Below, piece after piece: positions 1 to 64,000 of a stretch of DNA of 64,000 nt. The notes below the pieces were generated by a model. It saw only the letters and a list, made by a program, of their open reading frames with translations. It was not told the DNA's origin and searched no databases. Numbering within the stretch: position 1 is the stretch's first letter; every line of letters begins with the position of its first letter. The translations under genes were made by a program, and so were the position numbers. The stretch is from an uncultured delta proteobacterium (GTDB lineage: Bacteria > Myxococcota_A > Polyangia > Polyangiales > Polyangiaceae), in assembly GCA_963716725.1 (NCBI GenBank), contig CAVQUB010000015.1, forward strand, positions 512,001 through 576,000, read 5' to 3'.

Positions 1-144
1 CCGGCCTTCAGCTACGGCGAGACGCCGGACGGTCACTGGTGGAACGTGCTCTACGGGCTCGCGGGCTACACCCGCCGCGGCGACTTGGTGAAGATGCGGA
101 CGCTCTGGATCCCCATCACGCTGAGCGGCGAAGAGAAGGATTGA
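1..144 (+). CDS. 3' end of a hypothetical protein (partial)
   Basis: Frame 1 is open from the window edge (PAFSYGETPDGHWWNVLYGLAGYTRRGDLVKMRTLWIPITLSGEEKD*) to TGA at 142-144; third positions are GC-biased. Confidence 0.6.
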   Translation, partial: PAFSYGETPDGHWWNVLYGLAGYTRRGDLVKMRTLWIPITLSGEEKD

Positions 145-188
145 CGCTCGTCATCGCCGAGTTTCGCCGGCCGCGGCAGACTCGGCGC

Positions 189-896
189 ATGAAGAACCTG
201 TTCTTGGTGGCGGTACTGGGTCTTTCGTCGCTGACCGCGTGTGGCGACGACGACAATGGAGGCGGTTCGGGCGGCACCTCGAGCGGCGGTAGCGCCGGTT
301 CGGGCGGCACCTCGAGCGGCGGCGCTTCGACCGGCGGCAGCGGTGGCAACGCCGGATCGGGCGGCACCTCGAGCGGTGGCAACGCCGGATCGGGCGGCAC
401 CTCGAGCGGTGGCAACGCCGGGGCGGGCGGCACCTCGAGCGGTGGCAACGCCGGGGCGGGCGGCACCTCGAGCGGCGGTACTTCCAGTGGCGGTGCCGGC
501 GGCACCGGTGGTTCGAGCGCCTGCAATACGCTGGTCAATGACGGCGCCGACATCGTCGAAGAGGCCGCGACGGGAACCCCACCGGCCATGACCGGCGGCA
601 CCATCTCCGATGGCACCTACGTGCTCACGGCCCGCAAGGACTGGCAGGGTTCGTGTAACTGCACGTCGAGGCAGAAGCTCGCGATCAGCGGCGGAACCGT
701 GCAGATCGTCGCGCGCACCGACAAGGCCGCCGATCAGCACATGACGGCGACGGCAGCGGTGGCGGGCAATCAGCTCACGTTGAGCGGGACCTGCCCAGTC
801 GCGCAGAGCCTGAAGCAGACCTACACCGCGACCGCGACCCAGCTGTCGTTGTTCGACGCTTCCGACCAGTCGCTGAAGGTTTACACGAAGAAGTGA
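189..896 (+). CDS. Lipoprotein with Gly/Ser/Thr-rich repeat linker
   Basis: ATG 189, signal MKNLFLVAVLGLSSLTAC with lipobox Cys, GGTSSGGNAG repeats, then a Cys-containing C-terminal domain. Confidence 0.8.
   Translation: MKNLFLVAVLGLSSLTACGDDDNGGGSGGTSSGGSAGSGGTSSGGASTGGSGGNAGSGGTSSGGNAGSGGTSSGGNAGAGGTSSGGNAGAGGTSSGGTSSGGAGGTGGSSACNTLVNDGADIVEEAATGTPPAMTGGTISDGTYVLTARKDWQGSCNCTSRQKLAISGGTVQIVARTDKAADQHMTATAAVAGNQLTLSGTCPVAQSLKQTYTATATQLSLFDASDQSLKVYTKK
268..490 (+). repeat. 30-bp coding tandem repeat (GGTSSGGNAG[S/A])
   Basis: Repeated ggcggcacctcgagcggtggcaacgccgg units inside the lipoprotein gene. Confidence 0.85.
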
Positions 897-1304
897 TCAG
901 AACCGGAGGCTGTACGCCGCGGTCGCCGGTCCGATGCTCAGAGTGTGGACCGGCCGCCGCGCCTTGCCGGCTTTGGTCGGCCCTTTGGACGAGAGCACGA
1001 TCAGCGCGACGCCGGCCCCCGCGCTGAGCGCGCCGCCGATCATCAGCGGGAGACCCAGGCGCTTCGATCCAAGGTCGTCGGTGCCGAAGGCCAGGTAACC
1101 GCCCACCGCGGCCGCACCGACACCCGCGCCGGCCATGAACATCGCGATGGGCAGCGGCGATTCTTTCGGGGGCGGAGCCTCCTCGACGGATTGATCCGCT
1201 GGCGCCGGAGCCGCCGCCTTGGCGGCAGGGGCCGCGTCTTGGGCCTGGGCGGGAACCGAGAACGCGAGCACGGAGGCAGCGATGGAGACGACGATGGCGC
1301 GCAT
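897..1304 (-). CDS. Hypothetical exported/membrane protein
   Basis: Signal peptide (AQA-QD), two hydrophobic helices, C-terminal AYSLRF. Confidence 0.65.
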   Translation of the reverse strand: MRAIVVSIAASVLAFSVPAQAQDAAPAAKAAAPAPADQSVEEAPPPKESPLPIAMFMAGAGVGAAAVGGYLAFGTDDLGSKRLGLPLMIGGALSAGAGVALIVLSSKGPTKAGKARRPVHTLSIGPATAAYSLRF

Positions 1305-1399
1305 GGCGGTCGGAGCCTAAGGCAGATCGCCCCCCCTCGCCAAGCCGATCGCCGCACGATCCTTGAGAGTACCCGGAGGGGTACGCTAGCTTGTCGCGC

Positions 1400-2446
1400 G
1401 TGAAACGCTTCAAAGCAGCCGTCATTGGCGGATCGGGCTACGGCGGGGGCGAGATGATCCGCCGGCTCTTGATCCACCCCGAGGTGGATCTGGTTCGGAT
1501 CTCCTCCCTCGACTTCATCGGCGAGCCGCTCGGAGCGGCGCACCCGAACCTGGAGGGCCGCTCGGATCTGCGCTTCGAGAGCCTGCCTCCGGAGGCTGCC
1601 GCCGAGGGCGTGGACGTGGTCTTGCTCGGCCTGCCCCACAAGGTGAGCGCCGAGGTCGTCCCGAAGCTGATCAGCACGGGGGTGCGCATCGTCGACATGA
1701 GCGGGGACTTCAGGCTGAAGAGCGCCGAGGCCTACGCGCAGCACTACGGCAAGCAGCACCCCTGCCCCGAGCTGCTCTCGAAGTTCGTGTACGGGCTGCC
1801 CGAGCTCAACCGCGAAGCGATCCGCGCCTCTCGCTACGTGGCCTCCCCGGGTTGCTTCGCCACCACCCTCTCGCTCGGTCTGCTGCCCTTGGCCAAGGCC
1901 GGGTGGCTGCGCGGATCGGTGGAGAGCGTCGCCATCACGGGATCGAGCGGCAGCGGCGTCGTGCCCAGCGCCGGCACCCATCACCCGGTGCGCGCCGGCA
2001 ACCTGCGCACCTACAAGCCGCTGTCTCACCAGCACGTCCCGGAGATCGAAGAGACCTTGCTCAGCGCGGGCGCGCCCGTGTCCATCCGCTTCGTGCCGGT
2101 GTCGGCGCCGCTGTCCCGGGGGATCTTCGCCACCAGCTTCGTGCGCGTGGACGCCTCGGTGCCCAAAGCAGAGATCGAACAGGTGGCCCAACGGACTTAT
2201 GCAAGCGAGCCCTTCGTGCGGGTGCCCAGCGGGCGTCTGCCCGAGGTCGTGGCGGTGGCGGGCTCGAACTACGTCGAGGTCGCGGTGCTGGCGGGTCCCG
2301 TCGACGGCGACACCCGGCTGGTGACCTGCTTCAGCGTCACCGACAACCTGATCAAGGGCGGCGCAGGCCAGGCCATCCAGAACATGAACCTGATCCTGGG
2401 CCTCGACGAAAAGCTCTCGCTCGACGATCCCGGCGGGTATCCGTGA
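1400..2446 (+). CDS. argC: N-acetyl-gamma-glutamyl-phosphate reductase (ArgC/LysY family)
   Basis: GGSGYGG Rossmann motif, DMSGDFRL, YGLPEL, catalytic PGCF, DNLIKGGAGQAIQNMN; coupled to argB. Confidence 0.9.
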   Translation: MKRFKAAVIGGSGYGGGEMIRRLLIHPEVDLVRISSLDFIGEPLGAAHPNLEGRSDLRFESLPPEAAAEGVDVVLLGLPHKVSAEVVPKLISTGVRIVDMSGDFRLKSAEAYAQHYGKQHPCPELLSKFVYGLPELNREAIRASRYVASPGCFATTLSLGLLPLAKAGWLRGSVESVAITGSSGSGVVPSAGTHHPVRAGNLRTYKPLSHQHVPEIEETLLSAGAPVSIRFVPVSAPLSRGIFATSFVRVDASVPKAEIEQVAQRTYASEPFVRVPSGRLPEVVAVAGSNYVEVAVLAGPVDGDTRLVTCFSVTDNLIKGGAGQAIQNMNLILGLDEKLSLDDPGGYP

Positions 2447-3321
2447 GCGATCGCGTCGTCGTCAAGCTCGGCGGCGAGGTGATCCGGGGCAGCGCCCTCG
2501 GCGCCTTGGCGGCGGAGCTCGCGGAGCTGGCTCGACAGCGCAGGGTCGTGGTCGTTCACGGGGGCGGACCGCAGACCACCGCGCTCCAGAAAGCCCTGGG
2601 CCAGACGCCGAACATCGTCGGCGGCCGCCGCGTGACCGACGCCGCCACCCTCGACGCGATCAAGATGGCCGTGGCCGGACAGGCCAACGTGGATCTGTGC
2701 GCGGCTCTCACCGGCGCCGGAGCCCGCCCGGTGGGTCTCCACGGCGCGTCGAGCGCGGTCATCCGTGCCCACCAGCGCCCGCCCCGCGTCTACAGCGGCG
2801 CGGGCCCGGACCCGATCGATCTCGGGCACGTTGGCGACGTCGAGGGCTTCGACGTCGCGCTGCTCGATCTCCTCGCCGGCAGCGGCTACCTGCCGGTGCT
2901 GGCCTGCCTCGGCGGCGACGCCGACGGGCAGGTGTTCAACATCAACGCGGACATTGTCGCGACCCGCGTCGCCGCTGCCCTGGGCGCGTCGGATCTGATG
3001 GCGCTGATGGACGTGCCGGGCGTGCTCGCGGACCGCGATGATCCGAGCACGCGCTTCGAGAAGCTGACCATCGCAGAGGCCCGGGGCCTCATCGAACGCG
3101 GGGTCGTTGCCGGCGGCATGATCCCGAAGCTCGAGGAGTCGTTCGTCGCCCTCGAGTCCGGCGTGGCGCGCGTGCACTTACTGAACCGCGATCTGGCCCG
3201 GGCCGCGGCGACCCCGGGCTCGGTGGGCACGCTGCTGGTGGAAATAGCCCCGCCAGCCAAGAGATTTCGAGCCCGGGCCGCGGCGACCCCGGGCTCGGTG
3301 GGCACGCTGCTGGTGAAATAG
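2443..3321 (+). CDS. argB: Acetylglutamate kinase
   Basis: GTG overlaps the argC stop; VVKLGG, VVHGGG, NINAD and GGMIPKL motifs; C-terminus extended by a tandem repeat. Confidence 0.9.
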   Translation: MSDRVVVKLGGEVIRGSALGALAAELAELARQRRVVVVHGGGPQTTALQKALGQTPNIVGGRRVTDAATLDAIKMAVAGQANVDLCAALTGAGARPVGLHGASSAVIRAHQRPPRVYSGAGPDPIDLGHVGDVEGFDVALLDLLAGSGYLPVLACLGGDADGQVFNINADIVATRVAAALGASDLMALMDVPGVLADRDDPSTRFEKLTIAEARGLIERGVVAGGMIPKLEESFVALESGVARVHLLNRDLARAAATPGSVGTLLVEIAPPAKRFRARAAATPGSVGTLLVK

Positions 3322-3388
3322 CCCCGCCAGCCAAGAGATTTCGAGCCCGGGCCGCGGCGACCCCGGGCTCGGTGGGCACGCTGCTGGT
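3196..3388 (+). repeat. 75/74-bp tandem repeat, about 2.6 copies, over the argB 3' end
   Basis: gcccgggccgcggcgaccccgggctcggtgggcacgctgctggt starts at 3196, 3271 and 3345, with the same aaatagcc...tttcga linker. Confidence 0.9.
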
Positions 3389-3394
3389 CAGCGG

Positions 3395-3422
3395 TTGACG
3401 GGTGTTACACCAGTGCTACACC
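3395..3422 (+). promoter_or_regulatory. Putative TA promoter with RHH-type operator
   Basis: TTGACG 3395-3400; palindrome GGTGT-T-ACACC 3401-3411; near copy AGTGCTACACC 3412-3422; GGAGG RBS before ATG 3440. Confidence 0.55.
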
Positions 3423-3439
3423 CCGAGCAGGAGGTGAGC

Positions 3440-3661
3440 ATGCCCACGACCAAGAAACGCATCAACATCACGGTCGACGACCGAACCTACGAGGCGCTGG
3501 AGCGTCTGTCGGGTGAACGAAAGCAGTCAGTTGCGGGCGTGGGACTCAGCCTGATCGAAGAAGCCCTGGAGTATCAGGAAGATCTTCATTTCTCACGCAT
3601 CGCCGACGATCGCTTGAGCAAGAAGCAGACGCGGATCCCCCATCAGAAGGCGTGGGATTGA
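3440..3661 (+). CDS. Type II antitoxin, ribbon-helix-helix (CopG-like)
   Basis: KRINITVDDRTYEALERLS beta-helix pattern, 73 aa, overlaps the RelE-like gene. Confidence 0.8.
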   Translation: MPTTKKRINITVDDRTYEALERLSGERKQSVAGVGLSLIEEALEYQEDLHFSRIADDRLSKKQTRIPHQKAWD

Positions 3662-3921
3662 CCTATCGGATCGAATACCTGGAAAGCGTCGTTCGAGAAG
3701 ACATCCCCGTTCTCTCCCAGGCCATTCGCAACCGAATCCGCGCCGCCATCGAGCGCAAGCTCAGCGTCCACCCCATCGAGTTTGGCAAACCACTGCGCTA
3801 CAGCTTCAAAGGTGCACGCCGGCTGCGAGTCGGCGATTGGCGCGTTGTCTACACCATCGAGCCGCCGTCTACCGTCCTGATCGTCAAGATCGGACATCGG
3901 AGCGAAGTCTACGAGCCGTGA
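3658..3921 (+). CDS. Type II toxin, RelE/ParE family
   Basis: GKPLRYSFKGARRLRVGDWRVVYTI...IGHRSEVY is typical of RelE; TTG start overlaps the antitoxin stop. Confidence 0.88.
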   Translation: MTYRIEYLESVVREDIPVLSQAIRNRIRAAIERKLSVHPIEFGKPLRYSFKGARRLRVGDWRVVYTIEPPSTVLIVKIGHRSEVYEP

Positions 3922-3953
3922 GCGGGGACGACACGCACGCTGCCGGTCCGGGC

Positions 3954-4460
3954 CTAGTGCCGCGCGGCTGAAGTTCGAGTGGATTCGCGCCTGAGACCCG
4001 CGCTCATTTGGGCTCTCACAGGAAGGGCGGAAGAGCGGAAGGATTGGGGGGGGTCAGGCGTGAGCCCCCGCAGGCCATTTCTGAGCGCGGTCACGTTGAA
4101 GTTGACGAGCAGGCCGACAGGCAACTGCGAAAGGCGCAGATAGGTGATGACCTGCGCTTCGTGAATCGGGAGCAGCCGCTCGACCGCCCCGAGCTCCAGG
4201 AGGATATGATCTGGAAGCGACCAGGTTGAGGCGATAGGCGCAGTCAAGGTGCACGCCTTTTTGGCGGATTGGTAGCGGATCGGTAGCGGTCGCTGCCGCT
4301 CGAACCTGAGCCGTCGTTCGGACAGCTCGGCAGATAGACAGGCCTCGTATGCGGATTCCATCTGCCCTGGACCGAGATGCCGATGCACCTCGATCAGCGC
4401 ACCGATCACCTCGTCCGTCCCATCCCCAAATCTTCCGAGCTTTCGCCCTTCCTGTGCCAT
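3954..4460 (-). pseudogene. GxxExxY family protein, degenerate
   Basis: VHRHLGPGQMESAYEACL and HEAQVITYLRLS...GLLVNFN motifs; the expected KGVHLDCAYRL segment is in another frame; ELKAV appears as ELGAV. Confidence 0.75.
4017..4456. mobile_element. Candidate element bounded by 33-bp imperfect inverted repeats around the GxxExxY gene
   Basis: 4017-4049 matches the reverse complement of 4424-4456 at 28/33 positions. Confidence 0.5.
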
Positions 4461-4593
4461 CCCCGTGCGAGCGGAACCGTCGGACGACCACCGTGCGCTC
4501 GGCCCGCGAACGCGCTGTAGTCGATCATGTCACCCCACTACGCCGACGACACGCACACGGAAAAGAAGCCAGCGAAACTTCTGCCGCGCGGTA

Positions 4594-5427
4594 CTAGTCG
4601 CTGTCTTTGCAGCAGCGGAAGCCGGTCTCGGCGCCGTGGTAGTAGCGGTCGTGGGCGGTCTGCGCCGCGCGACAGAAGTTCCGGCTCGGCTGCCAGTAAG
4701 CGCCCTTCATGGCCGGGCGCTCGGGCGTCGAGTTGTCGATGGTGACGAACTCTTCCAAGTTGCCCGCCAGGTGCTTGATGCCAAAGGGGCTCTCGCAGCG
4801 GGGGTAGTCGTCGGCGGTCACGCGCATGTCCCGGAGCTTGCCCTCGGGCGTCACCACGTCGAGGTGATCGGCGTTGCAGGCCGTGGCGTCGCGCTTGAAG
4901 CCGTAGGGGTAAGGGCGCATCTCCTCGCCCTCACAGGCGAAGTTGTACTCGCTCTCCATGCACAGGCGCTTGCCGAGGCTCTTGCAGGTGCGGTCGCCGT
5001 GGGTCCAGCTCTGGTCGCTGGCCGGGAGAGTCTCTCCGGGGCGGACGTACTCCGAGCGGTCCATGCAGAAGCGCATCTTCTTGCGCGGCTTGAGGCATTT
5101 GGCCGGCTGGGCGTACTCCGCGCAGCGGAAGAACTCGTAGCGCCCCGGCGGGTCCATGTACTTCTGGCAGCGCTGCTCGACCTCGGGGCAGTAGTCGCCC
5201 TCGACCAGGAGCATGCCCTCCGGGCAGGCCTTGGGCTCCGGCGGCTGGGCCAGCGCGACGAGGTTCACTGCCGCCGGGACCAGCGCCGCCAGCGTGGGCG
5301 ACTGCGCCAGGCGCGGCGTGGTGGTCTCGTCATCGACGGGCTGCGGAACGGTCGCATCGCGTCGGTTGCAGGCGACGAGGAGCAGCAGGGCTGCGCTCAT
5401 CACCGCGGCGTTGGGGAGGCTTCGCAC
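4594..5427 (-). CDS. SUMF1/FGE-sulfatase domain lipoprotein
   Basis: LLVAC lipobox; CPEGM, GKRLCMESEYNFAC, PYPYG, SPFG...GNLEE, GFRCC; start may be 5400. Confidence 0.82.
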   Translation of the reverse strand: MRSLPNAAVMSAALLLLVACNRRDATVPQPVDDETTTPRLAQSPTLAALVPAAVNLVALAQPPEPKACPEGMLLVEGDYCPEVEQRCQKYMDPPGRYEFFRCAEYAQPAKCLKPRKKMRFCMDRSEYVRPGETLPASDQSWTHGDRTCKSLGKRLCMESEYNFACEGEEMRPYPYGFKRDATACNADHLDVVTPEGKLRDMRVTADDYPRCESPFGIKHLAGNLEEFVTIDNSTPERPAMKGAYWQPSRNFCRAAQTAHDRYYHGAETGFRCCKDSD

Positions 5428-5614
5428 GCCGCCCTTGAATCCCAGCGCAGCGCCCCCGCGTCAAGCGCTGATTTTTCATGCAGTGCCGGGTGAATACCTA
5501 CGGAGTACGCGAGGATATGTGTGATTTCAGCAGCTTTGCCTGCGGTATCTCGAGTAGATCGTTCGGTCGGCCGGGCGATCTGGAGCCCGCGATTTTGTCC
5601 GTGCCGCCCGCAGC

Positions 5615-6589
5615 TCAGCCGTGGGCGCCGCTGGGCGTACCGGGCGCGTCCGAGCAGCAGCGAACCCCCACCTGGATGTCGTGATAGTGGTCGTCGTGCT
5701 TGGTGGTGGCCGGCCGGCAGCGGTTACGAGCGGGCATCCACCAGCCACCCTTGAGGCCGTTCCGGTAGGGGTAGGCGTAGCGCTGGGTCTCACGCAGGAC
5801 GGGTTCGTCGAGGTTGCCGACCATGTCGTAGACCCCAAAGGGGCTGCTGCACTCGGCGTTGGCGCCGTTCTCCATCCGGTGGTCGAGCAGCACCTGATAC
5901 TGCTTGTTGGTCGGATCGTAGAGTTCTTCCTTGGGCCGGTCTTGGTTGCACTTGGCTTCGCGCTTCCAGCCGTAGGGATAGGGGCGCATTTCCTCGCCCT
6001 CGCAGGCGAAGTTCCACTCGCTCTCGGTGCAGACCCGCTTGCCGATGCCCTTGCAGGTGTCCTGCGCGATCACGAAGCTCGCCTGGTTCATCGGCAGCTT
6101 TTCGCCGGGTTTTGTGTACTCGTAGCGGTCGATGCAGAAGCTCAGCTTGATCCGCTCACCGATGCAGGTCGCCTGGGGCTCGTACTCCCCGCAGCGCGCG
6201 TAGGGCAGCGCCGGATCGTCCAGCCACTTCACGCAGTTGTGGCGCACATCGGTGCAGTAGTCGCCGTCCACCGCGACCATGTCGGGGGGACACGCCCCGC
6301 TGGTGGTGGGCACGGCCCCCGGAGGCGCCCCAGGCACCGGTGCGACATTGCTGTCGCGGCTCGCATTCACGTTCGCGGTGACCGCGTCGGAGGTGACGCT
6401 GTTACGTTCGACGTGACGCGCTTCTACCGCGCCTTGATACGGGTCCACGGTGCCGACGGGCGCCACCTGGGCTCGAGGGTGCCCTTCGGAGAATAGGCTC
6501 CACGCCTGGGGCTTTGCAGGAGCATCTCCGCCGATCGCGAGGAATCCAGCTGCGATCAGCAAGAACCCCGTCCAAGAACGCCGATCCAT
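5615..6589 (-). CDS. SUMF1/FGE-sulfatase domain exported protein
   Basis: GGAGG RBS before ATG 6589; CPPDM, GKRVCTESEWNFAC, SPFGVYDMVGNLDE, GVRCC. Confidence 0.82.
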   Translation of the reverse strand: MDRRSWTGFLLIAAGFLAIGGDAPAKPQAWSLFSEGHPRAQVAPVGTVDPYQGAVEARHVERNSVTSDAVTANVNASRDSNVAPVPGAPPGAVPTTSGACPPDMVAVDGDYCTDVRHNCVKWLDDPALPYARCGEYEPQATCIGERIKLSFCIDRYEYTKPGEKLPMNQASFVIAQDTCKGIGKRVCTESEWNFACEGEEMRPYPYGWKREAKCNQDRPKEELYDPTNKQYQVLLDHRMENGANAECSSPFGVYDMVGNLDEPVLRETQRYAYPYRNGLKGGWWMPARNRCRPATTKHDDHYHDIQVGVRCCSDAPGTPSGAHG

Positions 6590-6680
6590 ACGACCTCCAC
6601 CTACATGGTCGCAGTCCTCCCCGCGGTGAACCAAGTTCCCGGACATACGCCGAGACATTGCATCCTCCGTGCCGAAAGGA

Positions 6681-7478
6681 TCAGCGACCTCCGTCTCCCA
6701 GGAACGGCACGAAGCGCACGTCCAGGAGCCGCTCGCGTGAGAACGCGTCGGGCGCGTTGCCGGCGCCAATTCGCGTCCAGCGTTCGAGGGCCTGGACGCC
6801 GCCGCGCGAGCCCACCGGGATGACCAGGCGCCCTCCGACCGCGAGCTGATCGAGCAACGGTTGCGGGACCATTTCCGGCGCGGCGGTCACGACAACCACG
6901 TCGAAGGGCTGGGCTTCGGGCCAGCCCACGTAGCCGTCCCCGCTTCGAAGCGCCAGGCGCTCCTCGCCGTAGCCCAGCGTGCGCAGCCGAGCCTTGGCCT
7001 CGGCTGCCAGCTCTGGCAGGTACTCGATGGACCAAGTGCGCCCGCAGAGCTCGGCCAGGACCGCAGCCTGGTACCCGCTGCCGGTCCCGATCTCGAGGCA
7101 CTTGTCGGTCCGGCGCGGCGACACCGCCTCGGTCATGAAGGCGACGATGAAGGGCTGGCTGATGGTCTGCCCCAGACCGATGGGCAGCGGCCGGTCCGCG
7201 TAGGCCATCTCGCGGACGGCCTCGGGCACCAGCGCATGGCGCGGCACACGTCGCATCGCGCCCAGAACCCGCTCGTCCTTCACGCCATCGCGGGCGATGG
7301 CTCGCACCAGGGCCTCGCGTTCCTCGACGCGCTCTCCAAAGGCCGCGGGCGCCGGGGCCGAAGCGCCCGGCGTCGGCGCGGCACCGGGCTCCCGCGTCTC
7401 GGCGGGCGGTGGGGCCGGCGCCGGCTCGCGACGGGCGCATCCGACGAGGGCGACTGTGAGCAAGAGCGCTGCCTTCAT
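6681..7478 (-). CDS. pcm: Protein-L-isoaspartate O-methyltransferase with lipoprotein-like N-terminus
   Basis: QTISQP, LEIGTGSGYQAA, GDGYVGWPEAQPFD, GGRLVIPVG, VRFVP motifs. Confidence 0.9.
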   Translation of the reverse strand: MKAALLLTVALVGCARREPAPAPPPAETREPGAAPTPGASAPAPAAFGERVEEREALVRAIARDGVKDERVLGAMRRVPRHALVPEAVREMAYADRPLPIGLGQTISQPFIVAFMTEAVSPRRTDKCLEIGTGSGYQAAVLAELCGRTWSIEYLPELAAEAKARLRTLGYGEERLALRSGDGYVGWPEAQPFDVVVVTAAPEMVPQPLLDQLAVGGRLVIPVGSRGGVQALERWTRIGAGNAPDAFSRERLLDVRFVPFLGDGGR

Positions 7479-7503
7479 CCGGACCCTGCCGGAGTTGCAT
7501 CCC

Positions 7504-8667
7504 TCATGCCGCGCGGCGCTGGGCGAGGCGCTCGCGTAGCTGCTCCGCCAGATCGCCCGCGCCCGCCGCCTCCGTTTCACCGGCGATGCGCTCGAGATCT
7601 TCATCGGGGACGTGCTCGGCGATCTCGAGGGTGAGCTCCGCCGCCGCGCGAGCGTTGCCGGCTTTCAGCTCGAGACGCACCAATGTCGCGGCCACCTCGA
7701 CTCGCGGATCGCCTTGGGCTCGCAGCGAGGCGAGCAAGGCAGCCGCGTGCGCGGGGTCCCCGTCGGCTTCGGCCACCGCCGCTTCCAGGTAGGGGTCCAG
7801 CCCCCCCCGGGTCGTCCGCACCAAATTGCGGGCGGCCGCCACCTCTCCGCTGGCCAGTGCGGCCCAGATCATCAGCTCGAAGGCCTGCTTTCGCTGGACG
7901 GGATCGCGGCTCGCCTCGAGGGCGGCGCTGGCCAGCGCGCCTGCGCGGGGGCCCTCACCCGAATCGAGCGCGCGGCGAGCTTCGGCCAGCAATTCCTTCG
8001 CCGCTTCGGCGGGGATCCGCCCGCGAGCCGGCGTCTCCTGCATCGCTGCGAAGAAGTTCGTGACGCCTCCCATGGCGAACAGCAACGCACCGAGCAGTGA
8101 GCCCAATCGATACAGCACGATGGCCGCGATGATCCCGAAGATCAGCGAGACGGTGGCGGACAGCTTCCTGCGCTCGGGGCCGAGGGCGGCGGCGAGCACC
8201 TGGCCGCCGTCGAAGGGCAGCACCGGCAGGAGGTTGATCACGCTCCAGAACACGTTGGCGAAGGCGAGCAGCGCCAGGGCTTCGACCCAAGGGGTCCCCT
8301 TGGGGGCGCCCAGCGCTTGCGAGAGCCCGATCAGCGCGCCGTAGGCCAGGAAGCCGAGGGCGAAGCCTGCCCCCGGGCCGGCCAGGGTCACCAGGATCCG
8401 GCGCTTCCTGCCCAGGTCCGGCGCCGCGGACCAGGACGTCACACCGCCGAGCATGTGCAGCACGATGCTCGGCGATTGACCGTAGGCCCGCGCGGCGAAG
8501 GCGTGGCCCAGCTCGTGGACCAAGATCGACACGAAGATGATCCCCAGCCACAGCACGGCGTCGGTCCAGGGGCGTCCGGGGCGCAGCCCGATGACGACCG
8601 CGAGGATCCAGAACCCGATCTGGATCTCGACCGGGAACCCGAACAGTCTGAAGCGGACAGCGCCCAT
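7504..8667 (-). CDS. Site-2 protease (M50) with helical/TPR-like C-terminus
   Basis: HELGH and NLLPVLPFDGG motifs, multiple TM helices; ATG 8667. Confidence 0.85.
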   Translation of the reverse strand: MGAVRFRLFGFPVEIQIGFWILAVVIGLRPGRPWTDAVLWLGIIFVSILVHELGHAFAARAYGQSPSIVLHMLGGVTSWSAAPDLGRKRRILVTLAGPGAGFALGFLAYGALIGLSQALGAPKGTPWVEALALLAFANVFWSVINLLPVLPFDGGQVLAAALGPERRKLSATVSLIFGIIAAIVLYRLGSLLGALLFAMGGVTNFFAAMQETPARGRIPAEAAKELLAEARRALDSGEGPRAGALASAALEASRDPVQRKQAFELMIWAALASGEVAAARNLVRTTRGGLDPYLEAAVAEADGDPAHAAALLASLRAQGDPRVEVAATLVRLELKAGNARAAAELTLEIAEHVPDEDLERIAGETEAAGAGDLAEQLRERLAQRRAA

Positions 8668-8711
8668 TGGCGTTCCTGATAGCGCAGGTCCGACGAGCGG
8701 GCGAGCCGGGA

Positions 8712-10529
8712 TCACTCCCGGACGAACACGGCCGTCCCCTGCCCCATGTCGGCTCCGACGTTGATGCCGTGCCAACCGTCGGGCAGTGGCGGATCTGTCC
8801 AACGAAAGACCAAGCGGGCGTCGATGGGAGCCAGGTTCACGCAGCCGTGGCTTCGGGGCAGACCGAACACGTCGTGCCAGTAGGCCCCGTGCAGCGCGTA
8901 GCCGGCGGCGAAATACTGGATCCAGGGCACGTCGCGCAGCTCGAAGTTCTGCGAGCCCCGGCGCACCGTGATCCCGTACTCGGGATCGCGCCCCTTGCTC
9001 AGGTTGAGCAGCCGTCGCTGGTCGTCCGTGCCGAGCTTCTTTCCGTCCTCCTCGGCCTTTTTCAGGCGAGCGATGGTCGCGGCCGTGTCGCCGCTGACGG
9101 CGACCGCGCGGGAGCGGCTGCCCCCGGCCACGGTGGAGTTCTCTTGGGAGTCCATGGCGGCCGCGATGTGTTTGCTCTGCAGGCGGAACTGCCCCTGAAT
9201 CGTGGCCAGCGTGGTCTTCGGATCTCCGACGCGGTCGCGCCCGGTCGAGACCAGCGTCGCGTACCAAGGGCGCTTGCCTTCGTACAAGACCAACGTTTGC
9301 TGCAGCAGCGACACGTCGATCCATTTCTCGCCCTTGTCGGCGGCTTCCGGAAAGGTCGCTGGGGGGGTCACCACCGCGATGTCGTCGGCGCGCAGCCAGC
9401 GGGTCTTGTCCTTGGCGGTCTGATAGAAGCGCTTACCGGCCTTGACCCGCGCGTTGCCCGTGAGCGGTACGATGGCGCGCTTCGGAACCTCGTCACCGGG
9501 CTTGGCTTCGTCTTTTCCCTTGATGAGCTTCCACGTGCTCGCGTCGCTCTTGATCACCCAGGCGAAGGGCATCTCGACGGCCTTGCCGATCTCGACGCCG
9601 TGGAAGGGCGAGCCAGTGTCCGGCTTGACCTTGGTGGTGGGGATCAGCCGCAGATCGACCGTGACCCCGAAATGCCGCTTGAAACCGGCGTCGTCGCTGT
9701 CGAAGGCCCCCACGAACGAGAGGCCGGTCTTGCGCCGGACGCGGTCGGCGAAGACCGCGTAGTCGGGCACGTTGAAGCCGGAGACGTTGGGCACCAGCCG
9801 CTTGCCTGCCTCGAGCCAAAACGGGATGGCATCGCTCGCGGTCTTGCCGCCGAAGAGCTCGTTCAACGAGTGCTCGGTGGCTGGCCGGAACCCCGCCGCG
9901 GGTTTGATCCCGGGCCCGGCGATGCCACGGGCGTCGAGGGCGACGTCGTTGGCACCGAGCACCACGCCCTGAACCTCGGACTTGTGGGATGCATACCAGT
10001 CGAGGTGCTCCGAGAGCTGGAACTCGCTCTTTTCTTGTTCGGCTTTGGTCGGAACGCGCAGGTACTGCGGCGCGGTCGCGCGCACGAACCCGTAGCGGTA
10101 GGGCAAGGGCTTGTCGAGATCGGGCCGAACGCTCGCCGCACGCAGGATAGGCGCGTCCATCTCGGTCGTGGCCTCGTCGCCGCAGACGTGACCCATGGGG
10201 TAGACGCGGTACCACTTGCCCTTGCAGCCCTTGCCGGTCACAGGATCGGCGTCGCGCTTCACGATGCCGCCGAGGCGGAGGTAGCCGAGCTTGCGAGAGT
10301 CGGTGTCGGGCAGCTTGTACACGGTGGCCGCGATCACCGTCGCGCCGAGCTTCGGCGCGGAGTCCGGCGCTTGGGTGTCGAGCTCGCCGTGCGCGACCAC
10401 CAGCGTCGAGACCGGATTGGGGACAGCGCTCGCCGACGCCGGCGGCGCGGGCTCGGATTTGGCCTTGGGCGTGCAGGAGCCAGCGGCGAGGGCCGCGAGC
10501 GACACGAGTGCGAGTCCCCGAACAGTCAC
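8712..10529 (-). CDS. L,D-transpeptidase family (YkuD) lipoprotein
   Basis: Lipobox AGSC; KWIDVSLLQQTL, ATLVSTG, ALHGAYWH...SHGCVNL catalytic motif. Confidence 0.85.
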   Translation of the reverse strand: MTVRGLALVSLAALAAGSCTPKAKSEPAPPASASAVPNPVSTLVVAHGELDTQAPDSAPKLGATVIAATVYKLPDTDSRKLGYLRLGGIVKRDADPVTGKGCKGKWYRVYPMGHVCGDEATTEMDAPILRAASVRPDLDKPLPYRYGFVRATAPQYLRVPTKAEQEKSEFQLSEHLDWYASHKSEVQGVVLGANDVALDARGIAGPGIKPAAGFRPATEHSLNELFGGKTASDAIPFWLEAGKRLVPNVSGFNVPDYAVFADRVRRKTGLSFVGAFDSDDAGFKRHFGVTVDLRLIPTTKVKPDTGSPFHGVEIGKAVEMPFAWVIKSDASTWKLIKGKDEAKPGDEVPKRAIVPLTGNARVKAGKRFYQTAKDKTRWLRADDIAVVTPPATFPEAADKGEKWIDVSLLQQTLVLYEGKRPWYATLVSTGRDRVGDPKTTLATIQGQFRLQSKHIAAAMDSQENSTVAGGSRSRAVAVSGDTAATIARLKKAEEDGKKLGTDDQRRLLNLSKGRDPEYGITVRRGSQNFELRDVPWIQYFAAGYALHGAYWHDVFGLPRSHGCVNLAPIDARLVFRWTDPPLPDGWHGINVGADMGQGTAVFVRE

Positions 10530-10576
10530 GAGAACAGCGTTCTTAGCGAGATTTCCCGCTTCGTCAAACGCGGCGC

Positions 10577-12022
10577 TCAGCCCGCAGGATCGCCGTCGGT
10601 CGAGAGATCGCTGACGGACTCCCCGCCCTTTCCCTTGCCGTCGATCTCGACGTGCTTGGCGCCTTCCGGCAGCTCCGGCAGCTCCTCGAGAGGCGTCCCC
10701 GGGCCCACCCAGAAGACCTCGGGCACCGGCCGGTAGGCGCTGGAGTAGCTGCGCAAGGGTCGGACCTCGCCCCCCGGCAACGTGATCCTTACGCTGCTGA
10801 CCACGTCATAGCCCTTCTTGCCCCCCTGCCGTTTGACGGTCTTGCCGTCCTTGACGAAGGGCTTGGTCCAGACGCGTCGATAAAAGTCGTGGCTGCGGAT
10901 GACCGCGTAGGTGTGCTCGACCTTGCCCTCGGGCTCGCGACCGAGCAGCTCGACGCGCAGCCGCGTCGGCGTCGGCAAGAAAGCGTGGATGATCAGCGGC
11001 GTGTCGTAGGGGTTCTTGAACTTGAGGTCGACCTCGCCGTAGACGACGGTGGCGTCGAGCCCCAGCGGTACGTAGCCGCTCGGTCGGCTGTGGCTCCGCC
11101 GAGCGACGACGTCGAGCGCCCCGAACACGGCCGCTGCATGCACGGTGGACGCGACCTGACACGCGCCGCCGCCGAGCCCCGGCTCGAGCTCGTCGTCCCG
11201 GATCACCGGTGCCATCACGAAGCCGCGCGCGACGCTGCGCTCCCCCACGATTTGATTGAAGCTGACGGTTTGGTTCGGGGCCAGCACGAAGCCGTTGAGA
11301 TAGGTGGCGGCCTTCGAGATGTTCACCGCGCGCCCCTGCCCGGTGCCTCCGAAGCCAGTCTCGAAGGACGAGAGCACCCGGGTCACGTCGACGTTGGCCA
11401 GCGACGCGCTCGTGACCTTGGCCGGCACGGGCCGCGTAGCCAGGGCGAACACCGCCAGATCGACGCGTTCACCCTCCACGAGCATTTGCAGCGTGCCGTC
11501 CGGGTCGAGCTTCTGCCCGGGTTTGTCGTCGATGCGTTGGTGCGCGACCAGATCGAGGCGAGCGTCCACGGGCTCTCTCTCGACCTGCCCCGCGACGCGA
11601 TCCATCGCCACCCGGGCGCGCTCGAGATCGACGCTCCAGACCAGGGGCATGTCCACCTCGCCGCGTCGGGACTTCAGCGCGCGGTAAGCCCGTTCGCTCG
11701 GTGTGCCGCTGTCCCTGTGATCGCGCACGGCCTTCATCGTCGCGGCCACATCGAGCTCGACGCCGAGCTCTCCGAAAGAGACCGGGAGCGTGCCGCCGGA
11801 GTCCGGCAACAGGAAGTACGCCTCCCGGTCCAGCAGGCGCACTCGACGCACCTCGAGCCAGTCGCCCAGAGACACGTCAGCGGGCTGGAGCTCTCCGCCC
11901 ACGGTGGCCCCGGGCATGGCGCGGCCCGAGGACTGCCAGTCGAAATAGACCCAGGTGACGCCGCCGGTGAGCGCAGCCGCGCTCAGGGCGAGCAACGAGG
12001 CGAGAACGAGATCGCGGCGCAC
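10577..12022 (-). CDS. VanW family protein
   Basis: N-terminal TM anchor; [44 protein letters not shown]. Confidence 0.85.
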
Positions 12023-12139
12023 GGGCAAATGGTAGCGGGCCTTCGCGGCTGCCGGCAAAGTGCCGGGCACCGGATGGGGCCAACACGGCGAATACGCTCG
12101 GGTGCGGGGGTTCTCTTCCCGAGCTATATCCGGGGGGCC

Positions 12140-12340
12140 ATGCAGCTGACCGTGAACGGAGAGAGCCACGAGGTGCCCGAGGGGTTGAGCGTCCGGGGGT
12201 TGGTCGAACACCTGGGCCTCACCGACGGCCCCGTCGCGGTGGAGAGGAACCGGCAGGTCGTGCCGCGCGCCACGCACGCAGCCGTACTGCTCTCCCCCGG
12301 CGACGTGGTCGAAATCGTGCACTTCGTCGGCGGGGGCTGA
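12140..12340 (+). CDS. thiS: Sulfur carrier protein ThiS
   Basis: 66 aa; MQLTVNGE...[12 protein letters not shown]...[13 protein letters not shown]. Confidence 0.9.
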
Positions 12341-12354
12341 CGACGCACGAATCG

Positions 12355-12873
12355 CTACTGCTGTCGCTTGTGCTCGCGGGCGAGCTCCAGGTAGCTGACG
12401 GCGCCGTTGATGCCCAAGAGCGCCTCGTCGGGCGTGACCTCGCGGATCACCTTGGCGGGGGCGCCGCGCACCAGGCTGCGCGGCGGGATCTTCATGCGCG
12501 GCGGCACCACGCTGCCGGCCGCGATCAGGCAGTCGGCGCCGATCTCGACGTTGTCCAAGATGATGCTGCCCATGCCCAGCAGCACGCGATCGCCGATCTT
12601 GGCGCCGTGGATCACCACGTTGTGCCCGATCGTGACGTCTTGCCCGATGTCGGTGTGGCTGATCCCGGTGGTCATGTGGATCGTGGTCAGATCTTGCACG
12701 TTGGTCCGGGCCCCAATCCGGATCTGACCGCAGTCGCCCCGCAGCACAGCGCCGTACCAGACGTTGACCTCGTCTTCGAGCTGGACGTCGCCGATCACCA
12801 CCGCGGTATCGGCCAGAAAGCAGCTGTCCGCGATGCGCGGCACGTGGGTCTTGAATGCGCGAACCAGAGCCAT
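12355..12873 (-). CDS. Gamma-carbonic anhydrase family (hexapeptide repeat) protein
   Basis: VIGDV, LRGD, TNVQD, TIGHNVVIHGAKIG; coupled to miaB. Confidence 0.88.
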   Translation of the reverse strand: MALVRAFKTHVPRIADSCFLADTAVVIGDVQLEDEVNVWYGAVLRGDCGQIRIGARTNVQDLTTIHMTTGISHTDIGQDVTIGHNVVIHGAKIGDRVLLGMGSIILDNVEIGADCLIAAGSVVPPRMKIPPRSLVRGAPAKVIREVTPDEALLGINGAVSYLELAREHKRQQ

Positions 12874-14324
12874 CAGATCACCATGGGAAGCAGGCGTTTT
12901 TCCGGACTCGACGTCTCGGCGCTCAGGGCCTTGGCACGTCGCGGGTCGAACAACTCGCCTTCGAGGGAGTTCTTGAAGGCGCGCACGATGCGCAGCGAGA
13001 CGAGCTCTCCCGTCGGATCGTCCTGGCAGCCGAAGTGCACGATCTCGCTGCCCTCGGTCCGACCGGTGTAGCCGGTCCGGCCGCGGCCCACCGCGATCAC
13101 CTGCTGGGTCGAACCGACCAACGACTCCAGATGGCGGCAGCGGATCGCGTCGCCCAGTTCGAAGAGCTCCGCGAGCCGAGAGCTCTTCTCGTCCTCCGGC
13201 ACGTCGTCTTCGAGCTGTCGGGCGGGCGTGAAGGGACGCTCGGAGTACTTGAAGCCGAACAGGCCGACGAAGGAGAGCTCCCGCACGATCGCCAGCGTGT
13301 CCTCGAAGTCCTGGCTGGTCTCGCCAGGGAACCCCACGATCACGTCCGTCGTCAGCGTCACGCCGGGCACTGCCGCCGCGAGGGCTGCGACGCGTTCTCG
13401 GTACTCCGCCACCGAGTAGCGCCGAATCATGCGTCGGAGCACGCGGTCGCTGCCGCTCTGCACGGGCATGTGCACATGGCGCGCCATGAACGGAAGCTCC
13501 TGATGAGCCCGGATCAGGCTCATGGTCAGGTGGCGCGGGTGGGGGCTCGCGTAGCGCAGGCGCCGCAGTGACGGCACTTCTCGGGCGATGCGGCGCAGAA
13601 GCGAGGCGAACTCGCTCTCGTCTTCTCTCGCGGTGGTCGGGTGAGTGTGGGTCCACGGCGCCTCGCCGGCGCCCGGCGCCGGCCCCAAGCCGCGGGAGGG
13701 ATCCCGGTAGCTGTTCACGGTCTGCCCGAGCAGCATCACCTCGAGCGCTCCCGCTGCGACCAGGCGCGCGATCTCGTCGACGATCTCGTCGCTCGGTCGG
13801 TAGCGCTCGGGCCCGCGCGTGTGAGGCACGATGCAGAACGAGCAGCGCTCGTTGCAGCCCTTCATGACCGTGACCTGAGCCGTCGCCCCGGTGGTCCCGC
13901 GCTCGGCCCGCGCTCGCAAGAACTGAGGCCGCTCCAGATCGTGCACCGTGAGCACACGCGGGGGACCGCCGGCGTCGATCTCCGCCAACAGGGCCGGCAG
14001 CTCCGGGATGTTGTCGGGCCCGAACACCAGATCCAGCTCGGGCACCCGTCGGAGCAGCTTCTCGCCCTCCTGCTGCGCGACGCAGCCGGCCACGCCGAGC
14101 ACGACCCCGGGGCGAGCGCGCTTGTGTTGGAGCAGCCGCCCGACCTCGCTGCGCAGCTTCTGCTCGGCCTTCTCGCGCACACTGCAGGTGTTGACCAGGA
14201 TCACGTCGGCGACCTCGGGGCTCTCGGTCTCCCGGAGGCCGGCTTCGACCAGCACCTCGGCCATCCGAGCCGAGTCGTGCTCGTTCATTTGGCAGCCAAA
14301 GGTGACGAGGGCAAAGGTCCGCAC
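12873..14324 (-). CDS. miaB: tRNA-i6A37 methylthiotransferase MiaB
   Basis: TFGCQMNEHDS, NTCSVREKAE, radical-SAM CNERCSFC, HMPVQSGS, DVIVGFPGET, TRAM domain. Confidence 0.93.
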   Translation of the reverse strand: MRTFALVTFGCQMNEHDSARMAEVLVEAGLRETESPEVADVILVNTCSVREKAEQKLRSEVGRLLQHKRARPGVVLGVAGCVAQQEGEKLLRRVPELDLVFGPDNIPELPALLAEIDAGGPPRVLTVHDLERPQFLRARAERGTTGATAQVTVMKGCNERCSFCIVPHTRGPERYRPSDEIVDEIARLVAAGALEVMLLGQTVNSYRDPSRGLGPAPGAGEAPWTHTHPTTAREDESEFASLLRRIAREVPSLRRLRYASPHPRHLTMSLIRAHQELPFMARHVHMPVQSGSDRVLRRMIRRYSVAEYRERVAALAAAVPGVTLTTDVIVGFPGETSQDFEDTLAIVRELSFVGLFGFKYSERPFTPARQLEDDVPEDEKSSRLAELFELGDAIRCRHLESLVGSTQQVIAVGRGRTGYTGRTEGSEIVHFGCQDDPTGELVSLRIVRAFKNSLEGELFDPRRAKALSAETSSPEKRLLPMVI

Positions 14325-14430
14325 GGCGGGCGGAACCTAGCACCGCGCCTGACGTTTGGCCTGATTCCCCTCAGATATCGCGGAAAGTCGCGCTTGTCGG
14401 CTTATGTAAGAGCATGTAGGCTTCTGTCGC

Positions 14431-17154
14431 ATGAGACACCGCTGGTGGCAGGGCTTTGCGGCACTGGTTCTCTCGGTCTCGACCCTGCAGCTCCCGGGCT
14501 GCGGCAGCGAGAGCGCACCGGCGGACAGCGACGCCTGCAACGCGCCGTCGGCCCGCGCGAGCTGCGTTCCCGCTTACCCCAAGGGCAAGTCCGACGCGCC
14601 GGATCCCTGCGCGATCAACGGCTGGTACGACGACGAAAGCGGCTTCTGCGACGACCCCTATGGCTACTGCGCGGCGCCGGATCCCGACTGCGGTCCCGAT
14701 CCCGAAGCCTGCGGCGACACGCCGGAGTCCGAGGGCAAGATCTGGAAAGGCAGCGCGAAGCAGGGCTGCATCGGTCCGGGCGGCGGCGCCGGCGACGACA
14801 TCGAGCTGCTCTTGACCGAGCCCTACTGCGACGTCTGCACCGATCAGGACAAGGCCGTCCTCAAGCCACGTTCGCCGATGGTGAAGAAGGTCGTCGATCT
14901 GATCGACGGCGCGCAGGTCTCGGTGGACGTCTCGCAGTTCACCTTCAGCGTGACCGAGATCGTCGACGCGCTGCTCCGGGCCCACGGTCGCGGCGTGAAG
15001 GTCCGGCTCGCCATCGACTCGGCTCAGAACAACCCCGACTCCAAGGCGACCGCCCTGGCGAAGCAGGGCGTCGACGTGCGCTTCGTCGCGGGCAAGCCCA
15101 GCGGCCCCGAGGGCAAAGGCCTCTTGCACGCCAAGTTCGTACTTGTCGATGGCAAGACGCTGCTCTCCGGCAGCAACAACTACTCGTCGACCGGCACCAC
15201 CATCAACGAGGAGAACGCCATCCTGGTCCGCGGCGCCGCCGACCACCCGCTGATCCAAGGCTTTTCCTGCCACTTTGCCGCGATCTGGGCCAGCGATCAC
15301 GCCGCCTCCGGAGCTTGTTCGAACCCCAGCGTGGCGTTCACGCCGTCGACCGCGCCGATCAAGCTCCTGAAGGATCGCATCAAGGCCTCCAAGAAGAGCG
15401 TCGACGTGATCATGCACCACCTGACCTTCACCGATTTGGTGAAGGAGCTTCGCAACGCCGCGAAGCGCGGGGTGCAAGTGCGAGTGCTGGTCAACGCGAC
15501 CGACCGGGCCGAGCACACGGGAGCCGCCTGGAACGAGCTTGCCGCTGCCGGCGGACGCATCCGCTACAAGCAAGTCAACCCGGCGACCTACCAGCTCCTG
15601 CACCACAAGCTGGTGATCATCGACGGCCGACTCATGGTCGACGGCTCGGGCAACTGGTCGGGCAGCGCGTTCTTCAACAACTTCGAGAGCTACATGGTGA
15701 TCGACCACCCCAGGGTGATGGAGCGCATGCGCGAGCTCTATCATCGGCTCTGGACCTGGTCGCTCTCGGGAGCCTCATTGGATCAAGGTCGCGACGCGGC
15801 CCAGCAGCACGTCGACGAGACGCATGCCTACTTCGGCAACCTGCACGCTCACTTTCACGCCCAAGACAACGGCGTGGCCCTCGACGACGGCAAGGCCGAG
15901 AAGAAGGACGCGAGCGGCCAGATCGTGCCGGTCAGCGTCCCGAGCGAGGTCGGCGCGGCGGCCCGCGACGCCTTCGAATACTCCCGAGACGCGGGCCAGC
16001 TCGATTTCCAGACCCTCTCGCCGCACTGCCACGACGACGGCGCCGGCAGCGACGGCGCGAACATGACCGAGGCGGGATTTGCCAGCCTGGTCCAGGCCGC
16101 CGAGGCCAGCACCAGCCCCAAGTTCGTGGCGATGGCGGGCATGGAATGGAGCACCAACAGCCTGGGCAACCACGTCGGCGTGGTCGGCTCCCGAACCATC
16201 GCCAAGACCGAGCGTGGCCGCTTCGACTTGTTTTACGGCGGCTACCTGCCCGAGCGCGAGGCCGCCGGCGACCGGCCCATGGTGATGCTCAACCACCCCA
16301 AGACCTTCCGCACCAGCGAAGACAGCCTCGAGGGCAGCTGGGACATGGTCTTTGGCGTTGCCCTCACCAACATCGCGAAGCAGAGCGAGCGCGGGCACAA
16401 GTTCAACGACTACGGCATCGACGATTTCGCGCCCCTCAAGGACCTGCGTCCGTCGTGGATCGCGGGCACGTCCCTGCCCGACCCCGTCATCGTGGACAAG
16501 ACGCTGGCGACGGTCTGGGCGAGCGCGGCTCCCTACGTGCGAACCATGGAAGTGACCCTCGGGCGCGGCACCGATCTCGCGGGCGAGGTCCCGACCAACC
16601 CGAGCCTGGTCGAAGATCTGCAGAACCCCGGCACGCTCGTGCGCCGCACGCGGATCTCGGACTTCGACTTCTTCCTGACCCGTGGCTTTCGCATCGCGCC
16701 CACCGCTTCCCACGACAACCACTACGCCAACTGGGGACTCGGCCACAGCAGCCGGACCGTGGTCATGGCCGAGAGCTTGAGCGAGGCCGCGCTCGTCGGC
16801 GCCATCGAACAGCGCGAGGTCTTCGCCAGCGAAGATCAGAACCTGTCGGTGCGCTTCTACGCGGCGGGTCGCGTGCCCATGGGCGGCCGGACGCAGACGC
16901 CCAGCGCCAGCGTCGCCGCCCGCGTGTGGCTCGCCGATCCGGACTATTCCGGCCCCTTCCAGCTCCGGGTCTTCCACGGCACCTTGGGCGGCAAGGTCGA
17001 GCTGGCGAGCGAGCAAACCAATCTCTCCGCAGGCTGGCAGCACCTCGATCTGGCCGTCGCTGCGCCCGGCGAGCACTTCTTCTACGTCGAGGTGCTCGAG
17101 GTCGACGCCAACCGCGCAGCGTGGACGGCGCCGATCTGGATCGAGCGGATCTGA
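14431..17154 (+). CDS. Lipoprotein: Cys-rich region, two phospholipase D (HKD) domains, PHP-like metallohydrolase domain
   Basis: LPGC lipobox; LHAKFVLVD...GSNN and LHHKLVIID...GSGN; then YFGNLHAH, GMEWS, NHP, ASHDNH. Confidence 0.8.
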   Translation: MRHRWWQGFAALVLSVSTLQLPGCGSESAPADSDACNAPSARASCVPAYPKGKSDAPDPCAINGWYDDESGFCDDPYGYCAAPDPDCGPDPEACGDTPESEGKIWKGSAKQGCIGPGGGAGDDIELLLTEPYCDVCTDQDKAVLKPRSPMVKKVVDLIDGAQVSVDVSQFTFSVTEIVDALLRAHGRGVKVRLAIDSAQNNPDSKATALAKQGVDVRFVAGKPSGPEGKGLLHAKFVLVDGKTLLSGSNNYSSTGTTINEENAILVRGAADHPLIQGFSCHFAAIWASDHAASGACSNPSVAFTPSTAPIKLLKDRIKASKKSVDVIMHHLTFTDLVKELRNAAKRGVQVRVLVNATDRAEHTGAAWNELAAAGGRIRYKQVNPATYQLLHHKLVIIDGRLMVDGSGNWSGSAFFNNFESYMVIDHPRVMERMRELYHRLWTWSLSGASLDQGRDAAQQHVDETHAYFGNLHAHFHAQDNGVALDDGKAEKKDASGQIVPVSVPSEVGAAARDAFEYSRDAGQLDFQTLSPHCHDDGAGSDGANMTEAGFASLVQAAEASTSPKFVAMAGMEWSTNSLGNHVGVVGSRTIAKTERGRFDLFYGGYLPEREAAGDRPMVMLNHPKTFRTSEDSLEGSWDMVFGVALTNIAKQSERGHKFNDYGIDDFAPLKDLRPSWIAGTSLPDPVIVDKTLATVWASAAPYVRTMEVTLGRGTDLAGEVPTNPSLVEDLQNPGTLVRRTRISDFDFFLTRGFRIAPTASHDNHYANWGLGHSSRTVVMAESLSEAALVGAIEQREVFASEDQNLSVRFYAAGRVPMGGRTQTPSASVAARVWLADPDYSGPFQLRVFHGTLGGKVELASEQTNLSAGWQHLDLAVAAPGEHFFYVEVLEVDANRAAWTAPIWIERI

Positions 17155-17413
17155 CGCGACCACGCCGAGGCAGAGACGCGGAGAACGCGGAGAGCGCGGG
17201 GATTTTTTGGGTCTCAAGATCTGTCGAACAAAGGGTGATGGATGGATGGCAGCGACTGCGGCGGCGGCCATTCGTACGGGTCGCTGCGCGTCGCCGACGT
17301 GATCCATCGGCCGGCGGGGCACGGCCCGTGCGGGAGACCGGCTCAGGTCGTCGTGGTGGTTGGGAGTGTCGAGGCGGCTGGCGTGTGGAAGGTCGGCTGC
17401 CGTCGACGCTGCG

Positions 17414-18000
17414 TCAGCCGAGCAGCTTTGGGGCGTGCCGCAGGAGGTTGGAAGAGATGGCGTTGAGCAAGATCACGCAAGTGATCTTGGCCGCGCCGCG
17501 GACGAGCACCTGGGTGATGCCGTGATGGGTCTTCTGGTGATCCGCGTGCCGTCCTGCGCCACCAGATCGAGCGACAGGAGCCCCTTGTGCCTCAGCGACG
17601 CGAGGATGTCGGTCATCAACTGGTCGAGCGCCTCGCCGTGGTCGACGCGAAACGACGACAGCGTGTGATGGCTCACCTTCAGGTCCCCGATGATCCAGCG
17701 ATACGCATCGTCGCTGCCGGTCAGGCGCTCGATCTCAGGCGCGCCGCCGACGGCCTGCGAAATGGCGTACAGCCAGAGCACCAGCTTCATTCGCGGTGAC
17801 AGCGTCTTGCGCCCGACTGTGCCCTCCACCGCCTTCACACCGTCGAGAAACGCGCCGAGGTCCAGCGTGCCCACCACGTTCCAAAGCACGCGCGCCGGGT
17901 GCGTCGGCGCAAGCGCCTCCTCCGGCAGCTCGAATCGGACCACGCACTGGCTCCGCTGCGGCTCTTTGACTCGTGGCTTGCCACCGCGCTCGTCGTTCAT
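17414..18000 (-). pseudogene. IS1182-family-like transposase with internal deletion
   Basis: N-terminus (HPAR, PRMKLVLWLYA, YRWI, HHTLSSFR, QDGTRI) is joined out of frame near 17535 to a C-terminal tail QKTHHGITQVLVRGAAKITCVILLNAISSNLLRHAPKLLG* ending at 17414. Confidence 0.78.
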
Positions 18001-18160
18001 GCCTACGGCACAGGAGCCAGCCGATTTCTATTTCCGGAGACTTTCATTCTTGGGTCTCCTCACATCTTCGTGGATGCGGGGAGTAGCCACCGTCGGGGAG
18101 GCCGCGCCGGCGAGTCGGGTCTTCGCCTGCACCAGGGGCTCCGGGGACGCCGGCGCTCCC

Positions 18161-19366
18161 TCAGTATCGCGCAGGCGACACGGTGGGGGTGAGCTCGGCG
18201 AGCGCCGCCCTGAGGAGCGGCTCGAGCCCGGGCTCGACGCCTCGAGCGCGCGCTTGCTCGACCGCGCGGCGAGCCTTCGCCGTGCGAAAGCCGAGCCGTA
18301 CCAGCGCGGACTGGATCTTCTCTGAGCTCTCGTCCCACTCGGGCGGCATATCCGGACCTGGCGTCTTCTCGGTCGCTTCAGCGATCTTCTTCCGGATCTG
18401 ATCTTCGCCGAAGACCTCTCGTGCGCGCAAAGCATTGTGCGATGAACACAGGAGAGAGAGGTTCTCCACGGTGGCCGGACCGCCGAGCGCGTGCGGCTCG
18501 ATGTGCTCGACGGTGACGAAGCGCCGCTCCGAGCAGCGCCGGCCCTCGCTGTCGAGGTAGGTGCACTGCCCGCCATCCCGCTTCCAGACGACGCGGGCGA
18601 CCTCCACGGGGACATGCCGCGAGCCTGGCTCGATCGCGCGTCGCTTGCGCGGCTTGCCCGCGCCGAAGCGGCGCTTCGTCTCGGCCTCGAGCAACGCCTC
18701 GATGGCGCGCTCGAACAGCGCGGCGAGATCCCCGCTGGGGATGGCGTGGCCCAGGAGGTTCTGGGCCTTCACGAGCTTGTCGTGGAGCGCGGCGCTGGCG
18801 GTGAATTCGACCCGGTAGCTGGACGCGGAGAGCGGCTGCACTCGGGGCTTCGGAGCCGGCGCGGGCGCGGGCTCCGTGCACGCGCCGGGCGCCGCGGTGG
18901 AAGGACCATGCTCGAGCATGATCGCTGGACAGCCGGGCAAGGGCGTCACGCTCGGCAGAACGTCCGACCGAGGAAATGAGCGGGCCAGCAAACACTCGAG
19001 GTCACGCCGAGACTTGCCCCGAGCTTCGGCGAGCAGGGCATCGGCGTTCTCCAAGGTCAGCCGCCCCGACAAAAGGAACAGGCCGGTCAGGTGGATTCGC
19101 CCGCTCCGGAGCTCGTCCAGGGCCTGGGGCAGGCGCTGGCAGAGCCGGGCCACGCCGACCCGCACCTGGGCCTCGTTCTCGGAGTAGCCGAGCCGCTCGG
19201 TGCAATACGAGGAGAGCGATGAGCACGCCGCCGCTGTGTACAAGCGGCGGCGGTCGAGCTCGCAGAGGTACGCGATGAGCTCGGCGGTGGCTTCGCGTTC
19301 GAGAGCCCGAAGGCTGGGCAAACGCGCGAGGAGAGCCTGGTTGTCGAGAGAGTCGAGCGCGAACAT
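18161..19366 (-). CDS. HNH endonuclease (myxobacterial repeat-type, long helical N-terminus)
   Basis: VWKRDGGQC...C...EHIEPHALGG...NLSLLCSSHN; N-terminal ELIAYLCELDRRRLY; C-terminal SALVRLGF helical cap; ATG 19366. Confidence 0.85.
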   Translation of the reverse strand: MFALDSLDNQALLARLPSLRALEREATAELIAYLCELDRRRLYTAAACSSLSSYCTERLGYSENEAQVRVGVARLCQRLPQALDELRSGRIHLTGLFLLSGRLTLENADALLAEARGKSRRDLECLLARSFPRSDVLPSVTPLPGCPAIMLEHGPSTAAPGACTEPAPAPAPKPRVQPLSASSYRVEFTASAALHDKLVKAQNLLGHAIPSGDLAALFERAIEALLEAETKRRFGAGKPRKRRAIEPGSRHVPVEVARVVWKRDGGQCTYLDSEGRRCSERRFVTVEHIEPHALGGPATVENLSLLCSSHNALRAREVFGEDQIRKKIAEATEKTPGPDMPPEWDESSEKIQSALVRLGFRTAKARRAVEQARARGVEPGLEPLLRAALAELTPTVSPARY

Positions 19367-20003
19367 GTCTCCGGCGTACCACGAGGATTTTCGGCCTCGC
19401 CGCGGCCACCGAGAGCAACGAACGCGCAGCTCGACGCGTCGAAAGTCATCCGGGAGCCAGAGCGCCGTCGTGGATCGTCCTCGCGCTCGCACGCGGCAAG
19501 TTTCGCACGACGCGTCATCCCCGCACGTCGTGCGTTCAGAAACCTGTCCACCGAAATCGTACGAGAAGCGTTCTTTTTCGATTCGCAGCCGGCTGAAGCG
19601 TGCGCCAGAACCACGGTGCTTGCACACCCCCCACACAAAGGGGGTACTTCCCAGGGTCGTGCACGGATTGCCGTCGGTGGGCTTGGCAGCGGCAGCGTCG
19701 TGGGTGTGGCGGCGCGCACGTGAAGCGAAGGTCTCCGGCTCCTGCCTGCGCTCGTCCACATCACGCGCATGCGCGGCTTCCTCGATGCGTGCGGGACGAT
19801 TGCCGTCGCCGCAGTCGTAAGTGATCGTGAACGCTTCGCTTCTTGCGCCCGTCCAGCCCGACTACCGAGCAAGACTGGCTTCAGACGCCCACGAACATGT
19901 CAGGAGAGCCTCATTTTTCGACAGATCTTCAGAGACAGAAGATCCCTGCGCCCTCTGCGTGCGCTGCGCCTCTTCGTGGCGTGGGAGGCGCGCGGCAGGC
20001 CGG

Positions 20004-20642
20004 TCAGACAGAGTTGTCGGCGGCGCGGGCGGCGGCTTGTCGCTCGAGGAACTGGGCGATGACCGGCACCGCGTCGAATCGTTCGAGGAAGCGCCCCAGC
20101 GCCGGGCGGTCGCTGAGTTGGGCTTTCGACGCGTCGTTCCGACGCACGCACCACGAAACGGATTCACGCACGATGGCGTCTGCGAAACAGGGGCTGTCGC
20201 CAGCGGCGAAGCTGCGGGTCGCGTAGACGTCGTCGATGGCGCCGAAGTACTGCGGCATCCGCCGCTCCTCGAACTTCTTCTTGGCCGCGACGTCGTCGGC
20301 GCTGAAACCCCCGAAGGCTTGGTACAGATCGTAGCCGCCCATGGCGACCGAGAGCGCGCGGGTCAGCGTAGACGGATCGGAAGGCCAGGCCGAGGTGCCG
20401 TGCGCCGCGTGATGCATGATGGCGAGGGTCTGGTAGATGATCTCGCCGCTCGGCGTCTCGACGAAGGGGAACTGCTTGAAGGGGTTCTTGCCTTCCACCG
20501 CGGCGCGGGCTTCGGCCATCGGAGCGAACACATCGACGTAGGGCGCCTCCGCCAGCACGTAGACCATGCGCACCATCTCGGCGCGTCCGCCGTGGGCGTT
20601 GGGGATCCGGATGTAGTGCAGCTTGTCGGGGGCGCGGGACAT
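20004..20642 (-). CDS. Glutathione S-transferase family protein
   Basis: GRAEMVRM, PFKQFPFVE, YQTLAI and FADA motifs of GST folds. Confidence 0.75.
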   Translation of the reverse strand: MSRAPDKLHYIRIPNAHGGRAEMVRMVYVLAEAPYVDVFAPMAEARAAVEGKNPFKQFPFVETPSGEIIYQTLAIMHHAAHGTSAWPSDPSTLTRALSVAMGGYDLYQAFGGFSADDVAAKKKFEERRMPQYFGAIDDVYATRSFAAGDSPCFADAIVRESVSWCVRRNDASKAQLSDRPALGRFLERFDAVPVIAQFLERQAAARAADNSV

Positions 20643-20788
20643 GCGGAGAGCCTGCCGTTTCGGGAGGCGAGTACAAGCCCCATTTCCCACGAATCGAACC
20701 CTCGCTTGTCCGGGACAAAGCCGGGTGTGGGGTTGTGCCTGCTCCCGATTTCCGACCGGCGATGTCCATCGTCGGATACTAGAGGCCT

Positions 20789-21913
20789 ATGCGATCATCC
20801 TTGGCTTGGCTTGGCTGCGTGCTGCTTGCTGCCTGCTCGTCCAGCTCGACCAACCCGTCGGCGGCGGGCGGCGGAGGCGCCGCGGGCGCGGGCGGCGGCG
20901 GAGGCGCCGCGGGCGCGGGCGGAGGCGGAGGCGCCGCGGGAGCGGGCGGCTCTGCCACTGGTGGCGCTGCGGGACTGGGCGGCACGGGCACTGGCGGAGG
21001 CGGAGGCAGCGGCGGTGTCAGCGCGACGCCTTGCAAGAAGAGCTCGGCGGCGCCGGCTCTGTACGATTGCGCGCCGGCAAAAGCGCAAAACCCCGCCGTC
21101 GACGAAACGAACGTCTACTTCGTCGTGAGGTCGGGATCGGGTCAGAGCGTATTGCACCGCGCCCCCAAAGACGGCAGCGCGGCAGAAAGCACTCCGTGGG
21201 CAACGCTGACCTCTGCGCTCGTCGGGGACGTCCTGATCGACGCTGACAACGACGCGATCTACGTCGGTACCAACGACCCGGCCCGAGCGCTCCTCCGCTA
21301 CGACCGAAACACCGGCGCTGAGCAGGCGCTGGTCACCGCGCTCGACTGCGCCCAACACTATCAATGGGGCGCCCTCGCGCAGAACGCGACGTCGGTCTTC
21401 TTCACCTGCAGCACCACTCACAGCATCCTCGCTCTGCCGAAGACCGGGTCGGCGGGTACTGTGGTCGCTAAGTTTCCTGCTCCGGTCGACATCTCGGGCC
21501 TCGCAGCCGGGCCAAGTAAGGTCTACGTGGCAAAGGGCGACTTCGCCTGGGCTTGGGGCGATAGTTCCGGCGACATCAGCTATGGCCCGGGCTGGATGCG
21601 CGTGGCTCGGGGCGGCGGATACGTCTACGCCTTGAAGGCGACCGAGATCATCAGCTACGTCGATGGAGGCTCATCGAGCTCGTTCGTGGCTGGGCTCTCG
21701 GGCGCGACGGATCTCGAGGCTGACGCCACCGGCATCGCGGTGATCGGCGAAGGAACCGGTGCCAACGACGGTTGGGTCCTCGGACGGGACCACGCCGGCG
21801 CAACGACGAAGACCTACGCCGGGGGCGCCAGCCCGAGTGGAGTCGCGCTCGACGCAGCGTCCGTATTCTGGACGGACGCGAAGGCCGGCACTGTGAACAG
21901 GCTGGCTCGCTGA
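20789..21913 (+). CDS. Lipoprotein with Gly/Ala linker and probable beta-propeller
   Basis: LLAAC lipobox, GGGGAAGAG repeats, blade-like AVDETNVYF and ALDAASVFWTD. Confidence 0.75.
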   Translation: MRSSLAWLGCVLLAACSSSSTNPSAAGGGGAAGAGGGGGAAGAGGGGGAAGAGGSATGGAAGLGGTGTGGGGGSGGVSATPCKKSSAAPALYDCAPAKAQNPAVDETNVYFVVRSGSGQSVLHRAPKDGSAAESTPWATLTSALVGDVLIDADNDAIYVGTNDPARALLRYDRNTGAEQALVTALDCAQHYQWGALAQNATSVFFTCSTTHSILALPKTGSAGTVVAKFPAPVDISGLAAGPSKVYVAKGDFAWAWGDSSGDISYGPGWMRVARGGGYVYALKATEIISYVDGGSSSSFVAGLSGATDLEADATGIAVIGEGTGANDGWVLGRDHAGATTKTYAGGASPSGVALDAASVFWTDAKAGTVNRLAR

Positions 21914-21944
21914 GCGCGTTCAGGCAGGCGCAGCTGGGATCCCG

Positions 21945-22965
21945 TCAGGGCTGCCGGATCTTCTCGCTCATGCCTTGAAGCACCAGTTTCGGGCCGGGAC
22001 CGTCGAAGCCCTCGAGTGAAAACAACAGCCCGCGGCCCTGCTCGAGCTGCGCCAGGACTGAGCCGGGACCCTCGATCAGAATCCTCGTGCGCCGAGGGGA
22101 TGCCGACCTTTTGCATCACCTTGCCATCGCTGCGCCGCACGACAAACAGGAAATCCGGCTCCGCAGTGAAGCCGTAGCCCGTCACGATGTACTTGTCGTA
22201 AATCTTGAAGCGGTTGTTGGAAACCAGGGGCGACGTGCGCCAGAGCACCTTGCGGGCGTAGGGATCGAAGGCGACCAAGGACGAGCACTTGCCCTTGGCC
22301 TGATTCGAATAGCTCTGGCACGCCTCGTTGAAATAGACGACGTCCCGCGAGAAGCGCACGTCTTGGATCTCGAGGTGGTTCTTGCTCGACAAGAACGGCG
22401 TGATCGCGATGCGGAACGAGGTCTTGCCCGAGCAGTCGAAGGCAGCAACCTCGCTCTCGCAGTTCTTGGAGCCGCCCAGCGTGCAGCTCGATGCATCGTA
22501 AGGATCGCGGTACAGCGCGAAGTATCCGCCCGGCGCGGGGTCGAGCACGAACAGCTCCTTGGTGCCGCTCGCCAGCGGCACGAACGCGGGCACCGGGGGC
22601 CCGACCCAGACCCGCGTCGATTTGGCGCCGAGGGCGCCGTCGGTGTGACTGCGGAGTCGCCCGGTGAACTCGTAGCGGCGCCGGGCGGGCACCGACGGAA
22701 CGGTGAGCCCGCCCGCGCTACGAGCCTCCGGCAACCCGTTCGGAAAACCGCAGGCTGGCGGGCCCGCGATCTCCGGCGCGGTGGTTGCGGGAGGGGCATC
22801 GCTCTCGGGCGGCGAGGTCGGCTGGACGATGGTCAGCGGCGGTTCGTTCGGATCGGCCTCGACCACCGGGATCGGCTCCGGCTCCGGCGGCTGGGGAGGC
22901 GGCGCGGCTGGGCGAGCGCAGCCGCCGACGAATCCGAGTACGAGGCCGAGGCGCGGAGCGTGCAT
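21945..22965 (-). CDS. Hypothetical lipoprotein, probable frameshift near 22080
   Basis: VGGC lipobox and Pro-rich linker. A second frame after SAHED reads LIEGPGSVLAQLEQGRGLLFSLEGFDGPGPKLVLQGMSEKIRQP* to 21945 and avoids overlap with the convergent gene. Confidence 0.6.
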
Positions 22966-23099
22966 GGTTTTCGCAGCATGACACCGCTGATTCCGGTCGT
23001 CATTGACCCGCCCCACGCCCTTCCCTATGTTCCGCGCCGATTTCCGGGCGAGCGAGCACGCTGGTGCCCGAGGCTGCCGAACTCAGGGGATTAACGACG

Positions 23100-24865
<1,766 letters not shown>

Positions 24866-24886
24866 GGCGGCGCGCGGCAAGCTCGC

Positions 24887-25984
24887 ATGATGGTCGCTCG
24901 CTGTCTGCTCGCCGCGGCGCTGGTGCCCGGACTCGGCTGCGCGACCCCGCCGCCGCGGACGCCCGCGATCGCATCTGAGTCGCCCCCCGCGGCCCCGAAG
25001 TGCGAGGCCATCGACCTCGCCCGGGGCGCCGCGGCCTTCGAACGTGCCCAGGCCTTTCTGGAGCATCTGCGGCATGAGGAGCACCCGAGGACCGAGGTCT
25101 TCGAGGGCGGCGTTCGAGATTTGGAAGAGGCCGCTCAGCACGGGAGCCTCGAAGGACAGCATCGCTTCGGCAGCGTGGTGTTCGGCTTTTCCTTCACCGA
25201 TCACGCGCCCGAGGCCGCCGACGAGAACGACTACGTCCGGGCCTTCACCTTCATGCGCATCGCCGCGCTTCGGGGCCACGCCCGCGTGCTCGCGTCCTTT
25301 CCGGGTCTCGACGCCAAGAGCCTCGCCGGCCTGCGCTTCGAAGAACCGCTCGACACCCTGCCTCGCCCCTGGCTCGCCAAGGCCTTCGAGCGAGCGGATG
25401 CCTGGATGGCCTGCGCTCCCCCGGCCGCGAAGAGCCGCTACGTCGCGCCACCGCCGGAGCCCGAGAAGCCCAAGCTGGTCGCCAGCGACAGCGGCTGGAC
25501 GCGCGCCGGCGATCTGGAAGGTCCGCTGCTCCGGGTGCTCGGGGCCCACGACGTTGGCAACGCGCTCACGCCGCCGCTCGCGACGCGTTTGCTCGGGGCG
25601 CTGCCGGCGCTGCACGTCTGCTACGCTGAGTGGCTGCGGCGCGAAGCGCAGGCCACCGCTCGGCTCACCGCCGTGCTCAAGCTGCCTGCGGGCAGCGTCG
25701 AGATCGAAGGGGCGTCGGACGACTCCCTGAAGAAGTGCGCGCGCCAAGCCTTTGCTGCGCTGAAGTTGCCCACCGACGCCGAGCGCGGCGCACGCCTCGA
25801 AGTCGGGCTCTACCCCCGAGCGCTCTCGGCGCCGGAGTTGCGGGAAGCGAGCGACGACGGGGCGGTCGACCGCTGGGAAGCCGACGGCAGCTGTTGGATG
25901 ATCGTCGTCCACCCCTGCGCGCCCAACAAGATGTGCATGGCGCCGACGCGCGTGCGCGTGCGCTGCAAGCCGCCGACGGACTGA
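24887..25984 (+). CDS. Hypothetical lipoprotein
   Basis: GLGC lipobox; 365-aa ORF with a Cys-rich C-terminus. Confidence 0.6.
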   Translation: MMVARCLLAAALVPGLGCATPPPRTPAIASESPPAAPKCEAIDLARGAAAFERAQAFLEHLRHEEHPRTEVFEGGVRDLEEAAQHGSLEGQHRFGSVVFGFSFTDHAPEAADENDYVRAFTFMRIAALRGHARVLASFPGLDAKSLAGLRFEEPLDTLPRPWLAKAFERADAWMACAPPAAKSRYVAPPPEPEKPKLVASDSGWTRAGDLEGPLLRVLGAHDVGNALTPPLATRLLGALPALHVCYAEWLRREAQATARLTAVLKLPAGSVEIEGASDDSLKKCARQAFAALKLPTDAERGARLEVGLYPRALSAPELREASDDGAVDRWEADGSCWMIVVHPCAPNKMCMAPTRVRVRCKPPTD

Positions 25985-26053
25985 AGCGCGGGCGGCACTT
26001 GACCGACTCCCGCGTTCGTGACACTGAGTAGCGGAGTCGAGAGGTCATCTGAC

Positions 26054-26152
26054 ATGAACCGCCACCCGCGTCACAAGATGCTGTCCGCCACGTCCTTCAC
26101 GGACGACTGCGTTCAGATCACTGCCGCGGCAGGAGGCGTGTTGACGATTTAG
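26054..26152 (+). CDS. Putative leader peptide, 32 aa (MNRHPRHKMLSATSFTDDCVQITAAAGGVLTI)
   Basis: GAGAGG RBS, ATG 26054, TAG 26150-26152; its 3' part overlaps an antiterminator arm. Confidence 0.55.
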   Translation: MNRHPRHKMLSATSFTDDCVQITAAAGGVLTI

Positions 26153-26176
26153 ACCGTCAAAACCCCTGTTTTCCTG

Positions 26177-26212
26177 CCGCGGGCACCGAAAGGTCCCCGC
26201 GGTTTTTTTTTT
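26177..26212 (+). terminator. Intrinsic terminator (attenuator) 5' of the MATE gene
   Basis: ccgcgggcacc-gaaa-ggtccccgcgg hairpin followed by 10 T. Confidence 0.8.
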
Positions 26213-26238
26213 GCTTCGAACTTGGAAAGAGCTTGGTC

Positions 26239-27633
26239 ATGAACTCGGAATCGCAACGCGAAAAGCTTCGTTGGAAACACAAACCCATCCCCGAGCTGGT
26301 CCGCCTGGCGTGGCCCATCGCGGTCTCGATGCTGTCGTACAGCGTCATGACCCTGGTGAGCACGCTCTTCGTCGGCCGGCTCGGGGCGAACGCACTGGCT
26401 GGTGTGGGGCTCGGTGGCGTCGCTGCCTTTGGCCTGATCGTCTTCGGCTTCGGCTTGCTGCGTTCGGTGAAGGTCGTGGTCAGCCAGGCCACGGGTGCGG
26501 GGCGGCGCGGGGACCTCGCCGTCTATGTCGCCGCAGCGGTCGGGCTCGCGGTCGTGCTCGGCGTGGCGGGCATCGCCGCGGGCCGCTGGCTTGCGGGCGT
26601 TTTGCCCAGGTTTTCAGCCAACTCGGAGGCGGGCGCCCTCGCCGCCGAGTACCTGTGGTGGCGCAACCTGGGCGCGCCCTTCGTGCTCGTAGCAGTGGCG
26701 CTCCGAGAGGCGCGCTACGGCCTCGGCGAGTCGCGCTCGCCACTGGTGTCCGCCTTGGCCGCGAACCTGACGAACATCGCGCTCGATGTGGTGTTCATCG
26801 TCGTGCTCGGCCTGGGAGTGCGCGGCGCGGGCGCGGCCACGGCTCTGAGCCATGTGGTCGAGGCAGCGTTCCTGGTGAGGGCTTCGCGGGACCCCGGGTT
26901 CGCCTGGGCGCGGGTGAAGATCCGTCACGTCGTCGCGCTCTTGCGCCTTGGCGTGCCCTTGGGGCTGCAGTTCTTGCTCGAGGTCGGCGCCTTCGCGGTC
27001 CTGGTAGTGGTGCTCGCCGGCATCAGCCCCGTGGATCTCGCGGCGCACCAGATCGTGCTCCAGCTGACTCACCTCTCGTTCTTGCCGGCGCTCGCCGTCG
27101 GTGAGGCCGCCAGCGTGATGATCGGCCAGGCGGTCGGAGCGGGGCAAGATGGCCAGGTCCCGCGCGTCGCGCGGCGCGCCCTCGGGCTCGCGACCGCGTA
27201 TACGGGAGCGTGTGCCCTCGCCTTCGTCGTGTTCGCGGAGGTCCTGGCCGGCGCCTTCACCGGAGATCGCGCCGTGCGCGAGATGGCCGTCAAATTGCTC
27301 TGGGTAGCGGCGGCCTTCCAGATCTTCGACGGGGCCAACGCCATCGCGCGCTGCGCGCTGCGCGGTACCGGTGACGTGCGCATTCCCGCGGTGGTCGCCG
27401 TGCTCACGGCGTGGGTCGCCACGCCACCCCTCGCGTGGTGGCTCGGCGTGAAGCTCGGCCTCGGCGCTCTTGGCGGATGGTTGGGCCTGAGTGCCGAGAT
27501 CGTCGCCAGCGCGCTGCTCTTCTGGTGGCGCTTGGAGCGCGGGAGCTGGCGCCGGGCGGCGGAAGCGTCGCGTCAGCGCTTGGCGTCGGAGCCGGAGGCC
27601 GAGGAGCTGGTTCCCGCTCCAGCTACCTCGTAG
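26239..27633 (+). CDS. MATE family efflux transporter
   Basis: LAWPIAVSML, VGRLGANALAG, SQATGAG, AAHQIVL, IGQAVGAG, ALRGTGD; about 12 TM helices. Confidence 0.9.
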   Translation: MNSESQREKLRWKHKPIPELVRLAWPIAVSMLSYSVMTLVSTLFVGRLGANALAGVGLGGVAAFGLIVFGFGLLRSVKVVVSQATGAGRRGDLAVYVAAAVGLAVVLGVAGIAAGRWLAGVLPRFSANSEAGALAAEYLWWRNLGAPFVLVAVALREARYGLGESRSPLVSALAANLTNIALDVVFIVVLGLGVRGAGAATALSHVVEAAFLVRASRDPGFAWARVKIRHVVALLRLGVPLGLQFLLEVGAFAVLVVVLAGISPVDLAAHQIVLQLTHLSFLPALAVGEAASVMIGQAVGAGQDGQVPRVARRALGLATAYTGACALAFVVFAEVLAGAFTGDRAVREMAVKLLWVAAAFQIFDGANAIARCALRGTGDVRIPAVVAVLTAWVATPPLAWWLGVKLGLGALGGWLGLSAEIVASALLFWWRLERGSWRRAAEASRQRLASEPEAEELVPAPATS

Positions 27634-28116
27634 TCAGGAGCCACCGACGCTGACGGGCGCTTCGAAGATCAGCGGCGCACCTTGCTGGGACTTTGCTTTC
27701 ACCGAGAGCGTTCCAGCGAGGTCGCCGCCGCCGTCGATGAAGACGGTGATCTCTCGCGGGCGAATCCACTGGGCTTCGCAGCCCTCGAACTCCTCGTGTC
27801 CCGAGGCGAGCACGCTGGCGTCGTTGGCGGTCAGAGCCGCTTCGATCGCCCACAAGCTCGAGTCGCCGGAGTAGACGCGGGCGTACACGTAAAAATGCGA
27901 CCCGCCCTGGGTGCCGTACTGCCGATGGAGCGCGTCGTTGGCGACGAGTGGCACGTAGTCGCCGGTCGACGCGATGCGCAGGACCTCGAGCGCGGGCGCC
28001 GCGGAGGGTGCGGCCAGATCGGGATCGCAGGTCACGGGCTGGTCCTCGGGCTCGACGTGCCGCGGCCCACAGGCGAGTGCGCCGAACAGGAGCGACGGGA
28101 GCAGGGTTCGCAGCAT
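27634..28116 (-). CDS. Hypothetical lipoprotein
   Basis: ATG 28116, GALAC lipobox, YGTQGGSH motif. Confidence 0.6.
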   Translation of the reverse strand: MLRTLLPSLLFGALACGPRHVEPEDQPVTCDPDLAAPSAAPALEVLRIASTGDYVPLVANDALHRQYGTQGGSHFYVYARVYSGDSSLWAIEAALTANDASVLASGHEEFEGCEAQWIRPREITVFIDGGGDLAGTLSVKAKSQQGAPLIFEAPVSVGGS

Positions 28117-28145
28117 CTTCCAGCGGAATCTAGCACGCATGCGGC

Positions 28146-28511
28146 TCACGAACGACCCAGGCCCGTGAGGGCGAGGGCGGTACAGATCACCAGGACGACG
28201 TGCTCGATCAGCCCCGACGGCAGTCGTTCGGACAGGTGGCGTAGGCGCCTCCCGAGCGTGTTGCCCACCGTGACCGCCAAGGCGAGTAGCGCAGCCCACA
28301 GCCAGAGCTCCCGGGTCAGCAGCCCGCCCGCGCCGTAGCCTGCGATGCGCCCCAAATGCATGGCGACCCCAGAAGCCGCGATGGTCCCGGAAAAAGCCTC
28401 ACCCACCAGGCCCGCGGAGAGGAAGAGCGGAGCGGTGAGCACGGCGGCGCCGCCAGCGCAGCCCGTCAGGCCGCCGATCACGAAACCCGCGGGCGAGAGC
28501 CGACGAACGAC
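28146..28511 (-). pseudogene. C-terminal remnant of a TauE/SafE (TSUP)-like membrane protein
   Basis: AGFVIGGLTGCAGGAAVLTAPLFL...LGRRLR resembles the second half of TSUP transporters; no N-terminal half before the upstream TAG. Confidence 0.45.
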
Positions 28512-30188
28512 CTAGAGCGCGAGGGTGAGCGACGAGCCCACGGGCCTGATCGACGTGGCGCCCGCGGGCCAGGCTACGCCGTCGCGCATCAGCAGGAACT
28601 GGGTCTCGCTGTCGTGCCCGACGGAGGTCGCAAAGCTCTTGACGGTGCCGATCACCGAGCCTGAAGCGTCGAGGATCTCCACCGTGCGCTCGGCCGAGAG
28701 CACCGGCCAGGGTGAGTCGATGTCCGAGCCCCACTCCAGCGTGCCGTCGCCGCCCAAGATGGCCGTGCGGAACTTGCCCGGAGCGCGCATCGCGTCCTTG
28801 GAGACCATCAGCGCACCGGCGCCGTTCACGTACGAGATGCGCTTGAACATCTTGTTGAAGGTCCAGTCGGCGACCCAGTTCGGATCGCAGTAGGCCATGA
28901 TGTCCTTGTATTTAGCCGGATCGAGGAAGGTCTTGGTGAGGACGTTCCAGCCGGGAGTGCCGATGCTGGCGCCGGCGTAGGGATACGCCGGGTCGATGTT
29001 CTGAGGCATCGCTCCGCCCTGGCCGCAGGGCGCGTGCAGCAAGCCCAAGGTGTGCCCGACCTCGTGGTTCATCGTGTCCGGCGAGCCCGGGTTGCCATCG
29101 TTCGGGAAGTACCCGAGGCCCATGCCAGCTCGTCCCGTGGGGTCGTTGGCCTGTGGCGTGGTCGAGAGCCCCGCCACGCACGCGCCCTGACACCACCCCA
29201 TGAACGACTGCCCGGGCGTGATCAGCCCGTAGTAGTAGGTCTGCGCCGGTGGCTTGTCCGCGGAGCGGAGCTGCATCAACCAGCTGAGGGCCTGACTCCA
29301 GCCCGAGCCCGTGCGCTGCGGCACCGATCCCGGATAGGTCGCGGGCGCGCGCACTTCGACCTTGATCTCGCCGACGGGATACATCTTGAACAGCGCGTCG
29401 CGATAGATTTGGACCTCGGCCGGTCCGGACTTTGGAGTGATGCCAGCGGTGACCATCGGCACCAGCATGACGGTGAACGTGCCCGAGCTCTGCGCGCCCA
29501 GGTTGACCGCGCCGAACTTCGCCTTGTCGGTCGAACCCGTGAAATTTCCGCCGGCCGACGCCTCGAGCAAGCTCAGCGTGTAGGTCGAGCCAGCTTTGAT
29601 CGATCCGGGTGGGATCGAGACCTGGATGGTCGAGTTGGTGTCGGCCTCGTTGGAAGGCCCGCCGATGAAAGCCTTGCCATCGAAGCTCGCCGTGGTGCCG
29701 CCGGCGAGTTCGAGCCGGGCGACGATCTCGCGGCCTTGGTAACCGGCCTCGGGCGTGACGAACACGCGCACCACGCCCTCGCGATCCACGACCACCGGAG
29801 CGTTGCGCGGTGGTTCGCCCCAGTCCTTCATCAGCGGCAGCTTGACCCCTTGGTAAAGATCGATGCCGCTGATGGCGAGCCCCTTGGCCAAGCCGCCGGA
29901 GGGCAGCGTGCCGCCGGTGCCGCCGCTCGGTGCACCGCCGCCGCTCGGTGCGCCGCCGCTCGGTGCGCCGCCGCCGCCCGACGTGCCGCCCGTGTTCGAG
30001 ATGCCGCAGGCGGGAAAGCACTGCTGGATGTTCCCGGTGGCGCAGACGCAGAGGTCGTAGCAACCGGCGCAGGCGCTGCACGAGTTGTTCGAACAGTTCG
30101 GATCTGCCGCGCTTTGGTCGGACGAGCCGCACGAAAGGGCGAAGAGTCCAGCGGCGACGAGCAATGAAAGCGAAAGAATGCGCACCAT
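28512..30188 (-). CDS. Zinc metallopeptidase lipoprotein (metzincin, M66-like)
   Basis: ALSC lipobox; HEVGHTLGLLHAPC zinc motif; DIMAYC Met-turn. Confidence 0.8.
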   Translation of the reverse strand: MVRILSLSLLVAAGLFALSCGSSDQSAADPNCSNNSCSACAGCYDLCVCATGNIQQCFPACGISNTGGTSGGGGAPSGGAPSGGGAPSGGTGGTLPSGGLAKGLAISGIDLYQGVKLPLMKDWGEPPRNAPVVVDREGVVRVFVTPEAGYQGREIVARLELAGGTTASFDGKAFIGGPSNEADTNSTIQVSIPPGSIKAGSTYTLSLLEASAGGNFTGSTDKAKFGAVNLGAQSSGTFTVMLVPMVTAGITPKSGPAEVQIYRDALFKMYPVGEIKVEVRAPATYPGSVPQRTGSGWSQALSWLMQLRSADKPPAQTYYYGLITPGQSFMGWCQGACVAGLSTTPQANDPTGRAGMGLGYFPNDGNPGSPDTMNHEVGHTLGLLHAPCGQGGAMPQNIDPAYPYAGASIGTPGWNVLTKTFLDPAKYKDIMAYCDPNWVADWTFNKMFKRISYVNGAGALMVSKDAMRAPGKFRTAILGGDGTLEWGSDIDSPWPVLSAERTVEILDASGSVIGTVKSFATSVGHDSETQFLLMRDGVAWPAGATSIRPVGSSLTLAL

Positions 30189-30285
30189 TTTGGCTCCGGC
30201 TGCCGGCATTGGAGCATGTACCGGGCGCTTGGCCAGCGCCAAGTGCACGTGCGCCCATCACGCCCGCCGCCCAGCCTGGAATGTT

Positions 30286-31557
30286 TCAGTCAGCCAGGAA
30301 TGCGTCGAGCCCCGACGCCTCGTCGAGGCGCCGCCAGTACCGCGACAGGCGCGCGCGCCGGGAGCGAGCGCGCAGGGCCGCCTCCCAGCGAGCCTCCAGC
30401 TCGTCGGCCTGCGCGAAGGCCTCGGGGGCGTGCGCCCTGCCGAAGCTGCGCTCGAAGTCGTCGCGCTCGGCCGCGATCAACCCGAGGGCCGCGTCGAGAT
30501 CGACCAGCGCGAGTCGATGCAAACGTTCGTGGCGCCACCAGAGCGCGCGCGGATCGTAGCGCCCCGTCGGCGCACCAAGGTCGGGCAACTCGCCGCCGAC
30601 CTTCACGGGTTTGAACAGCGAGAGACAGGGCGCCGCTGTCGCCGTGACGAAGCACGCTGAGTCCTCGCCGTTCAGTTCTGCAACCAGTGAACCGGTGGTC
30701 TGCCCGTGTGCGCGAGTCGGCAGCGGTCCCGCGTGGGCGCAGACCGTCTGAAAGAGGCCCGAGAGCGCGCGTCTGGGTCGATCGGGCGAGCCGTGTTGCC
30801 GGAGCGCGCTGATGGCGGTCAGCGCTGAGATGCGGCCACGACTTCGATCGAGGAACCGCTCGGTGCAACTCCGCCGTCGCGCGGCGGAGGCGGCGGCGGT
30901 GATCACGGGATCCCCGAAAGTGCCGGAGAAATCCAGGCGATCTCGGCCAGGCCGAAGCCCATAGTCCCGCGCTCGCGCCCTGAGCCCTTCGCTCGACAGA
31001 TCCCAATCGTCGCGCAGCGTGAGCCCATTGGAAATCGCACGCACGCCATGCACTTGCTTGGCGACCCACGCCCGCGCGGCGGTCTCGAGCACCCACGCCT
31101 CGGAGCCGTCCGCGATCAAGAAGCTGTTGTGGTAGCGGAACGACGCGCGGTGCCCGGCGTTGCCGCCTTGACCGTGGGTCTCGAGCAGCTCGCCGATGAC
31201 ACGCACCGCAGCGGGTGCCGACGTCGCGCGCTCGAGGCCGAGCCGCACCAGGTCCATTCCGGTCAGGCCAGCGTCGGCGTGCGGCGCGCGGGTGAACACC
31301 GCCTCGTTGCCGATGGCCACGCCGGCGTCGTTCACTCCCATTTCCGCGCCCCACATCCAATAGGGGCGGCAGAGCAGCGCGCTTCGTGTGCGCGACGGGC
31401 CAGGCAGGTCGATGGCCGTGCAGCGGGTGACTGCTTCGGACCGCGCCGCGACGAGCTCGACCGCCTGGGCCTCACCCGGCTCTCGATCGCTGTTCTTGGC
31501 GAAGAGCATCCGGCGGTCGCGGGTGACCTCCGGCGTCGCTACGAGGGTGTCGCACAT
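30286..31557 (-). CDS. Peptidase C69/secernin family Ntn hydrolase
   Basis: MCDT N-terminal Cys, FAKNSDRE, WGAEMGVN, NSFLIAD...AWVLET. Confidence 0.85.
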   Translation of the reverse strand: MCDTLVATPEVTRDRRMLFAKNSDREPGEAQAVELVAARSEAVTRCTAIDLPGPSRTRSALLCRPYWMWGAEMGVNDAGVAIGNEAVFTRAPHADAGLTGMDLVRLGLERATSAPAAVRVIGELLETHGQGGNAGHRASFRYHNSFLIADGSEAWVLETAARAWVAKQVHGVRAISNGLTLRDDWDLSSEGLRARARDYGLRPGRDRLDFSGTFGDPVITAAASAARRRSCTERFLDRSRGRISALTAISALRQHGSPDRPRRALSGLFQTVCAHAGPLPTRAHGQTTGSLVAELNGEDSACFVTATAAPCLSLFKPVKVGGELPDLGAPTGRYDPRALWWRHERLHRLALVDLDAALGLIAAERDDFERSFGRAHAPEAFAQADELEARWEAALRARSRRARLSRYWRRLDEASGLDAFLAD

Positions 31558-31599
31558 GGGTTCTTGACAACTCCGATGCGTGAATGCACAAAGTGGGGC

Positions 31600-32064
31600 G
31601 TGAAGCTGTCGAACAAGGGGCGATACGCCGTCCGGGCGCTGTTCGACATCGCATTCTACAACGACGGCCGGCCCACCCAGGTCAAGGACATCGCGGAGCG
31701 CGAGGGCATTCCTCCGCGCTTCCTGGAGCAGATCTTCCAGGATCTCAAGCGCGCCAACATCGTCGGCAGCAAGCGCGGGCCCCAGGGCGGGTACAGCCTG
31801 GCCCGGCGCGCGGTCGACATCAGAATCGGCGACGTGGTTCGGGCCATCGAGGGCCCCATCCTGCTCACCGAGCGAACTGAACCCGGCGCGCGACGCGGCA
31901 AGACCGGCGCCGACGGCCGCACCGTCACCGACGCCGCCTTTCGGGAGCTCTCCCTGCGCATCGAGGCATGCTTCGACGCCATGACCATCGCGGATCTCTG
32001 CGGTCGCGCGGAGGAACTCGGCATCCACCGGCCCCGGGGGCAACGCTACTCCTATGTCATCTGA
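31600..32064 (+). CDS. Rrf2 family regulator (CymR-like)
   Basis: KGRYAVRAL, FLEQIFQDLK, SKRGPQGGYSL; lacks the IscR Cys triad; first gene of the cysteine cluster; TTGACA at 31564. Confidence 0.88.
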   Translation: MKLSNKGRYAVRALFDIAFYNDGRPTQVKDIAEREGIPPRFLEQIFQDLKRANIVGSKRGPQGGYSLARRAVDIRIGDVVRAIEGPILLTERTEPGARRGKTGADGRTVTDAAFRELSLRIEACFDAMTIADLCGRAEELGIHRPRGQRYSYVI

Positions 32065-33019
32065 GCCGTTGCCCTCCCTGCCCGCGCATCCGTCGGTGTA
32101 CGGCGGTGTGCTCGAGCTGATCGGGGACACTCCGCTGGTCGAGATCCGCAAGCTCGGTCGCGACGCCCCTCGGGGCCGCGTGCTCGGCAAGATGGAACAC
32201 ATCAACCCGGGTGGCTCCGTGAAGGACCGAATCTGTCTCGCGATGATCGATCGCGCGGAGCGCGAGGGTCGCCTCGCCGCGGGCGGCACCGTGATCGAGC
32301 CCACGAGCGGCAACACCGGCATCGGGCTCGCGCTGGTGGCCCGCCAACGCGGCTACCGTTGCATCCTGACCATGCCGGAGAGCATGAGCCTCGAGCGTCG
32401 GCAGCTCCTTTCCGCGCTCGGCGCGGAGGTCGTGCTCACGCCCGAGGCCGAGCAGATGGACGGTGCCATCGCCAAGGCCCGACAACTCTGCTCCGAGATC
32501 CCGGGCGCCTTCCTGCCCCAACAGTTCGAGAACGAGGCCAACCCCGAAGCGCACTACGCCACGACCTTCCGCGAGATCGTGCACGCGCTCGGCAGCGAAG
32601 CGGTCCACGGCTTCGTGGCGGCGGTGGGCACCGGCGGGACCGTGAGCGGCGTCGGCCGGGCGCTGCGCGAACATTTCCCCGAGTGCCGGGTGATCGCGGT
32701 CGAGCCCGAGTCTTCGGCGACCCTCTCCCGGGGCGAGCGCGGCCCGAGCAAGATCCAGGGCATTGCGGCGGGATTCGTGCCAAAAAACTACGACCCTGCG
32801 GTGCCCCACGAGGTGCGCACCGTGACCGACGAACGGGCCCACCGGGCGAAGCGCGAGCTGGGCCGGCGAGAGGGCTTGCTGGTCGGGATCAGCGCCGGCG
32901 CAAACGTCGCTGTGGCTCTGGACCTCGCCCGGGAGCTCGGGCCTGGAACCAACGTGGTGACCGTGCTGTGCGACACCGGAGAACGCTACTTCAGCCTCGA
33001 TGAGTACTTTCAGGACTGA
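32054..33019 (+). CDS. cysK: Cysteine synthase A
   Basis: NPGGSVKDR, EPTSGNTG, QQFENEAN, GTGGT, KIQGI, DTGERYFS. Confidence 0.88.
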   Translation: MSSEPLPSLPAHPSVYGGVLELIGDTPLVEIRKLGRDAPRGRVLGKMEHINPGGSVKDRICLAMIDRAEREGRLAAGGTVIEPTSGNTGIGLALVARQRGYRCILTMPESMSLERRQLLSALGAEVVLTPEAEQMDGAIAKARQLCSEIPGAFLPQQFENEANPEAHYATTFREIVHALGSEAVHGFVAAVGTGGTVSGVGRALREHFPECRVIAVEPESSATLSRGERGPSKIQGIAAGFVPKNYDPAVPHEVRTVTDERAHRAKRELGRREGLLVGISAGANVAVALDLARELGPGTNVVTVLCDTGERYFSLDEYFQD

Positions 33020-33749
33020 CTCCAGCTTGCTCGCCGACAAGAGCGCGTTGATCGTCGGGGTCGGCGGCCTCGGTTGCCCGGCTGCGCTCGCGCTGGTGCG
33101 CGCGGGCGTGGGCCGCGTGGTGCTCGCCGACGACGACCTGGTCGAGGCAGCCAACTTGCACCGTCAGATCCTTTTCGACGAGCGGGACGTCGGACGCTCG
33201 AAGCTCGACGCCGCCCGCGAAACCCTGCTCGGGCGGGGCGCGACGGATCGCGGCGTCGAACTCTACCGCGGGCGCCTGCTGCCGGACACCGCTCGCGAGC
33301 TCGTGCGCTCCGTCGACGTGGTGGTGGAAGGCTCGGACAATTTCGCGACCAAGTTCCTGGCGGCCGACGCCAGCTTCCTGGAACGCCGCGCGGTGGTGCA
33401 CGGAGCGGCCATCCGCTGGCAGGGCACGGCGTGGTTGGTCCCTCCCGGTGGGGCGCCCTGTTACCGCTGTCTGTTCGAAGACGTGCCCGCCGGGGCGCAG
33501 CTTGGTTGCTCCGAGGCCGGCGTGATGGGCCCCGTCGTGGGCTTCGTCGGGGCGCTGATGGCGGATCTGGCGCTGCGCTTCCTGGTGGGCGACGAGAGCG
33601 CCGCCGGCAGCATCACCAGCTACGACGGCAAACGCGACCGCCTGCGCGCCACTTCCGTCCCCGCGCGGCCGGATTGTCCCTTGTGTGGACAGCGACTGAT
33701 CGCGGATTTGATCGAAACCCGCTACGTATCTGGGCTCTGTACCGATTGA
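33000..33749 (+). CDS. ThiF/MoeB family adenylyltransferase, without N-terminal arm or rhodanese domain
   Basis: GVGGLG, NLHRQ, DNF, CYRC...CPLC zinc motifs, CSEAGV. Confidence 0.88.
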   Translation: MSTFRTDSSLLADKSALIVGVGGLGCPAALALVRAGVGRVVLADDDLVEAANLHRQILFDERDVGRSKLDAARETLLGRGATDRGVELYRGRLLPDTARELVRSVDVVVEGSDNFATKFLAADASFLERRAVVHGAAIRWQGTAWLVPPGGAPCYRCLFEDVPAGAQLGCSEAGVMGPVVGFVGALMADLALRFLVGDESAAGSITSYDGKRDRLRATSVPARPDCPLCGQRLIADLIETRYVSGLCTD

Positions 33750-33761
33750 GAGGAGAACACC

Positions 33762-34034
33762 ATGGAGGTCACGGTTCGCATTCCCACCCCCTTGCGCACG
33801 CTGACGAGCGGCGAGGACGCAGTCAAGATCGCCGGAACGACGGTGCGCGAGATCGTCGATGGTCTCGAGAAGGCGCATCCGGGCATGAAGGACCGCCTCC
33901 TCGACGACAAGGGCGTTCGCCGCTTCGTGAACATCTACGTCGGTGAAGAGGACATTCGGTTCTTGGACGGCTTGGACACGGCGTTGACGGACGGCCAGGA
34001 GCTCAGCATCGTGCCAGCCATCGCCGGCGGCTGA
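33762..34034 (+). CDS. Ubiquitin-like sulfur carrier (CysO/MoaD type)
   Basis: VRIPTPLR, RRFVNIYV, C-terminal PAIAGG; GAGGAG RBS. Confidence 0.9.
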   Translation: MEVTVRIPTPLRTLTSGEDAVKIAGTTVREIVDGLEKAHPGMKDRLLDDKGVRRFVNIYVGEEDIRFLDGLDTALTDGQELSIVPAIAGG

Positions 34035-34038
34035 GGTC

Positions 34039-34329
34039 ATGCCCGAACGCACCCTCGACCGACAGACGCGCTTGCCCGAGATCGGCCCAGCCGGTCAGGC
34101 GAGGATCCGCGACGCCGAGGTCGAGGTGCGGGGCTCCGACGGCGCCATTGTCGAGGCCGAGTACCTGCATCGAGCGGGCGTCGTCCGTCTCACCCTCACT
34201 CCGGGGAGGGACCCCGAGCCCTTCCGCCACGAGTCCGCGTTTCGCTTCGCAGCGTCCCGCCGGGTGGCGGCTGGCGCTTGGCGCGCGCTGACCAAGGTCC
34301 GGCGTGCGCTCGAGCTGGAGCCCCGATGA
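34039..34329 (+). CDS. Small ThiF/MoeB N-terminal-like protein
   Basis: LDRQTRLPEIGPAGQARI and YLHRAGV match the MoeB N-terminal arm; no GxGxxG; stop overlaps the cysM start. Confidence 0.7.
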   Translation: MPERTLDRQTRLPEIGPAGQARIRDAEVEVRGSDGAIVEAEYLHRAGVVRLTLTPGRDPEPFRHESAFRFAASRRVAAGAWRALTKVRRALELEPR

Positions 34330-35276
34330 CGGCGACGCTGAGGCGCGCACGGCTCTTGCCGAGCGTGATCGGGGCCGTTGGGGGCACCCCGCTGGTCCGA
34401 CTACGACGCGTCGCCGAAGCCGCGCCGAGCGTCGAGGTCTACGTCAAGCTCGAATACATGAACCCAGGCGGCTCGGTGAAGGACCGCCCCGCCCTGCGCA
34501 TCGTCACCGACGCCATCGCCGATGGTCGATTGACTCCCGACAAGATCCTAATCGACGCCACCAGCGGCAACACCGGCGTGGCCTACAGCATGGTGGGCGC
34601 CGCCATGGATTTCCGAGTGCAGCTGGTGATGCCCGGCAACGTCAGCAAGGCGCGCAAGGACATCACTCAGGCCTACGGTGCGGAGCTGATCTTCTCCAGC
34701 CCCCTCGAGGGATCCGACGGCGCGATCCAGCACGTGCGGCGCCTGGTGGCAGAGGCTCCGGAGAAGTACTTCTACGCCGACCAGTACGCGAACCCGTCGA
34801 ACCCGCTCGCTCACTATCACGGCACGGGGCCGGAAATTCTGGACGCCCTCGGCGATCGCATCACGCACTTCGTGACGGGGCTCGGCACCACCGGAACCAT
34901 GATGGGCACCACGCGGCGCCTGCACGAAAACGCGCGCGCGATCCGTTGCGTTGCCGTCGAGCCCAGCGAAGCGTTGCACGGGCTCGAGGGCATGAAGCAC
35001 CTGGCCTCCAGCCTCGTGCCGGAGATCTACGACGCGAGCGTGCCCGACGAGATCATGCCCGTGTCGACGGATGAAGGTTGGGACATGGCGGACCGCGTGG
35101 CCGAGCAAGAGGGGCTCTTCGTCGGTCACTCCTCCGGCGCCAACATTTTCGCTGCCCTGAGGGTCGCCGAGCGGCTGCACGCCGAGGGTCGCGGCGGCGC
35201 GGTCGTGACCGTGGCCTGCGACCGAGGCGATCGCTACTTCGCGCCGCTGCGCTGGGAGAGGAAATACGCTTGGTGA
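34326..35276 (+). CDS. cysM: PLP-dependent cysteine synthase, CysM type
   Basis: NPGGSVKDRPA, ATSGNTG, DQYANPSN, GTTGT, CDRGDRY; next to the carrier and JAMM genes. Confidence 0.8.
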   Translation: MTATLRRARLLPSVIGAVGGTPLVRLRRVAEAAPSVEVYVKLEYMNPGGSVKDRPALRIVTDAIADGRLTPDKILIDATSGNTGVAYSMVGAAMDFRVQLVMPGNVSKARKDITQAYGAELIFSSPLEGSDGAIQHVRRLVAEAPEKYFYADQYANPSNPLAHYHGTGPEILDALGDRITHFVTGLGTTGTMMGTTRRLHENARAIRCVAVEPSEALHGLEGMKHLASSLVPEIYDASVPDEIMPVSTDEGWDMADRVAEQEGLFVGHSSGANIFAALRVAERLHAEGRGGAVVTVACDRGDRYFAPLRWERKYAW

Positions 35277-35782
35277 GCGCGCCCTGGGTCGCCGGAGGTC
35301 TTTGCATCCCGAAGGCCGTGATCGCCGAGGTCGAGCGGGCGGCCCAGGCCGCCTACGCTCGTGACGAAGAGGCCTGCGGCTATCTCGAAGGTCCGCTCAC
35401 GGAGCCCCTGGCCGTCGACCGCGCCGTGGAGCTCGAGAACCTCGCCAACAAGTACCACGCCGTCGATCCCGAGGGTCACCCGCGCAGGGGCCGGGAGTAC
35501 TTCAAGATCAATTCGTTGAAGTTCGAGAAGGCGATCTCCGAAGCCCATGCAGCGGCGCGCGCCGTCAAAGTCTTCTTCCACTCCCATCTGGATTGCGGCG
35601 CCTATTTCAGCGCCGAAGACGCGGCCAGCATGACCATGGGCGGCAGTGGCGCGCCGCCGCATCCGCTCGCCTACTTGGTCACCGCGGTGGACCGCGGAGT
35701 GGTGACCGCACACCGACTCTTCGTGTGGAGCGCCTCGGAAGCCGGCTTCGTGCAAGCGCCCTTCACCGTCGAAGGAGACTGA
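35273..35782 (+). CDS. JAB/MPN (JAMM) metallopeptidase, Mec+-like
   Basis: EEACG...FFHSHLDCGAYFSAED fits E...HxH...S..D; GTG overlaps the cysM stop. Confidence 0.85.
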   Translation: MSAPWVAGGLCIPKAVIAEVERAAQAAYARDEEACGYLEGPLTEPLAVDRAVELENLANKYHAVDPEGHPRRGREYFKINSLKFEKAISEAHAAARAVKVFFHSHLDCGAYFSAEDAASMTMGGSGAPPHPLAYLVTAVDRGVVTAHRLFVWSASEAGFVQAPFTVEGD

Positions 35783-37080
35783 TGATCGGTCACCGGTACG
35801 CCACCCCTGCTGTTGCGGCGGTGATCGCGGCCTGCCTCGTGGGTTCGGCAGCGCCCGCTCGCGCGGATCTGAGTCGCGACCTGCGCCAGCTCGGCGCCAG
35901 TTTTTCAGCCAGCGGCAGCGTTCGACACCTGAAGCCCCGCTTCGTCGAACGCGGCGGGTTGCGCCCCTTGCTCCTGCCTACGGAGTGGCTCGATCCGTTG
36001 AAGGACGACTGCGTGACGGTGGTGCTGCTCGGAGCTCCTTCGGCCACCTTCGTGGTCCGGTTTCTGCCGGCGACCGACGCGCTGAGCTGGCCCCGCGGTG
36101 AGAGCCCCGAGCTCAGCGTTGCCGGGGCCGCGCAGCTGGTCCGTTGCGGGATCCGCAAGGCGATGTTGACCCGGCTGGCCGTCGAGATGCGCTCCCCGCG
36201 GGGCGTCGTCGAGGTCTTGATTGCGCGGGGGGAGCGCCCCTTTCCTCCGCTGACCCGGGTGCTCGCTGCGCGATCTCCCGGCGCGTTGTCGCCGCCGAGC
36301 GCCGCGGGCCCGCCGGCCCGGCCCGAGTCCGTCGAACACCGAAGCCTTGCCCACGCTACGCGCGCCCGCCGCGAGGGGGCGAACGCCGTCTCGCAGCGCG
36401 AGCTGACCAGTGACCCGGACGGGCGCGGTCGCGCGCTGTTTCGGCTCGAACCGGCCTGTCACCGCCTGAGACTTCTTGCGTCGCCCTCGGTGACCCTGCC
36501 CGCGGACATCGACGCCGATCTCGTGCTCGGGGCATCGACGGAGCCGGCCGCGAGCGATCGTTCGGAGGCGACCGACGCCGTCTTGATCACGTGTGTCGGT
36601 GACGAGACGCCTGCTTCGCTCAGCTACCAGGGCGCGCCGCCCAAGAGTGCGGTCACCTTGGTGGCCGAGCGCTATCCGCTGCCCGCGGGGCTGCCCGCGC
36701 GGTGGACCGGTGAAGAACGCGGACGCATCGCCCAAGCGCTCTGGCAGCACCGGAGCCCGGCCGTCGATTTGCCGGTGGCGACGGCTCGTGGCGTCTCCGG
36801 AGTGACCTTGCTGCCGCTCGAGGTTGAACCCGACGGTTGCTACGTCGCCGCCGTCGCTTCCACCCGGGGAGTGAGCGCTGGCGTCGCGCTCTCGGCGGAG
36901 CTCGGTCTGCGACAGGCGCAGAACCACGGCGGCCTCGACGGATTCGCGACCGCGCTCTCGTTCTGCGCCCGCGGCGACCCCATGGTCCGCTTCAACGTGG
37001 AGGTTCGGGGCGAGGGCGGCGCCTGGTTGTTCGCGCTCTTTCGCGCCGGTCGAAGCGCGGTGGGGGAGCGCGGAGAATGA
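35782..37080 (+). CDS. Secreted hypothetical protein with repeated Cys-bounded modules
   Basis: Signal peptide (ARA-D); ATG overlaps the JAMM stop. Confidence 0.65.
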   Translation: MIGHRYATPAVAAVIAACLVGSAAPARADLSRDLRQLGASFSASGSVRHLKPRFVERGGLRPLLLPTEWLDPLKDDCVTVVLLGAPSATFVVRFLPATDALSWPRGESPELSVAGAAQLVRCGIRKAMLTRLAVEMRSPRGVVEVLIARGERPFPPLTRVLAARSPGALSPPSAAGPPARPESVEHRSLAHATRARREGANAVSQRELTSDPDGRGRALFRLEPACHRLRLLASPSVTLPADIDADLVLGASTEPAASDRSEATDAVLITCVGDETPASLSYQGAPPKSAVTLVAERYPLPAGLPARWTGEERGRIAQALWQHRSPAVDLPVATARGVSGVTLLPLEVEPDGCYVAAVASTRGVSAGVALSAELGLRQAQNHGGLDGFATALSFCARGDPMVRFNVEVRGEGGAWLFALFRAGRSAVGERGE

Positions 37081-38739
37081 GAGCCCTGATCGCGGCCGCG
37101 GCCTGCGTCGGCTGCACGGCGCTGGTCGGCACCGGCCGGCCCGAAGCTCCGGCCGGCGTCCGCGCCGTCGAGGGCCGCCTCGAGGGCGAGCGTTACTTGC
37201 TCGCGGACGCCCGCCGTGCGCGTGAAGCAGGCGCCAGCGAACAGCAGGTCGTGGCGGTGGACGCCGGCGCGCCCGGGGATCGGATCTCTGGCTTCCTGAG
37301 TGTTCCGGGCGACGCCTGCGCGCTGGTCATGGCGCGCGGCTCCGCGGAGGTCGACGACATCGATCTGTTTGCGTTCGGCGAAGACGGCACGATGCTCGGC
37401 GCGGACGAGCGAGCCAGCAAGACGCCGATCTTCCTGATCTGTCCGCCGCACCCGGAGCGAGTCTATTTCGAGCGCGCGGGTCTCCTCCGGCTTCGGCCTG
37501 GTCGCCGTCGGCGCGCAGACCGTCACGCCGAAGGCCTCGGCGGCCGTGGGCGCAGCCCTCGCGGTCCCGGGCTACGGGACCCACGCCGCGAGCGAGGGCT
37601 TCGCCGAGGTCGATCGCGCGCTCGCCCTGCATCGGCGCGGGATCGGCGGGCGATGGCAAGAGCTGCGCCGAGCAGCCTTGCCGGTCGAGCCGGGCACGCC
37701 GAGCCTGATTTCTGCGGTCATCGAACCGAATCGCTGCCTCGACGCCTGGGTCGCACCGACCGAGGCGGTGTCGCACCTCGACGTGTCGCTGATCGACGCC
37801 GAGGGGCGCATCGCGGGCCGCGCCGTCGCCCACGGACGGAGCCGCTTTTTGGTGGCCTGCGCCGCCGAAAAGACCGCGGTCTCGTTGGAAGTGCGCCCGC
37901 AGTCCGGGCGTGGCGTGGCCGTGGTCGTGCTATCGCAATCGAAGGATGGTGGCCGCGGCGAACTGGGAGCGCGCATCCCAGTCGTCGATCTCGGCGCGAT
38001 GCTGCCGCTCGACGAAGCTCTCGCCACGCTGGCGGAGCGATTGGACAAAGGCGACTACGACGCGCCCAAGCCAGTGCTGCGCGCGGAGCTCCCCGTGGCA
38101 CAGCGGAGCAGCGTCGATCTGACGCTTCGGGCGGGCTGCACCCGCTTCGATGCGGTGGGCGGACGACCGCTGTCAGGCATCGAAGCCTGGCTCTGGGCCG
38201 GCGACACCGCGCTGGTCGCGCACGACAGCGGCCCGAACCAGGTGACCCTCTTCTCGTGCAGCGCGGGCGGTCCGGCGCGGTTGGATCTCGAAGCGCTGGC
38301 GCGGTCGGGGCCGGTCGTGGTGGAGCAGCGACGATTTCGCAAAGTCGCGGACGTGCTCACCCAGCATCCGTTGGCCGCGAGTCGATTGCTGGGGCGCGTG
38401 CTCACGCGCGGTACGGTGCGTCGCGTCGATCAACTCGGTCTTCCGAAGCTGGCGGCGCTGAGCGAGACGAAGCGCGTGGATCTCGATCTGCTGATCCCCA
38501 TCGCTCGTTGCGCAGACGTGGTGCTGGCGCTTGGGCCCGGGGCGGCGGGAGCCGAAGTGCGCATTGTCGACAAGGCCACCGGCAAGGAAGTGGACCGCGG
38601 ATTGGGACGCCACCACGCCGCGGCCCGCGGCTGCGCGCTCGACCGTCGGGGATCCCTTCAGGCCCGCGCCGAGTTGACCGTCACGAGCGGGAGCACCGAT
38701 GCCTTGGTGCTCACGCGCCAGATCTCGCCGGCCGAATGA
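37077..38739 (+). CDS. Secreted hypothetical protein with repeated modules, frameshift near 37470
   Basis: MRALIAAAACVGC start; repeated DIDL/HLDV modules continue in the 37546-38739 frame. Confidence 0.6.
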
Positions 38740-38935
38740 TTCTCCTGTAATTGCAGGCAATTGCGGCCGTGTGGCGAGGGGGTCGCGGTGGCTCGCGAAG
38801 CTCAAAACCTACAGTGGCGTTTTCCGTGGCTTTCGGGCTAACCTGCGCCCCGCACTCAGGGTGCAGCAAGATTTCGAGCGGGTTCGGAACTGGGTAAGCA
38901 GAGCGAAAGCGGACTGCGGAAAGAGGAGCACACAG

Positions 38936-39394
38936 ATGATGGAGCAGCAGACGGGCATTCAGGCACAAGGTGGAGGCTACGGACCGCCTCCGGGCGGGTA
39001 CGGTCCTCCGGGCGGTGCGCCTGGTGGGTACGGTGCGCCTCCCGGGATGCCTGGTGCTCCGATGGGGCCTCCCGGCGGGATGCCGATGGCGCCGCCCGGT
39101 GGTGGAATGCCCCCCGGCATGGGCGGCGGCGCGCCGCCGGACCTCGAGGCACACGTCAAGAAGTGGTTCACGCTGTCGATCGTCTCGATCTTCTGCGGCT
39201 GCGGTATGCTCGGCCTGATCAACGTCTGGATGGCGATGCAAGCCAAGGACGCTTTGGCCAAGGGCGACTCGGCCGGAGCAGCCGAGAAGATCAAGACCGC
39301 ACGTATGCTCTGCATCGTCGGCTACGTGATCTTCGGTCTGTATGTCTTGGGCGGCATCGCCTACGGCATCATGATGGCCATCGCGCTGAGCTGA
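38936..39394 (+). CDS. CD225/dispanin-like membrane protein with Pro/Gly-rich N-terminus
   Basis: GGYGPPPG repeats; LSIVSIFCGCGMLGLI...GDSAGAAEKIKTAR plus TM helix. Confidence 0.65.
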   Translation: MMEQQTGIQAQGGGYGPPPGGYGPPGGAPGGYGAPPGMPGAPMGPPGGMPMAPPGGGMPPGMGGGAPPDLEAHVKKWFTLSIVSIFCGCGMLGLINVWMAMQAKDALAKGDSAGAAEKIKTARMLCIVGYVIFGLYVLGGIAYGIMMAIALS

Positions 39395-39415
39395 GCCGCG
39401 ACCACGGTCGAAACG

Positions 39416-39453
39416 AGGGCGTCGCCGGTTTCGGCGGCGCCCTTCTTCTATTT
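39416..39453 (+). terminator. Putative intrinsic terminator
   Basis: agggcgtcgccg-gttt-cggcggcgccct stem followed by tcttctattt. Confidence 0.5.
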
Positions 39454-39525
39454 GCGCCCAGACTCGCTTTTTCCGCTCGATCCGAAAGATCGAGCCCGGC
39501 GCCGCGCTCCGGGTACCATCGGAGT

Positions 39526-41994
39526 ATGTCGACCTTACGCTTTGGGCTCTGCTTTCTGGGCATCGGTGCGGCTGTCGCGAGCGCGTGCGGCGGGGATGAC
39601 GGTGGCACGGCCGGCCCGAGCGTCGGCGGCACCGCCGGTGACGCCTCGCTCGGCGGTACCGGGGGTGGTGGTACTGGCGGCACCGGCGGCGGGGTGAACA
39701 TCGACTCCGGCGGCGACGACTGCAACGCGCAGAAGCCCTGTGAAGCCGGCGTGTGCGTCGGCGGCAAGTGCTGTCCTTCGGCGGAGCAGGCCTGCGGCAG
39801 CGCCTGCTGCGGCGGCGCTGAGGTTTGCCTCTTCGAACAGTGCGTCGTGCCGGGCAAGTCGTGTCAGTCCGCAGCCGACTGCGCGACGGGTGAGTATTGC
39901 GAGACGGCCCTCGGCACGGCGCCACCCGACGGCGGCGTGTCAGACGCTGGTGGCGGCGACTCCGGCGCCGCGTGCTCGCAGCCGGTGCCGGCCAACGGCA
40001 AGTGCGTGAAGCTGCCGCCCATCTGCGAGGGCGACGGCGGCGCGCCCGACGGTGGAACCTGCGTGCAGAAGTGTGAGTACAAACCGCCGTCCGGCGTGCT
40101 GACCGCGGTCAAGAAGTGGCAGTGGGGCACCGACGCCGCGCCGAAGCAGTTCCCCGGCTTCGCCGACGTGTGGTCGACGCCCACGGTGGCCCGCGTGGCA
40201 GACGCCAACTGCGACGGCAAGGTCGACGAGACCGATCCTCCCAACGTGATCTTCGTTTCGGGGAACGCCCAGCAAACCTGCTGCTCCTGCGGCACGGCCA
40301 CCCCGAGCACCTGCCTGACGGGCAAGCTCCGCCTGCTCGACGGGCAGAGCGGCAAGGAAATCTGGTCCCTCGACAAGGGCAAGGCCGGAGCCCTGGGTTT
40401 TGCCGGCCTGTCGGTCGCCCTCGGAGACATCGACGGCGACAAGAACATCGACATCGTGGCCATGACGGGCGACGGCTACATTGCCGTCGTCGATCACCAG
40501 GGCAAGGTCGTGGCGGTGAGCGACAAAGCCGTCGACACCGCGGTCGCCGGCGCCTTCGGCTGGGGTGGCGGTATCGCCATCGGCGACATGGACGGCGATG
40601 GCGCCCCGGAGATCGCCTACGGGCGCAACCTGTTCTCGACCAAGGGCGGCACCATCACGCGGCTGTGGGTGGGCACTGGCGGCAACGGCGGCGGCGGCGG
40701 GCGCGAGCTTTCGTTCTTCGCGGATCTGAACGGCGACGGCAAGCTCGAGTTGGTCGCGGGCAACACCGCCTACAAGATCGACGGCACGGCGCTCTGGACT
40801 GCTCCCCCAACGGTGACCAACGGCTACAACGCCGTCGCGGACTTCGACAGCGACGGCAAGCCCGAGGTCGTGGTGGTGTCCGCTGGCAAGCTGTGGGTGC
40901 TCGAAGGCGCGACCGGCGCCATCGAGCTCGGCCCCCTCACCCTGCCCAGCACCGGCGAAGGAGGCCCGCCCACCGTCGCGGACTTCGACGGCGACGGCAA
41001 GCGCGAGATCGGCGTCGCCCAACAGGCGAAGTACGCGATGGTGAAGCCCAACTACGCCACGAGCAAGATCGACGTGGTCTGGACCGCCCCGAACCACGAT
41101 CTCTCGTCCAGCGTCACCGGATCGAGCGTGTTCGACTTTGACGGCGATGGCACCGCCGAGGTCGTCTACAACGACGAGTGCTTCCTCTGGGTGTACGACG
41201 GAAAGACCGGCAAAGTTCTGTTCGCGACGCCCACCACCTCGTTCACGGCAACCGAGGCGTCGCTCGTCGCGGACGTCGATGGCGACGGTCACTCTGAGAT
41301 CCTGATGGGCTCCAACGGCGCCGATCCCAGCTCGGCGGGTTGGAAGTGCGACGTCGCGCCGTGGAATCAGCCCGACGCGGCCAATAACCGCCCAGCCTGG
41401 AAGGCGCCCCCGGGCAAGCCCGCATTCCGCGGCATCACCGCCTTCGGCGACAAGCAGAACAGCTGGGTCGGCACGCGCACGGTGTGGAACCAGCACGCCT
41501 ACTCGGTCTCGAACGTCTGCGACTCCCGCGACAGCGCCTGCGCTCCTCCGAACCTCTACGGCTCGATCCCCACCGCGCAGAAGCCCAACTGGACTCAGCC
41601 GTGGCTCAACAACTTCCGCCAGAACGTGCAAGACAAGGGCATCTTCGACGCGCCCGACGTGGTGGTGAAGGTGGACGTGGTCTGCTCGAACCCGATCGTG
41701 GTCAAGGTCAGCGTGCGCAACATCGGCCTGGCCGGACTGCCAGCCGGAGTCACGGTCGCGGTGTTCGTCGACCAGGGCGGTACGCAGACTCAGCTGGGAA
41801 CGGTCGTGACGACCAAGCCGCTCCTCCCGGGCCAGACTGAGGTCATCGACTTCACCGTGCCGTCCGGCGCAGCTCAGACCACCGATGGGTTCTTGGCGAA
41901 GGTGGTCATCGATCCCAAGAACAAGACCTTCAACGAGTGCCGAGACGACAACAACGAGAGCGCTGTCGTGAAGCCGAAGTGCGGGCCGCAGTGA
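39526..41994 (+). CDS. FG-GAP/VCBS repeat lipoprotein with C-terminal CARDB-like domain
   Basis: ASAC lipobox, Cys-rich region, many DxDGDG motifs, WNQHAY, NECRDDNN. Confidence 0.82.
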   Translation: MSTLRFGLCFLGIGAAVASACGGDDGGTAGPSVGGTAGDASLGGTGGGGTGGTGGGVNIDSGGDDCNAQKPCEAGVCVGGKCCPSAEQACGSACCGGAEVCLFEQCVVPGKSCQSAADCATGEYCETALGTAPPDGGVSDAGGGDSGAACSQPVPANGKCVKLPPICEGDGGAPDGGTCVQKCEYKPPSGVLTAVKKWQWGTDAAPKQFPGFADVWSTPTVARVADANCDGKVDETDPPNVIFVSGNAQQTCCSCGTATPSTCLTGKLRLLDGQSGKEIWSLDKGKAGALGFAGLSVALGDIDGDKNIDIVAMTGDGYIAVVDHQGKVVAVSDKAVDTAVAGAFGWGGGIAIGDMDGDGAPEIAYGRNLFSTKGGTITRLWVGTGGNGGGGGRELSFFADLNGDGKLELVAGNTAYKIDGTALWTAPPTVTNGYNAVADFDSDGKPEVVVVSAGKLWVLEGATGAIELGPLTLPSTGEGGPPTVADFDGDGKREIGVAQQAKYAMVKPNYATSKIDVVWTAPNHDLSSSVTGSSVFDFDGDGTAEVVYNDECFLWVYDGKTGKVLFATPTTSFTATEASLVADVDGDGHSEILMGSNGADPSSAGWKCDVAPWNQPDAANNRPAWKAPPGKPAFRGITAFGDKQNSWVGTRTVWNQHAYSVSNVCDSRDSACAPPNLYGSIPTAQKPNWTQPWLNNFRQNVQDKGIFDAPDVVVKVDVVCSNPIVVKVSVRNIGLAGLPAGVTVAVFVDQGGTQTQLGTVVTTKPLLPGQTEVIDFTVPSGAAQTTDGFLAKVVIDPKNKTFNECRDDNNESAVVKPKCGPQ

Positions 41995-41998
41995 TGCG

Positions 41999-43756
41999 TC
42001 ACTCGTAGGGGTTGGCCTCGAGGCCGCCCGCGGGTTTTCCGCCCACGGGTTTTCCGCCCACCACCGGCTTCTTGTCGATGGGCCGCGTCACCTGCAAATC
42101 CCCCGGCTTGACGGGGGCGCCGCCGACGCTGCGGACCCGGATCGCCGTGTTGTCGTTGGGCGTGATCGACTCGGTGATCTCACTGCCGTCGCTGAGACGC
42201 ACCACCAGCGTCAAGCTCTGATCCGAGCGCGGCAGATCGAACTCGGCGCCTTTGTCGCGGAATTTGACGCCCACGACTCCGGGACCGCGGATCTCCGCGA
42301 TCTCGGTGTCCGCGGTGACCACCACCCGCACGAGGGCAGAGGGCACGTTCAGCGAGGGCGGTGCCAACGTGCTGCTGCCGCGAGGGCCCGCGCTGCCCGG
42401 GGGCGAGGCGGCCTGAGTGCCGCGGCTGACCAGCGTGGCAAACACGACCACGAGTCCCAGCGCGAGGCTGCCCAGAGCGCTCGCGAGCACCACCAGCGTG
42501 AGGCGCTTCCGCCGTTGGTGCTCGTCCACCTCGGCCTGGGTGATCGCCGGGACCACCTTGACGCTGTCGAGCGTCAGCGGAGCGGAAGTGCCCGCGGTGG
42601 AGCCGGTGCCGGAACTTTGGGTCTGCCGGAGCGCGCGGAACCCGGCCGGCGCTCGGGTTCCGGCCAGCACCGCGGCCAGGGCCTTGCGGCGCTCGAGCAC
42701 CGCTGTCCCGCAGAACTCTTGGACCAAACGCGCGATCTCGGCGCTGCTGACCAGCTCCGAGTGCACCCTGGCCCAGCCCTCGAAGGCATCAGCCAGAGCC
42801 GCCGCGGTGGGCCAGCGATCGTTGGGGCTCGGTGAGAGCGCCCGCATCACGATGCGCTCGAGCTCCGCCGGAATGCTGGCGTCCACGCTGGAGGGCGACC
42901 GGTACTTGCCCTCGGCGACCTCGAGCAAAATCTGTGCGTCGTTCTCGGCCTTGAACAGGCGCTCGCCGACGAAGAGCTCCCAGGCCACGATGCCCATGGC
43001 GAAGACATCGACGCGGCGGTCGATGGCGCCGCCTCGGGCCTGCTCTGGCGCCATGTAGCGGAACTTGCCTTTGGCCAGGCCGGTTGCCGTGTGCACCGAG
43101 CGCTCCGCGGCCTTGGCGATGCCGAAGTCCGTGAGCCGGACGGTGCCGTCCGAGCCCAGCAAGAGATTGTGCGGCGTCGCGTCGCGGTGGACGACTCCGA
43201 GCGGCACGCCGTTCATGTTGGTGATCTCGTGAGCTGCGTGCAGCCCTGCCAGCGAGTCGATCAAGATGCGGATGGCGGCGGGACGCGAAATCCGCTCGCC
43301 GCGCTTGCGAGCCGCGCGCATCACGTTGGCCAGGCTCGGGCCGTCCACGTAGTCCATCACGAGCAGGTGCTCGCCCTGCGCGTCGTGCACATCTTGAACC
43401 GCCACGACGTTGGGGTGGCGGATGAGCGACGCGATCCGCGCTTCGTCCATGAACGACGCCGCGAGCTCGGGCTCGGCGCCGATGTGAGGGTGCATGCGCT
43501 TGATGGCGACCAGGCGCTCGAAGCCCCCTGCCCCGTACTGCCGGCCGACGTAGACCGTGGCCATGCCGCCCGACGCGACCTCGAGCAAGAGTTCGTAGCG
43601 GCCCACCTGCTGCATCCGCGGCACGCCCATGGCGGGCGCGGTTGCCGTTGGGCTCGAGACATACGCCTCGCGAGCGTCGAGGGCGCGGGTCAGCTCGATT
43701 TCGCTCATGGTGAGCTCCTCGAGCGACGCGGTGTCGTCGTTGGCGCCGTCGGTCAT
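41999..43756 (-). CDS. Membrane Ser/Thr protein kinase
   Basis: GGMATVY, VAIK, HRD, DFGIAK, YMAPE, one TM helix, C-terminal NPYE. Confidence 0.92.
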   Translation of the reverse strand: MTDGANDDTASLEELTMSEIELTRALDAREAYVSSPTATAPAMGVPRMQQVGRYELLLEVASGGMATVYVGRQYGAGGFERLVAIKRMHPHIGAEPELAASFMDEARIASLIRHPNVVAVQDVHDAQGEHLLVMDYVDGPSLANVMRAARKRGERISRPAAIRILIDSLAGLHAAHEITNMNGVPLGVVHRDATPHNLLLGSDGTVRLTDFGIAKAAERSVHTATGLAKGKFRYMAPEQARGGAIDRRVDVFAMGIVAWELFVGERLFKAENDAQILLEVAEGKYRSPSSVDASIPAELERIVMRALSPSPNDRWPTAAALADAFEGWARVHSELVSSAEIARLVQEFCGTAVLERRKALAAVLAGTRAPAGFRALRQTQSSGTGSTAGTSAPLTLDSVKVVPAITQAEVDEHQRRKRLTLVVLASALGSLALGLVVVFATLVSRGTQAASPPGSAGPRGSSTLAPPSLNVPSALVRVVVTADTEIAEIRGPGVVGVKFRDKGAEFDLPRSDQSLTLVVRLSDGSEITESITPNDNTAIRVRSVGGAPVKPGDLQVTRPIDKKPVVGGKPVGGKPAGGLEANPYE

Positions 43757-44694
43757 CAGAAGCGCCCCCGCGCGCCGACGAAGCTCGGGCCGATGATCAA
43801 ACCGGCATCCTCCGGCGGGGGCTTGGGCTTCGAGCTGCCTTTCCAGTTGGTGAAAAATAGCCCGATGACCGCGGTGCCGACTCCGGCCACCGCCGTCGCG
43901 CCGAGCAAGAGGTTGGTCCGACTCTGCTTGGCTTGACCGTCGTCGAGGGCGCTCTGGGACGGATCGGTCTCGAACTCGTCCCGCGCGCGGTTGGTGTCGA
44001 GCCCGCTCCAGAGCGTGACGCCGCCCACCACGGCGGTCAGCCCGATGCCGACGTAGAACCAGGTCGGCGACAGCGCTTTGTCGTCTCTCTTGGTCGTGTC
44101 CGCTGCGTTCGGCGGCGGCGCCTCGGTTTCGCCCTCTTCTTCGAGTTCAACGCGCTCGGATTTGGGCGGCTCGAGCGCGACCTTCACCAGACTGCCCGCC
44201 ACGACAGTGAGCTTGCGCTGCACGGTCCTGCCGCCGAACTCGCCGTTGACCGTGTGATCCCCGGGGTCGACGTAGGAGATCTCGACGACGATGGGCTTGC
44301 CGTCGAGCTCGACGTTCTTGGCGCCGCGATCGAGGATCTGAATTCGGCCGAGCATCGGGGTGAGCTCGGCAATCAAAGCGTTGGCTTTTTCGCGCCGCGA
44401 GTCATCCTCGGGGGCATCCCGCAGATAGCGCGCGCACAAGTTGGCTGCGCGCACCAGTTGACCGGCCTTCTGATGAGCGGTGGCGGCGTTGAACAGCGCC
44501 GCCGGATGCGGCGCGATGGCGTGGGCCTCTTCGAAGGCCTTGGCCGCGACGGCGTACTGGTGGCGCTTGAAGGCCTTCTCGCCTTCCTTGAACTTCTGGG
44601 CGGCCTCGGTCTTCGAGTCCTGGGCAATGGCCGGCCCGGGCACGGAAAGCGCCAGGGCGAACACGACGAGGGCGAGCGAAGAACGACGCGGCAC
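43756..44694 (-). CDS. Exported TPR/PEGA-like protein
   Basis: Signal peptide, TPR helices (FKEGEKAF...ALFNAA), C-terminal hydrophobic segments ending GRF; coupled to the kinase. Confidence 0.75.
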   Translation of the reverse strand: MPRRSSLALVVFALALSVPGPAIAQDSKTEAAQKFKEGEKAFKRHQYAVAAKAFEEAHAIAPHPAALFNAATAHQKAGQLVRAANLCARYLRDAPEDDSRREKANALIAELTPMLGRIQILDRGAKNVELDGKPIVVEISYVDPGDHTVNGEFGGRTVQRKLTVVAGSLVKVALEPPKSERVELEEEGETEAPPPNAADTTKRDDKALSPTWFYVGIGLTAVVGGVTLWSGLDTNRARDEFETDPSQSALDDGQAKQSRTNLLLGATAVAGVGTAVIGLFFTNWKGSSKPKPPPEDAGLIIGPSFVGARGRF

Positions 44695-44809
44695 GGGGCG
44701 ACCCACATGGTACCGCCCAGGCTCGCCCGGGGCCAGAGTCGGTGGGGTTCCGACGCCTTTCGGGGACTCGACACCCCCCGACGCGAGCGCCGGCAGCCCC
44801 CGGCAGCGG

Positions 44810-47770
44810 TCAGATGGAACCTCGTCGTCGACGCAGCCCCGCCGCGCCAATCAGCAACAACAGGGCGACCTTGCCGCTAGAATTCTGCTCGGCACCCGCA
44901 GTTCGACAGCCGCAGCCGCCGTCGTCGTCGACATCGAAGGGCGCTGCCTTCGACCCACCTGCGCCGCCGGACGATGAACCGCCGGACGATGAACCGCCGG
45001 ACGATGAACCGCCGGACGATGAACCGCCGGACGATGAGCCGCCGGACGATGAACCGCCGGACGATGAGCCGCCGGACGATGAACCACCAGCTCCGGCGGT
45101 TCCACCAGTCGATGCTCCACCGGCTCCGGCAGTTCCGCCGGTCGAGGTTCCGCCGGTTCCGCCGGTCGAGGTTCCGCCGGTTCCGCCGGTCGAGGTTCCG
45201 CCGGTTCCGCCGGTTCCGCCGGTCGAGGTTCCGCCGGTTCCGCCGGTTCCGCCGGTCGAGGTTCCGCCGGTTCCGCCGGTTCCGCCGGTCGAGGTTCCGC
45301 CGGTTCCGCCGGTTCCGCTCGGTTGACAGGTGCCGGACTGGCAGGTGCCTCCGGCGCAGGCGGAGCCGTCGGCCTTCGGCGGATTGCTGCACGCGCCGCT
45401 GGTCGAATCGCAGGTGCCCGCGACGTGACACTGATCGCTCGCGGTGCATGTCACCGGGTTGCTGCCGGTGCAGATTCCGGTCTGGCACGTGTCGGTTTGC
45501 GTGCAGGCGTTGCCATCGATGCACGAGGTGCCGTCGCCTTTCACTGGATTGCTGCACGTCCCGTCGATCGGGTTGCAGGTGCCCGCGACGTGGCACTGAT
45601 CGCTCGCGGTGCACGTCACCGGGTTGCTGCCGGTGCAGGTTCCGGTCTGGCACGTGTCGGTTTGCGTGCAGGCGTTGCCATCGGTGCACGCATTTCCCGT
45701 GGTGCTTCCGCAGGTGCCGTTCACGGCGGCTCCCGCGGCGACGCTGCAGGCCTGGCAGTCGGTCATCCCGCCGGCGCAGGCGGTGCCGCAACAAACGCCG
45801 TCCACGCAGAAGCCCAAGGCGCACTGCGTCGCGGCCGAGCACGGGTCGCCGTTCGCGGACTTCAGGGCGTAGACGTAGGTGCTGCCGGAGCCGTTCCCGT
45901 TGTCGTCGTCCTGCGACGAGCCCACCAGCGCGGTGGCGCCGTCCAGGGCAACAGACCACCCGAACAGGTCCCGAAGCGCCCCGTCGAAGGGCGTGAGTTT
46001 CACTGGCGGCGACCAGGTCGTGCCCGCGCGCGTGGAAAGGTACGCGCTGCCGGTGTGCGTGGTGGACCCGAGGAATCCGGGCGCGCCCACCAGCGCGACG
46101 TTGCCGCTCAACGCCACGGAATGGCCGAACCGGTCATTCGTCGCGCCGTCGGGCGCGGTGAGCTCGGTTTGTGCTGCCCAGCTCGTGCCCGTACGCAGGA
46201 ACACGTACGCGCTGCCGGAATTCCAGTCTTTGTCGTCGTCGTAGATGAACCCGACGAGCGCGGTGTCCCCGCTCAGAGCCACGGAACACCCGAACTGATC
46301 ATCCGCCGCGCCGCCGGAGGCGACGAGCTTCGCCTGCTCGGTCCACGCCGGCGTTGGGTTCGCGGTGACCACGAAGACGTAGGCGCTGCCCTTGTTGCCG
46401 TCGTCGTAGATGGACCCGACGAGCGCGGTGTCCCCGCTCAGAGCCACGGAAGACCCAAACTGATCGCCCGCCGCGCCGTCGGAGGCCGTGAGCTTCGCCT
46501 GCTGGGACCAGGCCGTCCCCGTGCGCACGAAGACGTACGCGCCGCCGGATCCCGATCCCTTGGCGTCGTGGCCTACGGCGCCGACGAGGGTGGTGTCCCC
46601 GCTCAGAGCCACGGAATACCCGAAATGATCGTCTGCCGCGCCGTCGGAGGCCGTGAGCTTCGCCTGCTCAGCCCAGGCCGTCCCCGTGCGCACGAAGACG
46701 TAGGCGCTGCCGGCGTCCTTTGCCGTGGTGTCGTTCAGGCGAGCGCCCACGACGGCCGTGTCGCCGCTCAGAGCCAAGGACCAACCGAACTCGTCGCTCG
46801 CGACGCCGTCGGAGGCCGTGAGCTTCGCTTGCTGGGACCAAATCGTCCCCGTACGCACCAACACGTAGGCGCTGCCCGAGCTCTTGCCCTTGTCGTCGTC
46901 GTAGACGGCCCCGACCAGCGCGGTGTCCCCGCTCAGTGCGACGGAGTACCCAAAAGCGTCGTCCTCGGCGCCGTCAGAGGCCGTCAGCTTGGCCTGGAAG
47001 GTTCCCACCAGCGGATCGATTTCCACCGGGAACTCCGCTCCGGCGACGTTGACCGCAAGCAGGATGCGGCCGGCCGGCGTGAGGCTCATGCGAGCGGGCA
47101 GCGCCGTGCCCTTCGCGTCCTTCGCAAAAAGATCGGAGTAGCGGTAGCGCTCGCCGCCCGCTGCCTCGAGCACGAGGGCGTCTCCCTCGGCTCGCACCCC
47201 AAAGCCCGCGGCCGCGACCTCGAGCACCAGCTCGCCGCCCTGCGCGGCGCAGGCCGGACGTGCGTCGACCGTGAACCCTTGTTCGAGGCCCATCGGACCG
47301 GTGAGGTACCACTCTTCCACCGCCACGCCGTCGACCTGCCGCGAATAGGCGACGCGGTTGTGTTCGAAGCTGGGCGCTGCGGCCGACACGCTCGCGGTTT
47401 CGCCCGCGCAGCCGAGCTGCTCGAGCGCCAGCCCGCCGTGCTCACCGGATCGCTCCGAGGCGATGTGCGCGCCGAGCGCGTCGTAGCGGACCGAAAAACC
47501 GCGCGCTTCGGCGACGAGTTGGTCGCCCCGCCGGCGGACCGCGTACTCGGGTCCGGCCCCCTGCTGCTGCGCGAAAATCGCTGCTGCGCGCAGCGCGTCG
47601 GTCGCGCCCGCGGCCCACTCGCCGGCCAGCGCGACGCTCGCCGAACTCCGAGCTCCCGCATCGGCGCCGTGCGGCGAGGACCGCTCCGGAGCGTCGCTCG
47701 ATTGCAGACAGCTGAACCACAGACACGCAACCGCCGCGAACAGCGGCCATTTCCACGCAGCACGCTCCAT
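44810..47770 (-). CDS. FG-GAP repeat surface protein with Cys-rich repeats and MYXO-CTERM-like tail
   Basis: Repeated KLTASDG..FGxSVALSGDTALVG; duplicated CTDGNACTQTDTC units; GGCGCR...LLLLIGAAGLRRRR. Confidence 0.88.
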   Translation of the reverse strand: MERAAWKWPLFAAVACLWFSCLQSSDAPERSSPHGADAGARSSASVALAGEWAAGATDALRAAAIFAQQQGAGPEYAVRRRGDQLVAEARGFSVRYDALGAHIASERSGEHGGLALEQLGCAGETASVSAAAPSFEHNRVAYSRQVDGVAVEEWYLTGPMGLEQGFTVDARPACAAQGGELVLEVAAAGFGVRAEGDALVLEAAGGERYRYSDLFAKDAKGTALPARMSLTPAGRILLAVNVAGAEFPVEIDPLVGTFQAKLTASDGAEDDAFGYSVALSGDTALVGAVYDDDKGKSSGSAYVLVRTGTIWSQQAKLTASDGVASDEFGWSLALSGDTAVVGARLNDTTAKDAGSAYVFVRTGTAWAEQAKLTASDGAADDHFGYSVALSGDTTLVGAVGHDAKGSGSGGAYVFVRTGTAWSQQAKLTASDGAAGDQFGSSVALSGDTALVGSIYDDGNKGSAYVFVVTANPTPAWTEQAKLVASGGAADDQFGCSVALSGDTALVGFIYDDDKDWNSGSAYVFLRTGTSWAAQTELTAPDGATNDRFGHSVALSGNVALVGAPGFLGSTTHTGSAYLSTRAGTTWSPPVKLTPFDGALRDLFGWSVALDGATALVGSSQDDDNGNGSGSTYVYALKSANGDPCSAATQCALGFCVDGVCCGTACAGGMTDCQACSVAAGAAVNGTCGSTTGNACTDGNACTQTDTCQTGTCTGSNPVTCTASDQCHVAGTCNPIDGTCSNPVKGDGTSCIDGNACTQTDTCQTGICTGSNPVTCTASDQCHVAGTCDSTSGACSNPPKADGSACAGGTCQSGTCQPSGTGGTGGTSTGGTGGTGGTSTGGTGGTGGTSTGGTGGTGGTSTGGTGGTSTGGTGGTSTGGTAGAGGASTGGTAGAGGSSSGGSSSGGSSSGGSSSGGSSSGGSSSGGSSSGGSSSGGAGGSKAAPFDVDDDGGCGCRTAGAEQNSSGKVALLLLIGAAGLRRRRGSI
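44964..45317 (-). repeat. Coding tandem repeats: 8 x 15 bp (SSSGG) plus GGTGGTST units
   Basis: ccgccggacgatga(a/g) x8 at 44964-45083; ttccgccgg/tcgagg units up to 45317. Confidence 0.85.
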
Positions 47771-47914
47771 GATGATCCCTCGCCTCCCCGTGGCCGCCCC
47801 CCAGCGTCCCCACCTCTCGAAGACGCTATCGGCGCTCGGGGCCACCCGTCAATCGCACCACGCGCGAAGGCGGTTTTCGGCCCCGTCTCGCCCACTGGGC
47901 GGCCGATCGCAGCC

Positions 47915-48718
47915 TCAGCGCGGCGCCGCCAGGAACGCCACCAGCGCCCGGTTGTACTCTGCCGCGTGGCTCAGGTTCACGATGTGACCGGCCCCCGGGA
48001 TCTCGACCAGGTTCGCGCCGGGGATCAGCCGACCCAGAGCGCGGCAGGCCCCCAGCGACGGAAGGTCCTCGGCGCCGACGATCACCAAAGTCGGGATGGC
48101 GAGCTCGGTCAGCCCCGTCATGTCGTTCGGTGCCGGCTGCTGGGCGATCAGCTCACGCAATACGTGGACCAGCGCGTGGGGACGATGTTCGAGGAAGCCG
48201 CTCTTGATCAGATCCGCGGTCCTTGCATCGAAACGGCCCCAGATCAGCTCCTGCCCGGCAGCCTCGAGGCCCCGCGCTTCGATGGCATCGGCGAAGCCGC
48301 GGGCCCAGGGCACGTGAGCCGGCTCGTCCACCGCCCGGGGAAACGCCGACAGCACCAGGCCGGACACGCGCTCGGAGTGCTCGAGAGCGAAGCGCAGCGC
48401 GATGCCCGCTCCCATGCTGAGCCCACCGACCACGGCGCGTTCGGTGTCGAAGGCGTCGAGCACGGCCCCGAGATCTGCGACGAAGAGCTCGGGCTGGTAG
48501 GCCGCGGCAGGCTCCGGCGCGTCGCTGCGCGCGTGCCCGCGGGCATCGAACAGGACCACGCGATGGTTCGCGGCCAGAGCGCGAGCTTGCGGACGGAAGT
48601 TGCGAGCGCTGCCGCCGAAGCCGTGGCCGAGCACGACGCAAGGGCCACGATTACCCCAACACTCGGCGAAGATCGCGACCTCGCCGGACAGTACCCGGAC
48701 GCTCCTCGGCGCGCTCAA
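47915..48718 (-). CDS. Alpha/beta fold hydrolase
   Basis: HGFGG, DARGHARS, GLSMGA nucleophile elbow, GAGH. Confidence 0.88.
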   Translation of the reverse strand: MSAPRSVRVLSGEVAIFAECWGNRGPCVVLGHGFGGSARNFRPQARALAANHRVVLFDARGHARSDAPEPAAAYQPELFVADLGAVLDAFDTERAVVGGLSMGAGIALRFALEHSERVSGLVLSAFPRAVDEPAHVPWARGFADAIEARGLEAAGQELIWGRFDARTADLIKSGFLEHRPHALVHVLRELIAQQPAPNDMTGLTELAIPTLVIVGAEDLPSLGACRALGRLIPGANLVEIPGAGHIVNLSHAAEYNRALVAFLAAPR

Positions 48719-49875
48719 AGCGCCGCCTCGTAGAGCGCCAGCACGTCGTTCTGATCTGGAAAGCGCGGGGTGCCGGTGAGAACGGTGTCGGCCATGGCGT
48801 CGTCGACCAGGGTCGCGCAGAGCGCGCGCTCGACGCCCAAAGCGCCCGCGCGCTGACCGAGGCCCACCCGAACACTGATCTGTTCGACCGCAGCGATGGC
48901 GCGGTGGGCGTTCTCCGCGTCACTCACCCCGGGCGCTGCGACCCCCAGCGCGATGGCCACCTGGGCGTAACGGGCCTCCGCGATGGCGAAATTGAAGCGC
49001 ATCACGTGGGGCAAAAAGGTCGCCAGCGCCCGCCCGTGAGCCACGTCGAGGCGGACCGTGAGCGGATGGGCCATGGCGTGACAGAGTCCCAGCCCCGAGC
49101 TGCCCGCCGCGAGCCCCGCCAGGTGCGCGGCCAGCAACATCTGGCCGCGGGCCTCGACGTCGGCGCCTGAATCGTAGGCCTTCGGCAAGAAGCTACCCAG
49201 GGCAGCCAACGCGCGGAGCGCCAGGGCATCCGAGTAAGGGTTGTTCCGGTTGCTCGTGATGGCCTCGACGGCGTGCGCCAGCGCGTCCATGCCGCTGGCA
49301 GCCGTGATCTCCTGCGGCACCGCGGTGCCGAGCTCGGGATCGAGCATCACGCATTTGGGCTGCACACTGGGGTGCCCCAGCGGGAACAGACGCTGAGTCC
49401 GCGGCTCGAGCAGGTGAGCGATCATGTTCGTCTCCGAGCCACTGCCGGCGGTGGTCGGGACCGCGATCACGGGCATGCCCGCGCGGGTCGGGCGGCAGCC
49501 GGGCGGATAGTCGCTCACGTTGCCGCCGTTGGTCGCCACCAGGGCGACGGCCTTGGCCGTATCCATGACCGACCCGCCGCCGACGGCGAGCAGCAGCGAG
49601 TCGGGTTCGCTCCTCGCCCGCGCCAGCAGCGTGGCGATCCGGTCGGCGCAGGGGATCCGCCGCTGGGTCGCTGAGACCTCCACCGCGATGGCGTCGGCCT
49701 CGAGCACGGCGCGGATCTTGTGGATGACGCCGGCGAGTTCGACGCCGGGATCGGTCACCACGATCACGCGCTTGCGTTCGAGCGCACGTACGGCGCGCGG
49801 CAGCTTCTCGACGGAGCCGCAGCCGAAGTGCGCGTGAACGCCAGATCCAATTTCGAAGACGGATTCGCTCAGCAT
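48715..49875 (-). CDS. Iron-containing alcohol dehydrogenase
   Basis: GGGSVMDTAK, PTTAGSGSE, DALAHAVE, HAMAH, HG. Confidence 0.88.
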   Translation of the reverse strand: MLSESVFEIGSGVHAHFGCGSVEKLPRAVRALERKRVIVVTDPGVELAGVIHKIRAVLEADAIAVEVSATQRRIPCADRIATLLARARSEPDSLLLAVGGGSVMDTAKAVALVATNGGNVSDYPPGCRPTRAGMPVIAVPTTAGSGSETNMIAHLLEPRTQRLFPLGHPSVQPKCVMLDPELGTAVPQEITAASGMDALAHAVEAITSNRNNPYSDALALRALAALGSFLPKAYDSGADVEARGQMLLAAHLAGLAAGSSGLGLCHAMAHPLTVRLDVAHGRALATFLPHVMRFNFAIAEARYAQVAIALGVAAPGVSDAENAHRAIAAVEQISVRVGLGQRAGALGVERALCATLVDDAMADTVLTGTPRFPDQNDVLALYEAAL

Positions 49876-49984
49876 CTGCTGCGACCCCGAGACGGTAGCA
49901 GAGCCACCGACCCAGAGGGGCGCTTCGCGCGATACGCCTCTTGACCCCAGCCGGCGCCGTCTTTACGACCGCAGCCCTCCGAAC

Positions 49985-52091
49985 ATGCCCGAGCCGAAGC
50001 TGAATCCGCCGCAGCGCGCCGCCGTGACCACGCTTTCGGGGCCGCTTCTGGTGCTCGCCGGCGCGGGCACGGGCAAGACCCGGGTCATCACCTTTCGCAT
50101 CGCAGCGCTGATCCAGAGCGGCATCCAGCCCAGCCGAATCTTGGCCGTCACCTTCACCAACAAGGCCGCGCGCGAGATGAAGGATCGCGCCATGGCGCTG
50201 ATCAAGACGGGGCGTCGACGCGGGAAGGAAGGCCCGGAGATCTCCACCTTCCACTCGCTCTGCGTCCGTGTGCTGCGCCGTCACGCAGAAAAGCTGGGCT
50301 ATCCCAAGCGAGTTTTCCATCTACGACCGCGGAGACCAAGAGTCCGTCGCACGCTCGGCCTTGCGCGACATCCGGGTCGGACACGAGACGCTTCGGCCCG
50401 GCGATCTGCTGCACGCCATCGGCGGCTGGAAGAGCGCTTCGGTGGCGCCAAACGCCGCCGAAGAGGGCGCCGAAGACGACAAGAAGCAGCTCGCTGCCCT
50501 GGCTTATCGTCGCTACCAGGATCACCTGCGCGCGAGCGGGGCCGTCGACTTCGACGATCTACTGCTCAAGACCGAGGAGCTTTTTGACCGCTTTCCCGAG
50601 GCTCGCTTCGCCGAGGCCACCCGCTTCGATCACCTCTTGATCGACGAGTACCAGGACACCAACGGCCTCCAGTACCGCATCGTCAAGGCGCTGGCGGACC
50701 GCCACCGCAACCTGTGCGTGGTGGGCGACGACGACCAGTCGATCTACGGCTGGCGCGGCGCCGAGGTCACGCACATCCTCAGCTTTCAGCGCGACTGGCC
50801 CGAGGCGAAGGTGGTGCGACTCGAGGACAACTACCGCTCCCGGGCTCCGATTTTCGCCCTGGCCAACACGCTGATCGCTCACAACTCCACCCGGCACGAC
50901 AAGGTGCTCCGGCCCTCGCGCGAGGGCGGCGAGGCGCCACGCTTCATTCGATTCGAAGACGAGACCTCCGAGGCCGAGAGCGTGGTGCGCGAGATCGAGC
51001 GACGCGTCGACACCGAGAACCCCGAGCGTGTGACGCCCAGCGACATCGCCATCTTGTTTCGCACCAACGAGCAGCCGCGGGCCTTCGAGCTCGAAATGCG
51101 ACGCGCCCGCGTTCCGTACCTGCTGGTCGGCGGCCTGTCCTTCTACGACCGCAAGGAGGTCCGTGACGTACTGGCCTACCTCAAGGTGCTGGCCAACCCG
51201 TCGGACGAGGTCTCGCTGCTTCGGATCTTGAACACGCCGCCGCGGGGCATCGGCGCCAGCACCGTCGAGACCCTGCTCGAGCAAGCGGTCTCTGCGGGGC
51301 AGCCGCTGTGGAAGGTGCTGCCGGAGGCGGTCGAGAGCGGCGATATTGCCCACCACGCCGGCGAGCGCATCGAGGCATTTCGCGGGATGATCGAGGGCTA
51401 TCGTGCGCGACTCGGCGCCGAGCCCCTGGCGGAGGTGGTGAAGGACCTGATCGCGACCGTCAACTACAAGAGCGAGATCGAGCGGATCTACAAGAACTCC
51501 GGCGACGTCGAGTCGCGCTGGCACTCCATCGAGGAGCTGGTCAACGCGGTGGCTCAGTACGAGAGCCGGACCCCGGAGGCCTCGCTGCTGGGCTTTCTCG
51601 AAGAATCCACGCTGGCAGGGCGCGAGGACTTCAAAGACAACGACAAAGAGCGCAAGGCCCACGCGGTGACGTTGATGACGATGCACAGCGCCAAGGGGCT
51701 CGAGTTCCCCCACGTCTACATGGTCGGCATGGAAGAGGGGCTCTTGCCCCACTCACGCTCGATCGTCGACGGCCGCAGCATCGACGAGGAGCGACGCCTC
51801 TGCTACGTCGGCGTCACGCGCGCTCGGGAGACGCTGACCTTGACCCTGTGCAAGGCGCGCATGAAGTGGGGCAAGGCTCGGCCGCAGATCCCGAGCCGTT
51901 TCTTGATGGAAATGCGGGGGGAGACCGAGAAGGCCAAGCGCGCGGCTGAGGCGGCGGAGAAGCTCTTCCGTGGCGAGGGCCCGGGCGGTTCACGCGACGC
52001 GACGCCTGGAGACGCGGCGGACGCAAAGCCCGCTCCGAGCAAGAAGAAACGTGGCAAGACCGGCGCGGCGACGCGCCGAGCGAGGGGGTGA
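49985..52091 (+). CDS. UvrD/Rep/PcrA helicase, frameshift near 50305
   Basis: AGAGTGKT, TFTNKAAREM, TFHS in the first frame; DEYQD, VGDDDQSIY, NYRS, HSAKGLEF, YVGVTRA in the second. Confidence 0.9.
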
Positions 52092-52095
52092 GACC

Positions 52096-52758
52096 ATGAG
52101 TGTTTCAGTAGTCACAGGCGCAAATCGCGGGATCGGGCTCGAGCTCGCTGGGCAGTTGAAGGCCCGCGGGGCGGACGTCGTAGCGGTCTGTCGCAAGTCG
52201 TCCCCAGGGCTCGACGCCTTGGGAGTTCGTGTCGAGGCCGGCCTCGATCTCGCAGGCCCGGACTTCGAGGCAGAGCTCGCGCGGCGCTTCGCGGGGGACG
52301 AGATCGAACTGTTGATCCAGAATGCGGGCGTGCTGATCGCCGACGCTCTCGGTGATGCGAGCCGCGAGCAGGTGATGAAGCAGATCGAAATCAACGCGCT
52401 CGGCCCCCTCTTGGCGACGCGGGCGCTCTTGCCGCGCATGTCGGAGGGCGCCAAGGTCGCGCTGATCACCAGTCGCATGGGATCCATCGCCGACAACGAC
52501 TCGGGCGGATACTACGGTTATCGCATGAGCAAGGCCGCTCTGAACGCGGCGGGCATGTCCCTGGCGCGGGATCTGGCGCCCAAGGGGATCGCCGTGGTGA
52601 CGCTGCATCCAGGCTTCGTGCGCACGGAGATGACCGGCAACCAGGGGCTGATCGACGCCGCAGAGTCCGCCCGAGGGCTCTTGGCGCGGATCGACGAGCT
52701 TCGCCTGGAGAACACCGGGCGCTTCCTGCATCAAAACGGTGACGAAATCCCGTGGTGA
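52096..52758 (+). CDS. Short-chain dehydrogenase/reductase (CsgA-like subfamily)
   Basis: TGANRGIG, NAG, SRMGS, YRMSKAALN, HPGFVRTEM. Confidence 0.88.
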   Translation: MSVSVVTGANRGIGLELAGQLKARGADVVAVCRKSSPGLDALGVRVEAGLDLAGPDFEAELARRFAGDEIELLIQNAGVLIADALGDASREQVMKQIEINALGPLLATRALLPRMSEGAKVALITSRMGSIADNDSGGYYGYRMSKAALNAAGMSLARDLAPKGIAVVTLHPGFVRTEMTGNQGLIDAAESARGLLARIDELRLENTGRFLHQNGDEIPW

Positions 52759-53726
52759 GCCGACGGGTCGAGCTCAGCGACGTCGGGCGCCACCTGCTGG
52801 TGGCGGGGCTTTGGGTCGCCGCCTTTCTCCTGTTTTCCAGGTACGGGGCGCGACTCGTGCCGGTCTCGCTGGCGCGCAACCTGAGTCTTCAGGGCTATCT
52901 CACCGTGTTGCAGCTCGTCACGGCTGCCCTCGGCATCGCCCTGAGCGCCGTGCTCTTGGAGCGACCGCGGGACGCGCTCGGGATCGCTCCGGTGCCGCTC
53001 CGCCGCGCGCTGGGGCTCCTGCTGATCGGGCCGGCCATCTACGTGATCGCGAGCTACGTGGCGATCTACGTGGCGCTGCCGACGCTGCTCGCTGAGATCG
53101 CGGCGCGGGGTCGCCAGGCGGTCCAAGAGTCCACCGGTGAGTTCGGACGCCAGCTCGCCTCCTCCGGGCTCGGCCTCGCCGTCGTCTGGGGCGTGGTGGT
53201 GTCGCCCCTGGCCGAAGAGCTGATGTTCCGCGGAGCCCTGTGGTCTGCCGTGCAGAGCCTGGTCGACTTCAGCCGGGGACGCCGGGCCGCCGCTGACTCC
53301 GCGCCCAGCTCCGCGGACTTGCCCGAAGGCGTGATCGCGCCGAGCGCGACCCTGTACCTCGCGAGCTCGGTGGGCGCGTTCTTCGTCACCGGCGGCGTGG
53401 CAACCTTCGCCAGCGCCGGCGTCTTTGCCCTGATGCACGCCGACGTGCCCGGCGGATTGGGCATCGTGCGCTGGGTCAGCGCCCTGGGCCTGGGGCTCGC
53501 CACCGGGTTTGCTCGTCACTTCGCCTCGTCTCTGGCCGCTCCGATCCTGATCCACGCGGCGTTCAACGCCTGCGCCCTGGCAACCACGCGTCGCTGGTTG
53601 GTCACCGAGAGCTTTGGCCAGAAGCTCGGCGTTCCCATCTTGCTCTCCGCGCTGGCGGTCGGATGCCTGATCGCAGCCGCCGCGGTCACCTTCGCGTTCA
53701 GGGCCCGACCAGGCCGAGCTTCCTGA
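52755..53726 (+). CDS. CPBP/Abi family intramembrane metalloprotease
   Basis: EELMFRG, FALMH and HAAFN motifs; multiple TM helices. Confidence 0.82.
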   Translation: MSRRVELSDVGRHLLVAGLWVAAFLLFSRYGARLVPVSLARNLSLQGYLTVLQLVTAALGIALSAVLLERPRDALGIAPVPLRRALGLLLIGPAIYVIASYVAIYVALPTLLAEIAARGRQAVQESTGEFGRQLASSGLGLAVVWGVVVSPLAEELMFRGALWSAVQSLVDFSRGRRAAADSAPSSADLPEGVIAPSATLYLASSVGAFFVTGGVATFASAGVFALMHADVPGGLGIVRWVSALGLGLATGFARHFASSLAAPILIHAAFNACALATTRRWLVTESFGQKLGVPILLSALAVGCLIAAAAVTFAFRARPGRAS

Positions 53727-54708
53727 TCACTACGTCGCCCACCAAGCCCAGCACGTAGAGCACGCCGAAGCGTCGCGTGTGGTGGAAGGCAAATGCCACG
53801 AACCACAGCGGCCAGACGTTGGGCGGCAGCTCCGGGGGCGGCTCCTTGGGGCGACGTGAAGCGTAGGCCTTGAGCGCCAGACGCAGCGCCGGCAGCGCCC
53901 CGAGCACCAGCAAGAGCACCGGCGAAAAGTAACGCGTCACCACCAGGGCGACGACGAGCCCGTACTGAGAGAGCAGCATGGCCACGGTGGTGGCGCGTGA
54001 CAGGCGCTCGCCGAGCAAGACCGGCAGCGTGCGGATGCGCTTGGCCCGGTCGGCTTCGAGCTTGTCGATGTGCTTGCCGAAGAGCACCGCGGTCGCCCCC
54101 AGCGCGAAGGGCAGGCTCGCCAGCACGACCTGCCAGTCGAAGCGCCCGGCGACCACGTAGTAGGTGCCGCCGACCATCAGCGGTCCCCACACCACCAACA
54201 CCGCCGGCTCCCCCATGCCGATGTACTTCAGGGGCCAGGTGTAGAAGAGCACGAAGAAGATGCCGACCAAGAACAGCGTCAGCGTGATCTGTCCGCGCTG
54301 CGCCACCAGGTAGGTGCCCGCTGCCAGCGCCACGAGCCCGGTCCCGGCGGCGTACTTGATCACCTGGCCGATGGTCATCAAGCCGTGCTCGAGGGGCTGC
54401 GGCCCGTACTGGGTCCGGAAGTAGTTGTCCTTGTCCACGCCCTTCTTGTGGTCGGTCAGGTCGTTGACCAGGTTGTTGGTGGCGTGGGCGAAGGCGAGCC
54501 CGAGGGTGCACGCGCCCCAGAGCGCTGCGTCGAAGCGCCCGTCGCGGTAGGCCAAGAGCCCCGCGATGCCCGCGGCGATCACGGTCATGATGATCACCGC
54601 GGAGCGCGTGGCGATCAGCCAACGGCTCACGAAGTCGAGTTCGGCCCACTCTTCTTTGCTGACGCGCGGTATGACCGACAGCGCGCGCCCCCACATGGCG
54701 ACGTTCAT
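53698..54708 (-). CDS. UbiA-family prenyltransferase, MenA-like
   Basis: NLVNDLTDHKKGVD, YTWPLKYIGMGE, HIDKLEADRAKRIRTL. Confidence 0.8.
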   Translation of the reverse strand: MNVAMWGRALSVIPRVSKEEWAELDFVSRWLIATRSAVIIMTVIAAGIAGLLAYRDGRFDAALWGACTLGLAFAHATNNLVNDLTDHKKGVDKDNYFRTQYGPQPLEHGLMTIGQVIKYAAGTGLVALAAGTYLVAQRGQITLTLFLVGIFFVLFYTWPLKYIGMGEPAVLVVWGPLMVGGTYYVVAGRFDWQVVLASLPFALGATAVLFGKHIDKLEADRAKRIRTLPVLLGERLSRATTVAMLLSQYGLVVALVVTRYFSPVLLLVLGALPALRLALKAYASRRPKEPPPELPPNVWPLWFVAFAFHHTRRFGVLYVLGLVGDVVIRKLGLVGP

Positions 54709-54721
54709 CGCGGGATATTCC

Positions 54722-55231
54722 TCACAGCCGGTCGAGCTCGGCGTCGATCTGGTCGTCGTAGGCGTCCCGGCCGCGGGGCTTCTTCTGCTTGTCTTCCGCG
54801 AGCTGAGCGGCGCGATCCGCGACGGCGCGGCGGCGCCAGCGCAACAACATGAACACCGCGCCAATGCCGGCAGCGCCGAAACCGAGCGACAGAATCACGC
54901 CCACGTCTTTGAGCGGGTTGCCGGTCGGGACCGCCAGGATGCGATCGCCGTAGCGCCGGACGAAGTCGGCCTGAATAGCCTCTTGGGTCTCGCCAGCCTT
55001 GAGGCGGGTCCGGATTTCGCGACGGAGCTCGTTCGAGACCGGGGAGCCGTGGATGTCGAGGGTCTGGGTCCAGCAGCAGGGCGCGCGGATTCGACCCTCG
55101 ATGGCCGACGCGCCCTCGACGACCTCGCTGAAGTCCGCCTTCGACGCTTCGCCGTGATCCTCGCCGGCCACGGCTCGGGCCGTCCCGAGCGCGAACGCCA
55201 GGACGAAGAGCGCGATGCGATGGCGAGCCAT
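54722..55231 (-). CDS. CcmH/CcmL/NrfF-like cytochrome c biogenesis protein
   Basis: IRAPCCWTQTL...ELRREI...FVRRYGDRILAVP plus TM helix; signal peptide. Confidence 0.75.
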   Translation of the reverse strand: MARHRIALFVLAFALGTARAVAGEDHGEASKADFSEVVEGASAIEGRIRAPCCWTQTLDIHGSPVSNELRREIRTRLKAGETQEAIQADFVRRYGDRILAVPTGNPLKDVGVILSLGFGAAGIGAVFMLLRWRRRAVADRAAQLAEDKQKKPRGRDAYDDQIDAELDRL

Positions 55232-55321
55232 GGGCTGAATCTGGTGCGGTTGGCCCCCGCCGTCCAGGGCGATTCCGCCCGGGGCTTGCGCTCTCCCTCG
55301 CACGTGGGATAAGCCGCCGGC

Positions 55322-55858
55322 ATGTGCCACCGAGCATCGGCGTTGTTCGCGGTAGCAGTCCTGATCGCCTGCGAGTCCAACCCCCCGGCGCCGGCGGCCG
55401 AGACCACGCAGCCAGCGGCCGGGCCATCGGCGACCCCCGCACCGTCTGCGGCCCCCACGCGCGTTACGAAGACCTACGGCGCACCGTTGGGCAACACCGC
55501 CGCGGTCGTCCTGGCCGACGTGCTCACGAAACCCGACGGTTTTCAGGGCAAGGACGTGGTCGTCGAAGGCGAGGTCCGCCGCGCCTGCTCCAAGAAGGGC
55601 TGCTGGATGGAGATTGCGGAGAGCTCCGGCGCCGACGCCCGGGGCGCGCGCGTCACCTTCAAGGACTACGGCTTCTTCGTGCCGCTCGACTCGGCCGGCG
55701 CCCACGCCAAGCTGCAAGGCGTGGTCGGCGTCGAACTCATGAAGAAGGGCCACGTCGAGCACCTGGAGGAAGAGGGCGCCAAGGTCGCCAACAAGAACCC
55801 CGACGGCACGGCGAAGGAAGTGCAGTTCGTCGCTTCGGGCGTCGAACTGACGAAGTGA
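55322..55858 (+). CDS. DUF4920-like lipoprotein
   Basis: LIAC lipobox; CSKKGCWM and RVTFKDYGFFVP. Confidence 0.75.
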   Translation: MCHRASALFAVAVLIACESNPPAPAAETTQPAAGPSATPAPSAAPTRVTKTYGAPLGNTAAVVLADVLTKPDGFQGKDVVVEGEVRRACSKKGCWMEIAESSGADARGARVTFKDYGFFVPLDSAGAHAKLQGVVGVELMKKGHVEHLEEEGAKVANKNPDGTAKEVQFVASGVELTK

Positions 55859-55859
55859 G

Positions 55860-56504
55860 TCAGAACTTGGGGATTCGCAGGGTCTTGCTGATCATGGCGC
55901 TGCCGCTGGCCAGGTAGATCAGCACCAGCGGGTGGAACTGCAACCCAAAGACCACGACGTTCCCAAAGGGCAGCGCGGCGTGGATGCGGCCCTGCCACGC
56001 GAGGATGGCGAGCAGCAGCACGAGCGCTAGGCTGGTGGGGATCGGCGTGCCTTCGAAGTGGGTCACCTTGCCGCTATCGTCGCTGAGCTGGGCGGCGGTC
56101 GCGTTGTAGCGCGCGAGGCGGCTGATGCCGCAGCCCACGAAGTACACGAGCACGATGGCGTCGACCCCTCCACGCATGCCGACCGCATAAGCGAGGACCG
56201 CCGGGGCGACGCCGAAGGACACCAGATCGGCCAAGGAGTCCAGATCCGCTCCCAAGAGCGAGTTCTTGCGCCGCCAGCGCGCGACCCGACCGTCGAGGAA
56301 GTCGAAGAGCATCGCGAAGGGCAAGAATGCGAACGCCGTCCAGAGAAAGCGTGCGTCTCGGGAGTCGAGGTATTCGAGAACCGACAGCACGCTGGCCATG
56401 CCCGAGAAGCCGTTGGCGAGGGTGATCAGATCCGCCAGCGAGAACTCGCGCAGCATGCTGAAGCGCCGGCGGGGCCGTTTCGGGCGGGGTGCATCGCTCG
56501 TCAC
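55860..56504 (-). CDS. pssA: CDP-diacylglycerol--serine O-phosphatidyltransferase
   Basis: DFLDGRVAR...GADLDSLADLVSFGVAP, RLARYN, FEGTPIP. Confidence 0.85.
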   Translation of the reverse strand: MTSDAPRPKRPRRRFSMLREFSLADLITLANGFSGMASVLSVLEYLDSRDARFLWTAFAFLPFAMLFDFLDGRVARWRRKNSLLGADLDSLADLVSFGVAPAVLAYAVGMRGGVDAIVLVYFVGCGISRLARYNATAAQLSDDSGKVTHFEGTPIPTSLALVLLLAILAWQGRIHAALPFGNVVVFGLQFHPLVLIYLASGSAMISKTLRIPKF

Positions 56505-56635
56505 CCCTCCCCTTCAGCACGCCGGACGACCGGCGAAAAGCCCCAAGAATCGCCCTCCTGGTCGGGCCCCTCCCGCCGAGGTCTGCCGGGGGGTTTCGCG
56601 GCAGCCGCGAGGTTGTGGTAGCGCTTCGAACCGCC

Positions 56636-57745
56636 ATGTCGAAGTCGTCGCTCGCGCTCGGGATCTTGCTCGTCGGCCTCTCGGTCGCGAGCCCGGGATT
56701 CGCCGCAGACAGGACCCACGTGGTCGCGGCCGGACACACCCTCGGCAAGATCGCGAAGCGCTACCGGGTGAGCATCGACGCCCTGTGCGAGGCCAACGGC
56801 ATCGATCGACGCGCGCGGCTCAAGCCCGGCATGAAGCTGGTGATCCCCGACCCGACGACCAAGGGCGATTCGAAAGAGGACGACGACTCAGCCGGCTCGG
56901 AGCCTGCTGAGGACACCGATGAGCCCGCGCCGCCGCCCAAGCCCCCCGCCGAGTCCAAGCCGAGCGACGAATCCAAGCCCAGCGACGAATCCAAGCCCAG
57001 CGACGAGAGCGCGGGCGCCAAGAACTTCGGGAACGACGGGCTCAAGATGCTCGACGTGCCTGGTCACGGTCCAGCGTACTTCTACGAACCCACGGGTCCG
57101 GGGCGCAAAGGTCTCAAGCCCGTGATCATGTACTTGCACGGGCGCGGCGGGAGCCCGCTGCGCGACTGTCGGCGCTGGGCGCCGGTCGCGCGACGCTTCG
57201 GTTGGTTGGTCTGCCCCAGCGGCCCCAGCGCCCATGGCGACGGTCGTGACTGGAGCAACAACTGGTACAGCGGGCAACAAGTCACGTTGGCGACCCTCAA
57301 GCAACTGCGCAAAGAGTACGGCCGGCGCGTTCAGCTCGTGGGCAATACCTTGGTCGGCTTCAGCGAGGGGGCGTACGTCGCGCTCAACGTCGGGGTGCGC
57401 GAACCGCGGACCTTCAACCGTTGGCTGATCCTGGCGGGCAACACCTCGTACTGGGGCGGCGCCGGTCTCGAGGAGCTGAAGAAGAACGCCGCGACGCTCA
57501 AGCGCGTGTATCTGATCACCGGTGAAGGCGACAGTGTGATCGAGGGCACCAAGCAGCTCCAGGACTGGCTGGATCGCCACAAAGTCGCGAACCGCGCCTC
57601 GACGCCCAAGGACATGGGCCACGAGGTAGCCCTCGAGAAGAAGGGCGCGATGTACCGCGCGGCCTTGCACTGGCTCGATCGCGGCGGCGGCGGCAAGACC
57701 AAGAAGGCTTCCGCCAAGAACAAGTCGGACGCCCGCAAGCGCTGA
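56636..57745 (+). CDS. Exported LysM domain plus alpha/beta hydrolase (esterase-like) protein
   Basis: Signal peptide, LysM (HVVAAGHTLGKIAKRY...LKPGMKLVIP), ESKPSD x3 linker, LHGRG, GFSEG, GHEV. Confidence 0.8.
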   Translation: MSKSSLALGILLVGLSVASPGFAADRTHVVAAGHTLGKIAKRYRVSIDALCEANGIDRRARLKPGMKLVIPDPTTKGDSKEDDDSAGSEPAEDTDEPAPPPKPPAESKPSDESKPSDESKPSDESAGAKNFGNDGLKMLDVPGHGPAYFYEPTGPGRKGLKPVIMYLHGRGGSPLRDCRRWAPVARRFGWLVCPSGPSAHGDGRDWSNNWYSGQQVTLATLKQLRKEYGRRVQLVGNTLVGFSEGAYVALNVGVREPRTFNRWLILAGNTSYWGGAGLEELKKNAATLKRVYLITGEGDSVIEGTKQLQDWLDRHKVANRASTPKDMGHEVALEKKGAMYRAALHWLDRGGGGKTKKASAKNKSDARKR

Positions 57746-57747
57746 GA

Positions 57748-58029
57748 TCAGTGCCAGGCGGCGGCGGTCTTGACCGGCTGCCCGCTCTTGTCGTGCTCCA
57801 TCAGCAGCTGCTCGGCGTGCTGCATGCAGCCGACGCAACTCGGGAAGCGTGAGCCGTGGTCACAGGTGAGGACCGTTGCCGTCGGCGGGGTGCCCGAGAA
57901 CTCCGCTTGGTCGAGATGCCGACCGCAGGAGACGCAATGGATGTGCTCCGAGTGGGTGTGGGGCCCCGGGCGGTGCGTCGGGTCTTGGGCTTTGCGTTCG
58001 CGTTTGGTGAGGCGCTTCTGACGTTTCAT
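57748..58029 (-). CDS. Small Cys/His-rich putative metal-binding protein
   Basis: Basic N-terminus, HIHCVSCGRH, CDHG, CVGC. Confidence 0.65.
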   Translation of the reverse strand: MKRQKRLTKRERKAQDPTHRPGPHTHSEHIHCVSCGRHLDQAEFSGTPPTATVLTCDHGSRFPSCVGCMQHAEQLLMEHDKSGQPVKTAAAWH

Positions 58030-58064
58030 TGCGGGCCGCATCAGAGCCGAGCGACCGCGCACCG

Positions 58065-61000
58065 TCAACCGCCGTCGAGTTCCGAGACGAGCTGTCGGGC
58101 TTGGTGGTGGTCGGGGTTGTCCGAGAGGGCCTTGCCCGCGAGCATGCGCGCGCGCCTTGGGTCGCCCGCGCGCTGGGCGAGCAGAGCGAGCTGGTAGTTT
58201 GCGTGGGCCTTGACCTCGGCGGTGAGCACCTCGCCGCTTTCTTCGTCGCCGACCCGGAGCATCGTCACGCCGCGGAACGCGCGGGATGCGACCTCGAGCT
58301 CGTCCATGTCCAGCGCCAACTGTCCGAGCTCCATGGCGAGTCGGGCGCTCTTCATGTCCATCTCGAAGGCTCGGGTCAGCGACGCCAGGGCGTCGCTGAG
58401 AAAGCCCTCGGCCAGCTGGATGCGGCTAATTTCTCGGTACACCGGCGAGAGTTCTTTGGAGCGCCGCCCGCGGTAGGAGGCCACCACCTCGCCGAGCAAG
58501 CTCATCGCTTCCTCGCCCCGTCCGACGGCGGCGAGGGCTCGCCCGAGCAGAATCGCGCCATCCGCGCTGTCTGGCGACAGACCTCGCGCCTCGCTCAGCA
58601 CCTCGACCGCGCGGGCCGGATCGCCATCGGGCATCAACAACAGATTGCCTGCCTGTAAGAGCAGCTCGAAGCGACGCTGGACCTGCTGCTCGTCGGCCGC
58701 CTCCTCGAACACGAAGCGCGCGAGCTCCCGGCTGTCCCCCACCACCTCGTACAAGCTGCGCAGTCGTTCGCGGAGGCGCGGTTCTCGAGGAGCGAGCTTG
58801 TGCGCGCGTTCGAGCCCGCCGCGGGCGTCACCGAAGCGTCCCGCGCGGTCGCAGGCCTCGGCCAGCGCCAGGGCCGCCTCGGTCAGTGCGTCCCCTTCTT
58901 CGAGCGCGATCAGCTTGCGGTACGCCATGCTCGCGGCGTCCCAGCGCTCGGCTCGCCCTTCGAGTTCGGCCAGCCGTCGGGCGACCTCGCGATCCTTGGG
59001 AACCTGCTTTCCGAGCTCCACCAGCTGCGCACGCGCGGCATCGACGTCCCCGCTTTGCTCGAGCACTTCGGCCAGCCGGAGCGCGAGTTCTCGGCCGCGA
59101 TCGGCCTCGGCGTTGGCGATGGCGCGCTCGAGCGCCGGGACCAGGTCGTGGGCCGCGTCGGCGTCGACGCTGAATGCCTGTTCGAGCACTTGCACGGCTT
59201 CCTCGTCCCGGCCGACGTCGGAGAGCAGCGCGGCTCGCGCTCGCGACACCTGGGGATCGGCGGTCATGTCCCCGAGCGAGTCGAGGATCTCGAGGGCGAC
59301 GATCGACTCGCCGCCGCAGCGGTGCGCGTCGATCAAGCGTCCGAGCAGCTCGTGATCGTTCGGGACCACTCGAATCGCGTCACGCAGCACCCGGGCGGCG
59401 CCTGCCCAGTCCTCCCGCGCCGCGTAGCGCTCGAGCAAGGGATCCCGGAGTTCCACGGTGGTCGGGCTCGCAATGAAACCCAGCTCGAGAGCGCGCTCGG
59501 CGCCCGCTTCGTCGCCCTGGTCGCTGCGGAGCGTGAGCAGTCGGGAGGCGATCTCCACCGCCGGCTCACCTCGCTCCACCCGCAAGAGCGACTCGAGGAC
59601 GTCCGCGACGACGTAGGCATCGTCTCGGAGCTCGGCCAGGCGCAGCACCGCGCTCAGCACCTCGCGGTCGGACTTGTCCCAATCGAGCACGGCGACGTAG
59701 ACGTCGTAAGAGTCGTCCGGGCGAGCTTCGGCCTCGAGCAATCTTCCCAATCGCAGCGATTGCGCGACCAGTCGCGGCACGTCTTGCCGGTCCTTGGCGG
59801 TGTCGATCTGGGTGACCAAGAGCGCGACGATTAGGTCGGTTTGGCCGCCGATTTCCAAGATCGAGAGCAAGCGGTCCGCCGCGCGCTTCTGCGACGGGTC
59901 TTCCTCGAGGATTTCTTGCAAGATGGTCGTGGCTTCCAGTGACCGGGCCTCGTCGAGCAGGATCTCGGCCTGCTCGAAACGCAGCTGCGCGCGGTCCGCG
60001 CTGTTCTCGACCAGGGGTACGGTCCGCTCGATGAGTTCCACGAGTGCTTCGGAGGCGCCCAGCTTTCGGTACACCGAAGCGAGTGGCTCCCACACACCGC
60101 GATCCGCGGGATCTTGTTCGAGCAGCGATTCGTAAATCCGTCGCGCCGTCGCGGCGTCATTGGCGTCGACGAGAGCCCGGCTGGCGACCGCCAGCAGCAA
60201 TGCCCGGGACTCGTCGGCGTCGAGAACCGCTGCGGCGCGTTCGCGGAGCGACAACGCTTCGGTGAGTGCGCCGCGTTCATCGCAGAGATCCGCCAGCTCG
60301 CAGAGCGCCCAGGCCAGATCCGTGTCGCCCAACCCCGAGTCGTCGACGTCCCGCAGCGCAGATCTCAAGAGGGCTTCGGCCGCATCCGCCTGTTCGGCAC
60401 CTTCAGCGAGGGCCACGCCTTCGCGCAGGGCTTCGGGGTGCGGTCCGGGCAGCGCCACGACTCTCGCCAGCGCGTCGAGCAGGGTCGCGGCGTCGGGTTT
60501 CGCCCGGGCAATTCCCTCGAAGAGCGTCACCAGAGCGTCGTTCGCCGGGTGCGCGTCGAGCGCGCCACGCAGTAGCCGCTCGGCGCGGTCGAGATCGGGG
60601 CTCAGCTCCAGCGCGCGCTCCAAGACCTCGATGCCGCGCGCCAGCGCCGGGGGATCTTGCAGCCGGATTTCCGCCAGTCGATAGAAGGCCTCGGGTTCGA
60701 TCTCCGCGCTGCCCGAGCTGAGCGCGGCCGACACCCGTCGCTCGAGCACATCCGCCTCGGCGCTCGCGTCGCCGAGGAAGTCGTAGACTCGACCGAGGGC
60801 TGCCCAGGCGCGATCGTCGTCGGCAGCTCCCTCGTCGAGGTCGCCGTGGATGACCTTGGCGCGATCCCGGATGCGTGCCTCGGCGGAGCTGATCCCGCCC
60901 AGGTGCTCGGCGTGCAAAAATGCCAGATCTGCCAAGGCGCTGGCGGCCTCTGCCGGCGTCTCGGCCCGCGCCAGCCGGCTCTCCACCGATCGAGCCAGGA

Positions 61001-64000
61001 GATCGTAGCGGCCGCGATTTCGGAGCGCGGCCTCGAGGGCGTCGGCTTCCCGCGCGCTCTCCATGGCGGCCTCGAAGGCGGAATCTACGAGCTCCGCCGC
61101 TCGCACGTCGTCCTGAGACCGCGCCGCGATCTCCGCCAGGTCGAGCAAGGCTTCGGCCCGACTCGGGGCGTCGTCGTCATCGCGTCCGAGCACCAGCAAG
61201 AGCGCACGGTATTGCTTCTCGGCACGGTCGAGCTGTCCCTCTTCGAAGGCGAGCTTGGCCAGCGCTTGCAGGATCCCGGGGTGCGCGGGATCGATCTTGT
61301 TGGCGAGGGCGAGCTCCGCGATGGCCTCCGCGCGACGGTCGGCGGCGAGCGAGACCCGCGCCAACTGGAAGTGAACGAGCGCGCGGTCCTTGGGCTTGCG
61401 CGTGCCGTAGCGCTCGATCTGGGTCTTGAGCACTGAAAGTGCGTCGTCGAGGCGGCCGCTGTTCGTGAAGGCCGACGCGAGTCCGAGGCGAAGCGAAGGT
61501 TCGTCGGGGTCGAGCTCGATGGCCTGCTCGAGGAGCGGCACGGCGGCTTCGGCGTTGCCGAGCTTGTCGATGTAGAGCCGCGCCGTCTCCTGCAGGAGCT
61601 CGAGCCTTGCCTTGGTACTGGGCGCGCGCTGTGCCTCCGTCGTGAGCAAGGCCGCCAGGGGCGCGTGGGCCCGAAGCGTCCGGTACAGGTCGGCCAGCCG
61701 CTTGCGCACGGCACCCGCATCGAGGGCCGTCGACGCGGCATGCTCGAGCCGCGCTCGCGCCAGCTCCGGCTGTCCGGCGCGCAGATACGCCTCGGCAAGG
61801 CGCAAGGCCCGGGACCCGAGCTCGTCGCGAGTCGAGCGCTCACAGAGCCGCTCCAATGCGGCGGCCGCTTCCCCCGGGCGGCCCTCGGCGTCGTGAATAC
61901 GCGCCAGCGCATCGAGAGCCGCCTCGCTGCCGAGATCTGCCGCAGCGCGGTGGTTTTCGATGGCGCGATCCTTCGATCCGAGGCGGGTCTCCGCGATCTC
62001 AGCGGCCCGGGCGAAGAGGGCCGCCGCCGCGCCCGCGTCGCCGATCGCTGCCCGCGCCTGGGCCTGGACCTCCCACAGGCTCGCGATTTCGTCGTCCAAG
62101 TTCTGCTCCTCCAAGAGCAGGGCGAAACGCGTGACGGCGGCCTGGGCCACGCGATCGGCAGGGTCCTCGGCAAACAGCCTGCGGAAGTAGGTCAGGGCGC
62201 GACTGGCGTCGCCGAGGCGGTCCGAGCACAGGCACGCGGCTTCCGACAGCAGCTCGCGCCGAGTCTCGGTGGAAAATGGCAGATCCATCGCGGCGAGATG
62301 AAGGTCGACCACTGCGGCGTGGTCGCCTTCGTCCCCGAGGCGCTTGCCCAGCAAGCCCAAGGCAGCCAGCGCTGCGCTGCCGGCGGCCTCGGCGGCTTCC
62401 CCCGTGCCGCTCTTCCAGGTCTCGACGGCCCGGGCGAAGAGCTGCTCGGCGAGCGCACGGCCCCGAGGGCGCTCGGCCGGCGCATCGAGCACGGCCAGCG
62501 CCCGCTCCCAGTTGCCGACGCTGGAGAACGCCGCGAGCGCAGCCTCGAGGTTCGCCGTATGTTCCACGTGAACGGTCCCGAGCGCCGACGAGAGCGTCGC
62601 GCGCCGAACCGAGTCCGCCTCCGCCGCGATCTCCTCGGCCGTGAGCGCCGTCCAGTCCTGCCAACGATCGGCGCCACGATACAGCTCTGCGAGCGCTTCG
62701 AAGCTCTCGGTGTCGGGCCCGAGCTCCGACCGAATCGCCTTCCAGGCGGCGATGGACCGCTCGCGGTCGCCGAGTTGGTCCGCCCACAGGCGAGCCACGA
62801 AGGTGCGATCGCGCCGGGCCCCCTCGGGATCGGACAGCGCGGCGCGCGCTTCGAGCACGTCGATCAGCCCGGGCCAGTCGCCCTGGGCGGCCACCGCGTC
62901 GGCAAGTCCGTCGAGGGCCTCCACGTCCGTGGCGTCATCGGCCAACCGGGCTCGCCACGCGTTGATGGCACGCCCCCAATCCTTGAGCGCTCTGCCACTC
63001 ACCCGGGCCGCAGCTCCGAGGGCGGCTCGGCGGCGCCCCGGCTCGTCCTCCAAGTTCGCGAGGCGCTCCAGGACGCCCACGCGTTCTTCGGCGCGCCCTG
63101 CGGCTTCCAACAGCGGATCGAGCTCACGCGCAGCTCCGAGCGCGCGCGCGCCGTCGCCTGCGGCTTCGTCGAGCACGCGTTGATAAAGCTCGATGGCCGC
63201 CCCAGCGTCCCCCAAATCGGTCTTTCGAACCGACGCGGATTCGAGCAAGAGGTCCAGTCGCACCGACGGCTCTTCGGCTCCGCCGGCGATGGAGACGAGC
63301 AGCTCGGCCCGCCTTTCGTGATCGCCCGTGCGCCCGGCGAGCTCGGCGAGGCGCACCCGATGCAAGGTCTCGTGGGGCTCCAGCGCCACCAGCTGCGCGA
63401 CGCTCTCGAAGGCGCCGCTGAAGTCGCCGATGGCGTCGATTTTCAACTGGATGATCTTCTCGAGTCGCGAGATGCGCTCCTGTTTGCTGTCGGCGAGCTC
63501 GAGCTCGACCTCGAGCATGCGCGCGACCTGAGGGACGTCGTTGGCAGCCTCGTAACGCTTGCGCAGCAGCTCGGCGGCGGCGTGTCGCACGCTCCTGGCC
63601 TTGCTCTTCTTTTTCTTGCTCTCGTCGCCCGGCAGCATGGACTCCCGCGCGGATGGAAGCGCGACGAGGCGCTCGAGCAGATCGTGAACCTCCGGCTTCG
63701 GCTTCGGGTCACTCAGCAGCCGCTCGAGCAATGCATACGCCTCGATTGGATCGCCAACGTCGAGCCAGAGGCTCACGAGGCGGACGAGCAGCGCGCCATG
63801 TTTGGGCCCCGCCGCCTGCTCCAGCCGGCGACCCAAGAGCGCAATCAGCGGGCGAGTGCGGCCCTCGCGCTCGTAGAGGCGCTCGAGAGAAGCCTCGATG
63901 CGCCCATCCTCCGGGGCCAGCTCCTCGAGGCGCTCGAGGTAGTCGATGGCCCGGTCCGCGTCGTTCGCGAAGTCTTTGGCGGCCATCGAAGCTTCGCGCA
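58065..64000 (-). CDS. Very large TPR-repeat protein (5' end outside the window)
   Basis: More than 1970 aa of helical repeats (e.g. LLEQAIELDPDE); frame open to the window edge. Confidence 0.85.
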   Translation of the reverse strand, partial: REASMAAKDFANDADRAIDYLERLEELAPEDGRIEASLERLYEREGRTRPLIALLGRRLEQAAGPKHGALLVRLVSLWLDVGDPIEAYALLERLLSDPKPKPEVHDLLERLVALPSARESMLPGDESKKKKSKARSVRHAAAELLRKRYEAANDVPQVARMLEVELELADSKQERISRLEKIIQLKIDAIGDFSGAFESVAQLVALEPHETLHRVRLAELAGRTGDHERRAELLVSIAGGAEEPSVRLDLLLESASVRKTDLGDAGAAIELYQRVLDEAAGDGARALGAARELDPLLEAAGRAEERVGVLERLANLEDEPGRRRAALGAAARVSGRALKDWGRAINAWRARLADDATDVEALDGLADAVAAQGDWPGLIDVLEARAALSDPEGARRDRTFVARLWADQLGDRERSIAAWKAIRSELGPDTESFEALAELYRGADRWQDWTALTAEEIAAEADSVRRATLSSALGTVHVEHTANLEAALAAFSSVGNWERALAVLDAPAERPRGRALAEQLFARAVETWKSGTGEAAEAAGSAALAALGLLGKRLGDEGDHAAVVDLHLAAMDLPFSTETRRELLSEAACLCSDRLGDASRALTYFRRLFAEDPADRVAQAAVTRFALLLEEQNLDDEIASLWEVQAQARAAIGDAGAAAALFARAAEIAETRLGSKDRAIENHRAAADLGSEAALDALARIHDAEGRPGEAAAALERLCERSTRDELGSRALRLAEAYLRAGQPELARARLEHAASTALDAGAVRKRLADLYRTLRAHAPLAALLTTEAQRAPSTKARLELLQETARLYIDKLGNAEAAVPLLEQAIELDPDEPSLRLGLASAFTNSGRLDDALSVLKTQIERYGTRKPKDRALVHFQLARVSLAADRRAEAIAELALANKIDPAHPGILQALAKLAFEEGQLDRAEKQYRALLLVLGRDDDDAPSRAEALLDLAEIAARSQDDVRAAELVDSAFEAAMESAREADALEAALRNRGRYDLLARSVESRLARAETPAEAASALADLAFLHAEHLGGISSAEARIRDRAKVIHGDLDEGAADDDRAWAALGRVYDFLGDASAEADVLERRVSAALSSGSAEIEPEAFYRLAEIRLQDPPALARGIEVLERALELSPDLDRAERLLRGALDAHPANDALVTLFEGIARAKPDAATLLDALARVVALPGPHPEALREGVALAEGAEQADAAEALLRSALRDVDDSGLGDTDLAWALCELADLCDERGALTEALSLRERAAAVLDADESRALLLAVASRALVDANDAATARRIYESLLEQDPADRGVWEPLASVYRKLGASEALVELIERTVPLVENSADRAQLRFEQAEILLDEARSLEATTILQEILEEDPSQKRAADRLLSILEIGGQTDLIVALLVTQIDTAKDRQDVPRLVAQSLRLGRLLEAEARPDDSYDVYVAVLDWDKSDREVLSAVLRLAELRDDAYVVADVLESLLRVERGEPAVEIASRLLTLRSDQGDEAGAERALELGFIASPTTVELRDPLLERYAAREDWAGAARVLRDAIRVVPNDHELLGRLIDAHRCGGESIVALEILDSLGDMTADPQVSRARAALLSDVGRDEEAVQVLEQAFSVDADAAHDLVPALERAIANAEADRGRELALRLAEVLEQSGDVDAARAQLVELGKQVPKDREVARRLAELEGRAERWDAASMAYRKLIALEEGDALTEAALALAEACDRAGRFGDARGGLERAHKLAPREPRLRERLRSLYEVVGDSRELARFVFEEAADEQQVQRRFELLLQAGNLLLMPDGDPARAVEVLSEARGLSPDSADGAILLGRALAAVGRGEEAMSLLGEVVASYRGRRSKELSPVYREISRIQLAEGFLSDALASLTRAFEMDMKSARLAMELGQLALDMDELEVASRAFRGVTMLRVGDEESGEVLTAEVKAHANYQLALLAQRAGDPRRARMLAGKALSDNPDHHQARQLVSELDGG

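Follow-up and report, generated by a model that had tools for sequence, protein, structure and literature searches.

A putative heterodimeric sulfur-carrier E1 with a miniature inactive subunit in a myxobacterial cysteine operon

The operon and its arm-less activating enzyme

The window, by which we mean the whole 64-kb stretch of DNA that was analysed, contains a compact gene cluster in the order Rrf2-cysK-thiF-cysO-small-cysM-mec (Table 1). The end of the Rrf2 gene overlaps the start of cysK, and cysK in turn overlaps the start of thiF by 20 nt, filling the space in which a ThiF arm would be encoded; most related loci likewise have cysK upstream of thiF. An RBS-like GAGGAG precedes cysO, the ATG of the small ORF lies 4 nt after the cysO stop, the TGA of the small ORF overlaps the ATG of cysM (ATGA), and mec, which begins at GTG 35273 or TTG 35270, overlaps the cysM stop. 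Judged from the sequence, the close spacing around the small ORF is that of tight translational coupling. A Gly-Gly-ending carrier of the ThiS/MoaD fold lies beside a CysM-type PLP enzyme and a JAMM peptidase, and, with the pathway chemistry taken by analogy, the operon likely encodes a CysO-dependent cysteine pathway (CysO, CysM and Mec together with a conventional CysK) with the activating enzyme divided between two polypeptides. The region 32800-34500 is covered by two metagenome contigs, assembled independently in two studies, which show 14 substitutions and no indels, and the division between ThiF and the small protein is therefore not an assembly artefact.

Table 1. Genes of the cysteine operon, with their positions in the window
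Feature	Coordinates	Strand	Evidence and remarks
Rrf2-family transcription regulator	31600..32064	+	PF02082 Rrf2, E 2.1e-34, 118.9 bits; operon head; start approximate
cysK-type cysteine synthase	32054..33019	+	PF00291 PALP, E 4.7e-77
Arm-less ThiF/MoeB-type E1-like adenylyltransferase, 249 aa	33000..33749	+	PF00899, 182.4 bits
CysO/ThiS-MoaD-type sulfur carrier, 90 aa, C-terminus AIAGG	33762..34034	+	PF02597 ThiS, E 7e-13; NCBIfam SAMP1, E 2.7e-14
96-aa small ORF, putative miniature inactive E1 subunit	34039..34329	+	Pfam ThiF positions 2-49
cysM-type cysteine synthase	34326..35276	+	PF00291, E 6.2e-64; TIGR01138 cysM, 335.6 bits (below its cut-off 394.2)
Mec-like JAMM/JAB metalloprotease	35273..35782	+	PF14464 Prok-JAB, 36.2 bits vs cut-off 25

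Residues 11-227 of ThiF match positions 18-237 of the 238-position Pfam ThiF profile, with a score far above the cut-off of 28.1 bits, and because the match begins at position 18, the first 17 profile positions, which make up the arm, are missing. The protein carries GVGGLG at 20-25, NLHRQ at 52-56, K68, D113, CxxC pairs at 154/157 and 226/229, and a crossover-loop C170, and in an alignment of 16 sequences (A2), R55 (within NLHRQ), K68, D113, C154/C157, and C226/C229 are invariant. ThiF therefore has the ATP-phosphate and Mg residues as well as the two zinc-binding CxxC pairs, the correspondence to R73, K86, and D130 of MoeB being one of motif position rather than of a printed alignment to MoeB. 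In place of an arm of the type RYxRQ...G..GQ, with its trans arginine finger, neither a start codon nor the motif was found upstream; no earlier in-frame start codon is present, 33000 being the first start after the upstream stop. Across all six frames of the window, the motif R[QH]..L..[IVFL]G..G[QH] occurs once, inside the 96-aa ORF. An upstream start or a frameshift that would give ThiF an arm was ruled out, as there is no motif in any frame to supply it and the independent contigs are free of indels. These observations bear out the original prediction that ThiF starts about 19 residues before GVGGLG, is arm-less, and has cysK directly upstream. No catalytic-Cys or ubiquitin-fold domain was found in ThiF, Pfam ThiF being the sole domain in its 249 residues, nor did Pfam reveal a rhodanese domain of the kind used in the MoeZR-type sulfur relay. 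By its sequence, ThiF is an enzyme that works like the MoeB type, unlike a conjugating E1.

The 96-residue protein and its family

The small ORF, with the sequence MPERTLDRQTRLPEIGPAGQARI...YLHRAGV, opens with an N-terminal arm (D7-R8-Q9...L12-P-E14-I-G16..G19-Q20), followed by a degenerate beta1-alpha1-beta2 unit that has RGSDGA at the GxGxxG site and includes YLHRAGV, and finally by a C-terminal helix (71-90) containing GAWRAL. It has neither NLHRQ nor an Asp motif and is free of cysteine, in agreement with the earlier description of a 96-aa ORF that contains YLHRAGV and lacks GxGxxG, NLHRQ, and zinc cysteines. It matches the Pfam ThiF profile at E 0.0074, under the gathering score, and the NCBIfam ThiF profile at E 2.1e-4, and the two proteins cover the Pfam profile in a complementary manner, positions 18-237 falling to ThiF and 2-49 to the small ORF.

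Comparison with known structures relates the small protein to E1-like enzymes. The family profile (A1) finds the N-termini of Uba4 (E 1.4e-7), ThiF (9.4e-6), and MoeB (0.0097) in the PDB, and the profile of a longer subfamily (A7) finds Uba4 at E 3e-10 and ThiF at 2.2e-9, while hhalign of A1 with the partner ThiF family (A2) aligns the beta1-alpha1 region alone, at a probability of 1.6%. AF2 folds the isolated small protein confidently (pLDDT 90, pTM 0.79), and VIA-align superposes 93 of the 96 residues of this model on Uba4 (Z 7.4, rmsd 3.2, chain 9..233), with similar results for MoeB (Z 6.5, 5..218), ThiF (Z 6.5), and the inactive subunits APPBP1 (Z 6.2) and SAE1 (Z 5.9; 91-93 residues for the two), although all of these Z scores fall under the tool's caution line of 8. 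Foldseek returned no match for the model at E<=0.001, and its top-ranked matches were all E1-like. Taken together, the profiles and models indicate homology between the small protein and the N-terminal part of E1 adenylation domains, namely the arm and the first beta-alpha-beta unit, so that the alignment to E1s called for by the original prediction recovered the expected arm homology. As in a heterodimeric E1, the second protein is an adenylation-domain homologue that has no nucleotide-binding or catalytic motifs.

Among 41 related genomes, an HMM of the small ORF found it in all 29 loci that carry this class of arm-less ThiF (E 3e-43 to 3e-7); at 28 of them it follows cysO immediately, and at one it is part of a fusion with ThiF. 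The predicted co-occurrence in relatives thus held. The arm motif is absent upstream of GxGGxG in every one of the 27 partner ThiF frames with a complete N-terminus, the remaining 2 of the 29 being cut by contig ends, and it is present in the control, the full-length MoeB at L014. This last locus had been a candidate for a small ORF and was rejected because the match is the N-terminus of MoeB itself; L020 was set aside, as ThiF was not found nearby. A different arm-less ThiF-like class of ~190 aa from the same genus has no match to the small ORF within ~3 kb at any of four loci, and loss of the arm alone therefore needs no partner.

When the single small protein was searched against genome contigs, no relatives were found. 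A search with the family profile of 1.84 billion representatives gave 356 matches at E<=1e-10, and nearly all of the best 150 of these are 80-150 aa in length. The family comprises at least 146 free-standing clusters at 50% identity, extending down to ~35% identity, across which the residues of the arm (R8 in 137/140, Q9 in 138/140, G16 in 143/146, G19 in 145/146) are conserved along with Y42 (146/146), G47 (146/146), and A83 (144/144); the Arg8 column holds a proline in 3 of 140 representatives and also in L009. Among L001-L004, the closest relatives, pairwise dN/dS is 0.23-0.41 for the small ORF, above the 0.12-0.22 of thiF; the small ORF has 0.27-0.43 in each of four segments, and its values rise to 0.43-0.70 against L007 and L008. 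These values, along with the breadth of the family, indicate that the small ORF is a real gene under purifying selection, conserved in relatives and not evolving neutrally, as the original prediction required, and its conservation, dN/dS, and fold led us to reject the notion of a high-GC artefact.

Natural fusions and the predicted complex

In another lineage, three clusters of 355-365 aa join an arm-less ThiF and a following small module in one chain, one of them with 7 members drawn from NCBI, Logan, ENA, and JGI, and L023 shows the same fused arrangement. For the fusion P0048, which was folded with alignment A6 (the MAFFT alignments A3 and A5 put the small proteins on the ThiF N-terminus), AF2 gave a confident model (pLDDT 88.6, pTM 0.89) in which the arm reaches a pLDDT of 84-92, compared with 52-83 in the free small protein. 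The ThiF part of this model shares the adenylation fold of E. coli MoeB and ThiF (PDB 1JW9/1JWA and 1ZUD/1ZFN; 222-227 residues, Z 25.8-25.9). Over the range 7..365, the model aligns with the single-chain enzymes Uba1, UBA6, and UBA7 across ~283-303 residues (Z 22-24.5, rmsd 3.0-3.5), compared with 227 residues for ThiF alone, so that the small module is placed like a second adenylation domain, in the manner of the IAD-AAD pseudo-dimer of Uba1 (~300 residues aligned). Among the longer homologues searched, a fused homologue of the window's own small protein was not found, and four further frames of 340-570 aa (L034, L035, L036, and L039) were rejected as fusions because each is a standard full-length member of the ThiF family that carries the arm in cis. 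The small module also occurs in one CysO-small fusion (P0110) and in an in-frame small-JAB reading frame at L010.

A 1:1 complex of ThiF and the small protein with ATP was predicted with an ipSAE of 0.92 in three of three runs, compared with 0.25 for the best of three controls; 58 of 80 solved complexes attain the mark set for this score, as do 2 of 110 mismatched pairs, although our run used custom alignments and a riding ATP, both unlike the tool's calibration, and the score may come from the model having learned solved E1 dimers (MoeB, ThiF, SAE1-UBA2). Contacts agreed from run to run by at least 96%, with a partner pLDDT of at least 88. The predicted interface comprises residues 4-9, 11-12, 14, 41-42, 45-47, 63-64, and 67-88 of the small protein and residues 27-36, 50-57, and 171-193 of ThiF, the latter including the NLHRQ loop and the dimer-interface helix, and the strongest contacts are helix-helix (ThiF 178-192 with small 68-84) rather than through the arm. 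The 38 small-protein residues of the interface hold 19 of the 30 positions conserved in that family (hypergeometric p 0.0015), while for ThiF the overlap between conserved and predicted interface residues is not significant (11 shared, p 0.12). The modelling proposed at the outset thus predicts docking of the small protein on ThiF, with the DRQ arm inside the predicted interface.

Such a docking would also be expected if the small protein bound the ThiF dimer interface as a regulator or assembly factor and not as a catalytic complement, its arm likeness being a structural leftover; it could then govern the oligomeric state of ThiF, hold ThiF inactive, or assist the hand-over of CysO to CysM and Mec. 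The dominance of helix-helix contacts over the arm is consistent with this reading, as are the CysO-small fusion and the small-JAB frame. The arginine finger is likewise reported to be non-essential in MoeB and ThiF (PMC13139853), and APPBP1 is reported to do no more than accelerate UBA3. We nonetheless regard this reading as unlikely, given that no part of the family is better conserved than the arm motif, that exactly this arm has been lost by the partner ThiF in all frames with a complete N-terminus, and that the arm residues (4-9, 11-12, and 14) share a confident predicted interface with the NLHRQ loop.

It is considerably less probable that the arm-less ThiF borrows its arm by heterodimerising with a full-length rhodanese-MoeB paralog, which would also serve as the sulfur source, the small protein having an unrelated role. 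In favour of such pairing, 40 of the 41 related genomes have some PF00899 match and most of these 40 contain full-length ThiF-family matches (profile 1-238), the genome under study encodes a 389-aa rhodanese-MoeB elsewhere, with RYSRH...LPEVG..GQ, and the operon ThiF has no rhodanese domain of its own. However, pairing with MoeB leaves unexplained the synteny and invariable co-occurrence of the small ORF, the ThiF-small fusions, and the prediction that the small protein sits in the dimer interface. That the small ORF is a functionless, decaying remnant of a duplicated thiF, as its fragment-like and degenerate character (P-loop lost, domain middle deleted) and its dN/dS above that of thiF might suggest, is scarcely credible in view of an intact frame of 90-150 aa kept across all of these clusters to ~35% identity, a dN/dS below 0.45 in close pairs and in all four segments, the confident AF2 fold of the isolated protein, and the occurrence of 0 substitutions within the small ORF in two strain contigs that have 14 elsewhere in 1.7 kb.

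A probable miniature inactive subunit: proposed mechanism and comparison with known E1s

The reading that we consider probable, from the sequences and models together, is that ThiF and the small protein together make up a bacterial E1 of the heterodimeric type, the small protein being its miniature inactive subunit, with both binding and catalysis predicted. It was the central claim of the original prediction that the two form an active/inactive E1 pair, and conservation, co-occurrence at every locus, homology, the natural fusions, and the predicted interface all lend it support. The 249-aa ThiF would have kept the whole catalytic adenylation domain and lost the N-terminal arm, while the 96-aa protein would be a skeletonised second adenylation domain consisting of the Arg-Gln arm, a beta-alpha-beta unit that does not bind nucleotide, and one long C-terminal helix. 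The C-terminal helix and alpha1 of the small protein would dock on the homodimerisation surface of ThiF (helix 178-193 and alpha1 27-36), creating a 1:1 pseudo-dimer resembling SAE1-UBA2 or APPBP1-UBA3, and the small arm (R4-Q9, L12, and E14) would then lie over the NLHRQ loop (50-55) at the ATP phosphate site and complete the active site in trans. The complex would adenylate the C-terminal Gly of CysO, sulfur addition would yield CysO-thiocarboxylate, CysM would form the CysO-Cys adduct, and Mec would free the cysteine. Sequence anatomy, homology, conservation, synteny, fusions, and the predicted interface are direct results of the analysis, while we infer that the two proteins bind, in what ratio, and that Arg8 takes part in catalysis; the chemistry of the pathway is modelled on the mycobacterial CysO/CysM/Mec/MoeZR system. 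In the E. coli enzymes, the arm acts in trans on the ATP site of the partner, through Arg11 in ThiF and Arg14 in MoeB, and yet these fingers (R14 and R11) are reported not to be catalytically essential, and TcdA to be without one (PMC13139853). The main role of the small subunit may therefore be structural, as part of the dimer interface and as a lid on the active site, rather than the supply of an essential Arg.

Beyond the common adenylation fold, the pair resembles E. coli MoeB and ThiF in its ATP-site residues, zinc-binding CxxC pairs, and GG-ending carrier of the ThiS/MoaD type. In the E. coli enzymes, however, each catalytic chain has its own arm, in a symmetric homodimer with two active sites, whereas here the arm is on a separate, ATP-incompetent 96-aa chain, and an asymmetric 1:1 pair with one active site is predicted. 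In having an active and an inactive adenylation-type subunit, with the N-terminal Arg motif on the inactive one, the proposed pair resembles SAE1(Aos1)-UBA2 of the SUMO pathway and APPBP1-UBA3 of the NEDD8 pathway. The eukaryotic inactive subunits are nevertheless full-size (~310-530 residues in the chains compared), not 96 residues, and the active subunits carry Cys and UFD domains for transfer to an E2, unlike the myxobacterial pair, which is without thioester or E2 machinery and whose product is presumably a thiocarboxylate. The mycobacterial CysO-CysM-Mec system (PMC3227635; operon type 4c/4d of Iyer et al. 2006, PMC1779556) shares with this operon the carrier, the cysteine synthase, and the JAB/JAMM peptidase, but its E1, MoeZR, is a single full-length chain fused to a rhodanese domain, in contrast to the arm-less, rhodanese-less ThiF with a mini-subunit, the extra cysK, and the Rrf2 regulator found here. 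The yeast pair Tcd1-Tcd2 is likewise built of two different ThiF-like chains, with a finger (Arg59 of Tcd1) donated to the active site of the partner, although both chains are full-size and the substrate is tRNA t6A (PMC13139853). In that pair, too, the finger is reported to be non-essential, R59A having cut the product ratio by 26% (PMC13139853).

We lean modestly toward the view that Myxococcota independently evolved a heterodimeric E1, in which a duplicated ThiF was cut down to a 96-residue pseudo-subunit of arginine-finger arm and dimer-interface helices and the catalytic copy lost its arm. The family members of 112-148 aa and the C-terminally fused (permuted) form would then be intermediates or variants of the same process. 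Bacterial sulfur-carrier E1s such as MoeB, ThiF, and MoeZR are textbook symmetric homodimers, and asymmetric active/inactive pairs are viewed as a eukaryotic elaboration or as a single-chain trait of some defence E1s. In the openly available literature that was searched, no sulfur-carrier E1 was found described as split or heterodimeric. If the proposed pair is real, it would show that subfunctionalisation can make even an ordinary metabolic E1 asymmetric, and the 96-aa protein would be the smallest inactive adenylation subunit known, a natural minimum for the inactive half of an E1, reduced to an arm plus interface helices. It would also be a bacterial parallel to the step that yielded the Aos1-Uba2, APPBP1-UBA3, and Uba1 IAD-AAD architectures. 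Given the reports of a non-essential finger, the operon offers a small and tractable system for settling what the arm and its arginine contribute, and, on the interpretation presented here, a family of over 146 clusters that is now annotated as 'hypothetical protein' would receive a name and a function.

Operon and arm-bearing small protein

The catalytic ORF of the operon encodes a member of the ThiF/MoeB family, the missing arm excepted. Every sequence statement in the original prediction was borne out. This ThiF starts 19 residues ahead of GVGGLG and lacks the N-terminal arm (the RQ...G..GQ segment that carries the Arg finger); its frame has no earlier start, and Pfam ThiF aligns only at profile positions 18-237 of 238 (182 bits). 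The arm motif occurs once in the six frames of the whole window, inside a 96-aa small ORF. Its product aligns to positions 2-49 of Pfam ThiF (E 0.0074; best E against the NCBIfam ThiF models, 2.1e-4), has RGSDGA where GxGxxG would be expected, and contains neither NLHRQ nor any cysteine. In contigs of two independent metagenome studies that cover window positions 32800-34500, 14 substitutions and no indels are seen, with none of the substitutions inside the small ORF.

The operon (window ~31600-35782) is packed, with member genes overlapping or abutting. The last 20 nt of cysK are shared with thiF, the ATG of the small ORF lies 4 nt after the cysO stop, its TGA overlaps the cysM ATG, and cysM in turn ends with a TGA that overlaps the GTG of mec. 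A 578-aa ORF elsewhere in the window has no relation to the proposed split E1; its N-terminus is lipoprotein-like, and it also has a Gly/Ser/Pro-rich linker and the zinc-metalloprotease motif HEVGHxxGxxH.

Features of the operon and one further ORF in window coordinates
Feature	Position	Strand
578-aa ORF	28512-30248	-
Rrf2 regulator (first gene of operon)	from ~31600	+
cysK	32054-33019	+
ThiF/MoeB-type gene (thiF)	33000-33749	+
ThiS/MoaD-type carrier gene (cysO), C-terminus AIAGG	33762-34034	+
96-aa small ORF	34039-34329	+
cysM	34326-35276	+
JAB/JAMM peptidase gene (mec)	35273-35782	+

Co-occurrence, conservation, and selection

A single-sequence search found the small ORF in 20 of 41 related genomes and, in the protein database, 28 free-standing matches of ~95 aa, named "hypothetical" wherever the source gives a name. 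Pfam ThiF matches are present in 40 of the 41 genomes and fall into two main classes, one full-length (profile 1-238, frames of ~400 aa) and one arm-less (profile match beginning at 12-25). With 11 arm-less loci missed by the single-sequence search added and all loci scanned with HMMs from our own alignments, the small-ORF HMM matched in 29 of 29 loci of the cysO-linked arm-less class (E 3e-43 to 3e-7). The small ORF lies immediately 3' of cysO in 28 of these, the usual gene order being cysK-thiF-cysO-small-cysM-mec; at locus L023, the small module follows ThiF in the same frame at a contig end. Contig ends truncate 2 of the ThiF frames; no arm motif precedes GxGGxG in any of the other 27, whose N-termini are complete, and in a full-length control (L014), the motif is present, 24 residues upstream.

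Pairing with the small ORF is thus complete across the 29 loci of the cysO-linked class. In a different arm-less ThiF-like class of ~190 aa in the same genus, a small-ORF match was found nearby in 0 of 4 loci. Loss of the arm by itself does not require a partner. The ~190-aa proteins (L040-L043, in genomes G002, G003, G005, and G004, respectively) begin directly at beta1 (MRIVFCGVGALGS), have NLASQ in place of NLHRQ, and are kept in four genomes of the genus; cys genes and small-ORF matches are both absent within ~3 kb of them. At another locus of the genus (L006; G006:C23:256316-259531), thiF, cysO-small, cysM, and mec are each in two or three frame-shifted pieces, reflecting either decay or poor assembly (completeness 73%).

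Across a phylum sample of 251 genomes, full-length small-ORF matches cluster in a single order, two families of which have a match in 17 of 18 and 17 of 17 genomes, respectively, and matches in the rest of the sample are mainly MoeB N-termini. Two loci from other families of the phylum (L037 in G163 and L038 in G135) have the order thiF-cysO-small-mec, without cysM. A profile search of 1.84 billion representatives returned 3449 matches at E<=0.001 and 356 at E<=1e-10, and the best 150 of the 356 are nearly all 80-150 aa and cover the full profile. Among 146 of these best 150, conservation extends over the arm (R8, 137/140; Q9, 138/140; L12, 138/143; E14, 134/143; G16, 143/146; G19, 145/146; Q20, 141/146), the YLxRAG motif (Y42 and G47, both 146/146), and the C-terminal GAWxAL helix (A83, 144/144). 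Atlas clusters of the family are labeled "hypothetical protein", with Myxococcota the commonest source, and one named member comes from a Polyangiaceae MAG.

Neutral evolution of the small ORF, which would have counted against the original prediction, was not seen. Its dN/dS is 0.23-0.41 among the closest relatives (L001-L004 pairs), which give 0.12-0.22 for thiF, and is <0.45 in each of four segments; against the loci L007 and L008 it reaches 0.43-0.70, and the L007-L008 pair gives 0.18, but with dS saturated. The small ORF is therefore not neutral, though the constraint is weaker than that on thiF.

Fold, fusions, and predicted complex

A profile of the small family matches the N-termini of solved E1-like proteins (Uba4 residues 11-82, E 1.4e-7; ThiF 7-60, E 9.4e-6; MoeB, E 0.0097), and one of a longer subfamily scores better (3e-10, 2.2e-9, and 2e-4, respectively). 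For the isolated small protein, AF2 predicts a confident fold (pLDDT 90, pTM 0.79) with helix 16-25, strand 27-31, helix 36-46, strand 50-54, and a long helix 71-90; confidence is low for the arm (pLDDT 52 over the first ten residues). Foldseek gave weak matches with this model, every top one E1-like, and VIA-align superposed 93 of 96 residues on E1-type chains at rmsd ~3.2 A (Uba4, Z 7.4, chain 9..233; MoeB, Z 6.5, 5..218; ThiF, Z 6.5, 2..215; and the inactive eukaryotic subunits APPBP1 and SAE1, Z 6.2 and 5.9). Z values under 8 call for caution with this tool, and these carry weight only jointly with the sequence evidence. We picture the small protein as a skeletonised adenylation domain from which the middle has been deleted, leaving the arm, the first beta-alpha-beta, and a single late helix. 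Longer family members (112-148 aa) retain additional ThiF-like pieces, and the ~125-aa proteins of L037 and L038, which still contain LADLNPDV, a ThiF-like segment, and the helix AGAMAALSAL, look like intermediates that have been reduced less far. Unguided MAFFT pairs PFxHxxxFRF and GAWRAL of the small protein with PVVHGAAIRW and GALMADLAL of ThiF, a pairing that is suggestive only, because hhalign of the small family against the partner ThiF family detected just the beta1-alpha1 region, at a probability of 1.6%.

ThiF-small fusions form three clusters of 355-365 aa, in which a linker joins an arm-less ThiF to a C-terminal small module; the 7 members of one cluster come from NCBI, Logan, ENA, and JGI assemblies. 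The AF2 model of fusion P0048 (block alignment A6; pLDDT 88.6, pTM 0.89, arm pLDDT raised to 84-92) aligns by VIA-align with ThiF/MoeB over 222-227 residues (Z 25.8-25.9) and with single-chain Uba1/UBA6/UBA7 over ~283-303 residues (model 7..365, Z 22-24.5, rmsd 3.0-3.5), so that the model places the small module, relative to ThiF, where canonical E1s have their second adenylation domain. In alignment A4, the fusions P0048, P0178, and P0179 read PDPAAAGV, without the crossover-loop cysteine that is invariant in 16 split-type ThiFs (C170 of the window's ThiF), and the arm of two of the three has RH in place of RQ. In genome G013 (L010:952-1776, - strand), the small ORF continues without a stop into the mec/JAB frame, with no intervening cysM (275 aa in total), which may reflect a small-JAB fusion, loss of a stop codon, or faulty assembly; a real fusion would tie the mini-subunit to the pathway by a second Rosetta-stone link. 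A 211-aa database protein, P0110, carries an arm-bearing small module directly after the AIAGG of CysO, which would bury the carrier's Gly-Gly end until cleavage by the JAMM peptidase; it is alone in its cluster and occurs on 2 contigs, so it may be a read-through error.

Modeled 1:1 with ATP, ThiF and the small protein reached an ipSAE of 0.92 in 3 of 3 runs (best of three controls, 0.25), a mark that 58 of 80 solved complexes and 2 of 110 mismatched pairs attained. By the tool's own warning, however, a pair similar to known structures may score well simply because the predictor has learned them; this applies here, E1 dimers being solved, and the pass therefore shows that the pair resembles an E1 dimer, not that it binds. 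The use of our own alignments and of a riding ATP is a further departure from the conditions under which the tool was calibrated. Contacts agreed between runs to at least 96%, with partner pLDDT at least 88. The confident part of the predicted interface comprises small-protein residues 2, 4-9, 11-12, 14, 38, 41-42, 45-47, 63-64, 67-77, 80-81, 83-85, 87-88, 93, and 95 and ThiF residues 7, 27, 30-32, 34-36, 50-55, 57, 61, 139-140, 171-179, 181-193 (part), 198, 206, 210-213, and 215. The C-terminal helix of the small protein is predicted to pack against the post-crossover helix and alpha1 of ThiF, which, going by the TcdA description and the conserved MoeB/ThiF helices, form the homodimer interface of the superfamily, and the arm is predicted to share the interface with the ThiF A50-A-N-L-H-R55 loop, which binds ATP phosphates. 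Family-conserved positions of the small protein are enriched at this interface, with 19 of 30 among its 38 residues (p 0.0015).

Proposed mechanism and relation to other E1 enzymes

The ThiF of the operon lacks a rhodanese domain. Elsewhere in the genome, a rhodanese-MoeB paralog is encoded that has an arm of its own. This housekeeping paralog (L021:1435-2604, - strand, contig C2; 389 aa) has an N-terminal rhodanese domain and retains the full arm RYSRH...LPEVG..GQ. In MoeZR, the rhodanese domain is C-terminal. UBA4 is likewise described with a C-terminal rhodanese domain, unlike the paralog.

In the mechanism we propose, ThiF and the mini-subunit would pair 1:1 as a pseudo-dimer that has one active site, with the mini-subunit taking the second protomer's place at the dimer interface and laying its Arg-Gln arm over the ThiF ATP site. 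The complex would adenylate CysO-Gly90, and, by analogy with the mycobacterial pathway as outlined in PMC3227635, thiocarboxylate formation, a CysM-dependent CysO-Cys adduct, and Mec hydrolysis would follow; the analogy for the operon is with types 4c/4d as outlined by Iyer et al. 2006 (PMC1779556). Passages of PMC13139853 describe MoeB R14 and ThiF R11 as arginine fingers that work in trans yet are not catalytically essential; by the same source, TcdA has no arginine finger, and yeast Tcd1 R59A lowers the product ratio by only 26%. In the account of PMC6031683, NEDD8 is activated by UBA3 alone, with APPBP1 merely accelerating, and the SUMO E1 needs both subunits. Given the non-essential fingers and the accelerating role of APPBP1, the contribution of the small subunit may therefore be mostly structural or kinetic.

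We found no description of a split sulfur-carrier E1 or of the small-protein family in the freely searchable literature on E1 architecture (reviews and primary papers). Compared with the eukaryotic heterodimeric E1s, the ThiF-small pair would work alike but is no member of that group, as it lacks the Cys/UFD machinery and its inactive subunit is only 96 aa; its origin is probably independent of theirs and within Myxococcota.
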